A stretch of DNA of 64,000 bases, taken from the NCBI GenBank assembly GCA_024704765.1, contig JAKMXF010000365.1, positions 186,001 through 250,000 of the forward strand, read 5' to 3'. The translations under genes were made by a program, and so were the position numbers. This document shows, piece after piece, positions 1 to 64,000 of this stretch. Below the pieces are notes generated by a model. The model saw only the letters and a program-made list of their open reading frames with translations. It was not told where the DNA came from and did not search any database. The DNA is from Oopsacas minuta (lineage: Eukaryota; Animalia; Porifera). Positions within the stretch are counted from its first letter, which is position 1, and every line of letters starts with the position of its first letter.

Positions 1-3
1 TAG

Positions 4-300
4 GTTAGCGTGCCAATTGGGGCAACAGCTTTAGAAGCTATAGAACTAGCTGCAGGGCAAAACAGCCAGTATCGGTTTGGAGGCACTAACTTTGGGCCAG
101 GGCTCGGATGGCTGATCGACACATACAATGGACTCAGTAATGACCTCCAAGCTAACACCTGCTGGTTCTTCTTCATACGTCAACGGGGAGGAGAAGCGTT
201 TAAGCCCAACAAGGGGGTGAGTACCTATCTGCTGTCGGTTGAGGAGACCATTATTTCATTCAGGTACCGGGAAGACACGGAGTTTTGCATAGAATTCTAA
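4..300 (+). CDS. Terminal exon of a transcobalamin/intrinsic-factor beta-domain (DUF4430-like) protein; 5' part lies outside the window
   Basis: Acceptor-like TAG at 1-3, then VSVPIGATALEAI...GWLIDTYNGLSND...CWFFFI...GVSTYLL...IISFRY. This fits the cobalamin-binding beta-domain pattern (VSVPxGxT...INGL...YW.F...GV..Y...I.F.F). Confidence 0.6.
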   Translation, partial: VSVPIGATALEAIELAAGQNSQYRFGGTNFGPGLGWLIDTYNGLSNDLQANTCWFFFIRQRGGEAFKPNKGVSTYLLSVEETIISFRYREDTEFCIEF

Positions 301-1543
301 TTAAGAATCATAGTGTCTACAATTGTTATTATTTGTGTTTGTTAGAGTGTGATAAACTTGTTGTGTGATATTATATGTTTTCCCTCAGACATGGGAACCA
401 CAGGGGTATAGTTCCAATGCCCAATGGACCCATTTGACATACCCAAAGTGGTGTCGGCAAGTCTTGTGCCTTTAAATAATAATCAGGTATATAATCGGAT
501 AGAAATGTTATTGTTGATATATACATCTTAAGGTGGTTGTATGGACGAATCTTGCATTCCTATTACACAAGGATGTCGTCAAGCTTTGCTACATTCACGT
601 TTACATATTTGAAGAAATGTATCGAGGGCCAATGAGGCTAATATCCCGCCAAACTACTAAATCTTTAATTGTCAAGTATACGTTTATTACAGCTAGTATT
701 TTGAATCAACTGATTGCATCAACTGTAGCAGAATGTTAGGGCGGGGATTCTTTGCATGTTTGCTTTCTTTATTCAGATATTTTATTGATTATGTAACTAC
801 TAAGGTATACGATGAACAAAGGCATGACGGAAGAAAGTACAAAAGGAATTTAACACCTAAGAGCAATAGAAATATTACAGATGACATAGTGCTATAAAAT
901 GAGTATTTTTCATTTACTTTCAGCAAAAAAACTCTAACCAATATGAAATTCTAGAAGGGTACGAAGGTGTAGAATTGTTTTCTCTTTCGAATGGTGTGGA
1001 AATTTTGGCACCTTTGCTTTCATAATTTTTGCTAGAGGCCAGACAAATGTTTGACCAGTGTGAAATAATGACACTTTGTAGTTTTGGCTGCGGGGAGCTT
1101 AAGGAGAAAAAAAATTGTATAGGCAACCATTTCACTACTGGGTCACAATACTAAAGTATGTCAGCACAGTAAAACTTTGCAATCTCTAGAAAGGGTAAGG
1201 ATTCATTCAGGACTCCTTACGCAAGGTATCGAATGCTAAATTAGAATTTCAAACAAACTTGTGGTGAAAGAAAGCATTAACAACATTCCAAACTATGTTT
1301 ACACAGAGTTAAGAAAATATGATACAAAAAGTTGAGAAAATATGCTGTTTAGTGCCCTCAGCATACCTTTGTGCTTTCTGACGTACAATCAAGGTTAATA
1401 TATTAGATAAATAGGTGCTTCTGATACTCACAAAGAATATTCTAGGACACACTGCCATTTAGTATAAATACGAGTGTCACCTAGTGAATTGCCATAATCG
1501 CGACTAATCACCTAAATCAGCTGATACGATAATAAATATTACA

Positions 1544-1993
1544 ATGGCGGAAAGATATCCGAATCGGGGGCAGGAAAGAGCGCCCACTAATAGGGAGAAT
1601 AGGTGGATAGAAATATTGAAGCGGAGAAATGAAATCATGAGGGAGCAAATCGAATACTTTATAAATAGCACGATCAGGAAGGCACACGAAATTGTGGATT
1701 GGTTTAAAGAAAAGGGCATACTTATTATTAAAACTAAATTTCAAGAGAAAGAGCCGCAAGCAAAAAAAATATACAACAAAATCGAAGATCTCCAAGCCGA
1801 ATTAGACGTGCTATTAGTTACTTGTGAAGACAGAACAGCCAGTGCGGAGGAAGCTGAGATGATAGAGCAGATTATACAACAGATAGGAGTAGAAGAATGC
1901 AAATTCCAAGACACGATACCTGATATCAAATCTTACCTAGATGGGCAGGCATTACGCGAAGTGTTGAAAGAAGATCTTCCTTTCGAAGATTAG
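1544..1993 (+). CDS. Hypothetical helical/coiled-coil protein, 149 aa
   Basis: ATG-started uninterrupted ORF with E/K/I-rich, protein-like composition in AT-rich surroundings. No family recognised. Confidence 0.55.
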   Translation: MAERYPNRGQERAPTNRENRWIEILKRRNEIMREQIEYFINSTIRKAHEIVDWFKEKGILIIKTKFQEKEPQAKKIYNKIEDLQAELDVLLVTCEDRTASAEEAEMIEQIIQQIGVEECKFQDTIPDIKSYLDGQALREVLKEDLPFED

Positions 1994-3521
1994 AAAGACA
2001 CACAATCACTTAATAATGAATTATTTGTAATAGGTAGCAGTTTTGTTTTCATATTCGTATATTTATGATAAATAAATATATGAATATTTCCGGAATTATC
2101 ATTCTCATTGGGGGGGGGGGTAATGAGCAATACCAATTACAATTGAATTGGATTAACTACAACTGAAATTCGAGAATTAAAACACCTCTCCCCTCTGAGA
2201 GAGGTGTGAAATGTCTGACCTATCAGATATGAGGGTTTACATTGTATTGGAGGAAATGGAATACATTAAGATTGTTAAAATAAGATATTTTACGTATGAC
2301 ATAATTAGTTATCTTAAGATAGAAAACACACAAAGAAAACGAATTTCTTAGCACATTTGTAAAAGTAACGCATGACAGATTCCATCCAAACGGTGATAAT
2401 TATATCTAAATTTAGCACAGCTATATAACAATAAATATTCCATAGAAACCTCTGTTAATAAAGGGAAGATTTCAATGCTAATGTTTATGACGTAATAATA
2501 AGCAAGTTTACCAAAAATAGAGGTTAGTAATCTGACAAAATCAGTTTAATGAATATTAGGATTCTGAGTTTAATAGTAGCCTTTGAAAGAAACTTTATTC
2601 GAGTTATAAGATCATCATATGGGGAGATGGCGAGAAGAGTGATAAACGAATTGTCATTCCTAAAGCCCAATAGTGTTGCTATGTAAAATACAGAGAACAG
2701 TGAATGCTGGTACACTTTTGTATAATTCACATTGGAAATTGTTTGATTTTCCATATTTAGTAATTTCTCGAATCATCAAATTCAATCCTGGAAACTAAAA
2801 ATACAAATCTAATGTAATGAAAGAATGAAAAGGAACGCGATTGGAGCTGGAGTGTGGTCCTTTTCTCAGTAAGGAGCGGAGGTGGGAATCGCCCCCTACA
2901 TAGATCCATGGTTCCAATTTGATTCCCCATTGAGAGAGGACAATTTTCTAAGTTCTTTCTCAATGGAATAATCTATGGCCAACTAAATAATAGCTCAAAC
3001 AGCTGATGTTATACTCACATATACATGTGAATATTCGTAAGACAGTGTAATGACACAAATCTCTAGAACATATGAGAATAGATATAATCAGGAGTTGGGA
3101 GCATGTCACCTAGCTCATAAACAAGTTAGTATATTTGATTTATCAACTAATAACCACAAGACAGTAAGGCTAGTATAGCAAATCTACAATATTAATACAA
3201 ACTTTGGGAAAGATTGTAATTTGTATAAAACATCATAATATAGTGGATCATAGCCAATGCGAAGGGGGCTTAATTGGACCAACAGTGCCCCTGTCCCCTC
3301 TTTATGGAGTCGTATATCTGGATAAGTATTCCGCCTGTACAGGACAATAAAATATAAACTATTGGAATACTAATTTAATAAAATCTGTAATAATTGTTTG
3401 GATAATGCAAACACATAAAGGTAGAATAATTGAGAGATGAAAAGATAAAAAGATAAAATGGAGTGATTGTGTCTCAAAGTGACTCAAACTAATGGCGCGT
3501 AAAAAACAGATATCTGCCCAC

Positions 3522-6500
3522 TTATAAAGGAAAATCCGGTGTAAACGCGCGTATTTCTGGAAATCTTTGTTTATACTTGTTGCTAACGTTGAAGTGATGG
3601 AATGAAGAAGGACTTGGACTAGTGGGTGGGTGCAAGAGGATCCCTTTGGAATTTACCCGCACAGGAAGCGGAGGAATGTTCAAATTTGTAATAGTAGAGT
3701 GGGAACGGGGGAGAGTTGAACTGGGGTATTTATTTTTAATTAAAGGTTCAGAAAATAAGGAATGAGTTGGGTGTTGGCTCCAATTTCTTGGTTGGAATGA
3801 GTAAGCTAGTGAATGGGAGGTTCCAATTGAGGGAGACGATTGCATATGAGAGGGCTTATAGCTGGATAAATTGTCCCGAGAGAACATATTGTGCCCGTTT
3901 AGTGGCACCTCATATGGCATAGCTGTAGGCTCCCAAAATTGCCTAGGGGGGGGCGATCCCTCATCCGATCCAAAAGTATTTGTTTCAGTTTGATGGTAGT
4001 CTAATTTCTTGAGTTTTCTAGCGTATATTGATATTTTAATACAGAATAAAGTAATGAGAACTCCCAAGCAGCAAAATAGAGTTGAAGACAGCAAAACTCC
4101 AACTATGAGATATTCTATGAAAATTGGAGGTAGCGGAATCAAAGGAAATAGATTGTCTGTCAAATCTACAAGCAAATATTGGGTAATAACATTGAAAAGT
4201 AAATTCCCAGGAGGATACACAAGGACACTGAAGTTCAAGGGTTTATCTATGTGCTTAGCAAACACAAACAAGTGTCAGTTCAGTAGCCATGAAGGACACA
4301 AAGTGTCGAACGTGGACTCCAATTAGCACAGGATCACTATGTTGCCACCCAAAAGAGTGCAACCCCATGCAGCTATAGTCAATTGACCACCAAGTGATGT
4401 ATGCAGCTAGGTCAGTATACTACACACTATAATTTCAATGTTATATACCTATTGGATCATCTGTTGTCATGGTAATTAGTGTTGTTGTATCAATAGCTGT
4501 TGTATTTATTGTGGGTGAAGTTATATTTGTAGAGTATAGAGTTCCATTGTTGGTAGAAACTGTTACTAAAATTAGAATATATAAATTTGATCTGAACACG
4601 ACACATTTGTGTAAAATTTCTTACCGTCTGGAAGTTTGTATTGTGGTGGACAATCCCAAACCTCTCCGGTAGTGTAATTGTATAAGAAATGATCACCACT
4701 ATAAATAGTAAACAAGTAAACAAACAAGTAAACAAATAGGTGAATATACTAACTAACCTTTTATTGACGTTATAAATAGATACACATTGTTGTTGTTTAC
4801 AACTGAATACACAATATGGATCCATTGATTCAACACATTCTCTATGGAATAGATACATTAAGTATTGACCAGATAGATTGACGAACTTGCAAGAGCTACA
4901 AACTTAAAATATAGCCTGTAAGTGTCGGGTCGTGTATTTAAAATATATACAAAATCAAACAAAAATAGCCACACATCTCTGAGATAGGAGACTACTTGTA
5001 CTCTTGTCCAAATATTAACTTACTCGGCAGAATTGTAGTTGAAACATGATTGGAGAGGTATTTTGTGAATTCCTGATTTTGTACCCACAATAATTCCTTC
5101 CTAGAAACAAATAAGTTTTGATATCCATAGTCCAGTAATGCATTAAAGAAAATCTGAATATTCTGCAATATTCGCTAACCTGAGATCGCTTTTGCATATT
5201 TTTGTATAACTTCATTTCTGTTACAAATAGTTCTGTTGTATCTTTAACCTAATTATATTAGTGTGCGTGAATAGGTGTGAAAAATGTATATGCATATGAA
5301 TAATACTCACTATCATTGTTGTTGATATCAGATGGGAGCTTGAGCTTCTGTGTGAATTGTAGTTAACACGATGTAGCATTATGTCAACTAAGATAAAGAG
5401 GTGAGTATCGTTGTTGACTTGTTTGTTTGTTTATTCGTGTGTTTATTAGTGTGTTTGTTTGTTGTATAATCACACATTTAACATACTTGTTGACTCATAA
5501 GATATAGCTAGAATAAACATTACTTCTGTGTAAACGCCATCAAATGAAACAACACTATCGACCACTATTTTCACAAACCTAAAAGAAAATTCATAATAAG
5601 AATTTGTGACACCATTTGTGACATTGAAACATTGCAATACATACTTTTGGTTGTTAAGGTGGAACAGGGGTTCAGGCTGATGAGCTTGCCTTACAGAAAA
5701 TTGCATAATAACATCCCTTCTTGCCTCTTCCGTAGTCCGGATAGGATCAGCTTCACACTAAAAGTAGCAAAAGATCACAACTTAATCCCTAATTATTCAT
5801 AAATAACTTACATTAATATCTCCTTTCTCAGAGCTGAAACCCCAGGAATACGCAGATTCTTCGGTAATGTATCTGCCGCGAAATGCTTTAACCAAGTCAA
5901 AGTCATTCTTATCAAATGTGTAAACACAAACAGCTGATCCAACAGGTCCGTTTCTAAATATGAATAAAATATGTAAATACAGTGTAACCTCCACACACGG
6001 GGCAGGACTCCGAAAAATATTCCCCCGTGTTTGTGGAGATTGATTTGTATGGGACTAGGAATTGGCTCTATTTATTTTTCACTCCGTTTCCACAGATCAT
6101 GGAGGTTTCAATTTATGTATTACAGCCTATGGGTTGGGAACAGCTGATCTAGGTGTTCTAATATTAGTGATAATCTAATTAACTTACAAAGGAGAGGAGA
6201 ATATAGCATACACCTGCTCAAACGGTAGTGTGTTATGTTCAAAAGCTCCAGAAAATTTGTATGTATCTTCTAAACAATTGAGAATAATATAAATAGTGTG
6301 AAGTGGGTCTATTTGACCCAAGGGTGTCTGGAATTTTAGCAAACGTGTGGAATGTGAAAATTCAAAAATGAAAGCGACTCACGTAATTCATTGTAATGGT
6401 ACGGAGGTGTTTGAGAGGTTTGTTGGTATACACAGCTGATTCTAGCTTTCTGGAAAGACAGGAAATGATTTTCCTCACCTCCAGATCCCAAATCATTCTA

Positions 6501-9500
6501 CAGAAAGCAAATATTATAAAAACAAATTCATTTTTTCCAATCAATGAATCTCCAATGACATAACTCCAATACACATGGTTCTATTCGTTGTATGAAAACC
6601 TCCAAAAGTAACACCTTTCTCGGTCCCCTACACACAATGGCTTGAAAAGTAAACACCTCTCATATGTGAACATTTTGACTGTTCCCAGGGTGTTTGCTTA
6701 CTGAAGGTTTTAGTGTCGTGACTGATAGTTAACGCTACAATGATATACAGCTGATGATTTCTCAATGATTAGAATAGAGGTTAATGTATGCGCGCTAAAT
6801 CAATTATCACATCTAGGTGTGAATTCGTACAACACGTATATTTAATTCTACTGCCAATTAGATTCTACATAAAAGTACATACCTTGCATATCCTAGCAAC
6901 ACGGCTATAAATCTGCACATTCTAAAAATAGATACAAAATGAAAATACGGAACAGAGCTCTGGATTGAATAATGTCAAATTACCTGTGATATTCGTGTGG
7001 ATACTTCGACTGCTTTTTCACGAAGAAAAATATATACAAAATTTCCTTCTTGATACATACTCACAACTTGCGCTTCTACAAAAGAATATTTGGTGAATAC
7101 GGAACCAATTTCCTTCCAATGTATTTCTAATGATAAATGAATATCTCTAACCGCCAAAGACAACCAAATAAGAACTGAAATTAATAGTTATTATTCTGAA
7201 TATTGCTGACTCCAAAGGTTCGTTGAAGACAAAGCAATGGAACAAATGAAAACCATAAACCCACAATTATTAATTGTAAATTTGCAATATGAACTATTAC
7301 ATTCATATGTGAATCTAACACGTCAAATATTATGAACTAGTAATGAGAATTTTAGGTAAGAGCTACAGACGTGAAAATTTCCATGTGTGTGGATCTTGTG
7401 AAGTCTGGCAACAGAATTAAATTTCTAAGCGAAACCTCCTAAAATATCTGAGATATGCGACAATATATATTCGACCAATAAAATTTGAATGTTGATGGTC
7501 CGCACAGTGAAAAATCAAAGCGTGCAAGTACGCACAAAAAATAACAAATTTCATTCACCGTTGAGCCAGAGAGAAGTCTGAAAAAATTTTCTTGTTCTTA
7601 TCAGCGAATCTGAAGAGAGAGGCAATAGGTGTTTACTGATGACGTAATCCTCTCCCAAACCTTCTTGCCTGAATGTAAAGAGGTCACCAGTGTCTAAAAG
7701 ATGAATATTTAAAAAAGCATCCCTTGAAAAATGGTAAGAGATATAGGCTTCAATTCGGTGTGTAAGTGTGAAGTGGCGTGATTGGGTAACAAAATTATCT
7801 AACAAAAATCTCTACAATTCTCTAAGAAAAGGTGACAAAATGTTTTGACAACTCACATTTGAGGTTTTACCAAGTATGTTATTCTATTGGTCAAATGAAT
7901 GTAGAAGTTTATATGACACGAATTCTAACACCTTTCTGAGAATGCTAATTGATATATTTTACTAAAATACTCATAAACACTTACTTGTAAACAGATCAGC
8001 TGACTGATACTGGTTCTCTGAAGATATATAATTATCTCCGTTGAATGAGTGTATAGCTTCGAAAGTGTTAACCTTATTAACCAAAAATATACATAAATGC
8101 AATACAAATATAGTGTCAAATTAATCATATAACTATCATGCTATCGATGACATAAATTGAGAAGAAAGTCCGCCGTCTAATCATGCAATAACGATAAATA
8201 GATTAGTAAACTGATCTAACATAACGCCACAATGATACCCAAATCCTGTGTCTACCGCATCAATATATCGCTATCAGCACTAATTTACATTAACGTATAC
8301 GTGCGTATATTTAATATTGAAATTCAGTGCTCATAAATATTTAGTTCGGGTTTATTGAGAAACTGGGAAGAGCTACAAACTTGATATTTGGTTTGAGTAT
8401 AGAATATGAGGTACCTAGGTAGTATTTTAAAAATCTATGAGAAATATCAAAAAGTCTCTGAGATAGGTGACAAAATATCTTGACCTATAGGAATTGAGTG
8501 TTTAACTGATTATCCAGCTGATAGTTATACTCAAAGCCTATCTGAGACTGAAAATTGATTGGCTTAGAGCATTGGTTCTCAATCTTTTTCTTCCGCGGAC
8601 CTCTTTGGTCCATTTTATGGGGTCTACGGACCCCTGCCAATAAACATAACGAAACATTTTAGGGCTGCGGGCCCCAGGTTGAGAACCACTGGCTTAGAGG
8701 AATACATTACATATGATTGAAATAATTTCTACATACAACTGATACGAAGTGCCCCGAGCGAGCTTTCGGGACACAATATGTTCGCAGTTAGCGCAGCGCA
8801 AGCAAGCGAAACGATCAGTTATTGCCTTGGAACTTGACTTACGTCTCTGAAACTGCATTGAGGGGAGTATGCATTAGTTGAACAAGTGAATATTGTTTCA
8901 TTTTGTCTCCTCTGTGTACCGGATAATATCTGGTGACTTGTTGGGATTAACATTATAGAGAAATCATTGTGACAATACTCCTAAAAGAATTTTCCTGATT
9001 TAAGTACAATTATTCGTTGTAAATTTAATTCCATACTTTAGAGTGTAACCTTAAATGCTATCCAATTTCCACAGCCCCTTATGTGGAGGTTACACTGTGT
9101 AAAGTTGACTCAGCTTAATCGGGGAAATTGGACAATCAATCTCCCCCGATTAAGCAAATCGACTGTCAAATAGCAGCAGTAATTAGCTGAGTAATATTGA
9201 ATTAACAATAAAGTTGGAATAATTAACTAAAAACGTTAATTAGATTAGTTCATAAGATAATACAGGACAGCTATGAATAATTACTTACAGATGGCCATCC
9301 ATTCCTAATACACTGATTGTAGTCCGAATCTGAAGGTGTTACATCCTATATAACATTATAATTATTAAATCAAAAATGAAAATACACTCAGCTCCCAACT
9401 CCCATTATATTGAAGGTCAAAGGACGGCAATAATTACTCAGATATACCTGATGTAATATTGTTACTGTTTGGAACCATATTTGTACAACTTCACACTTTG

Positions 9501-9700
9501 ATATAACTGGAGTTGTTAAAAGGATCGCCAAATGAAATCAACAGTTTCAATTAATTCGAAATTAGCCTAACGTATGCATTCTTTAGGTGTATATATGTAA
9601 CTATGGTTACAAAATTGTAACAATAATATTTTGGCAGATATCATAAACAAATCACCCAAGAAGTCATTAATAATAATTTGTTTATATGATTAATCTGTGG
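3522..9700 (-). CDS. Transmembrane semaphorin (Sema-PSI-probable Ig-TM-Pro/Ser-rich tail), about 15 or more exons; 5' end not resolved
   Basis: Phase-compatible GT-AG exons give Sema motifs: EYCHNDF...IFTCSTNAYSPQC (8843-8980), SLWLN|EAQVVS...FVYIFLREKAVE, IYSRVARICK (6883-6921)|NDLG...FQKARISC...PYHYNEL (6383-6497), GSAVCVY...FRGRY, FVKIVVD...VMFI. A PSI motif ECVESMDPYCVF lies at ~4790-4850; the TM segment and tail are in the last exon ending at 3522. Confidence 0.9.
5980..6047. mobile_element. Tiny TA-flanked Tc1/pogo-type MITE in a semaphorin intron
   Basis: TA|CAGTGTAACCTCCACACACGGGG ... CCCCGTGTTTGTGGAGATTGATTTG|TA, imperfect terminal inverted repeats. A related element lies at ~9042-9097 (AGTGTAACCT...AGGTTACACT). 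Confidence 0.6.
8570..8691. mobile_element. hAT (Charlie-like) MITE, 122 bp
   Basis: TIRs CATTGGTTCTCAA / TTGAGAACCACTG, flanked by a perfect 8-bp TSD GCTTAGAG (8562-8569 and 8692-8699). Confidence 0.9.
9103..9166. mobile_element. Small palindromic MITE-like element
   Basis: AGTTGACTCAGCTTAATCGGGGA ... CCCCCGATTAAGCAAATCGACTG, imperfect inverted repeat. Confidence 0.5.
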
Positions 9701-10043
9701 TGAATCTAATAGAAAGATTCCATAGCATATTTGAACTGATAAAAACCCTTTCCTCTTAAAATTCCATAAATTAGATTTCAATAGAATGAAATGCGATACA
9801 CATAAGTAACAATCATAGTGAATCAGAGCCATTATGTCTAGCGAAGTTACACTGAACCCTGGGGCAGATGATAATCAAGTAAATATAAGTAACCAGATAC
9901 TGCCAGTACATTTACGTAGTGATAATGAAGTGCTGTTGGGATGTATCTAGTCTATACACAGGAATGGATACTCCCTTAAAGCACTATACCTCAATACTCA
10001 TGAGTATACATAGTTCATAGACTTGGCTAGACAATATCTAGAC

Positions 10044-10098
10044 CAGAGATGGAACTGGTCAGCTTTTTCATGATCCGACCCGACCGGTTCCATCTCTG
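10044..10098. mobile_element. hAT-type MITE, 55 bp
   Basis: TIRs CAGAGATGGAACTGGTC / GACCGGTTCCATCTCTG, flanked by a perfect 8-bp TSD ATCTAGAC (10036-10043 and 10099-10106). Confidence 0.85.
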
Positions 10099-10932
10099 AT
10101 CTAGACTATAGCTAGACATCTGAAAATAGGGCGAATTGAATTGACTTTGCAAACTCAGGGTGTGAAGTAATTCAAATGAGTATTAGTTACACATAGCAAA
10201 AATGAATCAAAGGAACTGTATAGGGTAATCTTCAAATCTGATTGGTCAAAAGATTTTGGCGCCTTTCTCAGAGAGTTTGGAAGAGATCGGATAGATACAT
10301 GAGTAAGTTCTTGTATTCACTATAGTCCATGTGTTTACCAAATTTCAAGCTCCTAACATTTCCCAATTCTGAAAAGCATTCGTTGAAAATGTATCTAAAA
10401 TTCTAAGACTTCTTTCACATTTGAATAGCTAATAGCATATGAATGTATACAGACACACTGCTAGCCAATACAGAACTGATAAAGCCAAATAGAGATAATC
10501 ACAATTCAAGTGCTAATCAGAAACCTGTATTACCATTAAAGCTATTGAAAAAGATATGAATTTATGTAAATTCCTGAATTGTTCAGAAAAAAGCGCCAAA
10601 TGAAACCCTCCATAATTGCAGAGTAATTGTAACGGTAATAAGGATTTGACAGTTTGTAAAATAACGAGTTACGTTATCGTGTCAGAATTTTGAGAGTTTA
10701 AAAGTGTAAAAAAAACGCTAATTGAATTGATAAATCAAATGAGATCTTCTCGTTAACGAGGTGACAATCCATATATCGTGTTCATTGCCTTTAACTCACG
10801 AACCCACGTAAACCACTCTCATGTTTACAAGTCAACTCTCTTGAAAACATATCGAAGATATTAAAATATCAAAGACATATTACTGTAGTTAAGGAAATAT
10901 ATTCATTGAAAGGGACTGAAAATTATGTGCAA

Positions 10933-10973
10933 GTGACCGTTATACAGAGGTGGTCGTTAAGCAGGTTTGACTG
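10933..10973. mobile_element. One end of a CAGTCAAACCTG-family TA-flanked MITE
   Basis: GTGACCGTTATACAGAGGTGGTCGTTAAGCAGGTTTGACTG|TA is a near-match reverse complement of the element end at 15845. Confidence 0.65.
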
Positions 10974-13474
10974 TAGTCACAGTGTTTAAGAGTGTCAGAA
11001 AAGTGTCAGAAAAGTAGCAAATTGTGTCAGAGCTAACCAGTGCACACCGAAATGTAATTTGCTTTGTAATGAGAACTGTTCAATAACATTTTGAAATGCT
11101 TAAGTGCATAAAGATAAGTAAAGGCTTACTTGAAAATTAGAAATCTCTGTAAAATCTGAATTTATCCTCAATATCAAATTTCTAAGTGGAAATAGATTAA
11201 AACAATATACATCTGCACACATAACACACAAATAATGAATAGATTAGCATGTGATTAATATGAATATGTTATATGTTAATCAAAAGATAAGACAATCTTT
11301 CAATATATTAAATCAGTAATACATAAGTATACTTGGATAAGACATTGAGGCATGCCCGTGGGACAGCTACTGATCTCGTAACAATAATAAATAAACATTC
11401 GGTGAAAGACAAGTAGAAAGAACTCAATAAAATGAAGAGCAAGTCGACAGAATCTGTAATTAGATTAAGTAATAATTGAGTCTATGTGAAATTGCTTATC
11501 AAACTGTTCTATTCGTGCTATGTCTATACATTAATGCATACACAGTGAAATATACAGATTTGTACATTGCTAGCTTTCAATAGTTTCGGATTAGGCTGGG
11601 TATCTCGAATATAGAGGATATGTACGACTAAAACGTGGCGATATCACATTAAAAATATCCTTCCAAGTGCCCCAGATAATGGGAACAACACTTCCTATGA
11701 TAGAACATGATTTTGTCCCGGGTTTGCTATTTCAAACATACATTATACATATCCCATCTGCTACTTATGAATAATTAATAAACTGGATATATCATATGCA
11801 GCTGTCTGCAATTTTCTATTTTAAGCATATCAGTATTTATTGACACACAATATACTCTCATTATGGAAAATACCACTCAATTCATGCTAGACAGAATGGA
11901 ATACTATCGCATTTATCAAACTCCGCTGAGTCCGAAGATACTCGCAGGGCTTCGCTATTCCTGTAAACACAGAATAACTAGCTATAATGGGTTCCTTACG
12001 AATGGATCACCCAATTTAGAAAGACATAAAGTATTCAAACAAGATAGAATCCGCCGAAACCCGTTGATATAGCCATAATGTTTCCTTTTAGAATATAACA
12101 AGGGTAAATATTTTGTTGTTTCATACAAATAAACAAACAAACAAACAAACCTTGCGCCAACAATCACGTTACTTTCTTCAAGAATAATTCTATCTAGAAA
12201 ATACACAAATTAAAATACTAAGCTGAATTAATCACTTTAATAGCCACTCCGTCTCGATATGGTGCGGGAAAATGGAACGCTTCAACTTTGTTTTCAACAC
12301 CCTTGAGTAAGGGTTTGTTGCAATTAACCAGAACCAATTAACACTATTACTTGGTTAAGTTCCTGATGGAATGAGTGGAGTATACTGTCTCAGATTTTTC
12401 CAATCTTAACATTTTGAAAATGAATGAAAAATTTTATGGAATTTGAAGTAGAACACATAATTAGACATTTCTAGTCAAGGTGTTAGAAATACAAATAATC
12501 AAAATTGATAGTTATGACTGAACGTAAAACATCACAGGAGGCGAATTGGGTGTGACAGGCACATACTGCCTTCGAAAAATCAAAGTTGTCACAAACAACT
12601 TACCAGGAGATGTAACAGGGTAGAAGAAATTTGCATAAACAAGATCCAAATATACAAACACACAAATATATCTCAAAATAAACATATCAACAAGCTATTA
12701 TCATAAATATCAACTAGCAAGTAAGATACAGTTTATATAGAAAGTTAGTGAACACATAGGCACATATGTCTGTAGTAATGTATTAGCTAATAATTACACG
12801 CATAATATGGATACAGTAGTAATTGTTGGATTTCTAATTGACAATGATTCGGCTGTTGGAATATATGTGGGGGAAATGGTTGCTGGGGTGGTGAGGGGTA
12901 CTGTCTGGGTATCGACCCCCGGGGAAGGAACGGTAGGGGTGCAGAGGGGGCTTAAAACCCGTTCCTGTGTGAGAGAATGGTTCATGAGGTCATGTTATGA
13001 CTGACAAAAATATTTGTATTATCAAAAAGATTCAATTTTCGTAAAAATCGCAATTCTGGAAAATACATTTCTAGAATATTCGGGGCAAAGTCCCGCAGAG
13101 ATAAACATTCAACAGCTTGAAGCGTTCCCAAAGTCTTAAAACCATGAATATGTATTCATAATTGGCATTAAATGTCGAGAACCTATAACAACAAAAGAAA
13201 AGTGATCGTTGAAGTGGCATAAACCACCTAGCAAGTGATGACTCAAATTCCTCTGAATATGCAAGAGAAAGCAATTAAATTATAATGTTTGTAAGGAGAC
13301 GTGGTAATCATATACGTAATATATAAGGCAAAATACATAGCAACCAATTGGGTTAATGTTATGCATAAGATTTATCAATACGGTTAATTACTTGCCAATC
13401 AAATCACATTATCAATCTTCTGGAAAGCAAAGTAATAGAAATTATTATGTGAGAATTTTCTTGATTATCAAAGA

Positions 13475-13865
13475 TCCATATCCGATATATCCCACATAGT
13501 TCCATATCCGATATATCCCACATAGTTCCATATCCGATATATCCCACATAGTTCCATATCCGATATATCCCACATAGTTCCATATCCGATATATCCCACA
13601 TCTTTCCATATCCGATATATCCCACATCTTTCCATATCCGATATATCTCACATAGTTCCATATCCGATATATCCCACATCTTTCCATATCCGATATATCT
13701 CACATAGTTCCATATCCGATATATCCCACATAGTCCCATATCCGATATATCCCACATAGTTCCATATCCGATATATCCCACATCTTTCCATATCCGATAT
13801 ATCCCACATAGTTCCATATCCGATATATCCCACATCTTTCCATATCCGATATATCACATCATAGT
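13475..13865. repeat. 26-bp minisatellite, about 15 copies
   Basis: Unit TCCATATCCGATATATCCCACATAGT with variants ending CATCTT or carrying CTCAC. The repetitive minus-strand ORFs here are by-products of the array. Confidence 0.97.
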
Positions 13866-14053
13866 TCCATAAATTCTAGCCAGAGAATTCCTAAAATAAT
13901 ATTCAAATTTGTTAATAGAAGCACCATGGATTCAGTCCAATATAATTCTAAAATAGATTTATTGTTAACTGTCGCATTTTTGAGTGTTATGTCCCGCCAA
14001 AAAATAAATCAAAACATAGCAAGTGAATTGGAATAAATAAGAATGTTTGAATT

Positions 14054-15195
14054 CTAATCAATTTTACGTTTCTTAACATTATACATGGAAACTTGACTAA
14101 TGTATCCATGGTCCATTTTGATATATTCATAGTCCTTTGGCCATTTTCCGTCGGCTTCCATTATGTCTAGCATAACAGTTTGACTGTCGAACAGACCAGC
14201 GTCTTGAATTTCAATATTGGACAGGGGTAACAACTGGAAAGGGTCACTGCCCAATCGATTCTACATTTTCACGATTTTATTCGAGGGAATTGAAAATTTT
14301 GACATGGCCTTTGAGTAAAGTGAAGTGATTGTGTCTGGCCTGGATAAGTATATAATCCTGATATCATGTTGTTTGTTGTAGAGACAAGATTTGATCTCCA
14401 AGGGGTAAACTTCAACTCGTAACTGCCGCAAGAATTTCCCGAATTCAATAACAGGTCGAAGAAGTGTGGGAGAGCTTTTCGCTTGTCCGTATCAAGACAC
14501 GAATTTCTTTCAAGCATTCTCTATCAATAATTTACAATCAATTCCCGCCACTTTTCATTAATTTTGTATTATCAATCATTCCAGGAAGATTCATTCCCAC
14601 ATTTAATTGGTCCCAGTCATCGAATCCTACGTACAATTTTCAACTTTTGAACCATTTTATATTGATAAGATACCACTTGTCACCTTTCACAAGTGGCGCA
14701 CTTAATTCATCCTGAATGACACCTTTTTGTATGCCACAATGTGGCACAACTGGCACAACTGGCACAATATATTCTTCAACATCAGAATTATCTTCACAAT
14801 TTCTTTGAAGGAATTTTGGATAGTGTACAACTGATTTCTGTAATTTTATTGATTTCATTTTTGACTTTCGTTTCGTCCAAAATTAGTAGAACTTCGTATG
14901 TAATTGCGTTTAATTCAGAAATTCGAGTTTTAAGAGAATCGCCAGGAAAATTCCCCGCACTCATAGCTTTCTAACAAATAGAAGAATCTAGAATCTCAGC
15001 TGTAGTTGTTAGACCCAACAAATCGACTTCTCTATTCCTGATATTCAGTTTCAGTTCTCTCTAAGTTTGTTCTAACTCTTCACTCAGATATAATTCTCTC
15101 TGATCTAGTAGTGAGTGTAGTTCTCTGAAACGGAGGGATAATTCCTCTCTCAGTTGTGAGAGGCAAGGATGGTAATTATCAGTAGAGTTTGCCAT
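14054..15195 (-). pseudogene. Disrupted coiled-coil + DUSP-UBL gene (USP15/USP4 N-terminus-like, no catalytic domain)
   Basis: ATG at 15195 (MANSTDNYHPCLSQLREEL..., coiled coil). Then LVKGDKWYLINIKWFKS*KLYVGFDDWD...PGMIDN, a frameshift, GIDCKLLIENA*KKFVS*YG...RPVIEFGKFLRQLRVEVYP...KM*NRLG...IQDAGLF...DGKWP, matching USP15 DUSP and UBL1. Six in-frame stops in total and at least 2 frameshifts. Confidence 0.88.
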
Positions 15196-15216
15196 TCTAC
15201 AGTTTCAATTATGGTA

Positions 15217-15283
15217 CAGTCAATTCCGGTTATCGAAGTAATTATCACGGTCCCTTGAGCTTCGATATAACCGGAGTTGATTG
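15217..15283. mobile_element. Tiny TA-flanked pogo/Tigger-type MITE
   Basis: TA|CAGTCAATTCCGGTTATCGAAG ... CTTCGATATAACCGGAGTTGATTG. Same family as 36709-36813 and 47127-47193. Confidence 0.75.
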
Positions 15284-15679
15284 TGTAATGATCGTAAAGT
15301 AATTGATAAGAAAGTGTAATAAATTTCAGTTCTGGCGGTAAGTCCCGCTTCTTTCAGACATGTTAAAAGTTTAGCACTCGCTTTTGCGGGTAGGAAATAC
15401 AATCCCGCCTAAAACTTCAATTTCCCGCTCGAAAAACTGTTCGTCCCGCTCTATTGTATTAACTTAGAGACATTAGCGAGGAGCGAATTGTTTATTTCAG
15501 ATGTATTCATCTTTCAAATACGTAACTGAGATGAAATCATCAAAAGTACAAATTTGCTTTCTGTATTCATTATGAGTTCATAATATTTATGAATATGAGT
15601 AAACACTTCTATAATTACATCACAATAATATCACACATGATTTGGCAATAATTACAATTCATAAATAAACAACAACAAG

Positions 15680-15680
<1 letters not shown>

Positions 15681-15724
<44 letters not shown>
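15681..15724. repeat. (CA)n microsatellite
   Basis: Pure CA run. Confidence 0.97.
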
Positions 15725-15727
<3 letters not shown>

Positions 15728-15844
15728 TTACATAGAAGAGTCCTTCAATACTTATAAATTCGCGTAAAATTCTGTATTTACATTTTTGGTGAATTTTATT
15801 TGAGTAGTTTGATAGTTAAGGTAAGTATCGGTTATTTATACAAA

Positions 15845-16010
15845 CAGTCAAAACCTGCTTAAAAAACGCCCACCTCTGTATAACGGTCACCTGTACATAG
15901 CTCACCTACAGTCCCCTCCGATTATCCATTATAATGACCTCTGTATAACGGTCACGTGTACATAGCGGCTATTTTTTGGCCAGTCCAATCGGTAGCCTTT
16001 ATAGACAACT
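15845..16010. mobile_element. CAGTCAAAACCTG-family MITE with an internal direct repeat
   Basis: Starts CAGTCAAAACCTGCTTAA; ACCTCTGTATAACGGTCAC(C/G)TGTACATAGC occurs twice. The right end is degenerate. Matches 10933-10973. Confidence 0.6.
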
Positions 16011-16854
16011 TTCATTTTCTTTGAAAAGTTATTTTCCTAACCAAAATTTCAATCTTTTAATATTCTAGCAATCTGGCGAATTGCTACTTGCGGAATTATT
16101 ATGTTGGGTACAGATCTAATATTTGTACTTTCAATTGATCTACTTTTGAGTGGGAAATAATGCAATCGACCTATTCATTTATGGCAAGCAACAAGATTAC
16201 CAACCTACATTGAATTGATAAACCCTCAAATTTGATGGTTGAGATTATAGCTTGCCATATAGCAAACACGTTTCGAAATTGCGCATCGTTTGCTACCACG
16301 TTCACGCAGATGATTAATCATATTTTCACACCTTTTTGAGAAAAATTCTATCATTATCCCAACAGCAAACTGCGGATTTAGGAGATTTACTATCTAATAT
16401 TTCACAGATACCATTAAGTATTTCAATTTGTATTTTGCCAATTCGCTTCACTGCCAAAAATGGCATAAACCAAAGCAACACCTTAGCAACGATAACAGTT
16501 AAAAGGAATCTAGTTGTGAGATGCATATACCATTATCCTAATTTCAAACCAAACCTGAGTCAAACTCATTAACAATTCAAAGTATTAGAATACTATATGG
16601 AACTGCTACTGAGATATATCACTACCAGTTAGCATTAAACTCTCTTACTCCTCGGAGAGATATATTAATTGATTATCCTATTAGGGATTCATTAACACGG
16701 TGGCGCCAGGAATGATTATATGTATTATCTTACAATGACCCTTGAATGCAATATGTAAATATGCTTGAAACTAGGCATATGCAAGGCTTACAGTTAAATA
16801 CAAGGCATTTGATAAACTTCAATTCATTAATTACAACTTTTATCGTTTTATATA

Positions 16855-17634
16855 ATGTTGCATAAACGTAAGTCGAAAAGCACTATGTCTTTACAAAATT
16901 CCGAAGCTGGGGTGACAGAGGACGAGTGGAAAAATGTGCAAAATAAATCGTTTAAGCGTTGGTGTAACGAGCAGTTAAAAGAGGAACAAGTTGAACTACA
17001 AAATCTCACTGATGATATCCAGGATGGCATTAAGTTAATTAAATTAGTCGAAGTTCTCACGGAAACTAAAATACCCAGATACAACAAAAAACCCAAATTA
17101 CGTCCACAGAAACTTGAGAATGTGCAACAAGCTTTGGACACTATTTCAAAGGAAAAGGTAAAATTAATAGGTCTAGGCCCTTCTGATATAGTAGATGGAA
17201 ACTCAAAGCTAATCCTCGGTCTAATCTGGACGCTGATACAGCATTACCAGATTAATCAGGCTGTCCGAAAGGCAGGAATAGTCGGAAATGTAAAGGGGCT
17301 TACACCCAAGCAAGCACTCCTAAAATGGTTACAATCAAAGTTGCAAAACCATCCAATCGGGCCGCCGGTTAACTTGACTAGTGATTGGGCCGACGGACGT
17401 CGTATCGCTGCGCTGTGCGATGTCCTCGCACCCGGGTCCTTTCCGAACGCCGAAAAACTTCCAGAGGACAGTATTTTCCAGAACCTAAAGGACTCAATCG
17501 AAGCTGCTAATATTCACCTTGGAGTTCCAAAGTTGTTATCTCCAGAAGACATACTCGCAACGAAAATCGACGAGCGTAGCATGATGATATATCTATCTGA
17601 ATTCCTTCAAGCACAACCACAACAAAAACAAAAA

Positions 17635-17673
<39 letters not shown>

Positions 17674-19965
17674 CTCTCAAACGGAGTGGCACCGGATAAC
17701 ATCCAGAATAGTCAGGAAAACATGCAGGTATACGGTCCGGGCATTGAAGGCGGTGTCCTTGTAGGAGAAGTTACAGAGTTCTATATTCAACCGAGTGTGC
17801 CGAGTCCACAGAGACCGCTAACAGTGTTTCTGTCCGGACCGTCTGGTAACCGTTTGGACGTTTGTGTGACTCCAGATTCTGACAAGGGCCTGATAACTTG
17901 CAGTTTCCAACCCACAGAGTCTGGTACTCATGAAGTTAATATAGCATCAGAAAACGAGCCAATTTCCCCCTCAAGGTACAAAGTCAATGTGTTACCCCCT
18001 GAAAACGGAAGTAACGAAGAGGAAATTTCAATAGTTCGGGCGTACGGCCCTGGGGTTGATGGAAATAATCTATATTTAGAACATCCTTGTCCATTTACTG
18101 TAAACACGGGAGATCTTGAAGGACAACTCTCCATAGAAGTGACAGGACCAAATGGACCGCTAATTGATAGTGAGTTAAATGTGAACATGATAGACGATGG
18201 GAAATTTGATGTAGTCTATGTTCCTTCTACGCCAGGTAATTACATGACCGAAGTTACTTTCAATGGAGTCCCGATTCCCGGGAATCCATTTACTGTCCTC
18301 GTTTCAGATAAGATTGGTGATTCAAGTTTCGTACGTGTACACGGGGATGGTCTTATTGGGGGGCAAATAAATGAGGCACTTACCTTCACTATAGATACAC
18401 GAGACGCTGGCCATGGGTCAATCGATATGGCAATAGAGGGGCCGTCGAAATGTGCCGCTGATTATCAAGATCATGGGGATGGTTCATGCGATGTGACGTA
18501 TTTCCCTATCGAGGTGGGTGCGTATAAGATAATCATACAATTCGATCATCAGAATGTCCCAGGGAGCCCCTACATAGCGTATGCGGTTGATTCTAGCAAG
18601 GCAGTAGCTAGTGGGCCAGGACTATCAGATGAACCGTGTATAGTTGGTGAGAGAGCACTCATTTATCTAGATGTTGAGAAGTCTGGGCGTTGTGAGATCG
18701 AATGCGAGATGAAAGGAGCAGACGGAACTGTCACAACAGTCCCCTTCGACAACTTAGATAACGTGACATTATCTGGATCCTATATTCCAACTAAACCTGG
18801 CATTTGTACGATTGATATTTCTATGTTCGGTTCGCCGTTGCACGGATCTCCTTTCAGTGTACCTGTGATCGATCCGAACGCAGTGTCAGTGACAGGAAAA
18901 GGTTTAAAGATTGGAATCGTTAATGGCAACAATGTTATCGATGTTAAGACTGCTGGCGCTGGGCCTGGTGACCTAAAAGTTGTCATGATTGAGAATCAAA
19001 CACAGTCAAGGGTGAATATTGCATTAGCACCCAAAAGTGATACGCGACATCAATTAATTTACTCTCCCAATCGCCCCGGACTATATTCGCTGCAAATTAG
19101 CTTCGCACGCGTATCACTCGATCCCTATCTCATCCGTGTAATCGATCCTAATGGAATTCGGATAGAAGGCCCTGGGATAGCACCTGAAGTACCTACCAAC
19201 ACACAAACGTATTTTACAGTAGATCATTCAAAAACAGGCTGTGATGAAGCAACAGTGAAAATTGTCTACGAAAATTCAAATGCAAATATAAGATTCACAA
19301 AGGAGAAATTGTCAAAATACGTGTATAATTATAAATTTGAGCTCTCAGAACCACAAAATTACAAAATTTCAATTCTTCTTGACGGCGAGGAGTTCGAGAA
19401 TTCACTAATCAGAATAGCTGGAATTGATCAGTCATCTATCAAGCTTTATGGTGCAGGTTTGGATGGCGGTATTGTTTTAGAGAGAGGGGAGTTCTATATC
19501 GATACGAAACACGCGGGCGATGGATCGATTGGCCTAGCTTTAGAGGGTCCAGCTGAAACGCCGGTTGTCTGTACAGAGGTTGAAGATGGCGTTTACAAGG
19601 TGTGCTATACGCCTACTTCACCCGGACTTTATAGTCTTAACGTAACCTTCTCTGACAAATTAATTGAAGGCAGTCCATTCCATATTCCTGTTACACGAGG
19701 TCCGCCAGACGCCAGTAGAGTCAAAGTAACGGATTTAGAAATGCCAGGACGGTTTATCGTCGACGCTCGCACCGCTGGAGGCTCAGGGCTACTGCAGGTC
19801 GGTGTGACTGGTCGGTTTTACCCTGCAGAATTTATATCAGTGAAACATAACGGAGACTTCACTTTTGCAGTCATCTATGATTTATTAGATCCAGAAGAGA
19901 TTAGCATAAGTGTAAAATGGCATGGAATAGATGTTCAGAATAGTCCATTTTCAGTTCATAACTAA
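16855..19965 (+). CDS. FLN: Short filamin (2 CH domains, polyQ linker, ~8 filamin repeats), single exon, 1036 aa
   Basis: WKNVQNKSFKRWCNEQL...LILGLIWTLIQHY (CH1), ALLKWLQ...DWADG (CH2), repeats beginning xGPG/xGxGL and ending GSPF. The last repeat resembles filamin repeat 24 (LLQVGVTG...ISVKH...VKWHG...NSPF). Confidence 0.95.
17620..17673 (+). repeat. (CAA)n tract coding polyQ in the filamin hinge
   Basis: CAA run encoding QPQQKQKKQQQQQQQQQQQQ between CH2 and repeat 1. Confidence 0.95.
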
Positions 19966-21871
19966 TTTGTTTATTCTTACTTGTGAACTGTGCATTTTAT
20001 TTATTACATAACTATTAATTCAATTCTGTATATTTCCTCAAGTGACTTATCATATTAAAATGTTTTTGTTTATGAATAATGTTTGTGCTTCTTTTCAGGT
20101 CCTTGAACCTTTGTCATATTCTCTGGGAGGGACTTGGCCCCGATTTTGAGGGGCCTGCAACAATGCTATTACTATTCTTTCTATTTCTTCATTTTCATGA
20201 GTGCATTACCATACTTTCGTCCTAATCCATTGTATTAATATATAATGGAAAATTCTCTGTTAGCTATTACACTGCGACTATTATGTGGCATTTACAATAT
20301 AATTATGTAAGGATATCTTTATAGGAATAATAGACTGGAAATTGCCATGTACTTGTACAGATCATTCAAAGAAGGACCACTGATAGATAGACTTTGTAAC
20401 GGTTTAGTACATTGATTTTCATATGCAGTTATTATCCTGGAAAGCACCTTAGATACCGTTGGATGGTGCAATAGAATGTTATATGATTTGGCCAAAAATG
20501 ATCAAATCATGTCCAACTTCACAAACATGACATCAGTGCACCTCCATTATCAAAATAGTTAATCATCCGCACGCTTCCTTACTGGTCTCAACGAATTCAG
20601 ATAATCCAGATTGTAATGTATTACAGCAAATTTACTCAATATTACTGTGTTTGTTAAAGTTAAGAAGTGTTAATCCAAGTAAAATTGATAGACACATAAC
20701 CACTCAGGTAATGCTGCATAATAGTTTGTAGCTCTTACAAGTTTCTAAACTAACTCAAAATCAACCATCACAATCAAATAACTCTCATAACTTCCTAATG
20801 AAAATAGTAAAGAGTTTGCATCAAAAGATGAATCTATAATGCAAAAGAAGAGTATATGTTGTTACTTGGAGTTTCCATTCTATTCCTGGTGCTTTATTTT
20901 TAGACTATTATTAATCAACAAAATGTTATTAATAAAATCTTGCAAACGAGCCAAATCACCCATAGAAGTTTTCCCACAGCTTAATTATTGCAATTGTTAT
21001 CGCATTTAATAGTTCAAACAGAAAGTGCTCTATGAATAATAAAGCAGGAATTTGGCATAAATGTCCAATTGTAATGTCTCCATGTAGGAGTAAATAACAA
21101 ACTCAAATTCTTTTAGTTTCAAGATACCAACTATTGTCTCTGATTTGGAATACTTAGGTGTTTTTTTTGTTTTTTTGGGTAATTAACCTTTACATATCTG
21201 AGTTGTACTTAATTTTCCAATAACTTTTCTTGAGTAAGTTTGTAATAGTTCCAAAGGTTGATAGTCACTGTTGAGGGTTTCATTAATCTCTGAAAAAGGT
21301 GACAATTGTCTGGGCCAGTCAGATTTGAGGATTTATGAATTATGGTGCTACTCTATTTCCAAAATTAAACGATCAATTCGTTAAATATAAGATTCGACGC
21401 GGTCACTGTTTTCCATTTATCGATCTGAACATACGTGAGTTATGTAATATTTCAATTATACAAATGTGCATTAGTCGAATTGCATCAATAATGTGTATAA
21501 TATCTATTAACTAGATGCCATATACACAACAAATTGGATTATTCAAAGGTAGACTGATGCTTAGAGCATTTACACCACAATCTGTAATTCTATCTTTTCT
21601 GTAACGATTGAATGGAATAAACGTATATGATGGCAAGCAAAATTCACTCATGACTGTATCATCCGAAATGGAGCGAATTTGTTCTCAAAGTATTTCGAAA
21701 GGAATTGAAAAATTGGGTAATATCATTGGTGTTTTCTAGCTTTTATGTCGAGTCGGATGATCCATTTGACTGAGCCAGAATGCTTTTATATCTGTCCACG
21801 TGAGACTTACTGGCCAATAACAAACTATATAAATACGGAATCACTCACACTTATAAAAACAATAAACCTCA

Positions 21872-22273
21872 ATGGAATACTTAAATGTTACAAAATCTTG
21901 TGCGGATGCTCGCAATACAGTAATATACACACCGGAGACAATTGAAAAGTATGGAATTCTACTACTTACATACGATAATACAGACCCAAATTCGACTCAA
22001 TGGCTCACAAATTTGGATAGCTTTAAGGTTACAAAAATCACTTATACATGCTTAGAGAAAATATTCAAATTGCTAGATCTGACTGATGAAGACAAGAGCT
22101 TTATTCTAGACGTTCGAAGGAAAGAAAATAAACGTGTTAGCACTGCAAAACGTAGGAGAACAATTCGACAGATAACCCAATCTGTTGAAGTCCTGAAGAA
22201 GATTAAATCTGATCTTGAGATGGAGAAAGTTCTTCTGCTAGTGGATATTGAAATCTATAAAATTTCTTGCTAA
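21872..22273 (+). CDS. Diverged CNC/Maf-type bZIP protein, 133 aa
   Basis: LLDLTDEDKSFILDVRRKENKRVSTAKRRR resembles CNC [28 protein letters not shown], followed by a Leu heptad and EK..L..DI. Confidence 0.75.
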   Translation: MEYLNVTKSCADARNTVIYTPETIEKYGILLLTYDNTDPNSTQWLTNLDSFKVTKITYTCLEKIFKLLDLTDEDKSFILDVRRKENKRVSTAKRRRTIRQITQSVEVLKKIKSDLEMEKVLLLVDIEIYKISC

Positions 22274-23385
22274 CCCTACACGCCGTTACGGAGAATCTAA
22301 TAAGAAGTACGTTACGGAGAATCTAATATGAAGTATAATATTACTCTCTCATGGTAGAGTAATATTATACTTCATTCTGTAATGATATTTTGATGCATGC
22401 TGCAAATTGATATAATTACAACAAAAATTTATGTAAACAGCTGTTTATAGATGTTTTTCACCCTTGGGGTTACATATACATATATTCTCATGAATCTAAT
22501 TATACTGAGAATGCTCCTACGATATACAGCTGTGTTATCTCAAAATGAAAGTATACACATAAATACTTCCACTTTGAATATGTTTATGCTTTTCTATTAG
22601 AAAATAATTACATTTATCGACTATTTTAGGCGAAAGTTCCACTTTCGAGTTTTCTATGAATTAAGAGAAACCTGGAATATTTACACGAGTTTTGAGAATA
22701 ATTATTTTGTTGTTTTATTTGGAATAAAGCAGGTTATCATTAACAAGAAAATTGGGGAACTATTTGAACGCGAATTGTTGAAATCTAGAAGTAGTATTTT
22801 TAGCAGATTATTTATTTAAATAATTCTGTTTCGAATAATCAGTTTTGTTTTGGATTCTTTCAACTCTTCGATCTCGTCTTTCATATTTCTATCTTGTTGA
22901 TTCTGTTTTCGAATTGACGTGGAAGATTTTGTACCTAAGTATTTCAAATCAAAGAGAGACAATAGTTGGTGTCTTGAAGTCAACAGAATTTGAGTTTGGT
23001 TTTCATTCCTACACGAAGACATTACAATTGGATACTTAAACTAAACTCCCACATAATATGTATAGATAATATTATGTTTGAACTATTGAGTGTACTAACA
23101 ATTCAACAGTGAAACTATAGAATACTTCTATGAATAACTGGACTGGGGTTACGACTCGTTAGCAAGATTTCCGATCACTTTACTGGAAGATTGTGTAAGA
23201 TTTTGTCGGATTTTTTGAGTAATAATTGTCTAAAAATAGTACTCTTTTACTAAATTTAAGGTGCTTTGGGCCAGATTCTTAGCCATAAAAAATAATAGAA
23301 AAAAAGAACAAATTATATTCTATAATAATAAACAACATAGAACGATCTCTCAAACAAATTCTTTAAGCTTGAACAACATAGAAGA

Positions 23386-23784
23386 ATGGCCCAAGCAAAG
23401 AATAGCGACCCAAAAATTTCCAAGGAATTAAAACCAGCAGGGCCTTCATCAACACTAATTGTTGAAAATATACGTCCGTTAAGTGAGTATTTGGTTCCTA
23501 AGTGGAAAGAGTTTGTTATCAATGATATTAGTGTTTTAACTGGGAGAAAGACTATTGAATTGTTTGACTTAGAGAAAATGAATGAGTTTAAACTCAAAGA
23601 AATAGACAGTCAACTTCAAAGTCAACTTCCAGGAGATATCTATGACTTTCTTAAATATGAGAGGAGGAGGGTTCAAAAGAAATCTAAGAGAAAGATTAGG
23701 GAGTCAAAACGAATGAGTTTTCCAGTACACCTACTTGGATTCCTCCCTGGGATTTCACCAAATTCGTTGCTAGTCTGTCCGTAA
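23386..23784 (+). CDS. Truncated copy of a Maf/CNC-like bZIP gene (zipper missing)
   Basis: About 97% identical to 24019-24510 over 106 codons, then switches to unrelated sequence after 23703. Confidence 0.7.
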   Translation: MAQAKNSDPKISKELKPAGPSSTLIVENIRPLSEYLVPKWKEFVINDISVLTGRKTIELFDLEKMNEFKLKEIDSQLQSQLPGDIYDFLKYERRRVQKKSKRKIRESKRMSFPVHLLGFLPGISPNSLLVCP

Positions 23785-24018
23785 TAGAACCTATTGCGCC
23801 TTTTTATTTAAATGTATTACCTGTTGTTGACAGAGTAAAGAATTAATTAGAATATAGCATATTTCAGCTGTCACGAATTACACAGAATATTTAATTCATG
23901 TTTGTGTGACTGACATACTTAACGATACTATACTGCCTTCTTACAAATATATAACAGAACAATTTAGCATGTAATTAACATATAGCACATAGAATTATAA
24001 GTATAAGCAGATATATAT

Positions 24019-24510
24019 TCAAGAGGCAGGCCCAGCTGATTTCCATATTAGTTGGTGTCCAAAATTGATTGCATTTTGATAGTAATAAATATCCCTCAGT
24101 AGTTCTGTTTTCTCTTTAACCAAATCTTTCCGAGCTACTTTTAGGTAAATTATGACCAATTCATCTATTTCACCTTCTAACTTAACATTTTTCTCCCTAA
24201 TCTTTCTCTTAGATTTCTTTTGAACCCTCCTCCTCTCATATTTAAGAAAGTCATAGATATCTCCTGGAAGTTGACTTTGAAGTTGACTGTCTATTTCTTT
24301 AAGTTTAAACTCATTCATTTTCTCTAAGTCAAACAATCCAATAGTCTTTCTCCCAGTTAAAACACTAATATCATTGATAACAAACTCTTTCCACTTAGGA
24401 ACCAGAAACTCACTTAACGGACGTATATTTTCAACAATTAGTGTTGATGAAGGCTCTGCCGGTTTTAATTCTTTGGAAATTTTTGGGTCGCTATTCTTTG
24501 TTTGGGACAT
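24019..24510 (-). CDS. Diverged Maf/CNC-like bZIP protein, 163 aa
   Basis: KMNEFKLKEIDSQL...IYDFLKYERRRVQKKSKRKIREK, then LEGEIDEL...KDLVKEKTELLRDI zipper. Confidence 0.75.
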   Translation of the reverse strand: MSQTKNSDPKISKELKPAEPSSTLIVENIRPLSEFLVPKWKEFVINDISVLTGRKTIGLFDLEKMNEFKLKEIDSQLQSQLPGDIYDFLKYERRRVQKKSKRKIREKNVKLEGEIDELVIIYLKVARKDLVKEKTELLRDIYYYQNAINFGHQLIWKSAGPAS

Positions 24511-25936
24511 TCTTCTATGTTGTTTATTATTATATATTTTGTTAATTATCTGTTGATTGAATTCTGTTATTTATATACCTGTCATAATGGAATTGGAACC
24601 ATTCATGAATTATTTAAAATTAGAAATGAGATTAGCCAATTCCCTTGACTTACCTTTATATCCGATTTCTGTGAATTGTAGTTTCATAATATTAGAAAGC
24701 AAACACATATTTTATTCAAACTCACAATGAAAGCTGCTAGAAACTGTTTGAACGTTTTGCCAAAACATATTCAGTTTGTTACCTAAAGGGAGCAGGTAGA
24801 CGAGAAGAAAGTTGCTGCTCTAGGTCTGGAATTAATTTCTAATCAGGAATATGATCGAGAAACTTCCAGTATATGCAAAGAAATAATGACAACAGGCACG
24901 TACGATAATGTAAAGAAAGTTTTGATACCTTAGTCAAGTTGTATAATAGATCTTTTCGAAATTGGAGCAATCGGAAAATAATCCAAACCAAATGTGTATC
25001 ACGCAGTTATGAGCGTGACAGTAGAAAGGTTATCAAATTGATAGCAATTCAGCTTGTTGTCCAAGACCTAATTGATTGTCTATATCTATAACTTGTTACT
25101 CAACAGATTGAATTTGTGCCACTCCCAGATTTCAAAGTCACACGACGTCACTACCCAGCTGGTTCATTCTTTCAGTAATATTTTGACTTTAATACAATTA
25201 CTAAATCGATATTCACTCATAAATTCTATTAACGCTAAACGTCTGCACATTCTAAGTTCTCAAGTTTCCTACATTATTACTTATGTTATTACCAATTAAT
25301 GTATCTATTGTATTGTGAGACGATAAATATTAGAAATTCTATTGTGGTCATCTGTGGTACATTTTCTGCATTTGCAATTTTCATTTCAGTTCTCTATGAA
25401 AATGAAAATCTGGAATTCATGAACAAATGTGTTCCTGACTATTCCACGTATTTTACAAACGGAAAGCTTAAATATTGACCCTGGAATTATGTAACATCTC
25501 TACCTCCCAAAAGTGATTACTAATATTAAAGTTGCCGTTAATTCGGCTCACTATGAATAAACCTTTATTAGAGATATGAATTTGAATGCAATATCAATCA
25601 AATCCATAACTCTGTTGATTCTTAAAGTTTCAGAGATACGTCATTTTCGATTTTACTTGCCGGTATTAATTTTGGTACTTTAAAAGATAAGAACTTGAAA
25701 ATTGGTCTGCCTGTGGGATATGGTGTATCTAGGAATATTGTATAATATCTAAGAGATAGTTCCATACCTCTTTGAAATAGGTGATAAAATGTCTTGACCT
25801 GTCAAATTTGAGGGTTTAGTGTACAAGGAGAATGCACTTGTAACCAAGGATTCCATACATATATTGCAAAACCATAACAAACAAATACACAAGATGATAT
25901 ATGAACATATACTACTATATGTAAGTAAGAAAACAA

Positions 25937-27118
25937 ATGGCAACACCTTTAGATACACAACAACTAACAAATTGGGATGAGATCGAGTATGAGCTAAACA
26001 CTGCATTTGATCTAATGATACTAAATGTGAATAGGCGACGTGCTAATCTATTAGATAAAATGAACTTTCTAAGAGCTGAATGCAGAGATATGCCAGAGTT
26101 AATCCAACAAATGAAAGAACAACTGGATAGTCTAGGATCTCAGATGTCTAATATTGCAAAACAGTTTCATACACAGGAAATTGAATTATGGGAAAATGGT
26201 ATTAGCAAGTACCAATTCGTATGGAATGCAGATGAAATGAACTTGTTGTTAGATAAACTGGGCGAAATTGTGAAGTTCCCGCTGGCATATCAGAACAAAA
26301 ATGTTCCAAAATTGACATTCGGGACTGAGCCTGGACCAGGGATTCGCTTGGCATCAGGCTTTGCAGTGGATGAAAAATGTGGATTGATTGCTGTTGGTGA
26401 GTTGGAAACAGAGTCAATTCTGATATATAATATGGCTGGGGAATTTGTTAACACTATTACAGACAATCAAATTACAATCCCAAATTCCATAACCTTCGGG
26501 GAAAATTGCTCATTATATATTTCTAATTATCACCATCAGTCAGTGTTAAAATTTTCATCCAAGAAGAATGACTTATCACAAGATATTATCCTTGATATTG
26601 TAATTGATCTCTCTCAATTCGAATATGGATATATTTCCGCACTCGATTTCGATCAGACTTCTAAAAGACTTTATGGAACTTTGGAAAAGTATCATAAAAT
26701 CTTGATTTTTGACACGGAATTGACACTCATCGATATTTTCAATCCTGGACTACAATTCCCACAAGACATCAAAGTAAAGAACAACAACATATTCGTATTG
26801 GATTACAGCAATCCTTGTTTTCACATAATTTCCAAACTGAACCAAATGAAACTATTTTCTATCATTTCCAGAGGTACAAATTTCAAGTTCAATTCGCCTC
26901 AACTATTTTCTTTGGATTCTGAATCTAACATATTTGTTACAGATATTATAAACCACAAAATTCTGATGTACACACCTTCAGGCCAGCTTACGCAAGTTCT
27001 TTTCGATTGTGGACAATCTAAAGGAGAATTGTTTGTTCCAGCCGGCGTACATGTAACAGCAACAAATCAAATAATCGTGCTTTCTCAAAATACACTTTAT
27101 CCAATACAAATATTTTGA
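25937..27118 (+). CDS. Coiled-coil + NHL-repeat beta-propeller protein (RING-less TRIM/NHL-like), 393 aa
   Basis: N-terminal coiled coil. NHL-like repeats ASGFAVD, IPNSITF, FPQDIKV, SPQLFSLD...IFVTD, GELFVPAGVHV. Confidence 0.85.
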   Translation: MATPLDTQQLTNWDEIEYELNTAFDLMILNVNRRRANLLDKMNFLRAECRDMPELIQQMKEQLDSLGSQMSNIAKQFHTQEIELWENGISKYQFVWNADEMNLLLDKLGEIVKFPLAYQNKNVPKLTFGTEPGPGIRLASGFAVDEKCGLIAVGELETESILIYNMAGEFVNTITDNQITIPNSITFGENCSLYISNYHHQSVLKFSSKKNDLSQDIILDIVIDLSQFEYGYISALDFDQTSKRLYGTLEKYHKILIFDTELTLIDIFNPGLQFPQDIKVKNNNIFVLDYSNPCFHIISKLNQMKLFSIISRGTNFKFNSPQLFSLDSESNIFVTDIINHKILMYTPSGQLTQVLFDCGQSKGELFVPAGVHVTATNQIIVLSQNTLYPIQIF

Positions 27119-28465
27119 ATTGTGTTAGTAGATATTTTCTATGTTACTTACAAGGTATTGTATAGGTGTAGGTCTTAATTAAATTAATATAGTTTCAGTT
27201 TCAAATTATATTGCTGTAATGTTTTGTATCCATATATTCCTTAAGCACAGTATTCAAATAGCTAATATCCATAGCCCATTTAATCACTGTCTCCATTAGC
27301 TAGCGAGTTTTAGAATATTGTCCAAGGTGAATGGATAAAAATATACACATAACAAATTTCAAATCAATTGGAGGAACATTGCACACTTTCATTCAATTAG
27401 CATCCAAAATACTGCATCACTAGCTTGGCAGTGAGGATGTGGCAACGGAGTGGCCAAGTCCCACATCTATTCTAATGGGCAAGCAAGTGAACTTGAACGA
27501 GCACATGTGACCGATAAGTAAACCCAATCGTACAAACTAAATGTGTTACATTAATTAGCACAGTTTATCACACACAAAAGTAAACACAAACCACAAGAAT
27601 TCTCTTACGGACATGATTGGAAGAGAATTTGTAAATTAACACAATTCGGAAGTGTGAATAGTTTCAATATTCATCTGTGATGTAATTTCTGATATAGGTT
27701 CAAAGATGAAAAGTTGTTGTTGTGGGTAAAACATCTGTAGTTGTTTGGGATCCCTTGTATCAGTCGGAAACAGTGATCTTTCGGCTAATCAAAGGAACAT
27801 GAAGAATAAGTATGTGTGATATATATATACAGACAATATTCGGGAATTCGAACCTCGGAGGAATCAAAATCTGTTTGAGTCTTATCAAAATACAATAAAG
27901 ACATTCAAAATTTTCAACAATCATATTTCTAAAATATGTTTTTATTGCATTTTTGAGTACTAAAAGTACAACTAAGGAATGTGAATATTCGTTCGAGTTA
28001 ATCGACATTCGATTTATCGGATGTCGATTGTACATGTATGCAATACTTCTAACTAAATTAGCGAAGTTATGCACTGATATGATACTAATTATTCAATGAG
28101 CAGAATAGCATTGCTGTAAAAGGGAACTAAAACTCTTACTTTTTACAATCTCTATTTCAGTTAGTTTCACTTTAAAGAATATACTAATAGGAAATGATAT
28201 ATCTTTCCAGAGAGATTACATTTTTCGTGGGAACTGAAGTTGCTGAATACTGCAATTATTCTGAAACCAACCAATATATTTGAAATATTTGCTGTTGTCA
28301 GATTGAATGTTCACTTCTTCTTTATTAGTTCGAATATTCTGATAAAGAAGTGAAAGGTGGAAATTAGTAAAACTTTATCAAATTCTCAAATTTTAAGTCC
28401 GTAGCATTTACCAGTTCATCTGTCAATTCATTTAACTGTGTGAATGCCTATCTCGTCCAACTTAC

Positions 28466-29399
28466 CAATTCTCTTTGCATCAACTCTCACTCCCTCTGTT
28501 GTTATATTAACATAGTTATCCGAGCGGGTTAATAAATCTTCAAATCCCATACTGCATCTAGATACTTTCTCCCACCAGTTCTTCTTGTTAACAGTCCTCA
28601 TTTCCTTGTAAAGATGTTTTTTGTTAACTCCCTCGAGGAATTTGTTGCATAGCATTTGTTGGGCTATATCTTGAGGTTCTAATTTTGGAATTCCACAAGT
28701 TCCTCTTGTATGCTTCTTTGTCTATAAATTTTGAAAATGAAAGTTTAATAACTTTCCAGTGATGACAGCTTTTCATGTAATTTGATAGATTATAAATTGC
28801 AAGCTTAAATGCTAGAGCCACTATTTAAATATTTTCTTGAATGATAATGTGTAAGAAAGTAGAAATACCTTAGCAATGCTTCTTGCAATAGTAAATGTCC
28901 AAACTTGTTCATCACTAAATTGTGTCATATTTGCTTCACCAACAACTTCACCATTAATCTATAGGAGTTATACAATACTGTATTCCTCACTGATTCAGCA
29001 ATTAGCCGATCATTCAATTGATTGCTGAGTCAGATAAATGAGAGAGAAATACAGAAGTTTAGTAAAGGGCATTAGGCAGATACACCCTAGAGCAATCAAA
29101 TGGCGATCTCTTATGGCCATTTCCTGGTGTATAAATAGAATTTTTGTTTCTAACTTTGAACTAACTTTGACAATCCTGTCTCTAACTTTCAATCTTCCGT
29201 CTAAATAAGCCTTTCCTTTCTGGTGAAACTGAAGTAAATAAATTTAGAATACCCTGCATATTCGGGGGTAATATATAAGTCAGAAAATTGTTACCTGTTT
29301 GATGTAAACTTCATGTTTCACTGCTTTTCCATTTCTTTTGGTTTTGAGCTCAACAATAATTCCCAGAGATTTTTCATTTGGACTTCTCAAAGTCACTTC
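28466..29399 (-). CDS. Internal exons of a PDZ-domain protein gene (both ends unresolved)
   Basis: Three phase-0 GT-AG exons 29295-29399, 29166-29228 and 28869-28958 join to EVTLRSPNEKSLGIIV...VYIKQ|FHQKGKAYLDGRLKVRDRIVK|INGEVV...WTFTIAR (PDZ fold). An open exon 28466-28721 follows. Confidence 0.75.
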
Positions 29400-30505
29400 C
29401 TAACATAGAACTATTTACAATATGTTACGTCATATAAGAATAATTACCGTGCCCGAGAGTATAATTACAAATATTGTGCTTATATGCTTGTGGAATAATA
29501 ATCAATACAGCTGGAAATATGATAAATGGCGCGTTATTGTAAGACATTCCAGAATCAAAAAATAGTGACACACCTCAGAGAAATATTAAGTTTTGTTCTC
29601 ACCCAATCAGATTTGAGTCTTTACAATTTTGTGTAGGCTGATGCTATAAAATTGCAATTAGCAGTTAATACTAGATTTAAATGTTAGAATATTTTTAGTT
29701 ATATTATTATCATTTTATTGGTCAGAATCAGCCACTCAAATTCGACCTTCTAAAATATGCATAGTTATTTGATATAAATAATAAATAACTTAAACCTATT
29801 AACTTTCCAAGTTTACTGTAAAAACTGTTTGCCTGTAAGAATAGACAGAAAATAGGGAAAAATTCTGGTCGAAATAAGCAAAAATATCTTGAAAATATTC
29901 TAGGAATGTATTTTCCTGTAAATAACATGATGGGATGATTATTACAGTTTATGCAAAATTGGCTTATTTTTATAAAAGACTCTAATCAGAATATTCATGT
30001 TAAAAATTGCGAGTTAATCTTTCTGATAACCGATAATTCCCAATTCTAAGTTTGCATTCAAATCAAAGAATCGTCCAATTATATAACTCTAATCTCAAAA
30101 AAAAATTAATTAATCCACCGAGTAGACAAGTTCAAATCAATTCGCAGAAAACTCATATAATAATACCTAAATTCAGGTTAATATAGTTACCATAGAGTTG
30201 TTACACATATTTCTACTTAAGAAATATGTTAAAATTAACCAGGTATTAAGAATCTCCATCTTTATCACCTAATCGAGAGAGTTTAAAGTAGTAACATACG
30301 AGCAACACAAATATTACTGTTTATGTAATCAATGAATTGAGGTTGGACAGATTAAGTACTGACAATCTATTCGAGATTAAAGCAATGATAATATCTCATT
30401 ACTGGAAAGAAAATTGCTTGTTCAATGCGATTTTCACTGAAATGTTATAAAAAACAGTATAAATGAGTAAATTGCAAACATTAATACAGTATTTGTGTTC
30501 TGAAC

Positions 30506-31051
30506 ATGAAGTTAAGTACCTCACAATTAGCTTTTGATTGTAATACAGGCGCTGACAGAAATGGTCAAAGTTGCATACCAAACGAACATTTACAAAACCT
30601 GAATTGTTCACATGTGATTTTCAGTGGTTCTGTGCCAGCGCCAGTGGTTCGTATTCCATTCCCTCAAAACGGTAACATGGTGAATGCAATACCAATGAAT
30701 CAACGGATCGGTAAAATGAATATTTTCAGTTTAGGTTTCACAAAAGAAGAAGTATGTGATTTAGAACTTTCAGTTTTGGAAGAAAAAATGAGAAGAAGCC
30801 AACTAAACCAATCTCAAGTACATGTTATTAAAAATGAACGGGAAAGGCTTAAAAGGCAAAAAAGAAAGAAAAGACACAAACAAAAACTTAAAGATGAGTT
30901 CAACGACTTAGAAATGGATGTGGATCACTTGACGCAAATGAAAAGCAGTCTAGAAAAGGAAAAGATCGATCTCGTAGCCGAGATCAATAGCATTGTAACG
31001 TATTTATCCTCTGCTAATAGTTATGAGTTAGCGAATAATGACCTTCAGTAA
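30506..31051 (+). CDS. Diverged CNC/Maf-type bZIP protein, 181 aa
   Basis: LGFTKEEVCDLELSVLEEKMRRSQLNQSQVHVIKNERER resembles the CNC/Skn-1 helical extension. It is followed by a perfect L-x6-L-x6-L-x6-L zipper. Confidence 0.8.
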   Translation: MKLSTSQLAFDCNTGADRNGQSCIPNEHLQNLNCSHVIFSGSVPAPVVRIPFPQNGNMVNAIPMNQRIGKMNIFSLGFTKEEVCDLELSVLEEKMRRSQLNQSQVHVIKNERERLKRQKRKKRHKQKLKDEFNDLEMDVDHLTQMKSSLEKEKIDLVAEINSIVTYLSSANSYELANNDLQ

Positions 31052-32820
31052 TTGCAATAGAGCTCTTCTTAGTCGTAGAGCTAGAGCAAGCGCATTTATC
31101 TCATATTTTAGTAATGTATTAATGCTAGCTTTAATATTTTGGCATGCAAAGCGCAATGATTGTGAATATTGAGAAGATAATTTCCAATAATATTGTTTAA
31201 TATAATTCAATTATCGTAATTACATTACACTTTATTAGAACAGCTTAAAATGGTAGAAATTGGGTACTGTGTCAGGTTTTGAGCATTTTCCAAATCTTTC
31301 AACCCAAGGACAAATATAGAGCAATATGGTTATGATCTGCGTTCCGTGTTCAAAGAGTGAATTCTAGAAGGATCTACGACTTGACTATGTGTGTCAAAGA
31401 ATTATGTTAAAACTAGCTACATTTAGTGCATATTCAATAGCAATACGTATAATTTCAAGGAGTTAATAATGGTAATTATGTGTAAATAGATCAATAAGTA
31501 GAATATCCTATTAGCTGTTTTGACAGAATATATTATTGAATCAAATTGAATAATGTATTAACAGTAGAACCTCGTAAATACGAATTTCAGGACAAGAAGA
31601 AGCCCCTACGAATTGGTATCTATGGAACGTGTCCCTGACCTCCTACTCCTATAGACGGATAACAGACGGATATAAAAATAATGAGTGTAGAAGACTTCAA
31701 TGAATTTCTATAAAAATATTGCTCTCTAACCTTCTGTTTGTGTAAATTAATTAGCTTACAAGAATTAGCGTTTTAGCTTAGTAATCTGTGTAGATCACTT
31801 GTAATATTTTACAGTTCATTTCCTAACTAAGCGAAACTGTTTGCTTGTTTTTGTAGCAATTGTGATACAAGAAGGCCAGTAATGGAAATTATCCGAAAAA
31901 TCTAATATCAAGTATTAATTACATTTTATTGGGTTTACTGATAAATATGAGATTATTCGACTGAATCTAAAGTCATTCGTACAACATTATTGCATATTAC
32001 AAGTTAGTGAGAAACTTCCATCTACTTACCAATTCCTGTTTAATCTAAGAATTGTGTAACTGATACGATCTGTATGCTGAGAATGTTTAGTTTCAAGATT
32101 TACTTAACCTTTAGTTTCGGATACTAATGAGATCACATACAAGTTCTAACTATTTTGGAAGTGCCAATAATGTGTTTCGCTCTGCTCTTCACACCTTTAG
32201 AGATTAAGACATCAAATTTGGCATGTATACTCATAGTGACATCTAGTTGTGCACCTGACATTTGAAAAATTTCCTATGTGTATATTTTCACACCTTTTGA
32301 CACTTCTGTATTTTAGCCCAATCAGATTGTAGGGTATTATAATTAGGCATTAATTCATGTAATTGTATTGTATTGATTGTAGACTGTGATTCTATTGGTC
32401 AATACATTATATTAACTATATACATACACATTTATCATATGATTAATCATATTTTCACACTTTTGGGTGGACATTTCAAAATTATCCTAGAGATTAGCTT
32501 CAACTTGTTAATAGGGGTAAACAGGGACGTAGAATTCGATTTTGACATTTTGAATGTCTAACAAGATTAGTAAAATTCAATTTTATCTTCTTTACTAAAA
32601 TTAATCTGGTGAAGATCTTTTGTTACCGTATCTCAAAAAGGTGTCATAATCATATGACAACGTACGCGACGTTTGGCGACAGTCTCAACTTTCTAGGAGC
32701 ATACTGAACTGTTGCAGTCTTATTTTAGATAAGAAGCTTAGGGAAGTACACTAGCTGATACTTGTTATCCTAAGTATAATTAACTAATAGCTATTACTAT
32801 ATGCCTCTAGGTTAAAATAC

Positions 32821-33126
32821 CTGCAACTCAATGCCCTTAGAATTAACTGTCACAGTAGTCGGCTTATCAGCTTCATATATGCTTAAACTAGACCTCTTTA
32901 CAACAGCAGTTGGTAATAGCATTGCAGGGAATGTAGTTTGTCCGGTTAACATATCTTCAAGACTTCTTGCACCATGAGACTGTAATGTGGAAGAATTTCT
33001 CTCTATTTGAGCTGAACTCCCACGTTTTATATTTATGCTTTCATCTTCGCTTCTTTCCTCGTCTATAAGTGGCATAGAGTGCCACTTGTGGTTACTTAAG
33101 TTTAGGTCAGTTCCCGCGTGAATCAT
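32821..33126 (-). CDS. Candidate first exon of an unidentified spliced gene (Ser-rich, low complexity)
   Basis: ATG with an in-frame upstream stop, 102 open codons, ending CAG|GTATTT. Downstream exons not found. Confidence 0.35.
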
Positions 33127-33560
33127 TAGTCTCTCTCAATATGGATTAATTATAGATTGATTGCATGTTTTATCAACAAACGGAGCCTATTGAAATTATC
33201 TTGCTATGGAATTGATGCATTACCACATTTATATTAATTGGATAATACAACAACTGCCTACTCACCAACAAGAAGTGGTTTGTTGTTCGGACACACAGAT
33301 AATTATAATATATTAGAGTGTAATTACATATATTAAATCAGAATACTTTATTACTAATCAGATTATGCGTTATAGCTGATGAAGTCGATTTCTCTTTAAT
33401 CCTAGCATTGTCATAGACAATACAGATCTGATTAGTAACTGTCCTTGCGAACGTGTTTCTTAATATCGAAGTAATATTCGCGATCTTTTGAGCTTCAGTA
33501 TAACGGGAATTGACTACACGTATTTCACTAATCTAATTATCTAATTAAGTGTGATTAAAT

Positions 33561-34784
33561 ATGGCTACCAGAGAACCTTCTACTTCACATCCTAATGCCA
33601 ACCAAATTTTCAACCTACAAATCGATTCTAGTGTCTACGATACTGCTAGGGAGGAGGTTAGACAGAAATTCAAAAATCTGAGAGAGGAGATTGACAAGAA
33701 AGAAAGGAATTTATTAACTCGAATCAATGAAATAGAACACGAGGACAGTAGCAATACGCTACCTGCAGGAAAAACCCAGAAAATAAATATAGTTTGGCAT
33801 CTAAACAGCTTTCTTCTTGCATTAGAATCTATTAGCTTGCTAGTTCGAAGTAGTGCAAAAGATTCTTTAATTAAGACTAAGAAATTATGGGAAACTTCAG
33901 GGCAAGGCTCGAACAGAGGCGAATTGTGTAATCCCAAAAGTTTTGCACTCTCAGAAGAGTCTGGGAAAATTTACATAGCTGACACGGGTAACAAACGTAT
34001 CAGCTGTTTTGACTCACTAGGCCGGATAATTCGCGTCAGAGACTTGACAAATATTACTCCCTTCACCTCAATTCCTGAACTGATAATACTTAATCCTATT
34101 TATGATTTACTTTGGATCTACGCGACCGATGGACAACATCTTTTTCATTTTCTGGCGATTAATACTGACGATTTTAATGAGCGACATAACGTGAAGACTG
34201 TCTCTGGAGTAAAGGCTCTCTCCATCGGCCCGACACACCATAATCCCGTCTATTACTGCTACACAACTAGCGATCATTCGATTACATATGGGGAAATTGA
34301 CAAGGATGATAATAAGGCTATATCGTTAGAATCTTACCATCTAGATGGGTGTCAAAAGGATGTCCAATTAGAAGTATTCGATGAATTTATTTACGTGTTA
34401 TACCGAGACAGCTCTGAGTATAGAATCCTCAAATTTGATTTTAAGGGCAAATTATGTCAGTGCTACTTTCCCTGTCAAGAATTTGGGAAAATTGAATGTT
34501 TCTCATTGATTTCACCGACTTGCTTCGTACTCGGAAGAATAGGGGATGCTCCAATTAATAAACCACCGAAATCAAATGTTCTATCCCCCGAGAGGAAAGA
34601 GAATTGTTTACAGGTCTGCATGGTGTCTGCCGACGGACAAATAAGGGGACAACTATCTCATCCCGTACGCCTAGGCTCTGAAGAGTTAGAATCGTATCAT
34701 ATGAAATGTTCTCAACTTATCGTCCACGAGAATAAGCTCATTATACTTCTAAGAGGATGTAGTAATAATTTGATTGCATTCTAG
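33561..34784 (+). CDS. Coiled-coil + degenerate NHL/beta-propeller protein, 407 aa
   Basis: AREEVRQKFKNLREEIDKKERNLL coiled coil, then one clear NHL repeat GQGSNRGELCNPKSFALSEESGKIYIADTGNKRISCFD and a diverged beta-rich remainder. Confidence 0.8.
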   Translation: MATREPSTSHPNANQIFNLQIDSSVYDTAREEVRQKFKNLREEIDKKERNLLTRINEIEHEDSSNTLPAGKTQKINIVWHLNSFLLALESISLLVRSSAKDSLIKTKKLWETSGQGSNRGELCNPKSFALSEESGKIYIADTGNKRISCFDSLGRIIRVRDLTNITPFTSIPELIILNPIYDLLWIYATDGQHLFHFLAINTDDFNERHNVKTVSGVKALSIGPTHHNPVYYCYTTSDHSITYGEIDKDDNKAISLESYHLDGCQKDVQLEVFDEFIYVLYRDSSEYRILKFDFKGKLCQCYFPCQEFGKIECFSLISPTCFVLGRIGDAPINKPPKSNVLSPERKENCLQVCMVSADGQIRGQLSHPVRLGSEELESYHMKCSQLIVHENKLIILLRGCSNNLIAF

Positions 34785-35051
34785 TTATTATTTTGAATTT
34801 ATTTGTAGTTTCATACATATGTATAATCACGTTATCATTACTTTTACTTCCGTCATGTTATGAAGCATTTACTTCATGGAAGAACAAATCAAATGACAGT
34901 TATTAGTGTCCTTATTGAGTAATTCTATTAATACACACATTTTGTGACGTAACACATGTAAACCTTCAATTTCAATTTGGTATCCAGACAGAAATTATAT
35001 AAAGGAACTTCTCTTTTTTAGATCATTCATATTTCAAATAAATTAGAGGCA

Positions 35052-35672
35052 ATGACAAGCAAGAAGGATAGAGAACTTATGCGACAGAATGACAGAGAGT
35101 TCCGTAGCACTGAGAGACAATTGCAACGAGACAGAGGACAGCTGGAGAAACAGGAGAAGCAGCTGGAGATGGACATCAGGAAAGCTGCCAAACAAGGGAA
35201 CCAACAAGCCGCTACTACTCTCGCTAAACAGCTGATACAAGTCCGCAACCAGAAAACTAAGAGTATGGCTATGAGTGGGAAAATGACAGCTCTTAACCAC
35301 CAAACTAAGACAATGGCTTCCACAGCTAAAATGGCACAAACAATGGGAGCGACCGCCAAGACTATGGCAAAAGTTAACGATCAATTTGACCCCGTAAAAG
35401 TACAAAAGACAATGATGGAATTTGAGAAAGAGAGCACTAAAATGGAGATGAGCGAAGAGTTAATGACCGAGACTCTTGATTCGGCTCTCGCCGCTTCAGA
35501 CGATGAGGCCGAAACGGACGCTGTGGTCTCTAATATCCTAGACGAAATCGGTATCGAGATGACTGGCAAATTAGCCTCGGCGCCCCGTGGTCTCCCAGAG
35601 GCTGAGAAGACAGGCAAGAAAGACATTACTGATGATGATATTGAGAGAATGCTAGCACAACTCAAATCTTAA
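35052..35672 (+). CDS. CHMP2B: ESCRT-III subunit CHMP2B
   Basis: RQNDREFRSTERQLQRDRGQLEKQEKQLE...LAKQLIQVRNQKTK...ILDEIGIE...DDDIERMLAQL (C-terminal MIM1). Confidence 0.93.
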   Translation: MTSKKDRELMRQNDREFRSTERQLQRDRGQLEKQEKQLEMDIRKAAKQGNQQAATTLAKQLIQVRNQKTKSMAMSGKMTALNHQTKTMASTAKMAQTMGATAKTMAKVNDQFDPVKVQKTMMEFEKESTKMEMSEELMTETLDSALAASDDEAETDAVVSNILDEIGIEMTGKLASAPRGLPEAEKTGKKDITDDDIERMLAQLKS

Positions 35673-36320
35673 CTTTACATTATCTAATACTAACTATGAG
35701 TGATTGTATGATATATATGTTCTGTCAAAATTATGTTTATATAAAGTAGACTCCACTTGCTAAGGTCACTTCGGGACACGGCCATTTCCCTAATGACGGT
35801 ACGTATAACATCTCTCCTCTCTCTCTCTCTCCCTCCAGCAATATTTGTTGATAAAACTGAATACCGGATGGTGTTGGTCCCATTAATAACCCCATGGCAA
35901 GCTTAACAGCTGATCTTATTAATTAAGCGTAGTCTACTCTAATATTACAGTTTATTCTCAACCATATAATTAATTCAGTTCCTTTATTGAATATATAACT
36001 ATCTGTATTTCTTGTTGAGATTGGAAAGAAAGATTGACACATATTTTGAAAGAACATTCACACAACTCAAATCATAACTGTTCATATCTTTCACGTGGTT
36101 ATATTAATTATTAAAATTCAGATTCCAAGATGATAGATACACATTTCTTATAACTTTGTATAATACTCAAGTAATTGGCCCTTATTTGAGCTTCTTAGAG
36201 GAAGATTATTAGGTCAATTCGTGGCTGGGAATTTGACCCGAGGTTCGATAGTCTCTATTAAGAGTCTAGTTAAATATTAATAATAATAATTGCAATATTT
36301 AGCTGTAGCTTCTAAGCATT

Positions 36321-39300
36321 ATGTCTGATCAAATATACAAACAGGACGATAATAGCGAGGAGGACGAGAAGCCCAAAGAAGAAGCAGAGGTTAGTGCTTC
36401 ATATAATTCTGTAAAGTCTGTTATAAATATAAATTTATCTGAAAATACAACAACAAAACTTATTTACAAAATCTGAATAAAACTATAAGTGATAAACAAA
36501 TGATTTAATTGGTCAGTTAATCGAACCAATGATCCTCTCTACATTCCAGGTTCCATTCTTTCTCACATAACCAGCACCATTCCAATTGACACACCCCAAC
36601 ACTACACGTTATATGAGAGCAGCCCCCGTCTCTCTCTACAGGAGCATTACATCCAGGGCAACTCTTAATATTTGAAGATTCTTTCCAATCTATTAAAATA
36701 CAAATGTACAGTGAACTCTGGTTATAACGAAGTGTCTGTTTTCATTATAATATATATCGCTTTCAAGCTATAGGGGGTAAAGAATCACTTCGTTATATCC
36801 CGGGGGTTTACTTAATTACTTGATTCGTAACAAGAGACACATTCTAACTTACCCTGACTCTCTTCGCTGCGATCTCTTCCATCTCCTCCAAATCTCCAAC
36901 TGCTCCTAATCGCACTCCCCTTCAAATTAACCCCCGCAACACCTCCTCTAACAGATAGAGATCTCTCACAAACTCCGAAATGTGCTCTATCCATGCACTT
37001 CCGGCAGAACATATGACAGCAGGCCTCGCAAGTAATTAGTCTATCCTTGGTACCCGGAATTACCCCCTCGCCACATCCCACCGCCGGACAGAGAACTCCT
37101 CCTTCCGCCAGGACGAACTCCTCGGCCGCGAACTTATGTAGTCGCTCGTATAACTCATCTCCTACAACCCTGAAGTGCTCTGCATCTGTTATGAGAGAGT
37201 TCGGACATCCAGCCGGGCATCCCAGGCTATACCCTACACTACTTTCATATCTACAGAATAGGCTGTTAGGAATTTAAGTTATGCAATGAATGTGTCGCAT
37301 ACCTGAATAGTCTTGACACTAGATTAACTCTAACATACTCTGTAAAGCAAGGTAGACATGTAGCGTGTAAGCTAGTGCATTCAAATACCATTAATCTGTC
37401 TGGAGACTCTGCGCATATAATACATTCTACTGATCTCTCATTCATTTTAACCTAGAGGGATATAATCTATTATATTTGCAACTTATGACAAAATGTATTG
37501 AGGAACTGGTAAGAGCTACATAGAATAAAATACGTCTAAGAAGATATTCTAATATCAAAGCGAAATCATCCCTAGTCTCTAAGAAAGGTGACGAAATGTT
37601 CTACCCAGTTACAGTACACTCAATTACCTGTTTGAGAGGTGTAGCAATACTCTCTTGTTGAGGATGATTAATACAATTAAAATAAAACTCTGCTCTAATT
37701 CCTTCACATTTACAAGAGACGCAAGAACCTGTTATTACATCTCCTGTGACGTCATTCCAACATGAGGGGTCACATGACAGGGTGAAGTGATTAGACTTAC
37801 AATTCCAGCAGCGCACAAGCAGTTTCCCTGCGAAATAAAATAGGTAATATAGAACAAGCCACTCATCAAAAATTATGTTTTGTTAACACCCTTTGGAATT
37901 TATCACCTCTTGTAATAGTGTTACACACATCTCTACAGAATACAGAGAAATATCTCCGTTTAGATTTCATAGTCTCATAGCTTATCTGAGAAGTGTGAAG
38001 TGAGAATTCTCCTAAATGTTCATAAATATGCTCTGACACCTCTGAGACTGTGTCTGAATCAGCCACGTACCGTCTGTAGAATATACAACACATTTACTTA
38101 CAGTTCAATTAAAAATTGAACCAATGGTCTGTATGGGGTAATAATCACGGTAACTATGGTATCTGGAATGTTTAATGAGAACTATTAGTTGTTACCTGAA
38201 TGAAAAGTCAAACACACCCTCTGATCCTTTATCCCAATGTGACGTCATTGGTACATAATACTCCCCCTCTAGCTCCACGTGGATACCAGAAGGGTCCAGG
38301 GGCCCTGCGGACATTGGCATCTGTATATCGTATCCTCTAGAAGGGAGGGAAGGGGACAAGGACCCATACACCCTAAGTTTCGTGTTGTTAACCCGTGGCA
38401 TAGTGTTAGTAGCCAGCACACAATACAATGTACTGAATTCAATCATGTGTAAATCTCTCAATTTTGTTTTATTATCAATCTCTTTGCCAAGGAATATTAG
38501 TTTATTAGGGACTCTCCCTAACTGAGAAGTAATTGCCTGTTTCAATTTGAATACATTCCAATCCCACTCTACCATCACTGGGATTCTACCGCCAGATTCC
38601 TTGTTCGTATAATATAGCCAGATTACTGGCATTTATCTGAAATGAATTGTTTACATTATTGCACTAAGTAACACCTCAAGTTGTTGTTAGTTCCTATATA
38701 ACACTCTCGTTGGTAAGTACTATAACTGGACCCATGTGGTCCTTTGGGTGTTCCCCTATTTGCAATATAACTTGCTAATAAGCGAACTCCACTGTAAATA
38801 CTTTGTATAATTTCAATGTAATTAGAGAAATACTTATTTACATTTAAGAGTTAATTAAAAATATAAACAATTAGTAAAGTTAGTATTACAATATTAACAC
38901 CTAAATATATACACCAATCACACTTCTATAAATTATCAGTTTATTAATGGATTAATAGCTGTTGATTCTGGTTAATTTCCCTAGCAACGAAAGGGTGGTA
39001 AAGCAATTCGTTTGCATAAGGACGAGCTATCTTATCATGAGTTAGACACTGGGATACAAACTTTTTGCATTCCTGAGAAATCTCTTTGGGTAGGACAGGT
39101 TCAGTCTTTTCGGACGCTATTTTAAACATAGCAGCCATTGGTTCCAGTTTATACCAGGGAGGTGATGTAGTGAGCATTTCTACGATGGTACAACCTAGAC
39201 TCCAGATATCTGCCCTCCTCCCGTAGCCGTCCCCCTTGATTATTTCAGGTGCCATCCAGTAGGAGGTCCCGTGTACCGATTTTATGTTCGTGTACTTGCC

Positions 39301-41959
39301 AGTGCCGGATAATAGCGTTCCAAGTCGCTTGCTCGCACCGAAATCTCCGAGTTTGATATCAAGGTTTTTGGTCATTAGAACGTTTGCCCCTTTAATATCG
39401 CGGTGAACTATTGATTTAGAATGCAAGTAGTGAATTCCTTCAAGGATTTGTCCCGTGAATTTCAGAGTCTTCCTTTCAGGCAGGGCCCCTGTTCGCCGGA
39501 TATAGGCGTGTAGCGACCCCCCAGGCATATACTCCATAAATATTGATACACACGTGTCCGTCTTCTCAATCCCTAAGTATGTTATAATCCTGGGACTACT
39601 GAGGGTTTGCAGAGCTTGTATTTCTCTCTCAAATGAGTTGATTTCTTCTTTATTAGAGAGTTCCTCTGAAATAGGAATCTGTTTAACAGCCATTTCTCGC
39701 TTTGTCTGGTTGTCTATTGCTGTGAATACGCTCCCGAATCCTCCTATAAGCACACACGAATAAAAAGATACAGTAAATGCCGGTTATAAGAACAGGTATT
39801 GCTACTCGCAAGGGGTGTACTCATAACCATCATACACTCTATTTGTATGAATTTATTATCGTTATTATTGAAAATATTTCCTGAATGTTATCAGGGTAAC
39901 TTGGCAACCTAGACAACCAAATGGAATGTCGGTTACAGGCAATCAAAAGTAAAATTATGTTAACTACCTGATCCAAGGAATTTCCCCTTCGTCCATTGGT
40001 TAGGTACTCCTACAAGAGGCTTCGTAACCATGGTAAATACGTCTTTGTCCTTCCTTCTGTCAGAAGGATTAATAGCAGAGAATGAATCTTCATCTGAGAC
40101 AGTAACTACTGATATAGGAGTCTGTTTATGAGTGCTGAAGGTACTGATGTGTGTGTGATAATCAGTTTCTTGTTCCGATAATCCCGAACTATTTGTGGTA
40201 CTGTCTGACCCAAAAGAGCCCCCAGAGTCTCTGTCTGGAGGGAGGATCCCCTCCGGTACGAATCTGCCCCCTCCAAGCCCTTCTAGATTAGGTGTAAACC
40301 CTCCTAGACCGGCATCCGGAATAAACTCGCCATGAGGCTTTGAAGAACTCGCAGACTTTGAGAATCCTGAAAATGAGAGTTTGGGCAGTGGTGCTCCCTC
40401 TGGATAAGACTTGTGCACCTCTCCAGGGGTAGATACGTAAATGGGTTGAAGGAATTGACTCTGAGAAGAAAGAATCGGTAAAGATCGACGAGGTGAGTGT
40501 TGTATGCTATTCTGAGACAGTTCTAGACCATCCGGCACACGGGGTGTTAAAATTATAGAAGGGGCTGATTTGAGTTCATCTGGACCCATCCTTGTTATGA
40601 GGGAGTCGATCTCTTCTTGAGAATATAGTGGGTACTTCCTGTTTCCCTGTATCCAAATGATGCTCAAGTTTGGACCAAATTTATCGTTCACAAAACGGAC
40701 AATTTCTTCATAACGAATCGGCCATTTTACGTAGAAAGCTCTCTTCTCGCTTGCGTAATCGAATTTGACAAGAATTTCACTTCTCGGTTCATTGCTGGGA
40801 GTGGGATAAGCTATTTTTAGCCTTGCGAGTTGTTCTGATAAAGACATTAGTAACTACAGTCTACATGCTCTAGAGATAACTCATATTATACACAAATACC
40901 AGTATATCCTAATTAGCTAGAAATATTCATACCTTTTGCAAGTTTATAGACAAATCTACACAAATTTTCCGTGTTTACATTATCAAGTTCTTGTAAACAA
41001 ATTTGTTTACATATTTATTTATAAAAGAATTGGCTATGTGATTATTTACAACATTTTGAAGCGCAGTAAACAAACTCTGAATATTGGCGAATAATCTGTC
41101 CAAACAGATGATACATATCTTATGAACTTAGATACCTTTGAGAAATAGCTTATTATCTCCAGAAATAGGCTCTATGTTATCAACAACATATCATGAATAC
41201 ACAGGAATTCAGTAACACAATTAAACATTTACAAAAGAAGTAAGAATCGGAGCTATTTATGTTGTTAGTTACAGAAATTGGTAATAGGAATGCATAATAG
41301 AATGGGTTAAAAGTGGTATATATGAACCACAATCTGCATGATTACCTGAATTACTTGTAACCTAACCTGCCCAATAACCTAATTTCCAAGAATAATAATC
41401 TAGCAAACAGACAGATGGTCCTATTTCTTATTAAACAGAACGCGTACGAACAGAGCATGTGTGTATTATATATGAGTAAGGTTCTAAGATATTTGTGTGT
41501 GTATTTGTCACTAATATACTTAAAATGGATACTTCTATTAGATATAAATTCTCCTATTTTGCTAAATGTAATATGTCATACAGCTGAGAATTGAATTCCG
41601 AATGACTCACAACGTTTCTAATGAGAAATCACATGCAATAGCACAAAATTCTCGGGGGACATTTCTAACACCCTATTATTATAATTTGATCAGGAAATAT
41701 GTTACAAACCTATTCTATATTCAAATAACAGGTCACCCCCGATGAAGATGAGGACGATCCTATCGACCCCAAAGATGTCCTCACTGAGAAATGCTCAGAA
41801 ACTATAAAATGTCAAAACCTCAAATCAGTGATGGACGGATGCACCGAGAGAGTTGAATCACACCCCGGTACTCACGAAGTGTGTACTCAGGAATTATTCG
41901 ATTTCATGTCCTGTGTGGATTTATGTGTGTCTAAACAATTATTCAAATACCTCAAGTAA
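36321..41959 (+). CDS. UQCRH: Cytochrome b-c1 complex hinge subunit; exons 36321-36389 and 41732-41959
   Basis: Exon 2 encodes DPKDVLTEKCSETIKC...CTERVES...CTQELFDFMSCVDLCVSKQLFKYLK* (QCR6 pattern), begins after AACAG and has no usable upstream ATG. The acidic phase-0 exon MSDQIYKQDDNSEEDEKPKEEAE|GTTAGT is the best partner. Exon 2 is near certain; the link to exon 1 is inferred. Confidence 0.8.
36517..38632 (-). CDS. PRKN: Parkin RBR E3 ligase; exons 38196-38632, 37907-38073, 37628-37827, 37303-37451, 36853-37250, 36517-36689
   Basis: Ubl (IFLGKEI), RING0 (FSVFCRDVC...GKLLVRCWNC...PSCWND...AEFYFNC), RING1 (CIICAE...CLPCF...YSLGCPAGCPNSLI), IBR (GGVLCP..GCG...FCRKC), RING2 (KSCPGCNAPVERDGGCSHITC...EWCWLC...EDHWFD). 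All splice phases are consistent. Confidence 0.96.
36709..36813. mobile_element. TA-flanked pogo/Tigger-type MITE in the last parkin intron
   Basis: TA|CAGTGAACTCTGGTTATAACGAAG ... CTTCGTTATATCCCGGGGGTTTACT. Confidence 0.7.
38944..40847 (-). CDS. MAP3K2: MAP3K2/3 (MEKK2/3)-like kinase, PB1 + kinase; exons 39968-40847 and 38944-39743
   Basis: PB1 ILVKFDYASEKR. The splice completes GSG|GFGSV; also MAVKQI, HRDIKGAN, DFG, GTSYWMAPE, ADIWSLGCT..EMLT..PPW..LEPMAAMFKIA. Confidence 0.93.
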
Positions 41960-42342
41960 ACACTTAGCAGCCACTACGATAGATAGGAATGTAATAATGT
42001 ATTAGGAATAATCTGTGTTTGTTACAAATAAATAATATTCTATGTGATTCTTATACAATTAACTAATTTCAAATTTTGGGGATTTGAATTGACATATCTG
42101 GGGTCACATTCCTATATAGGGCCAACAGTGGGTAGCCCGAGGTGTTACCCCCTGTATACATACATATGAATATAAAGATGGTATAATAATGAATAATGTG
42201 TAATTGTAAGGTAAAAGATACAATTAGAAGTAATTACTTAACAGATAATCAGGGAATACAATTTAGTCCATAAACAGAGTAATCAAATTCTGTCAATATT
42301 GTTAGTTACAAACAAACAAAGTAGTAAACAGCTAACAAATAA

Positions 42343-42852
42343 TTAGATGCAGATCCTGTAGCTCTCATCTTCAAACAAACAGTAGGGCTGAGTATCCTCG
42401 CCACTCATACTAGGGGACAATAGGATAATAACTCCCATCATAAAGGAAGCGAACGCACAGATGCGAGCTACAGAACTCAAATAGCGAGCTGCTTGAATAT
42501 TCCCTCCAGTTTCAGTCCAGAAAGCGAAGCAAGTGAATGCGAATGCTATGTACCCGCACGGACTGAATAGTAGGATTGAGAGAATGACCGCCAGCCATAG
42601 GAGAGGAGACACAACGGAGTCTAGACGGGAGTTATCCTCCAGGCTTCGTGTCTCCGATACATCATCGATAATTACAGGTTTCTCCGTGTATGCTGGGGGA
42701 GGAAAGTGCGGCTTCTCTTGGATTATAACCGGAGGGGTCTGACACGGCTGATCAGTAGTAGGCTCCTCCTTTGGAGCGTTGTCCGGTGCTGGGTCTTCCT
42801 TAGCGTAGGGAGGAGGGGAGAGATCAGTAGTCGGTTCAGGAGATGTAGACAT
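42343..42852 (-). CDS. CD225/dispanin (PRRT1-like) membrane protein
   Basis: Pro-rich N-terminus (PPPY motifs), then LWLAVILSILLFSPCGYIAF...GNIQAARYLSSVARICAFASFMMGVII, the dispanin pattern. Confidence 0.75.
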   Translation of the reverse strand: MSTSPEPTTDLSPPPYAKEDPAPDNAPKEEPTTDQPCQTPPVIIQEKPHFPPPAYTEKPVIIDDVSETRSLEDNSRLDSVVSPLLWLAVILSILLFSPCGYIAFAFTCFAFWTETGGNIQAARYLSSVARICAFASFMMGVIILLSPSMSGEDTQPYCLFEDESYRICI

Positions 42853-43129
42853 ATTAAGCTAGCACAGTAAAATATGACGTTCTAAGCCTAACTATAATGC
42901 ACAGTAATAAATGCAATGAACAGCTGAGCTACAGTGGATATTAAATGGAATCAATTAGTGTAGCAATATAGATACGAATAACGGACTAGGAATGTTAATT
43001 AACGGACAACATAATGATATATACAATCTTGGGAAATGGTGAGAGCTTTGGTAGTTATGATAACAATTTACCATTGCCCATTTCCATAGTTAAGTTGAGT
43101 AATATTTACGTAATTATATTTTTAATAAG

Positions 43130-43477
43130 ATGGCTAGCAACATGGACAATAAGACAACTTTATCACTTACTGCATTTCACACCTCTCACAACTCAGATGT
43201 AAACATTACAACAAATCTGCCTGAACCTCTGACAATACCGTGTCTACTGGAGAATTTAAAATCTCTGAGAGAGAAGTCTAATAAAGAAATAAGCAGATGG
43301 GTGGAAGAGGAAAAGATAGAAGAAGATAAGACCGTTAAGAAAAAGAGAAAAGTTTCAGAAAATGATCTATCAGATGTAGAAGAGACTGATAAGGATTTGG
43401 ATAATGATATCGATAAAATTCTGTCCGCACAGGTTGAAACAGATAAAAACAGCCAAACAAAGAAATCTAGAATTTGA
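43130..43477 (+). CDS. Small disordered protein, possible KEOPS subunit GON7
   Basis: 115 aa: short beta/helix N-terminus (LTAFHTS...TNLP...LLENLKSLREKSNKEISRWVEEEK), acidic tail and terminal KKSRI. The GON7 likeness is by eye only. Confidence 0.5.
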   Translation: MASNMDNKTTLSLTAFHTSHNSDVNITTNLPEPLTIPCLLENLKSLREKSNKEISRWVEEEKIEEDKTVKKKRKVSENDLSDVEETDKDLDNDIDKILSAQVETDKNSQTKKSRI

Positions 43478-43680
43478 TTAATCATATTTTAGATTAAGCA
43501 ACCTAAAACGTTCGTATACGTAAACATGAATTATAACAATAATATATTTCATAGCAATCAGGCTTATACGAATGCTAATTATTTGCATAATATTTGTTGT
43601 AATGAATTGAGCCCCTTTCACACTTGTTGCAATATGTAACGTGATAGTATAAATAACAGAGTAGGTGGTAGAATTACAAA

Positions 43681-44409
43681 ATGGCAGAAGTAAATTCTGT
43701 ATTTGTAAATTGTACAAAAGATTTTCCTCCCTTCTTATTCTCAATAGAGATAACAGAGATTATAGCTCGTAACATTCTTTGTCACGCGAATGGATTCAAA
43801 GATCTATTGAACTTCTCTCAGACCTGCTTACGCTACGATGCATTAGTACAACATTTATGGAAAAAATTGTGTAATTACGTATTCTCTCAGGAGAAAATAA
43901 ATAAATTCCTTATTGAGATGAAACCTGACTGCTACAAGAGGGCCTATTGGGAACTGTTGAAGAGGAGTAGGATGGTGACGGGTCTAGAAATGGGTGGAGC
44001 ATGGACTAATGATCCGCGTTACTACCAAAGTGACGGACAGACTGAAGGGACTCTCTCTCAAGAACCGCTGTTCTTAAGAACAGTCTGCCATTTGGAAAAT
44101 GGAGTTTGTTTTAAAAATGTATTCCCAGGAAATTATGAAATTGTTTGGCGTATAAAACAAGACAAAATGAATTCTTCCAGACCCGTACCGAATGCAGATA
44201 TATTCTACACTATAGAGGGCGAACAACAAATACCTCTTGGAAAAATATACCAGTATCAAGAGGAGAACTCGCAGAAATGGGTTGAAGTCTCCACTGGATG
44301 TATAAAGATGGAAAGATATGGGAAAATACACTCAAGGTTCGTGAGTTTGGTGCAGTTTGGGCAAGATAGTCTTTGGTTTGATTGTATACTGCTTAGACCT
44401 CTAAAATAG
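43681..44409 (+). CDS. F-box + PP2 (phloem protein 2)-like domain protein, 242 aa
   Basis: F-box SIEITEIIARNI...DLLNFSQTC...LWKKLC. PP2-like WTNDPRYY...LRTVCHLE...VFPGNYEIVWRIK...W.EVSTG...LWFDCILLRP. Confidence 0.75.
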   Translation: MAEVNSVFVNCTKDFPPFLFSIEITEIIARNILCHANGFKDLLNFSQTCLRYDALVQHLWKKLCNYVFSQEKINKFLIEMKPDCYKRAYWELLKRSRMVTGLEMGGAWTNDPRYYQSDGQTEGTLSQEPLFLRTVCHLENGVCFKNVFPGNYEIVWRIKQDKMNSSRPVPNADIFYTIEGEQQIPLGKIYQYQEENSQKWVEVSTGCIKMERYGKIHSRFVSLVQFGQDSLWFDCILLRPLK

Positions 44410-44455
44410 TGTGAATAACTGATTCAGTTGGAAGTTATTAAACTGTATTTTATAG

Positions 44456-45051
<596 letters not shown>

Positions 45052-45457
45052 TGTAGAAATTACTTTCTTAATTTTCTCTACGTTGCGTACAAACTCGAAA
45101 CTGTGCCGACAACATAGTATACTTGAGGCATTATACAATGATAAACAGATAGTGCCTCCAATAATGCCAACCTGAATGAAGAAGAAAAAGCGAGACGATA
45201 TGGAATTCCAAAGTAAGAAAGAAGTTTCCGTTTACAGATAATGCCTCCAATTATATTTTGCTAATAGGTTAGTGCTTTATAAAGGTAGACAAGATATAAT
45301 CATTCCGATAATGGCATTCAGACTAAGTATTTCGGTGACGAGAAAATCAGTTTTGTCAATCATAGAAAGTTCGACAAATTTAAATACTAACTTAAGTGAT
45401 TATTTGATATATGTAAATATGAATAAAATAATACAAACTAGATTGACAATACAATTG

Positions 45458-47091
45458 TTATAAAAAGTCCATACCTACTCCAAACTGCAGTCCAGGATTA
45501 AAACTATCTCTCCTAGAACTGAGGAGGACTTGACACCAATTAACTTCTAAACGGATATAACTTATCTTCCATAGAAATCCTAGTCCAACCGATAATCTGA
45601 ATCCGTCACTAACTTCACGGATTGAAGTATCCCTCTTTATGTTAAACAGGTTACCAACGGTTGCAAAGGCATGTAGTTTAAAGTATTGGCCTAAACCATC
45701 TGACCAGAAGGGAAGGGGAGAGAATAAATGAGCTCCTCCTGCCCAATAGGTGTTTGCACCCAGGGAGCAGTCTCTGTCACGGGGTGATAGGCCCCATAAG
45801 TTAAACCCCCTCAACGTTGTAGGTCCCCCTAGTAAAAACCGGTCCAGTGGGTGTGTCGTGTCTCTGAGGGAGTGTAGATAACCGGTCCGACCCGTGATCG
45901 ATAGAATTATCCCGGCAAATAGCGGCATATTAGCTTCTGACTGTATTTCTGCTTTCAAGTACTTCGAACTGTCAGGAATTAATCCTGAATATTCCTAAAT
46001 AATTCGTATTAATTATACCAATTAATCTCACTGCTATGTTCGATTGATTAATAGCTAACAAACCTGTGTGGTGGATAGATATACTCCAGGACTGATAACC
46101 TTTGTATTATCCCTAGAATCCACGAATAGAGTATGTCTTATAGCAGACTTAAGAGAATGTCCTGCATGCTCTCTCAGATGCAGACTGGTACGAGTATACC
46201 TAGGTGTAAACTGTCTCCAATCACAGTCTAGAGAGAGTATGTGTCTACCTACACATGAATACAACTATCATTTTAGTACGTACAGTGTAACCTGCACTTG
46301 TGCTGTAGTTAATTCAATTAATAACTAACCAATGAATGAGTTAAGAGCACAACTAGCTTCAGCTCTATGGGATAGATTACTAGAGTTGTAGTGTTCGAGT
46401 TGGTAGTCTGTCCTACCGAGAGATATCTCCAGGTTTTCCACTGCCCCTCCTGAATAGGGCTTCTGTAAACTGAACTTGTAGTCTCTAGACCTGTCTGACC
46501 CTGGATTAGGGGCAGCGCACTGTACAGAGAGCTTCTCTCCTCTCCCCCAGAGGTTCGGGAGGGATAGAGACATGGTTCCTGTCGCGGCGTTGTCTCCTAC
46601 TTCTACTCCAACTTTTGCGGTTATATTCCTCTCTATTACATTAAACTTGACTAGAATATCTTCCAAGCCTGATCCTCTGTCTAGCACTACGTCTACCTAA
46701 TGAATACATATCTAAGATATTGCTTGTTTCTAGGAAACCGGGGTGGAGGAATGGCATTTATACATATATGTATTAATGATGTCTCGGGACTATTCGTCCT
46801 ACCAATACATACTTTTTTGAATATTCCCATGTTAGATAGCTCATCTCTTTTCTCAGCTATTCCCTCCAACAGTTCCTGATAGTTAGACAGGTCTAGCACT
46901 CCTTTAACCCTATCCGTAAGATAATCAGATTTAGTACGAGAGAGTCCTGTAAGTATAACAGACTTTACTCTACAGGGTCTGCCCAGATGTATTTTTACTA
47001 CTCTAGGGTGTGTAACATGAGGGGGAGAGAGGGTTGGGGAAGGTTCTGATTCTGTGGATGGTTCCACATCTGAGATAGATTCATCTGGCAT
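45458..47091 (-). CDS. SAMM50: Mitochondrial SAM complex subunit Sam50; exons 46813-47091, 46330-46696, 46064-46248, 45458-45994
   Basis: POTRA (GLSRTK...GIFKK|VDV), NLWGRGE, LREHAGHSLKS, DRFLLGGPTTLRGF, RLEVNW...GLQFGVGMDFL (beta-signal). Splice phases are consistent. Confidence 0.95.
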
Positions 47092-47126
47092 TCTAATGGC
47101 AATGGATAATTAATCAAATAAACTTA

Positions 47127-47193
47127 CAGTAATCTCCGGTTATACCGAAATACCCGCTTAAGTCTTAAATTTCAATATAACAAGAGGTGACTG
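47127..47193. mobile_element. TA-flanked pogo/Tigger-type MITE between MFSD1 and SAM50
   Basis: TA|CAGTAATCTCCGGTTATACCGAAA ... TTTCAATATAACAAGAGGTGACTG|TA. Confidence 0.75.
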
Positions 47194-47272
47194 TATTCAC
47201 AGCAACAAGATTATATACAGGCGTTAAAGTTAAAATGTAAATATACAATTAAACGCTTAAGAGTTAGATAAT

Positions 47273-48745
47273 TCATTTTTCATTGAGAAGTACTCTCTTG
47301 CGTAGAGACTCGTCCCGTAGACTATCTTCATCCTCGTCTTCTCTGTCACCATATAGATCATCCTTAACTTGTTCCAACCGTTCGGCCTTCTTTTTAGAAC
47401 AAGAGGTCCTGTTCAGTATACCGGCGTTACCTAGGTCTAGGAAGTATAGTGTCAGGCAGAATAGTAGTGTAACACACAAACACATACAGAAGAATAGCTC
47501 TAGCACTAAGTAGCCGTACTGGTCTAGCAGTACTCCGGCTACAATAGATATTATAGCTAATCCCGCGTTTTGTATTGCCTGCATAATACCATATGCAGTC
47601 CCTAATGCATTCTCTTGCACGAGGTAACCGACTAGTGGCCATAGAGATGATGCTAGAATTGAATAAGATAGTCCCATTAATATCATGATACCCAAAGGAA
47701 GTATAAAGGTAAAGGCTAACATAGAATGAGCCGCTAGGGTTAAGAGGGTACCTAGCAATACCCAGAATATGGCCAGACCAGTTTTATCGATTACAAAACC
47801 GCAGAAAGGTGAAGCAACAGCTGACACGATATAGACAGCACTGTTTGTAGAAGAAGCGAGGACAGAGCCCTCTCCGTACTTCTGCTGGAAGAATACTAGT
47901 CCTAAGCTAATGAATGGAAATACAGCAGAGTAATAGAATACACAGATGAAGAATATGACCCACAGGGACAAGGGAAAATGAAGGATATCCTTCAGTCTAA
48001 TCGGTTCCTCAGATTTAACTATCCTGTTCTCAACTAGCTTCTCAGCTCGCTTGTCTAACAGACCAAGCACTACAGCACCTAAGAGGGACAAAATACATAT
48101 TACAAGCCCCACGTCAAGACATATCCCCAGGGCCGTAAATCCACTGAAATGAGAGTCCACCATTTTCTTGAAAAGAGGTCCTAATGTCAGCATGTTGAAA
48201 GTAGAACCGAGACGAGACACACTAATCAGCAGACCAAATACGAAACTAAATTCCTTTCCTTTGAACCAAATAACTGCATAGGTATTCTGCGTAACGGTCA
48301 GACTCTCGCCTCCTAAACCAAACACAAAGCGTCCTACACACATAACTGGGAAGGAACCAAAATGAGCACCAGCGGCGAATATCAGCTGTCCTATACACAA
48401 GAGAGAGCTAAAGATTACTGCCCCTAGTCTGTGTCCGAATACACGGTCAAGCAGATACCCTCCTATGACAGATAGAATCACGTTAGGCCAGGAATAAAGC
48501 GAGTAGAACAATTCGTATCGGGTCTTATCGATGGACAGGGTCTTAAGCATGGGGCCTTCTAGCGAAGCGGGGTTATCAAAACAGAAATAGGAACCGAACG
48601 ATAAGGTGCACATAAAAAATAGGATAATAAGTCGGTGTAGAAGGGTAGAGGGATCGGTGGGGTGTGTGAACTCTCGTAGGAACCAATTTTGTTGTTTCTT
48701 CTCCTCTTGAGAAGTACCTAGTAACCGAGTACTCTCGCTATCCAT
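47273..48745 (-). CDS. MFSD1: Lysosomal MFS transporter MFSD1, single exon
   Basis: CTLSFGSYFCFDNP, LYSWPNVIL, GRFVFGLGGESL, WFKGKE, GTAYGIMQAIQNAGL; N-terminal dileucine-like TRLL. Confidence 0.95.
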   Translation of the reverse strand: MDSESTRLLGTSQEEKKQQNWFLREFTHPTDPSTLLHRLIILFFMCTLSFGSYFCFDNPASLEGPMLKTLSIDKTRYELFYSLYSWPNVILSVIGGYLLDRVFGHRLGAVIFSSLLCIGQLIFAAGAHFGSFPVMCVGRFVFGLGGESLTVTQNTYAVIWFKGKEFSFVFGLLISVSRLGSTFNMLTLGPLFKKMVDSHFSGFTALGICLDVGLVICILSLLGAVVLGLLDKRAEKLVENRIVKSEEPIRLKDILHFPLSLWVIFFICVFYYSAVFPFISLGLVFFQQKYGEGSVLASSTNSAVYIVSAVASPFCGFVIDKTGLAIFWVLLGTLLTLAAHSMLAFTFILPLGIMILMGLSYSILASSLWPLVGYLVQENALGTAYGIMQAIQNAGLAIISIVAGVLLDQYGYLVLELFFCMCLCVTLLFCLTLYFLDLGNAGILNRTSCSKKKAERLEQVKDDLYGDREDEDEDSLRDESLRKRVLLNEK

Positions 48746-49130
48746 TGGAGAGTTCTAACAAGAAATATAAATTACAAAAGTGTAAGAATGCACTGCATTA
48801 TATTTCCTGAGGATTGTCCAGTTGAAACGAGCAAAATTGTTGAATTTTGGTCAGGTTACCCAAGAATCCGAAATGTACATTTGAAAATCTCGAAAATGTA
48901 TTTTTTTGAAATATTTTGGGTAATTTTAGGTATAATAGGGGGGAGATCGAGAATTCCAGGGATTTACAAGCACGCTTGCTTGTAACCTTGGTATCAAATG
49001 ATAATTTACAGAATAAAGCAATCTTAGCCTTTTATATTATTCCAATATTCCTAGTGATAAAGCATAGCAATCTATATCTGATATATTATCTATTCATTAT
49101 CCACTGTTTGCAAATAATTTTGAAGGAAAA

Positions 49131-52100
49131 TTGGAAATGCTGGCCCGTAAAGAGAGTACAGATGAAGATGAATTCCATTCCCCCGTAAGAAAATCCTCTT
49201 TCTTCCAGGCCCCTCCTTTCTCTGCTAAGCGCGCTAACAAGAAATCCTCTGTAGTAGACGAGACCTTACCTGACTTATTCCTCTCTCAGAGCTCTGCCTC
49301 CGATAAGACGGACAGTAAACAGAATTTCAAAGTTTGTGTCCGCGTACGTCCTCTAATCCCCAGAGAGCATCTAACCGGTAGTATTACCTGTGTGGATCTG
49401 CCCCCTGACCAACAGACGGTCCAGATCTACAAGCCTTCCCCGACAACCACCATAGACGGTAACCCGAATACCTTAGTTCAAACACCTGACAGCAATACAA
49501 CAAAGGAACACACATTCTCATTTGACAGAGTATACGGTCCCGCTACCACACAACTGGACCTCTACAGTACAGCGGTCCGTCCTGTCGTCCTAAATATCCT
49601 TGAAGGGTATAACGGGAGTATTATAGCTTACGGACAGACATCAGCTGGTAAGACCTACACCATGGAAGGCGGACAGGGGGGCGTATCTGACGTTACCCGT
49701 GGGATAATCCCCCGCGTCGCCGAGGAGATATTCTCATACATTGAGAAGTCCTCAAATTCAGCTAGCAGGTTTCTAGTAAGAGCTTCTTTCATGCAATTAT
49801 ACAACGAACAGCTACAAGACCTCCTCCACCCTCCCAGACAGGGACAACCCAAACAACCCCTGAAAATAAGAGAAGTACCCACAGGCATTTATGTACAGGG
49901 CCTATCTGAATCCGTTGCCAAAGGGCCACAGGATATAATCGAGCTTATGCGTAGAGGATCACAGCACCGTATAACAGCTAGTACTCAACTTAACTGGAGC
50001 TCTTCTAGGAGCCACGCCCTATTCTCGATAATAGTTGAACATTCCGAAGTATCTACCGTATCCAAGAAGAAGGTTATAACTATTGGAAAGCTGAACCTGG
50101 TCGATTTAGCTGGTAGTGAGAGGGTCAAAGATTCTGGCGCTGAAGGGGAGAGATTTGGGGAAGCATGCAAGATAAATTCTAGTCTGACTTCTTTAGGGAA
50201 AGTTATTTTAGCTCTCACAGCTAGAGGGAAGGGTCAGCTACACGTACCATACAGAGATACTAAGATAACATTCTTATTACGGGATAGTTTAGGGGGGAAC
50301 TGTCGTACTACTTTAATAACAAATATCACTCCAGCTGGGATGAGTTATTCTGAGACTCTGAGTACTTTAAGGTTTGGTAACAATGCGAAGAGTGTCCGAA
50401 ACGATGCGCGTATTAACCAGGATATGTCAGAGCAAGGGTTGTTACTAGCTTACGAGAGAGAGCTCCAGAAGTTAAGAAATGAGTTGGAGACAGCTTCACA
50501 TAAACAGGGTGGTAACCAGGACAACGGGAGGCTAGAAGTCCTGGAGTACGAGCTGAGAGGAGCTCACGAGATCAATGAACAGGTACAACAGACCTTGAGG
50601 GAGCGGGAACAAGAGATAGTGAATACTCACAAGGAGCAGAACAAACTCAGAGAGAAAATTAGTACTATGGAGCAACAGTTATTGGTGGGGGGAACTCAAA
50701 TTCAGGAGATGCCAGAGTTCAGAGAAGCGGTGAGGGAAGTTGAGCAAGAGGTGAGTAGACAGTTTGAGGAGAGGATCAGAAGTCTTGAGAAGGAAAGAGA
50801 GAGGGAGAGAAGTGAGAAAGAGCAACTCCTCAAGAGACTGGAGACCTTCGAAGTGTCGTCTGCCTCGCCACCACAAACTGCGTGGGAAGACACTACACAT
50901 GCTAGTCTACAGAAATACGTAGATGCTATGAGTAATCCAGAAACAGGAATACCTCAACTTGGTCCTGACATATCTGTGGGTTTCTGTGGACAATCAGCTG
51001 TAAAATGGTTCCAGAGTAATATGCTGGGGGTAAGTGATAACGAGCAGGCAGTTAAGGTAGGTCAACAGCTGATGGAATATGGAGTTATATTAGGGGCTAG
51101 TGGGAGAGAAATATTCTCAGATGGAGAATTCGATCTGTTTCAATTTTCACCGGAGTATTGCGGTATTTCTACTTCATCTCCGGTTAAGAGAGTATCTGCA
51201 GGAATGGTACGGACTCCCTCCTTCACTTCTGAGCTATATCGTCCCTCCAGTCGTGAAGCTTACAGCTCGTACCTCAACTTGTCCCCCTCTCCCCCCTCAA
51301 CTGCTCCTGATTTGGGACAGTTTGGTGGTAGACCTCATGCATATAGCGCTATGAGTATGAACGCTGATTCCCTGTACGAGTCATCTGGGAGCTCCGGGGG
51401 ACTGTCCGCCCTCCACTCGGCAGCCGGAAGGGGTGAGACTATCCTAGTTAAGTCTCTTGTACCAACATACGGGGTAGACTGTAGAGACCAATCAGGACGT
51501 ACCTCCCTCATGCATTCAGTGATAGGAGGTAGACACAGATGTGTTAGTATGCTACTTAAGATGAGAGCTGATATTCATACTACTGATGTTAACGGCAGGA
51601 CAGCATTGCTATGGGCTGCGTACTACGGACACTTGGAAGTGCTTAAAGTACTGATCAAGCACGACAAACGTGTGTTGGACTTCACAGACCCTGAAGGGAG
51701 GACGGCGCTCCACTGGGCGACTAAACCAGACAATGTAGATTGTCTCCGTCTGGTAGCAAAACACTGCTCAAAAGATTTAATAACTCTACAGGATAAAGAT
51801 GATAGTAATGCTCTGATGTGGGCAGTCCTATGTGGACACCCGGTTCATTTAAACATCCTCCTCAAACAGTGTCCTCTCTCTAACCTCTCTCAGGGTGATA
51901 CCATGGGTCACACCCCTCTACACTACGCGGTTGGTATTGGACAAGAGTCCTGCTGTCAAGTTATCCTCAAGCATGCTCCTGAAGTAGCATTAATACCGGA
52001 TATACATGGACGGTGTCCTATCCACCTAGCTATAACAGAGACTAACTCTCTTGAGGTCTTACACACCCTTCTATCCTTGGGTCATAAATATAGCGGTATA

Positions 52101-52373
52101 AACTCGACCGACAAAAAGATGGCTACAGCATTACACTGGGCTGCAGCACTAAACAAGCTTGATATGGTTAAGCTATTACTCGAATTTGGAGCTGTCCCTG
52201 ATTGCAAAGACCTTAGAGGATATACCCCGCTACATTATGCTTTGAATAAGAGTCATAAGGAAGTAGTGAAGGTATTCGAACAGCTGGAGAGACCAGTTTC
52301 TTCACTAAGCACCGTGAGCAGTGTGGAACCGTCTAACCAGCAAACTCTATTTCAAAGAGTTATCAAGAATTGA
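49131..52373 (+). CDS. Kinesin motor + coiled coil + DEP domain + ankyrin repeats, single exon, 1080 aa
   Basis: Motor: VCVRVRP, FSFDRVY, GQTSAGKT, SSRSH, LVDLAGSER, LLRDSLGGN. DEP-like: FCGQSAVKWF...AVKVGQQLMEYGVI...FSDGEFDLFQF. About 8 ankyrin repeats (GRTALLWAA, GRTALHWA, GHTPLHYA, GYTPLHYA). Confidence 0.93.
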   Translation: MEMLARKESTDEDEFHSPVRKSSFFQAPPFSAKRANKKSSVVDETLPDLFLSQSSASDKTDSKQNFKVCVRVRPLIPREHLTGSITCVDLPPDQQTVQIYKPSPTTTIDGNPNTLVQTPDSNTTKEHTFSFDRVYGPATTQLDLYSTAVRPVVLNILEGYNGSIIAYGQTSAGKTYTMEGGQGGVSDVTRGIIPRVAEEIFSYIEKSSNSASRFLVRASFMQLYNEQLQDLLHPPRQGQPKQPLKIREVPTGIYVQGLSESVAKGPQDIIELMRRGSQHRITASTQLNWSSSRSHALFSIIVEHSEVSTVSKKKVITIGKLNLVDLAGSERVKDSGAEGERFGEACKINSSLTSLGKVILALTARGKGQLHVPYRDTKITFLLRDSLGGNCRTTLITNITPAGMSYSETLSTLRFGNNAKSVRNDARINQDMSEQGLLLAYERELQKLRNELETASHKQGGNQDNGRLEVLEYELRGAHEINEQVQQTLREREQEIVNTHKEQNKLREKISTMEQQLLVGGTQIQEMPEFREAVREVEQEVSRQFEERIRSLEKERERERSEKEQLLKRLETFEVSSASPPQTAWEDTTHASLQKYVDAMSNPETGIPQLGPDISVGFCGQSAVKWFQSNMLGVSDNEQAVKVGQQLMEYGVILGASGREIFSDGEFDLFQFSPEYCGISTSSPVKRVSAGMVRTPSFTSELYRPSSREAYSSYLNLSPSPPSTAPDLGQFGGRPHAYSAMSMNADSLYESSGSSGGLSALHSAAGRGETILVKSLVPTYGVDCRDQSGRTSLMHSVIGGRHRCVSMLLKMRADIHTTDVNGRTALLWAAYYGHLEVLKVLIKHDKRVLDFTDPEGRTALHWATKPDNVDCLRLVAKHCSKDLITLQDKDDSNALMWAVLCGHPVHLNILLKQCPLSNLSQGDTMGHTPLHYAVGIGQESCCQVILKHAPEVALIPDIHGRCPIHLAITETNSLEVLHTLLSLGHKYSGINSTDKKMATALHWAAALNKLDMVKLLLEFGAVPDCKDLRGYTPLHYALNKSHKEVVKVFEQLERPVSSLSTVSSVEPSNQQTLFQRVIKN

Positions 52374-52799
52374 ATCTAATTTGTAAATCCTTTCTTCGAA
52401 TTTCTTACATTTCTCTTTATTATATTTCTAGCTTGTGAGTAGACTGACTGTTCTAATTATTTTCACACTTCCGGCCGAGTGATTGTGTAAAAATAATTTC
52501 CAAATTATCATAGCAACCTGTACTATTAATAACTAACACTTTTGTTAATTAACTTAGACTCGCGAAACCGTTAATAATACCAAATATAAAATTAATTTCC
52601 GTTGTTTTTCAAATCACAGGAATGAAAATATTCACACTTCGTAATTACTTTCTTTTGAAAGAATTGTATGAAAGTTTTAAGAAATGCGATTTGTTATTAG
52701 TCTATGATTGGTATTTGATTAATTATGAATATCTGACTGCCGCAAAGGAAATAGTTAGATTCCTGTTTATTCTCATTTATAAGATTCTATTTAGCTAAC

Positions 52800-55710
52800 A
52801 TGTCATCCGTAAAGAAGTATGTTCCAGATGAATGGCACGCTTCAAACAGACTACAGTACTCCAGGGCAGAACAGTCTCGTTTGGCTAGTCAGCAGATGAG
52901 AGATGAGACTGCTCGTCTACTCATGGACACAGATGCTCGTACGGTCCGTTCACAAGAGGACAGTACTAATAAACTGATTAGACGGATAGATGACGCTAGT
53001 TTCTGGAAAGGAGAGTTAGAAAGAAAGTTCCAAGACACAGAGGAAGAGATCGGAGAGCTGAATGGTTCAATTCAGCAGCTGGAGGCTGAGCTTAACTCTA
53101 CTCAATTACCTCTTGAGGTATGATTAACCGCGAGCTTATTATGAATAGATCAATCTGTATTACACGGGGGATATATATTTGAAGGAATTATCCACGAATA
53201 ACTGTAGAATATTCGCATCAATCTTCGCTATAATAATTATGTAATAGAAAGTAATAACATATAATTGCAGAGCTCATATTATCTGTTTGGATGGTTTTTA
53301 CAGAGATTCAGTATTTTATTGTACACATCTTTTTAGATAAACCACCTTGTTGAAACACACAGCTAGTATATTTGGCATGATTTTTGAATGACTTCACAAT
53401 TTGATTGTATTATTAGACTATTTGTGTTAATACTTATTCACAATAAACTAACACACAACATGGCACTTATAGCGCTGACGTAATGACCTTTATAGAATAG
53501 AATACTGTTACAGACTTGCAGTCATGTTGTGTAGTTCTGTACACAGCCATCTATTGAATTGTAATACATGTTCCTTTATAATTCAAATAATATTAGTCAA
53601 ATATTTGTATGATACTTTAATAGGAATTATTGGGAAATCAGAGTCAGTTAGTTTATCAAAACTTGAATAACAAGGAACTAATAAATATAATGAATACTTT
53701 TAACCTATTGTTTTCCATTAGGTATCACGTCAGTGCCTTGAGTATCGGACACATCGTGAGACAATCGATCTTGTACATGACGAGCCTGAGAAACAGCTGT
53801 TGAAGGAGGTGGAGGTTATACGAGGAGTCCAAAATATGCTGGAGTGTACTCTCAATAATGCTAAGGAACAATCAAGAATATTGAAATCCTGTCGCTTTAA
53901 ACTGGGGAAAGATTTAGAGGACAAATCTTCCTCTCTTATGATTGATGAGCATTGTCACGGTCTAACTAACGAATCTTCCCAGCTAGGATTGCATACAGGA
54001 CCAGCTCCGATTGTGTCACAGGTTATCACACCCGAACAATGGCAAGAATTCACACACGGGAATATTCAGTTCGCTGAGAGACACAGAGCTGCCTCACAGA
54101 CCCTGAGGGGGGTAGTAGATGGAGTCATATCTCAGTGTATAGGGGATATTATTGAGCAACGAGAGAGTACTGATCTCTCTCTAAGCATTAGAATTAAGGT
54201 ATTACTATTATTTTAATTGTTTTGACTGTATTTCACAAGAACCTGTGAATATTCAAATTCAATTCTACCTAACTTGTCTCTAGCTATATTGATAGTTATT
54301 CCCATAAATTTGCATTAGTGAATATTGAGAACATGAAACCATCTTCACACATTTTATCATAATTATAGCATACCTGTTAATTAAAGCCATATTTGCGTGT
54401 ATCGACGACTACCTGTGTCATCCTAAACAATCGCGTATAATTCTAATCAATATTAAATCAAAATGCACACATTCCTGGTAATACTTTGAGAATTTACTAG
54501 CTGTAACACAGCCAGAATGTTTTCTAGAATATTTTTAGAATTACTATTATCTTAACTTTGACGAAGCTATTACGCTGAGTAATAATACTTCTATAATTTG
54601 CTCATAGATAATACTTTATCCTTCTGGTTACAAAATACCTACTCAGTGCAGCCCTTGCTATCCATCAGTGTTTGATTACGTTCCTTAGTTTCTATTGTTT
54701 AAAGTACAACTAGGAGAGTTGTAGATTTTATTTTGTAACTTGCCATATCCGATTTATCTTTTGACCTTATACACAGTTTATCTGTGGGCGGTTTGTCTAA
54801 ATAAAGCTGTTAGTGCCAGGCTAGTTTAATGAGTTTCTACTCATAGCCGAATCATAAAGTTAAGTTCATGAGACCGGAATTATTGTCAGCTAGGATAGCA
54901 TATATTCTGAATACTGAAGTAAGTATACTCACTAGTTTCCTACTAATAATCATGAGTGTATACTCTCTCAGCTTGATAGCTCTGCTAGCTAGAATATCCA
55001 CCAACTGCTGATCTATTCAAATCCATGTAATTATTCATATCTTGGTTATTTCCCCTTACTTCATTTAGTGGTGATCTCTCCTTCAACTGAAGTGATTCAC
55101 ATCATATCCTATAGTGTAATATTCCATCATTATTATTGAAAATTTTCCAAATGAAACAATCTATATTATGTTTGTTAATGCATTCAAACGATTAACACTA
55201 CTGCAGAAGTTGTAATGTTTTCTAGTATATTTACTTACACTAAAAGTATAATCTTGTATACGTATTCAATGTAATGCTGAATTGATGTATTATTGCTTGT
55301 AGGAAACAAATGAAGCAAAGACTAATCTGGAGAATCAGCTCGAGCAGACTGGAGAGGAAATAGTTGAGGTTGAGAAGACGATTGAGGATTTAAACAAGGG
55401 TATTGATGCTAAGGCTCCGCCCCTTATGGTAGCCCACACACGACTAGACAATAGACAGATACGTCCTCGTGTGGAGCTTGTACGTGACCCCCCACAGACC
55501 AGACTTGAAACCGAGGTTTCTGACCTAAATACTGTTCTGGACAAACTCCGTTCTCAGCTACAACTAGCAGAAACTACTCTGAAGCATTTATCTCGCACTA
55601 AAATCGATCTGGAAGAGGATATTCGTGTAAAGAAGAAATCTCTCTTCACTGACCAAGAGCAGTGCGTAAATCTACGTACTAAACTGAAGGCTACAGAATC
55701 CAATAGCTAA
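52800..55710 (+). CDS. TEKT1: Tektin (TEKT1-like); exons 52800-53117, 53722-54198, 55303-55710, about 400 aa
   Basis: YVPDEWHASN, FWKGEL, CLEYR..R..IDLVHD, DLEDK..L.IDE.C, VAHTRLDNR..RPRVELVRD. Three phase-0 exons. Confidence 0.92.
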
Positions 55711-56324
55711 GCTAACTAACTCAATTATTCACATATTACCTATCTTCTAACATCACTTACTCATCTATTACTGTACTTACATTATACTAGAATACATCAC
55801 TTCTTAAATCAGCTGCCAATTTAGTAATTACTCGAATTGTAGCTTCCCTCATGATAGCTAAAATACAAAATCACAACTATTCTCTGATAGATAGTTTAAA
55901 ATTATTCCTAAGGTTATCTTTCCATAAAAATAGTGCTGAGATCTTTACCAAATAATCTGTAAGCTAATATTTCCAGTGAATTATCTTTGAAAATAATTAC
56001 CATTATTTATTGCAGATACTATATTTGTACATTATATCATTCTCCTTTCATCATGTAAATACTTGAAAGATGAACGGATACAACTCCTGTGGAACAATCA
56101 TAGCAACCTTTAGGTTAATATTTCTTGAATTCCCAAATTCGTGATTCGAACTGATGACAGTCCCCTAATGCATTTTTAACATGAATATTTCTCAATAGTT
56201 TGTTAATAGTCTTAACAATCAATTACCCTTTGAACACATCTGTATAAACCATATGCGGATATTTTAGTGGTATACCTTCTAATTATACTTCCTGCGGAAG
56301 ATATGATATTTGTAGGTTTGTAGC

Positions 56325-57923
56325 ATGCAGCGTGTAGTAGTTTGGCCTCGTTATGAACTACTAACCCCGCTTATTCTGCACAAGCCTCCTTCAGGGCTCC
56401 TCTGTTCCAGACTCACTCACCCTCACTTGATTAAATTCTCCGCTTACATAAGAGCAAAGACCAAAAGTACTCGTCCACTGCTAAATTACACAATCTGGCT
56501 ACATGTAGCTACCAGTAAGCTAAGCATGGATGAGGAGACAGCCTGGCTGTATATAGACTGCTATGAAGCGGCTAGAGAGGTAACGAGAGAGGAGAGAGCT
56601 GAACAACAACAGAGATTAGCCTCACTACAGAGCGGAGAGGAATTAATTGAGTATAGGAAAGATGTATGTGTAGATGCATTAAGCTTTATATTATATCTAT
56701 ACACACAAAATGCTCCGTATTCAGGGAGAACATTCGTACCTGACACAGGCTGGCCAGAACAAAGTCCTAGAGAGGGAACAAGATTTGATGAAGAGTACCA
56801 GTTCCTAAACTTCATACGCACAGGTGTTAAAGACATCTTACAGCTGATATCTGAAGTACCAGCTAGAGACAATGAATCACAGATTACGATAGAATGCATT
56901 GACTGTTTGGATTTAGTATTATCTTGCTCGTTAGATGGTAGAGTAGTTAGCATAAGAGAATTGCTACTGAGCTCTTCGTTACGACATGATTGTGATTTTT
57001 CTAATAATACTTTTTCCGTTAAGACGCTATCCTCTTGGTTGTTACAGCATCTATCAATCAGTCCTTACGGGGTATCTTCTATCATGAATGGACACCGTGA
57101 TCATACGAATTATTACTATAGGAGTAGTCATAGAGGGAGAGTATGTGGGAACTATTCTATAGCTCCACTCGGCCACCAGATCACTGTATTAGACCAGGTT
57201 CCTATACAGACTATACTCCTAGAAGCTAGAGACACACAGATTTCTTATGCATTCATTCGTAAGTGTAGAGACACGAATATATCCCTCCTAACACCACATA
57301 GAACTGTGGTTATAGAGAGGTGTTATGAATGTGATATTTGTCTAGCTCCCGTCGATTCTTGTCTCGTGATTAAGAAATGTGAGAATGTAACTGTTCGTTG
57401 TTTTGCTCGTAAAGTTGTTCTGTTTTCTCTGAAAGGCTGTAAGCTTTATATCAATACTCCTACCCAACCTGTGTTCTTATACAATAACTCTAATGTACAG
57501 CTATCTCCTGCTAATCTTCATTATCCTGCTATTGAGAAACAGCTGACTACATATCCAATGTGTGGAATTAATCTCTGGGATTATCCTACACTTCTTAGTA
57601 CGGATACTTCTCAGATAGGAGCTACACCTTATAAACTTATTGACCCGATCTCTTTCTCCGTACACCTTACACCCTTCTCCAATCCTGGAAAACTCTCCCT
57701 TCCTTACCCGCTACCCAGGAATTTCCGCGAGGCCCTGGCTGACCAGAAGAATGGTATGAAGGAGTGGCATGAACTAGAAGGGACTCTCAACAGCTCAGAA
57801 GAGCTTGTCCTAAAACAAGCGTTAGATGAAGGTTTTAATGAGTATCTATCCACTGAGAAATTATCTCAGAATATCCAACAAGTATTCGCTATTATAGATA
57901 AACATTCCAGTGATCATTCCTAG
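56325..57923 (+). CDS. TBCCD1: TBCC domain-containing protein 1
   Basis: VVVWPR...W.HVA..KL..DEETAWLY N-terminus and a C-CAP/cofactor-C beta-helix (IRKCRD..ISLL.P...IERC...KCENV). Confidence 0.88.
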   Translation: MQRVVVWPRYELLTPLILHKPPSGLLCSRLTHPHLIKFSAYIRAKTKSTRPLLNYTIWLHVATSKLSMDEETAWLYIDCYEAAREVTREERAEQQQRLASLQSGEELIEYRKDVCVDALSFILYLYTQNAPYSGRTFVPDTGWPEQSPREGTRFDEEYQFLNFIRTGVKDILQLISEVPARDNESQITIECIDCLDLVLSCSLDGRVVSIRELLLSSSLRHDCDFSNNTFSVKTLSSWLLQHLSISPYGVSSIMNGHRDHTNYYYRSSHRGRVCGNYSIAPLGHQITVLDQVPIQTILLEARDTQISYAFIRKCRDTNISLLTPHRTVVIERCYECDICLAPVDSCLVIKKCENVTVRCFARKVVLFSLKGCKLYINTPTQPVFLYNNSNVQLSPANLHYPAIEKQLTTYPMCGINLWDYPTLLSTDTSQIGATPYKLIDPISFSVHLTPFSNPGKLSLPYPLPRNFREALADQKNGMKEWHELEGTLNSSEELVLKQALDEGFNEYLSTEKLSQNIQQVFAIIDKHSSDHS

Positions 57924-58289
57924 TAACCAAAATAGAAAATTGTTATTGACATGTAAGCGATTATTGACTTCAGCTGTTACGTGTAAAATATTTCACAAAT
58001 ATTACTCAATCTTTCTGCTAATTTCTGATTAAAATAGCCTTTATTCACAGCACTTTCAATGAGTTTATTCATACTAAGCAAAAACAAAATCTATTATTAT
58101 CTGACAAACATAACTGCTCTATTCATCACTTCAAATAAGTGTTATAATCATATTATTGTATACTTCTGTTTTAGATGGGTGAGTGTAGTTTATTTGTCAC
58201 GTGGATATCACCTACTCAATATGCTTATACTGGACAGAAACATCAATTTATAATTGTATGATCTTCCCCTGAGTAATATTTCACACGTT

Positions 58290-60878
58290 ATGGAAGTTAA
58301 TTGCAGGAATTTCCTTATACTTTTGCTTATTTTGATGTTCTCAGAATCCAACTATTCTACCAAATGCTTTCCTAATGACGCAAATAACTCAACTATTTGT
58401 GAGAAGAATTATGGAATATTTGGTATTTTATTACAAAACGAATCTCTCAATTACATTTCTCTTCACAACAATTCTGTACATATTCTACAGAGATTATCTT
58501 CCAACTCTTTGCTATGTAGTTCATTAGATCCTAGAAATACTAGCCTATTGGTATATGCAGAGAGTACTGATAATAGTGCTGTTATAAAGGAGGCTGTATT
58601 TGATGCTAATACTCATGAAGTCTCTTATACAAATGTACTGTACTCGTATCTGCTAGGTGAGATCACTGGTATTGCAATAGAATCTAGGACAAAGCTCTTG
58701 TACTGGATAGATGGGAGTAGAGAAGTTATAGAAATTGGTACTCTAGAGGGTGACAAGAGATCAGTACTTGTATCGACTAATTCTAACCCAAACTTCCTTC
58801 TATTAGACACCAATACAAGTAAGCTCTTCTGGATTGATACAAGAGATTCTCTTGTATTCATAAACAGGATTTCCTTGGATGGCTCCAGTAGAGAAACTAT
58901 TCTCCGTCTACTCAATACCCGTATTATCTCTCTTGCTAAAGCTACTCTGTATTCACAGGGAAGTATATTTGAATACTTATTCTATGCAGATGGGGGTGAT
59001 ACTATCAATTGTTATGTAGTAGATTTAGACTTGACTCATATTCTTAGAACTCTATCTAGGTCTCATACTTCTATGAAGGTTTTTGGTGATGAATTATACT
59101 GGTTTGATTATGACACGACTAGAGTATACTCTGCTACGATTACCCCAGGGACTCCTCCATCCCTCTCTAATATAACAGTTGTATTCAAGACAGATGAGGC
59201 TATAAGAGAGATTAATCTTGTTTCTACTACGTCAGTTACCTACCCGGATACTCCCTGCAATTCTGAAGGTCTATGCTCTTATTTGTGTCTGCCTAGTGCT
59301 ATTAATACTAAATACAAATGTGTTTGTCCAGTGGGTATAGAATCAAAACCCAATTGCTCTCTCCTTCCTACTCATTTCCTTCTAATATCTCTACACAGAC
59401 AGATCCAGTATATTTCCCTTGATATCGTATACACACTATCCGCTATGCTATACCAGGAGGACAGGCTTATCACCGGAGCTGTAGACGCGTACACGCCGAT
59501 TAGTGGTACTCCCGTTATAATATGGAGTGATATAACCACTAAGAACAGCTGGGCCATCAAACAGCTGGATACAGCAACACGCATGGTTACCGTATTGGTA
59601 GATGGAATATTCACTAGAGGATTAGCAGTAGACCAAATGACTGGTAACATGTTCTATACGGACAGATTCAATAGCAGTATTAAAGTGTATAATATTAATA
59701 ATGGAGCTATGAAAACACTGATACAAAATGATATCTCAGAGAAAGTCTCTAAGCCCAGATCTGTAGCAATTGATCTCATTGATGGGTTTATGTTCTGGAC
59801 AGATTGGGGACTGGATACCATCGAGCGGTCCCGTCTGGATGGGACAGATCGTCGTATCCTCCTCTCTGAAAATATTCACACCCCCAGCGGTCTCTCAATA
59901 GACCGTACTAACAAGTTAATCTACTGGGTCGACTATTCGTATAAAACAATAGAGAGTTGTGATTACAATGGCTTCCATAGAAATACAATAATCAGAAATC
60001 TCTCACAGCCCTACAGTATGACGCTAAATTATCCTGAGTTATACTTTACAGACTGGAAAGAAAATACTCTTAATTATCTAATTCTCTCCTATTCTGATCC
60101 GATATACTTAATCACACACAAGTATAGAGATATTATAATGGATGTAGAGTACATAGATACGAGCATTAAGCCTTATGGTCCTTGCAGTATTGATAACGGA
60201 GGATGTACGCATATATGTTTACAGATAGGAGATGGTAAACATGTTTGTGAGTGTAATCACACTTCGCCAGATTGTGAATTACAAATAACCACTACTATCA
60301 CTATGATGAATGTAACTACACACATTCCTACTGCCATATTATATACAGATACATACAATATCTATTACGTCATACTAATCGCTCTATCTGCTGTGCTGAT
60401 ATTTCTACTGGTGATATTCTGTGTATTACTTATACTATATTCTAAGAAGAGAATACACAAACATTCGTTCTTCACATCTGCCCGCCCAGCATCTGGAAAT
60501 ACTCCGCACACAGATTCTCCAGTTCGTCCTGCTATCACTGATGCTATTTTCTCTCTGTCAAGCAATTCACCGCCCCCTCCGACCGAGGGACAAGTGTACA
60601 CAGAGATTACACAAGAACCTGTATCACCACAAACTCCAGGTTACGTAAGGCTCGAAAATTCTGATAATTCTACTCATTCTACTCCTGCCGTAAAGGATAT
60701 TTTCTATACTCCAAGCAAAGATTTACTCAAATCTATATCTATACACACCCCCAAGAGGTTATACGGACGCTCTAAAGCTAGCTACCAATTACTACCTAAG
60801 TTAGAAGAATCTTTTGAATTGAATTTTCTTTCTCCTTCCAAAAAAACAGAAACTCATTATCATTCAAGTTTGTTTTAA
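58290..60878 (+). CDS. LRP-like type I receptor: signal peptide, 2 x (YWTD propeller-EGF), TM, Ser/Pro-rich tail; single exon
   Basis: First ATG at 58290 (MEVNCRNFLILLLILM). LYWID/LFWID, CSYLCLP, MFYTD, MFWTDWG, IYWVD, LYFTDW, CSIDNGGCTHICL; TM YYVILIAL...LLILY. Confidence 0.88.
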   Translation: MEVNCRNFLILLLILMFSESNYSTKCFPNDANNSTICEKNYGIFGILLQNESLNYISLHNNSVHILQRLSSNSLLCSSLDPRNTSLLVYAESTDNSAVIKEAVFDANTHEVSYTNVLYSYLLGEITGIAIESRTKLLYWIDGSREVIEIGTLEGDKRSVLVSTNSNPNFLLLDTNTSKLFWIDTRDSLVFINRISLDGSSRETILRLLNTRIISLAKATLYSQGSIFEYLFYADGGDTINCYVVDLDLTHILRTLSRSHTSMKVFGDELYWFDYDTTRVYSATITPGTPPSLSNITVVFKTDEAIREINLVSTTSVTYPDTPCNSEGLCSYLCLPSAINTKYKCVCPVGIESKPNCSLLPTHFLLISLHRQIQYISLDIVYTLSAMLYQEDRLITGAVDAYTPISGTPVIIWSDITTKNSWAIKQLDTATRMVTVLVDGIFTRGLAVDQMTGNMFYTDRFNSSIKVYNINNGAMKTLIQNDISEKVSKPRSVAIDLIDGFMFWTDWGLDTIERSRLDGTDRRILLSENIHTPSGLSIDRTNKLIYWVDYSYKTIESCDYNGFHRNTIIRNLSQPYSMTLNYPELYFTDWKENTLNYLILSYSDPIYLITHKYRDIIMDVEYIDTSIKPYGPCSIDNGGCTHICLQIGDGKHVCECNHTSPDCELQITTTITMMNVTTHIPTAILYTDTYNIYYVILIALSAVLIFLLVIFCVLLILYSKKRIHKHSFFTSARPASGNTPHTDSPVRPAITDAIFSLSSNSPPPPTEGQVYTEITQEPVSPQTPGYVRLENSDNSTHSTPAVKDIFYTPSKDLLKSISIHTPKRLYGRSKASYQLLPKLEESFELNFLSPSKKTETHYHSSLF

Positions 60879-61204
60879 ACTTTTTATTTGTAAATTGTAT
60901 ATTTATTCATTCGATCTTAGTATTATATTTTCAATTACTTAATCTGTATTTCTCGATTCTTAAATCGAAGCCTCGTAATGAGATATACATGCGTACATTG
61001 TATAGCGATTAATAATAAGAGTTCACACCTGCTTAATCGATTACGAATTATAGATTATGAAAGCTAAAATCAGGAATATTCTCTTAATCAAAACGAAAGG
61101 AAATTTCTAGGTAATTGACGACAGCATTTTTGTAATGGTTAAAATGCTATAAAAGGTACAAATAAGTGTTAGCTAAATCAAATAATTATTCAACAGAATA
61201 GTCA

Positions 61205-61786
61205 ATGGAAATGAAGAGGGAACAGATTAAAATCCTCGTGTTAGGAGCAGGTGCTGTTGGTAAGACATGTCTCACTTTACAGTACGTACGTAATGAATTC
61301 GTGTGTGGATATACTCCTACAATAGAGGAGGTATATGAGACTCCGGCTAGAGTGGAGGACAGTTTATACATCTTACAGATACTTGATACAGCTGGAACTG
61401 ATGAGTGTGGAATTATTCGGGAACAGTTCTACCATCAATGTGACGGCTATCTGTTGTTGTTCTCTGTCACAGATAGATTCAGTCTTCAGGAAATCAAGGA
61501 AATACAAAAGGACATCAAGAGACAAGTGAATCGATCCATTCCTTTCTTGGTTGTAGGCAACAAGATAGATCTGTCCGAATCTAGGAAGATCTCCTCTGAC
61601 GAGGGAGAGACAATCGCCTCCATGTTGGGGGGAGAATACATAGAGACATCAGCTAAATTTCATATCAATGTGGATAGAGTGTTCCATACACTTGTAAGTA
61701 AAATACAGCATAACAATAAGGTAACTGATAAAAAGACATCAAAGAAGGAAAGGAAAGCCAAAAAGGGGAAATGTTCCATTTTGTAA
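61205..61786 (+). CDS. Ras-family small GTPase (Rap-like), copy A
   Basis: GAGAVGKT, YTPTIEE, DTAGTDE (Thr at the Ras Q61 position, as in Rap1), NKID, ETSAK, polybasic tail + CSIL. Confidence 0.93.
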   Translation: MEMKREQIKILVLGAGAVGKTCLTLQYVRNEFVCGYTPTIEEVYETPARVEDSLYILQILDTAGTDECGIIREQFYHQCDGYLLLFSVTDRFSLQEIKEIQKDIKRQVNRSIPFLVVGNKIDLSESRKISSDEGETIASMLGGEYIETSAKFHINVDRVFHTLVSKIQHNNKVTDKKTSKKERKAKKGKCSIL

Positions 61787-62317
61787 TTTTAAATGTATTC
61801 ATTTAATACACTGTCGAATATTTTCATTCTTCTCATATAATAATTATTTGCAAAGCAGCTGATACAGTATTGCAACTATGAAAATAAAGAATTATTAAAT
61901 TTCCAATTAATCTACAATAGCGATAAACGTAATTAATTCGTGCAACATATTTGTATGCAATCATAGATTATTACCATCTGCCATTACATAATACACAATT
62001 ACACATGTAATATCTAGACGTGAGTAGCCTGACTATCGTATGCAAATTTCTAATCAATTTCATAATATATTGCAGACTAACATTATTTACTACACAGCAT
62101 AGCTAATCAATATACATTTCTAATTATTCATGAGCAACGGACTTGTAGACTAATTTGGAAATACACAGTATAAGCAAGTAGCAAATACTCCCACAGGAAA
62201 TCGAGCTACAGAAATTTGTTAAGTGAATATGTTTTAATAACAAAACGAAGTGTATGCATTATTATGTAAAAATTCAAAAAGCGAAACACTAAATTAAAAC
62301 CTATTTAAAATGTATAA

Positions 62318-62899
62318 TTACAAAATGGAACATTTCCCCTTTTTGGCTTTCCTTTCCTTCTTTGATGTCTTTTTATCAGTTACCTTATTGTTATGCTGTA
62401 TTTTACTTACAAGTGTATGGAACACTCTATCCACATTGATATGAAATTTAGCTGATGTCTCTATGTATTCTCCCCCCAACATGGAGGCGATTGTCTCTCC
62501 CTCGTCAGAGGAGATCTTCCTAGATTCGGACAGATCTATCTTGTTGCCTACAACCAAGAAAGGAATGGATCGATTCACTTGTCTCTTGATGTCCTTTTGT
62601 ATTTCCTTGATTTCCTGAAGACTGAATCTATCTGTGACAGAGAACAACAACAGATAGCCGTCACATTGATGGTAGAACTGTTCCCGAATAATTCCACACT
62701 CATCAGTTCCAGCTGTATCAAGTATCTGTAAGATGTATAAACTGTCCTCCACTCTAGCCGGAGTCTCATATACCTCCTCTATTGTAGGAGTATATCCACA
62801 CACGAATTCATTACGTACGTACTGTAGAGTGAGACATGTCTTACCAACAGCACCTGCTCCTAACACGAGGATCTTCAATGCTTCTCTATTACTCGCCAT
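62318..62899 (-). CDS. Ras-family small GTPase (Rap-like), copy B, inverted duplicate
   Basis: Protein identical to copy A except within the first 8 residues. Confidence 0.93.
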   Translation of the reverse strand: MASNREALKILVLGAGAVGKTCLTLQYVRNEFVCGYTPTIEEVYETPARVEDSLYILQILDTAGTDECGIIREQFYHQCDGYLLLFSVTDRFSLQEIKEIQKDIKRQVNRSIPFLVVGNKIDLSESRKISSDEGETIASMLGGEYIETSAKFHINVDRVFHTLVSKIQHNNKVTDKKTSKKERKAKKGKCSIL

Positions 62900-63461
62900 T
62901 TTTGAATGTTATTGATTAATAATTGTATTTGTATATTTACTTTTCACAGAGAAATCAGTTGCTTTTATACTACTACAAACTGCTATTGCTTTCTATGCTA
63001 TAATCTACTGCAATTGGTATTACCAGCTATTAATCAGTTGATTAGAACAGATAGACATTGTGCCCAACTATGACATAGTGTTGTTCAGCCATTTCTTATA
63101 ATATCTTACGAAACTCTTACTTGATAAATCGTGAAATCATTTACATTTTAAAATCGAACACAGAATGTTGAGTAGACAACATATGCTGTGCGTTACAGCT
63201 CGCCCAATTTAGAATCCCCAACAAATGCAAATAGAGATCATCTTCTTAAACTTCCATTAAAGCTATGTGCTTTATATGTATAATTTGTCCATTTATATTA
63301 TTCTGAACTCTTGAAGAGAAATAAAGGAGAACAATAAGCCATTTCTGAGTATCGTCTCAGTCACATCCGCATTGGCACGTTATTCAATTTCTTATAATTA
63401 TAACTAATAACACTTCACAAATTAATATTTTTGTTATTATGAATAATTTCTAGCACAGATA

Positions 63462-63896
63462 ATGTCGCTATTAAAGCAAGCTTTAGATAGAGGTGTAAAG
63501 GCTACTAAATCATTCCTGAGAGGTAGCAAGGATTTGGAACTGAAACCAAACCTAGTACAAATGGAGAAGATAACAAGGATAGTTAACCGTATGGCTAAAA
63601 CCTATAAACTAACGCAATCCGATAACCTTAACCATATGATATCAACAAAAACATCCATACTGATAGAGTGCGAGAAAGAATTCAATCGTGAGGTTCCTAG
63701 CTATAAGCTAAGAGATATGAAAACATTACACGACATAATCACATACTTCTCTACACCTATACCAAAGAAATACGCATCAGGTCTCCCCAACCTTGAGGAG
63801 GATATTGTAGCCAAGTCAGGGATTGGTAATATTAGGATTTACGAGGACAGTGCTCCTCCGGTAAAGTTCCAGAAGAAGAATCTCCGTGTTTATTAG
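63462..63896 (+). CDS. MRPL50: Mitochondrial ribosomal protein L50-like
   Basis: KTSILIECEKEFNREVPSYKLRDMKTLHDIITYFSTP matches the mL50 motif (K..LL..C....G..VPN..LH.M.T..DV..FY.TP). Confidence 0.75.
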   Translation: MSLLKQALDRGVKATKSFLRGSKDLELKPNLVQMEKITRIVNRMAKTYKLTQSDNLNHMISTKTSILIECEKEFNREVPSYKLRDMKTLHDIITYFSTPIPKKYASGLPNLEEDIVAKSGIGNIRIYEDSAPPVKFQKKNLRVY

Positions 63897-64000
63897 TATA
63901 TTATTCATAGCATATGTGCCTTATTAAATTTGTGTCTGAATAATGTCTTATAATTAACTTCCATGATATTCATCACTGCATTATTAGGTATTATTAGCCA

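Follow-up and report, generated by a model that had tools for sequence, protein, structure and literature searches.

Parkin and a MAP3K2/3-like gene lie antisense within the predicted 5.3-kb UQCRH intron of the glass sponge Oopsacas minuta

In the glass sponge Aphrocallistes vastus, 2,432 genes, or 12.4% of all genes, are nested within other genes, and many of these nests are conserved (Francis et al. 2023, PMC10282587). The locus described here, from O. minuta, shares the main properties of those hexactinellid nests: the guest coding sequences lie wholly in a host intron, the surrounding genome is compact and its introns are otherwise short, and the arrangement is conserved across glass sponges (PMC10282587). 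The combination of UQCRH as host with a MAP3K2/3-like gene and parkin as guests was not found in the literature searched. It is nonetheless a good example of an arrangement already known to be very frequent among glass sponges and does not represent a new phenomenon.

The window, by which we mean the whole stretch of DNA analysed, comprises 64,000 nucleotides of the O. minuta genome. The predicted features of the nest are as follows, with a slash marking splice borders here and below.

36321-36389, plus strand: UQCRH coding exon 1, ATG and 22 codons, acidic N-terminal tail MSDQIYKQDDNSEEDEKPKEEAE; donor GAG/GTTAGT
36390-41731, plus strand: UQCRH host intron, 5,342 b, phase 0, GT..AG, with two minus-strand guest genes
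36517-38632, minus strand: parkin gene (coding sequence with stop), six predicted coding exons
~38632-38196, 38073-37907, 37827-37628, 37451-37303, 37250 (or 37262)-36853 and 36689-36517, minus strand: parkin exons
38944-40847, minus strand: MAP3K2/3-like kinase gene (coding sequence with stop), two predicted exons
40847-39968, minus strand: MAP3K exon 1, PB1-like N-terminus and linker
39743-38944, minus strand: MAP3K exon 2, kinase domain
41732-41959, plus strand: UQCRH coding exon 2, 75 codons and stop, entire hinge domain

The host is most easily recognized from its second exon. This exon matches the Pfam UCR_hinge model (PF02320) over profile positions 1-65 of 65 (E 6e-22, 78 bits; cut-off 27.2) and was the single locus recovered by a genome-wide search for that domain, at 77.3 bits. 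It is also 88% identical to P0001, a protein of 97 residues from a Trinity transcript of a related species. Judged by these matches, 41732-41959 is UQCRH (QCR6), the hinge subunit of respiratory complex III. The first-pass annotation had held that this exon has no start of its own, and this is borne out: the reading frame is open from 41729 only, directly after a TAA, and enters the exon through the acceptor ..aacag/G. The first in-frame start within the exon, at 41828, would cost the protein its first conserved cysteines.

The missing start had been placed in an acidic, phase-0 exon at 36321-36389, which implied a 5.3-kb intron. In a loose tblastn search of the window with P0001, only exon 2 stood out from the noise. 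BLAST statistics do not suit a sequence as short as exon 1, and we therefore used a ranked enumeration of candidate exons instead. For each reading frame running from an ATG to a phase-0 GT between 20000 and 41731 (n = 339), a score was computed against P0001 residues 1-23. The exon at 36321-36389 ranked first of the 339, scoring 34 where the next independent site reached 14, and an in-frame TAG lies 15 b upstream of it. Exon 1 is a short, low-complexity sequence; together with the beginning of exon 2 it makes up a D/E-rich, acidic N-terminal region ahead of the hinge. The two exons, read separately, give 23 and 75 codons, as compared with the 97 residues of P0001. UQCRH is very small, with about 98 codons and one intron, so that guest DNA makes up more than 90% of its span.

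For the guest genes, Pfam and structure searches were run exon by exon, on separate pieces. Parkin splice sites were picked by reading frame and consensus, and the resulting pieces carry, in order, a Ubl domain (Pfam ubiquitin, 4.4e-6, 26.8 bits; cut-off 25.4), the parkin-specific RING0 (zf-RING_12, 5e-15, 56 bits), RING1 (zf-RING_14, 1.3e-11 and 1.6e-11; 45.1 and 44.9 bits), IBR (IBR, 8.8e-7, 29.3 bits) and RING2 (IBR_2, 2.7e-15, 56.7 bits). The RING2 piece reads CPGCNAPVERDGGCSHITC...CREDHWFD, followed by the stop; it thus ends in DHWFD, probably the conserved C-terminal motif of parkin, and the cysteine following GG in this piece is presumably the catalytic one, as in human parkin. With this set of domains, the gene predicted at 36517-38632 is parkin, an RBR E3 ligase with Ubl and RING0.

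In vertebrates, PRKN is a very large gene that lies head-to-head with PACRG. The O. minuta gene shares with it the order Ubl, RING0, RING1, IBR, RING2, but its coding sequence spans only 2.1 kb, its introns measure 40-176 b, and it sits inside the UQCRH intron, 311 b downstream of the MAP3K gene. The contrast with vertebrates drawn at first reading holds for gene neighborhood as well. In a search of the genome RING0 matched at this parkin alone, making it a single-copy gene on contig C365, and PACRG is found on a separate contig, C144. A second parkin copy adjoining PACRG was ruled out on the same two observations.

The second guest encodes a protein kinase (Pfam Pkinase, 2.8e-69). Compared with solved structures, its kinase domain was closest to MAP3K2 (1.3e-78, 267 bits), followed by MAP3K5 at 176 bits. 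Residues 21-89 of exon 1 matched the PB1 domains of MAP3K3 and MAP3K2 only, with E between 2.5e-4 and 1e-2. The Pfam PB1 model gave no match to this exon at E up to 1, and the PB1 assignment therefore rests on the PDB matches. A PB1-like N-terminus followed by a C-terminal STE11-type kinase domain suggests that 38944-40847 is a gene like those of the MAP3K2/MAP3K3 (MEKK2/3) subfamily.

Both guest coding sequences, parkin at 36517-38632 and MAP3K at 38944-40847, are on the minus strand and lie wholly inside the UQCRH intron at 36390-41731. They are arranged in tandem, 311 b apart with parkin downstream, and the MAP3K start codon is separated from UQCRH exon 2 by a gap of 884 b. The two genes look intact, and their coding sequences fall entirely between the host donor and acceptor, in agreement with the first-pass description of two complete antisense genes. 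The host intron was also described as far longer than any other, and this holds among the introns modelled here, those of the parkin and MAP3K genes measuring about 40-224 b. The intron itself has GT..AG borders, its flanking exons have homologues in relatives, and the equivalent exons are joined in the transcript of one relative. From this homology and that transcript, we infer that O. minuta splices 36389 to 41732.

The genomic locus of P0001, in the same species as the transcript, was reached via the open reading frame of MAP3K exon 1. At this locus (L005), positions 14115-14047, which are followed by GTTAGT, encode an exact copy of P0001 residues 1-23, and residues 24-97 are encoded from 9297 onward, preceded by ..caacag. 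The intervening host intron is 4,749 b long, has GT..AG borders, and holds both MAP3K (10001-11720) and parkin (11915-13978). The two UQCRH exons are joined in the mature RNA of this species, and the nest is thereby proven there at the RNA level.

A check of synteny in related species had been proposed, and it returned the same UQCRH/MAP3K/parkin layout in all six of the related ENA samples. Homologues of exon 1 ranked first by a wide margin at L002, L004, L006, L007, L009, L010 and L014. They were always located between the parkin stop and a CHMP2-like gene, and the donor GAG/GTTAG was kept across their alignment. The proposal that 36321-36389 is the UQCRH start exon is thus upheld both by its rank in O. 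minuta and by homologues in the syntenic slot of relatives. At L003, the most distant locus, the score-based search for exon 1 placed chance matches inside the CHMP2-like gene on top; a positional candidate at 15316-15233 (GAG/GTGAGA) shows weak similarity. Host introns range from 4,749 to 7,156 b at seven related loci, the L003 value being based on this tentative exon 1. The flanks of the nest, which include genes for kinesin-17, MFS, Omp85, CD225 and the CHMP2-like protein, are as conserved in gene order as the nest, whose conservation does not exceed background microsynteny.

Taken together, these data make it highly probable that O. minuta UQCRH consists of two coding exons separated by a 5,342-b intron, in an ordinary hexactinellid nest that is older than the divergence of the sampled hexactinellids. 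We propose that exon 1 supplies the start codon and the acidic tail and is spliced to exon 2 across the phase-0 intron, within which two complete opposite-strand genes, first MAP3K2/3-like and then parkin, lie in tandem. The persistence of the nest since the sampled hexactinellids diverged is probably structural in the main: any rearrangement having one of its breakpoints in the intron would destroy the single-copy host, and microsynteny is retained in glass-sponge genomes anyway. We also infer no dedicated regulatory coupling among the genes of the nest.

An unlikely alternative is that the nest is functional, with transcription of a highly expressed UQCRH running antisense through parkin and MAP3K, or with the parkin 3′ end overlapping UQCRH exon 1, so that respiratory-chain and mitophagy-ligase expression are reciprocally tuned by interference or antisense RNA. 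The retention of the layout in 6/6 related samples is compatible with this, as is the short distance from the parkin stop to the exon 1 donor, 68-166 b at every locus measured. In O. minuta this distance is 127 b, and the parkin 3′ end may therefore reach exon 1. The parkin strand of both L002 and L005 carries an AATAAA at a distance of 11 b from the exon edge, such that parkin transcripts probably end within the antisense of exon 1. In O. minuta, however, parkin has an ATTAAA 8 b past its stop, and transcripts ending there would fall well short of exon 1. The argument from conservation is offset by the flanking genes, which are equally conserved in order (related loci; PMC10282587). Moreover, with 12.4% of A. 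vastus genes nested, functionally suggestive pairings are expected by chance, and since glass sponges nest genes throughout their genomes, the prior for coupling is low. The stronger claim, that the nest has been selected as a regulatory unit in which antisense read-through from UQCRH, parkin 3′ overlap, or both couple respiratory-chain expression inversely to the output of parkin and MAP3K, is more doubtful still. If true, OXPHOS biogenesis and mitophagy would be hard-wired to each other in an early-branching animal. As it stands, functional coupling between the nest genes has no support, and the pairing of parkin with UQCRH is a curiosity.

The model of a distant first exon can also be set against one in which the UQCRH first exon lies near exon 2, between 40850 and 41731 and head-to-head with MAP3K, and the open reading frame at 36321 is a chance or unrelated one. 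The 884-b gap could hold a bidirectional promoter, and a UQCRH start in this interval had been named at first reading as the competing possibility. All 13 candidate exons in this interval that run from an ATG to a phase-0 GT are hydrophobic, however, and none scores above -4 against the N-terminus of P0001; a nearer first exon was rejected accordingly. In addition, the equivalent gap is skipped by the transcript of the L005 species, and in most relatives a homologue of the 36321 exon occupies the same slot, leaving this reading very improbable. Least probable of all, to the point of being negligible, is separate transcription of the UQCRH exons and their joining in trans, with no host intron in the strict sense: long-read leader sequences in A. 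vastus, interpreted as trans-spliced leaders, are discussed in PMC10282587, but the strand, order and canonical GT..AG borders kept in relatives are predicted by cis-splicing and not required by trans-splicing.

The main value of reading UQCRH as the host of a long intron lies in annotation. In the published O. minuta annotation, RNA-seq was mapped with an intron limit of 5,000 b (PMC10280926), which the 5,342-b UQCRH intron exceeds, and only 83 nested genes are annotated in this species (PMC10282587, Table 1). The UQCRH nest may therefore be unannotated in the O. minuta gene set. Given this limit and the few nested genes reported, such host genes can be missed or truncated, which matters for a genome in which core genes have been discussed as 'missing'. 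O. minuta UQCRH can be modelled only where nested genes and an intron of 5.3 kb are permitted, and what is gained in practice is a corrected model of the gene for a core subunit of the respiratory chain. The nest also provides a clean, deeply conserved case in which to study how gene order is locked by nesting.

The exon at 41732-41959 matches the complete UCR_hinge profile (PF02320; positions 1-65 of 65, 78 bits, E 6e-22) and is the sole match to that profile across the Oopsacas minuta assembly, which identifies its gene as UQCRH, the complex III hinge subunit. The first-pass annotation held that this exon has no start of its own, and its frame bears this out: it opens at 41729, right behind a TAA, with an acceptor, ..aacag/G, preceding the exon. 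The earliest in-frame start is a GTG/ATG pair at 41828, and starting there would remove the first conserved cysteines; an upstream phase-0 start exon is therefore required. The resulting gene model, with its two guests, is as follows.

36321-36389, + strand: UQCRH exon 1, an ATG and 22 mostly acidic codons, then GAG/GTTAGT
36390-41731, + strand: UQCRH host intron, 5,342 b, with the coding sequences of two guests inside
36517-38632, - strand: parkin coding sequence, six coding exons with frame-consistent predicted splice sites
38944-40847, - strand: MAP3K2/3-like (MAP3K) coding sequence, two exons and a 224-b intron
41732-41959, + strand: UQCRH exon 2, 75 residues and a stop in translation

Identification of exon 1 relied on P0001, the one protein returned by a word search with exon 2, to which it is 88% identical over that exon. 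P0001 is a complete ORF of 97 residues from a Trinity transcriptome of a relative in EukProt, and its residues 1-23 read MSDSILKHEAADGDEDNQNENGE; exon 1 of the window translates to MSDQIYKQDDNSEEDEKPKEEAE. Every phase-0 exon running from an ATG to a GT on the + strand was enumerated over 20000-41731, 339 in all, and scored against these 23 residues. The exon at 36321-36389, singled out earlier as the best acidic first exon, ranked first of the 339 with a score of 34, and the next independent site scored 14. The frame is closed by a TAG 15 b ahead of its ATG. A nearer first exon, in the gap between MAP3K and exon 2 (40850-41731), is rejected, as all 13 candidates there scored -4 or lower against the P0001 N-terminus.

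The guests were searched exon by exon for domains and homology. The parkin pieces match, in order, ubiquitin, zf-RING_12 (parkin RING0), zf-RING_14 (RING1, split across two exons), IBR and IBR_2 (RING2), and the last terminates in ..REDHWFD followed by a stop; the predicted introns are about 40-176 b, and this is the sole RING0 match across the assembly. The best solved relative of the MAP3K kinase is MAP3K2 (267 bits; 176 bits for MAP3K5). The only matches to residues 21-89 are PB1 domains, those of MAP3K3 and MAP3K2, although the Pfam PB1 model gave no match. Both coding sequences fall within the intron, on the strand opposite UQCRH, as had been proposed. MAP3K and parkin stand in tandem, 311 b from stop to start (38633-38943), a spacing similarly tight in relatives (about 195-450 b between called ORFs).

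The genomic DNA of L005 (ERZ23490157, scaffold_244) encodes P0001 exactly. Residues 1-23 lie at 14115-14047 of this locus, followed by GTTAGT; residue 24 onward begins at 9297, behind ..caacag, and exon 2 shows no difference from residues 25-97. Since P0001 is encoded in two pieces with splice borders, the assembled mRNA joins exons 4,749 b apart. Between them, on the strand opposite UQCRH, lie two guests.

L005:10001-11720: MAP3K
L005:11915-13978: parkin

The nest is therefore demonstrated at the RNA level in this relative of O. minuta. About 157 b downstream of the genuine exon 2, this species carries a second, divergent copy of it (L005:8701-8919, - strand; also L014:1580-1798), which is absent from the other related loci compared. 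The L005 copy is 65% identical to exon 2 of the window; the frame of the second copy is open, with one conserved cysteine substituted (..TLKGRNL..). A tandem duplicate in decay and an alternative terminal exon are both conceivable.

Searching with the MAP3K exon 1 ORF (295 aa) yielded six related ORFs on ENA contigs, which were fetched; the related loci derive from six ENA samples. All six contigs share the nest layout and the order CD225-like, UQCRH exon 2, MAP3K, parkin, CHMP2-like (Snf7). In L002, L004, L006 and L007, as well as in three additional contigs (L009, L010 and L014), the top first-exon candidate occupies the equivalent slot, carries a GAG/GTTAG-like donor and scores 34-121, against 11-21 for the runner-up (161-268 candidates per locus). 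In L003, the most distant locus (MAP3K exon 1 only 58% identical), the first exon is a positional candidate only (15316-15233, MSSLEL.., GAG/GTGAGA). The host intron measures 4,749-7,156 b in the seven related loci measured, compared with 5,342 b in the window. Taken together, the nest is real and conserved, and the structure first proposed is correct.

Two samples each hold two contigs with the complete nest: ERZ25072740 has L006 (323x coverage) and L010 (266x), which differ slightly in MAP3K exon 1 (290 vs 293 aa) and in the end of UQCRH exon 1 (..PEAE vs ..PETE), and ERZ25072730 has L007 (2x) and L009 (294x). Haplotypes, two species sampled together or a segmental duplication could account for these pairs.

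The arrangement is a standard nested-gene configuration. The UQCRH promoter most likely lies within the ~650 b that separate the CHMP2-like stop (35672) from 36321; transcription from it would cross both guests in antisense, the intron would be excised by ordinary cis-splicing, and parkin and MAP3K would be driven by their own promoters inside it. Aphrocallistes vastus has 2,432 nested genes (12.4%), many of them conserved, and microsynteny among glass sponges is extensive (Francis et al., PMC10282587); the UQCRH nest is a further example. Because flanking gene order in the related loci is conserved as well as the nest itself, its conservation needs no special selective explanation, and a breakpoint inside the intron would presumably also disrupt the single-copy host gene.

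The suggestion that the nest couples complex III to mitophagy is unsupported and unlikely. One suggestive detail is the short distance from parkin stop to host donor, 68-166 b in all seven loci measured (36390-36517 in the window, and its equivalents in L002-L007). In L002 and L005 the parkin strand carries an AATAAA 11 b away from the edge of exon 1, so parkin mRNA may end inside UQCRH exon 1 in antisense; in the window, an ATTAAA 8 b past the parkin stop would terminate parkin early.

In relatives, UQCRH exon 2 has an Omp85-family ORF (SAM50-like, mitochondrial outer membrane) a few kb away, placing SAM50-like, UQCRH and parkin genes within ~10 kb.

L002:4265-4789: Omp85-family ORF
L004:5421-5906: Omp85-family ORF
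L006:5533-6066: Omp85-family ORF
L009:1-396: Omp85-family ORF

In a genome so densely packed with genes, this clustering of three mitochondria-related genes could easily be a coincidence.

In vertebrates, PRKN is a giant gene head-to-head with PACRG. The contrast drawn earlier with that pairing holds for O. minuta, a glass sponge (Hexactinellida), in which parkin is on contig JAKMXF010000365.1 and PACRG on another contig, C144 (246110-246661; apparently one uninterrupted frame of 251 codons; ParcG 279 bits).

G+C is ~36% in the window; the published genome comprises 61.46 Mb in 365 scaffolds at 36% G+C (PMC10282587 Table 1; PMC10280926). Its annotation lists only 83 nested genes (PMC10282587), and the RNA-seq used for gene prediction was aligned by TopHat with introns capped at 5,000 b (-I 5000; PMC10280926). 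The 5,342-b intron exceeds this limit, so UQCRH junction reads would have been discarded, and it is for gene annotation that the nest has practical worth.

What the first reader, a model, noticed from the sequence alone, without database searches (positions are those of the whole stretch)
49131..52373. Intronless kinesin-coiled coil-DEP-ankyrin fusion motor
Seen: one 3.2-kb open frame joins an intact kinesin motor (P-loop GQTSAGKT, switch I SSRSH, switch II DLAGSE), a long coiled coil, a DEP-like module (~50980-51150) and about 8 ankyrin repeats. Known: none of the standard bilaterian kinesin families I know carries DEP plus ankyrin as a tail. DEP domains target membranes/receptors in Dishevelled and RGS proteins, and these GRTALHWA-type ankyrins resemble inversin-class ciliary/PCP proteins. 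Inference: a motor with a built-in membrane-signalling cargo adaptor, possibly ciliary or used in syncytial transport.
Basis: partly seen in the sequence, partly recalled or inferred. Interest (0 to 1): 0.82.

Follow-up and report, generated by a model that had tools for sequence, protein, structure and literature searches.

The report
Kinesin-17 motor with DEP-ankyrin tail
This is an intact, transcribed glass-sponge gene for a kinesin motor carrying a DEP domain and nine ankyrin repeats; it belongs to the little-studied Kinesin-17 family, and the same layout occurs in choanoflagellates and other sponges, so it is real and conserved but not new.

Summary
Window 49137-52373 (+) is one uninterrupted 1078-aa frame. 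It has a complete kinesin motor (Pfam E 1.5e-103), a heptad-rich stalk, a DEP domain and nine ankyrin repeats. The DEP only just passes Pfam (33.5 vs 32.7 bits), but a family profile and a predicted fold confirm it.

The architecture is not unprecedented. Wickstead et al. 2010 (Additional file 3) list Monosiga brevicollis 28628 as Kinesin-17, "KISc-DEP-ANKx6". I found about 30 proteins with it: eight close unnamed relatives, the sponges Corticium, Oscarella and Amphimedon, five named choanoflagellates, and Pigoraptor (motor plus DEP only). No named eumetazoan had it.

A motor-domain tree puts the tail-bearing clade (100/97) beside tail-less protist Kinesin-17-like motors (94/94), apart from this genome's Kinesin-1, -2, -5, -6 and -8.

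The genome fits Oopsacas minuta. It holds a second, intron-containing paralogue. The Corticium orthologue spans 19.9 kb, so intronlessness is derived.

An RNA-like run covers the whole frame. One contig joins position 49053 to a spliced-leader-like sequence.

Function is untested. The best guess is a plus-end transport motor with a protein-binding tail, perhaps flagellum-associated. A syncytium-specific role is unlikely, and the DEP lacks the basic hairpin used for membrane binding.

The parts
49053..49054 (+). AG of a probable spliced-leader trans-splice acceptor (ttattccaatattcctAG|TGATAAAGC); the mature mRNA would begin at 49055
   Evidence: In the RNA-like run X4, one contig carries 18 foreign letters, TCTTCATAAAAAACTTAC, before position 49053 (table 7). 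The contig's fit starts at 49053; if the leader itself ends in AG, the junction lies at 49054|49055. The 18-mer is absent from the window. It occurs exactly 5 times elsewhere in the genome, against 0 for the reversed control. In four copies it is followed by AG|GTAAGT inside a conserved unit of about 190 nt.
49055..49136 (+). 5' UTR with no upstream ATG
   Evidence: Read directly from the sequence. The first ATG of the open frame is at 49137.
49137..52373 (+). Single-exon coding sequence, 1078 codons plus a TGA stop
   Evidence: ORF list. The same 1078-aa protein is stored in the protein collection (P0001). Run X4 shows depth in every bin across the frame with no joints. Compared with a 79%-identical relative, synonymous sites are saturated and pN is 0.13.
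49137..49322 (+). N-terminal extension (aa 1-62), poorly conserved
   Evidence: Column conservation is 0.25-0.47. pN is 0.20.
49323..50411 (+). Kinesin motor domain (aa 63-425) with P-loop, switch I and switch II
   Evidence: Pfam PF00225, E 1.5e-103, full profile 1-327. Motifs and their conservation. pN 0.081.
50412..50882 (+). Neck linker (VRNDARINQD, which begins at aa 420 inside the motor part) followed by a heptad-rich stalk (aa 426-582); presumed dimerising coiled coil
   Evidence: The neck is conserved across the family. The crude heptad score peaks at aa 421-560. There is a weak Pfam Leu_zip hit. Dimerisation is not shown: one search gave no verdict.
50898..51158 (+). DEP domain (aa 588-674) with a shortened, non-basic beta-hairpin arm
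51168..51395 (+). Disordered Ser/Pro-rich linker (aa 678-753)
   Evidence: pLDDT below 50 in the tail model. Its length varies among homologues. pN is 0.25.
51408..52289 (+). Nine ankyrin repeats (aa 758-1051)
   Evidence: Pfam Ank families. Nine helix pairs at pLDDT above 90. pN 0.107.

Best explanation
The gene encodes a member of the Kinesin-17 family. It belongs to a subfamily, found so far only in holozoans, in which the N-terminal motor and stalk are followed by a DEP domain, a disordered linker and an ankyrin-repeat solenoid.

Shown here:
- The gene is intact and under purifying selection in every folded module.
- An RNA-like run covers it from about 80 nt upstream of the ATG to the stop.
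- Its coding sequence is one exon.
- It is one of two such paralogues in this genome. The other has introns.

Inferred from motor position and intact catalytic motifs: it is a plus-end-directed, ATP-driven microtubule motor that dimerises through its neck and stalk.

Inferred from the tail: the ankyrin solenoid, probably together with the DEP domain, binds protein cargo or an anchoring partner. Direct binding to acidic lipid is less likely, because this lineage's DEP is acidic and lacks the basic hairpin.

Inferred only from the distribution of Kinesin-17 among organisms that build cilia, and from this subfamily's presence in flagellated filastereans, choanoflagellates and sponges: it acts at or near the flagellum or basal apparatus of collar-type cells.
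For: Architecture.

Family placement:
- The Monosiga orthologue P0029 (MONBRDRAFT_28628) is listed as Kinesin-17, KISc-DEP-ANKx6, in PMC2867816 Additional file 3.
- In the careful ML tree the tail-bearing clade has support 100/97 and the tail-less protist clade 95/97. Their union has 94/94, against this genome's Kinesin-1, -2 (part), -5 (part), -6 and -8 and three unnamed paralogues.
- The protist clade carries motifs shared by the two published Kinesin-17 reference sequences, Chlre_175469 and Auran_2300.
- A tail-less member (Andalucia, P0033) finds this locus as its best hit in the genome, at 415 bits. Next comes the Kinesin-1 locus at 263 bits. The two motor pieces of the C210 paralogue score 207 and 85 bits, and I did not add them.

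Conservation and selection:
- About 30 proteins share the architecture.
- pN is 0.08-0.15 in the folded modules and pS is 0.73-0.82.

Expression:
- Run X4 has depth in every bin over the frame and low depth in the flanking intergenic DNA. It has none in the neighbouring tektin intron.
- There is a spliced-leader-like junction at 49053-49055. Spliced leaders are reported in another glass sponge.

Ciliary association of Kinesin-17: PMC2867816, PMC5795050 and PMC4947347.
Against: - No functional datum exists for any Kinesin-17. The 2010 paper says so, and I found nothing later.
- The ciliary link is phylogenetic profiling only.
- Dimerisation was not supported by the complex prediction, which gave no verdict.
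- The window protein and its eight closest relatives replace the conserved arginine of the microtubule-facing helix (KLTRLLQ becomes KITFLLR). Microtubule binding may therefore be altered.
- My tree lacked full-length named references for most kinesin families. Its Kinesin-2 and Kinesin-5 representatives were single-exon fragments.
- X4 is classed as RNA only by its coverage pattern and adaptor type. It is kept as contigs, and the leader junction rests on one contig.
Confidence: 0.6

Rival explanations
1. It is a general cytoplasmic transport motor for membrane organelles along the microtubule bundles of the glass-sponge syncytium. In this view the DEP domain docks it on membranes or receptors.
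For: DEP domains of Dishevelled, RGS and Epac proteins do target membranes or receptors (established knowledge; matching folds). The organism is syncytial (PMC10280926). The gene appears to be expressed in the sampled tissue.
Against: The subfamily is conserved in unicellular choanoflagellates, in Pigoraptor and in cellular sponges, so it did not arise for syncytia. In this lineage the DEP hairpin arm is shortened, has no basic residue, and the domain has net charge -9.
Confidence: 0.2
2. It is a tethering or regulatory kinesin rather than a long-range transporter. It would hold an ankyrin-bound signalling complex on microtubules, or tune microtubule dynamics.
For: The window protein and its eight closest relatives have an unusual KITFLLR helix in place of KLTRLLQ. 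The tail consists of long interaction modules. There was no support for stalk dimerisation (which is not evidence either way).
Against: The P-loop, switch I, switch II and neck linker are all conserved. The motor is the most strongly constrained module, with pN 0.081.
Confidence: 0.12
3. It is a divergent Kinesin-2 (KIF3/KIF17-like) motor that happened to acquire a new tail.
For: The best solved match is KIF3B. Automatic names on some homologues read 'kinesin family protein 3/17' or 'Kinesin-II 95 kDa subunit'.
Against: The KIF3B score is only 279 bits, close to Kinesin-1 at 269. This genome's own KIF3B-like gene (L010) falls outside the clade. Wickstead et al. place the Monosiga orthologue in Kinesin-17, a family separate from Kinesin-2.
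Confidence: 0.05
4. The long frame is a chance or assembly-made fusion of two neighbouring genes, a kinesin and a DEP-ankyrin protein.
For: None found.
Against: The same order of domains occurs in about 30 proteins from independent assemblies and transcriptomes, including NCBI gene models with introns. Three DNA-like runs cover the locus with no differences. The RNA-like run shows depth in every bin across the junctions.
Confidence: 0.02

Closest known systems
Monosiga brevicollis protein 28628 (MONBRDRAFT_28628), listed as Kinesin-17 with architecture KISc-DEP-ANKx6 in Wickstead, Gull & Richards 2010 (PMC2867816, Additional file 3)
   Same: It has the same order of domains: N-terminal motor, stalk, DEP and ankyrin repeats. 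It lies in the same well-supported motor clade.
   Different: Identity is only 37-40%. The Monosiga protein is longer (1270 aa), with a longer region between motor and DEP, and it keeps the full-length hairpin arm with basic residues. It was only tabulated. The KISc-ANK character was set aside as unreliable and never studied.
Tail-less Kinesin-17 of ciliated protists (for example Chlamydomonas KIN17A/B and the Paramecium, oomycete and Andalucia proteins)
   Same: They form the sister clade by motor domain, at 44-47% identity. They share the neck and motifs such as GLSE..V, and the reciprocal best-hit test agrees.
   Different: They have no Pfam domain beyond the motor and are about 775-1000 aa long. 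The function of these proteins is also unknown.
Kinesin-2 (KIF3A/B/C, KIF17/OSM-3), the anterograde intraflagellar transport motor
   Same: It is the closest solved structure family. It also has an N-terminal motor and a similar neck linker, and both families are tied to ciliated organisms.
   Different: It is a separate clade. Kinesin-2 tails bind KAP3 or IFT particles and carry no DEP or ankyrin repeats (established knowledge).
DEP domains of DEPDC5, P-Rex1, DEPTOR, RGS7/9, Dishevelled and pleckstrin
   Same: They share the winged-helix DEP fold. Profile E-values reach 1.6e-22 and TM scores are 0.63-0.70.
   Different: In this protein and its nine closest relatives the beta-hairpin arm is 9 rather than 14 residues and is uncharged. 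That arm contributes to membrane or receptor contact in Dishevelled and RGS proteins (established knowledge).

Membership tests
Kinesin superfamily | Full-length kinesin motor domain above the Pfam threshold | tested here: met
   PF00225, 346.6 bits against a cut-off of 29.3, profile positions 1-327 of 327.
Kinesin superfamily | Nucleotide-binding P-loop (GQTxxGKT/S), switch I (SSRSH) and switch II (DLAGSE) | tested here: met
   GQTSAGKT at residue 166, SSRSH at 289 and DLAGSE at 323, conserved across the family.
Kinesin-17 (Wickstead & Gull) | The motor domain falls in the Kinesin-17 clade of a superfamily phylogeny | tested here: met
   It groups at 100/97 with Monosiga 28628, which is Kinesin-17 in PMC2867816. 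It is sister at 94/94 to a protist clade that carries motifs of the Kinesin-17 references Chlre_175469 and Auran_2300, and it lies apart from the genome's Kinesin-1, -2, -5, -6 and -8. Caveat: other families were represented only by this genome's paralogues, two of them as fragments.
Kinesin-17 (Wickstead & Gull) | Reciprocal best match with tail-less family members | tested here: met
   The best non-tail hits of the window protein are the protist clade. Andalucia P0033 finds this locus at 415 bits; the next locus (Kinesin-1) scores 263, and the C210 paralogue's two motor pieces score 207 and 85 bits, not summed.
Kinesin-17 (Wickstead & Gull) | Found only in organisms that build cilia or flagella | tested here: met
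   The named holders are choanoflagellates, sponges, Pigoraptor, ciliates, oomycetes and green algae. Oopsacas larvae have multiciliated cells. This is a correlation, not a test of function.
Kinesin-2 | Orthology to KIF3 or KIF17 motors | tested here: not met
   KIF3B scores 279 bits, against 410-483 bits for true orthologue pairs in this genome. The genome's KIF3B-like exon lies outside the clade.
DEP domain (PF00610) | Sequence match above the curated threshold | tested here: met
   33.5 bits against 32.7, profile positions 18-72 only. The family profile gives E 1.6e-22 to 4e-9 against solved DEP domains.
DEP domain (PF00610) | Three-helix bundle plus beta-strands (winged-helix DEP fold) | tested here: met
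   The model has pLDDT 84.5 and elements H-H-H-E-E. The 47 best Foldseek matches are all DEP domains.
DEP domain (PF00610) | Basic beta-hairpin arm used for membrane or receptor contact in Dishevelled/RGS-type DEP domains | tested here: not met
   The arm is 9 residues (QLGPDISVG) with no K, R or H. Most homologues have 14 residues with 2-6 basic residues. The domain's net charge is -9.
Ankyrin-repeat proteins | Tandem 33-residue helix-loop-helix repeats forming a solenoid | tested here: met
   Ank_2 E 1.4e-71. Nine helix pairs at pLDDT above 90.
   Feature search on the tail returned only generic ankyrin clusters. No dedicated phylogeny was attempted.

The most novel reading that the evidence does not exclude
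The DEP-ankyrin branch of Kinesin-17 is a motor of the flagellar or collar apparatus of choanoflagellate-type cells. On this reading it arose before the split of filastereans and choanozoans, was kept (and duplicated) in sponges, and was lost in all other animals. That would make it a molecular marker linking sponge collar cells to choanoflagellates, and a way into the function of the uncharacterised Kinesin-17 family.
Probability: 0.25. Interest if true: 0.6.

Novelty: new member of a known kind. Interest (0 to 1): 0.4.

Why it matters
Kinesin-17 is one of the few ancient kinesin families with no known function. Its only lead is that it occurs in organisms with cilia.

This finding shows that a tail-bearing branch of the family (motor, DEP, ankyrin) is conserved from a flagellated filasterean through choanoflagellates to three sponge classes, with two paralogues in sponges. 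It did not turn up in any named eumetazoan.

That gives a defined, testable candidate for a motor specific to collar-type flagellated cells. It also gives a tail with recognisable interaction modules that could be used to fish for cargo.

For the scan itself, the result is mostly a correction. The architecture is real and interesting, but it was already catalogued in 2010 and is neither unique to this genome nor tied to syncytia.

Tried and rejected
- Complex prediction of two copies of the stalk (aa 418-582) gave 'no answer', score 0.01. It counts neither for nor against dimerisation.
- Feature search on the tail returned only generic ankyrin clusters, with no DEP-ankyrin family lacking a motor.
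- Rfam found no family in the putative spliced-leader RNA unit.
- Literature searches for the architecture found no paper describing it. 'Kinesin-17' in a cilium review means KIF17, which is a different thing.
- Wickstead & Gull 2006 could not be read.
- I read only the second half of the Nematostella rows in the 2010 table. None is Kinesin-17, but I did not check the remaining rows or Trichoplax.
- A retrogene origin from the second paralogue was considered and rejected. The two are only about 44% identical in the motor and fall in different clades.
- A pseudogene reading of the C210 paralogue was rejected. Its in-frame stops sit in one short GT..AG intron after DLAGSER.
- The motif GGNC[RK]T was dropped as a family marker because, from my own knowledge, Kinesin-1 has it too.
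- The large all-against-all protein search was not used. It returns no names, so it could not settle the taxonomic absence claim.
Full report
**Observation**

The window holds an uninterrupted frame from 49131 (TTG; the first ATG is at 49137) to the TGA at 52371-52373, which is 1078 codons from the ATG. Pfam finds three kinds of domain:
- A complete kinesin motor at residues 69-420, E 1.5e-103.
- A DEP domain at residues 616-670, 33.5 bits against a curated cut-off of 32.7, matching only profile positions 18-72.
- Strong ankyrin matches from about residue 759 to 1047.

**DEP domain**

The DEP score is borderline, so I tested it in two other ways.
- A profile built from the equivalent segment of 30 homologues (alignment A2) finds the DEP domains of DEPDC5 (E 1.6e-22), P-Rex1, DEPTOR, RGS7, DVL2, Epac and pleckstrin among solved structures.
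- An AlphaFold model of residues 583-680 (pLDDT 84.5; three helices and two strands) has only DEP domains among its 47 best Foldseek matches in the PDB, with TM 0.52-0.70.

A model of the whole tail shows:
- the DEP fold at residues 588-674;
- a disordered Ser/Pro-rich linker at 678-753;
- nine ankyrin helix pairs at 758-1051, at pLDDT above 90.

The segment between motor and DEP is rich in heptad-like sequence. I could not show that it forms a dimeric coiled coil, because the complex prediction gave no verdict.

**Source organism**

The window lies in a 61.46-Mb assembly of 365 contigs, and its G+C runs from 31 to 47%. This matches the published Oopsacas minuta (Hexactinellida) assembly: 365 scaffolds, about 61 Mb and 36% G+C (PMC10280926). 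The identification is an inference, because no tool named the genome.

**Is the architecture new?**

It is not.

The word search returned about 30 proteins with precomputed Kinesin + DEP + Ank domains:
- eight unnamed assemblies at 70-79% identity, presumably other glass sponges;
- one at 53%;
- the homoscleromorph sponges Corticium candelabrum (two paralogues) and Oscarella lobularis;
- the demosponge Amphimedon queenslandica;
- Monosiga brevicollis MONBRDRAFT_28628;
- many transcriptome entries.

The exact look-up named the transcriptome entries as the choanoflagellates Mylnosiga fluctuans, Choanoeca flexa, Didymoeca costata and Stephanoeca diplocostata (two copies). It also named the flagellated filasterean Pigoraptor chileana, whose protein has motor plus DEP but no Pfam ankyrin.

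[quoted passage not shown] Additional file 6 mentions KISc-ANK in Monosiga and Phytophthora, only to set it aside as an unreliable character.

I found no paper that describes or studies the subfamily. No named cnidarian, ctenophore, placozoan or bilaterian protein appeared among the DEP-bearing hits. That absence rests on one length-limited search.

**Family assignment**

Against solved structures the motor has no orthologue. KIF3B scores 279 bits and fungal Kinesin-1 scores 269. By contrast, this genome's own Kinesin-8 and Kinesin-1 score 410 and 483 bits to their human counterparts.

The best hits without a tail are protist kinesins of about 775-1000 aa from ciliates, oomycetes, green algae, Bigelowiella, Cafeteria and Andalucia. 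Nearly all of them carry motifs shared by the two Kinesin-17 reference sequences I could read in the 2010 alignment, Chlre_175469 and Auran_2300. Examples are GLSEW.V and E[EA][SC]K.IN.SL[ST][AS]LG.

I built a careful maximum-likelihood tree of 66 motor domains. Its main results are:
- the tail-bearing clade has support 100/97;
- the protist clade has support 95/97;
- their union has support 94/94.

The union is set against this genome's other paralogues, which I named by their best solved match:
- Kinesin-1, locus L002;
- Kinesin-8, L001;
- Kinesin-6, L007;
- a single-exon piece of Kinesin-5, L008;
- a single-exon piece of Kinesin-2, L010;
- three paralogues left unnamed.

In the reverse direction, the Andalucia protein finds this locus as its best match in the genome, at 415 bits over residues 60-600. 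The next locus, Kinesin-1, scores 263 bits. I did not sum the two motor pieces of the C210 paralogue, which score 207 and 85 bits.

I therefore file the protein in Kinesin-17. The caveat is that a full reference set was not available to me.

**Paralogues and introns**

A DEP scan of the genome flagged a second kinesin-DEP pair on contig C210. tblastn shows motor, DEP and ankyrin pieces in order over about 5.2 kb (L037 1912-7126). These pieces are interrupted by introns. The in-frame stops after DLAGSER lie in one short GT..AG intron.

This second gene groups at 97/95 with Corticium paralogue 2 and Amphimedon. The window gene and its close relatives form their own clade at 100/100. The relation of that clade to the Corticium-1/Oscarella pair is unresolved.

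The Corticium orthologue P0010 spans 19.9 kb for 1162 residues. The nearest relative of the window gene is again a single 1078-codon frame, with the same neighbours: MFS transporter on the opposite strand, then tektin and a TBCC-domain gene downstream. Intronlessness is therefore derived within glass sponges and is not a recent retrocopy of the other paralogue. It is unremarkable in a genome that averages 1.59 introns per gene and in which seven kinesin loci have an uninterrupted motor domain.

**Expression and transcript ends**

Four runs from one sample hold the locus. Three look like DNA, with even depth across intergenic sequence.

The fourth, X4, behaves like RNA:
- It has high depth in every bin over the MFS gene, the whole kinesin frame and the tektin exons.
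- Depth is low in the two intergenic stretches.
- There is no depth at all in 53122-53712, which is the tektin intron between the ORFs at 52800-53123 and 53800-54216.
- No joint falls inside the kinesin frame.

These are contigs, so depth is only indicative.

One X4 contig carries 18 foreign letters immediately before position 49053. That position sits at a pyrimidine-rich AG acceptor 82 nt upstream of the ATG. The 18-mer has these properties:
- It is absent from the window.
- It occurs five times exactly elsewhere in the genome, against none for the reversed control.
- In four of those places it is followed by AG|GTAAGT within a conserved unit of about 190 nt.

This is the signature of a spliced-leader RNA gene. 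Rfam has no model for it. A leader of about 37 nt is reported in the glass sponge Aphrocallistes (PMC10282587).

Taken together, this suggests that the mature mRNA starts at 49055, that there is no upstream coding exon, and that 49137 is the start codon. The junction rests on a single contig.

**Selection**

Against the 79%-identical relative, synonymous sites are saturated (pS 0.68-0.82). Non-synonymous divergence by region is as follows:

| Region | pN |
|---|---|
| Motor | 0.081 |
| Ankyrin block | 0.107 |
| Stalk | 0.129 |
| DEP | 0.150 |
| Linker | 0.249 |
| C-terminal tail | 0.451 |

Every folded module is constrained.

**Function**

An N-terminal motor with intact catalytic loops and a conserved neck linker argues for a plus-end-directed motor. 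This follows from established knowledge of kinesins.

The tail offers two protein-interaction modules.
- In the window protein and its nine closest relatives the DEP beta-hairpin arm is 9 residues rather than 14. It has no basic residue, and the domain carries net charge -9. Choanoflagellate and some other sponge copies keep a basic arm.
- Oopsacas is reported to lack Wnt and Dishevelled altogether.

A syncytium-specific role is unlikely, given the family's presence in unicellular and cellular relatives.

The only pointer to a cellular site is the distribution of Kinesin-17 among organisms that build cilia. This subfamily's presence in flagellated holozoans adds to it. The ciliary or microtubule character of the neighbouring genes (tektin, TBCC) is noted but proves nothing.

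The window protein and its eight closest relatives also replace the conserved arginine of KLTRLLQ with phenylalanine, giving KITFLLR. This might alter microtubule binding.

**Verdict**

The gene is a new member of a catalogued but unstudied branch of Kinesin-17. Interest is moderate.

They entered searches and trees only as single-exon pieces.

Noticed in passing
G000:C10:47273, C10:77411, C10:92158(-), C16:67138 (loci L038-L041); also C314:274344(-) (L042): Probable spliced-leader RNA genes. Four copies form a conserved unit of about 190 nt, ...TTTGCTTTACAAACTTTTACTACAAATTCTTCATAAAAAACTTACAG|GTAAGTTGGCTTC.... The fifth copy (C314) shares only the leader part. Rfam has no match for the unit.
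   Followed up: partly
G000:C210:about 666900-672100 (L037 1912-7126): A second kinesin-DEP-ankyrin gene in the same genome. It is multi-exon and groups with Corticium paralogue 2 and Amphimedon. Its in-frame stops after DLAGSER lie in one short GT..AG intron.
   Followed up: partly
window 52800-54216 (+) and 56325-57923 (+): The downstream neighbours are a multi-exon tektin gene (exons at 52800-53123 and 53800-54216, with no RNA-like depth between them) and a 532-aa TBCC-domain protein. The order MFS/kinesin/tektin/TBCC is conserved in the 79%-identical relative (L031). In Corticium the kinesin's neighbour is a Ubiquitin_2 + CAP-Gly protein.
   Followed up: partly
window 47273-48745 (-): An intronless 490-aa MFS transporter lies head-to-head with the kinesin, about 390 nt between the start codons. 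It is also covered by the RNA-like run.
   Followed up: no
window 50244-50264 (aa 370-376 region): The window protein and its eight closest relatives (P0001-P0008) have KITFLLR where other family members, and kinesins in general, have KLTRLLQ in the microtubule-facing helix after loop 12. P0009 has KVTLMLR.
   Followed up: partly
window 52181-52811: One low-depth contig of the RNA-like run bridges the kinesin 3' end and the tektin start codon (427 nt apart). It could be read-through, an operon-like precursor or DNA carry-over.
   Followed up: no
G000:C320:33072-34361 and C320:95612-97114: Two copies of a multi-exon kinesin gene lie about 62 kb apart, with identical HMM scores for the last motor exon (139 bits each).
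   Followed up: no
window 58254-60878 (+): An 874-aa single-frame protein with LDL-receptor class B (YWTD) repeats and an EGF-like module.
   Followed up: no
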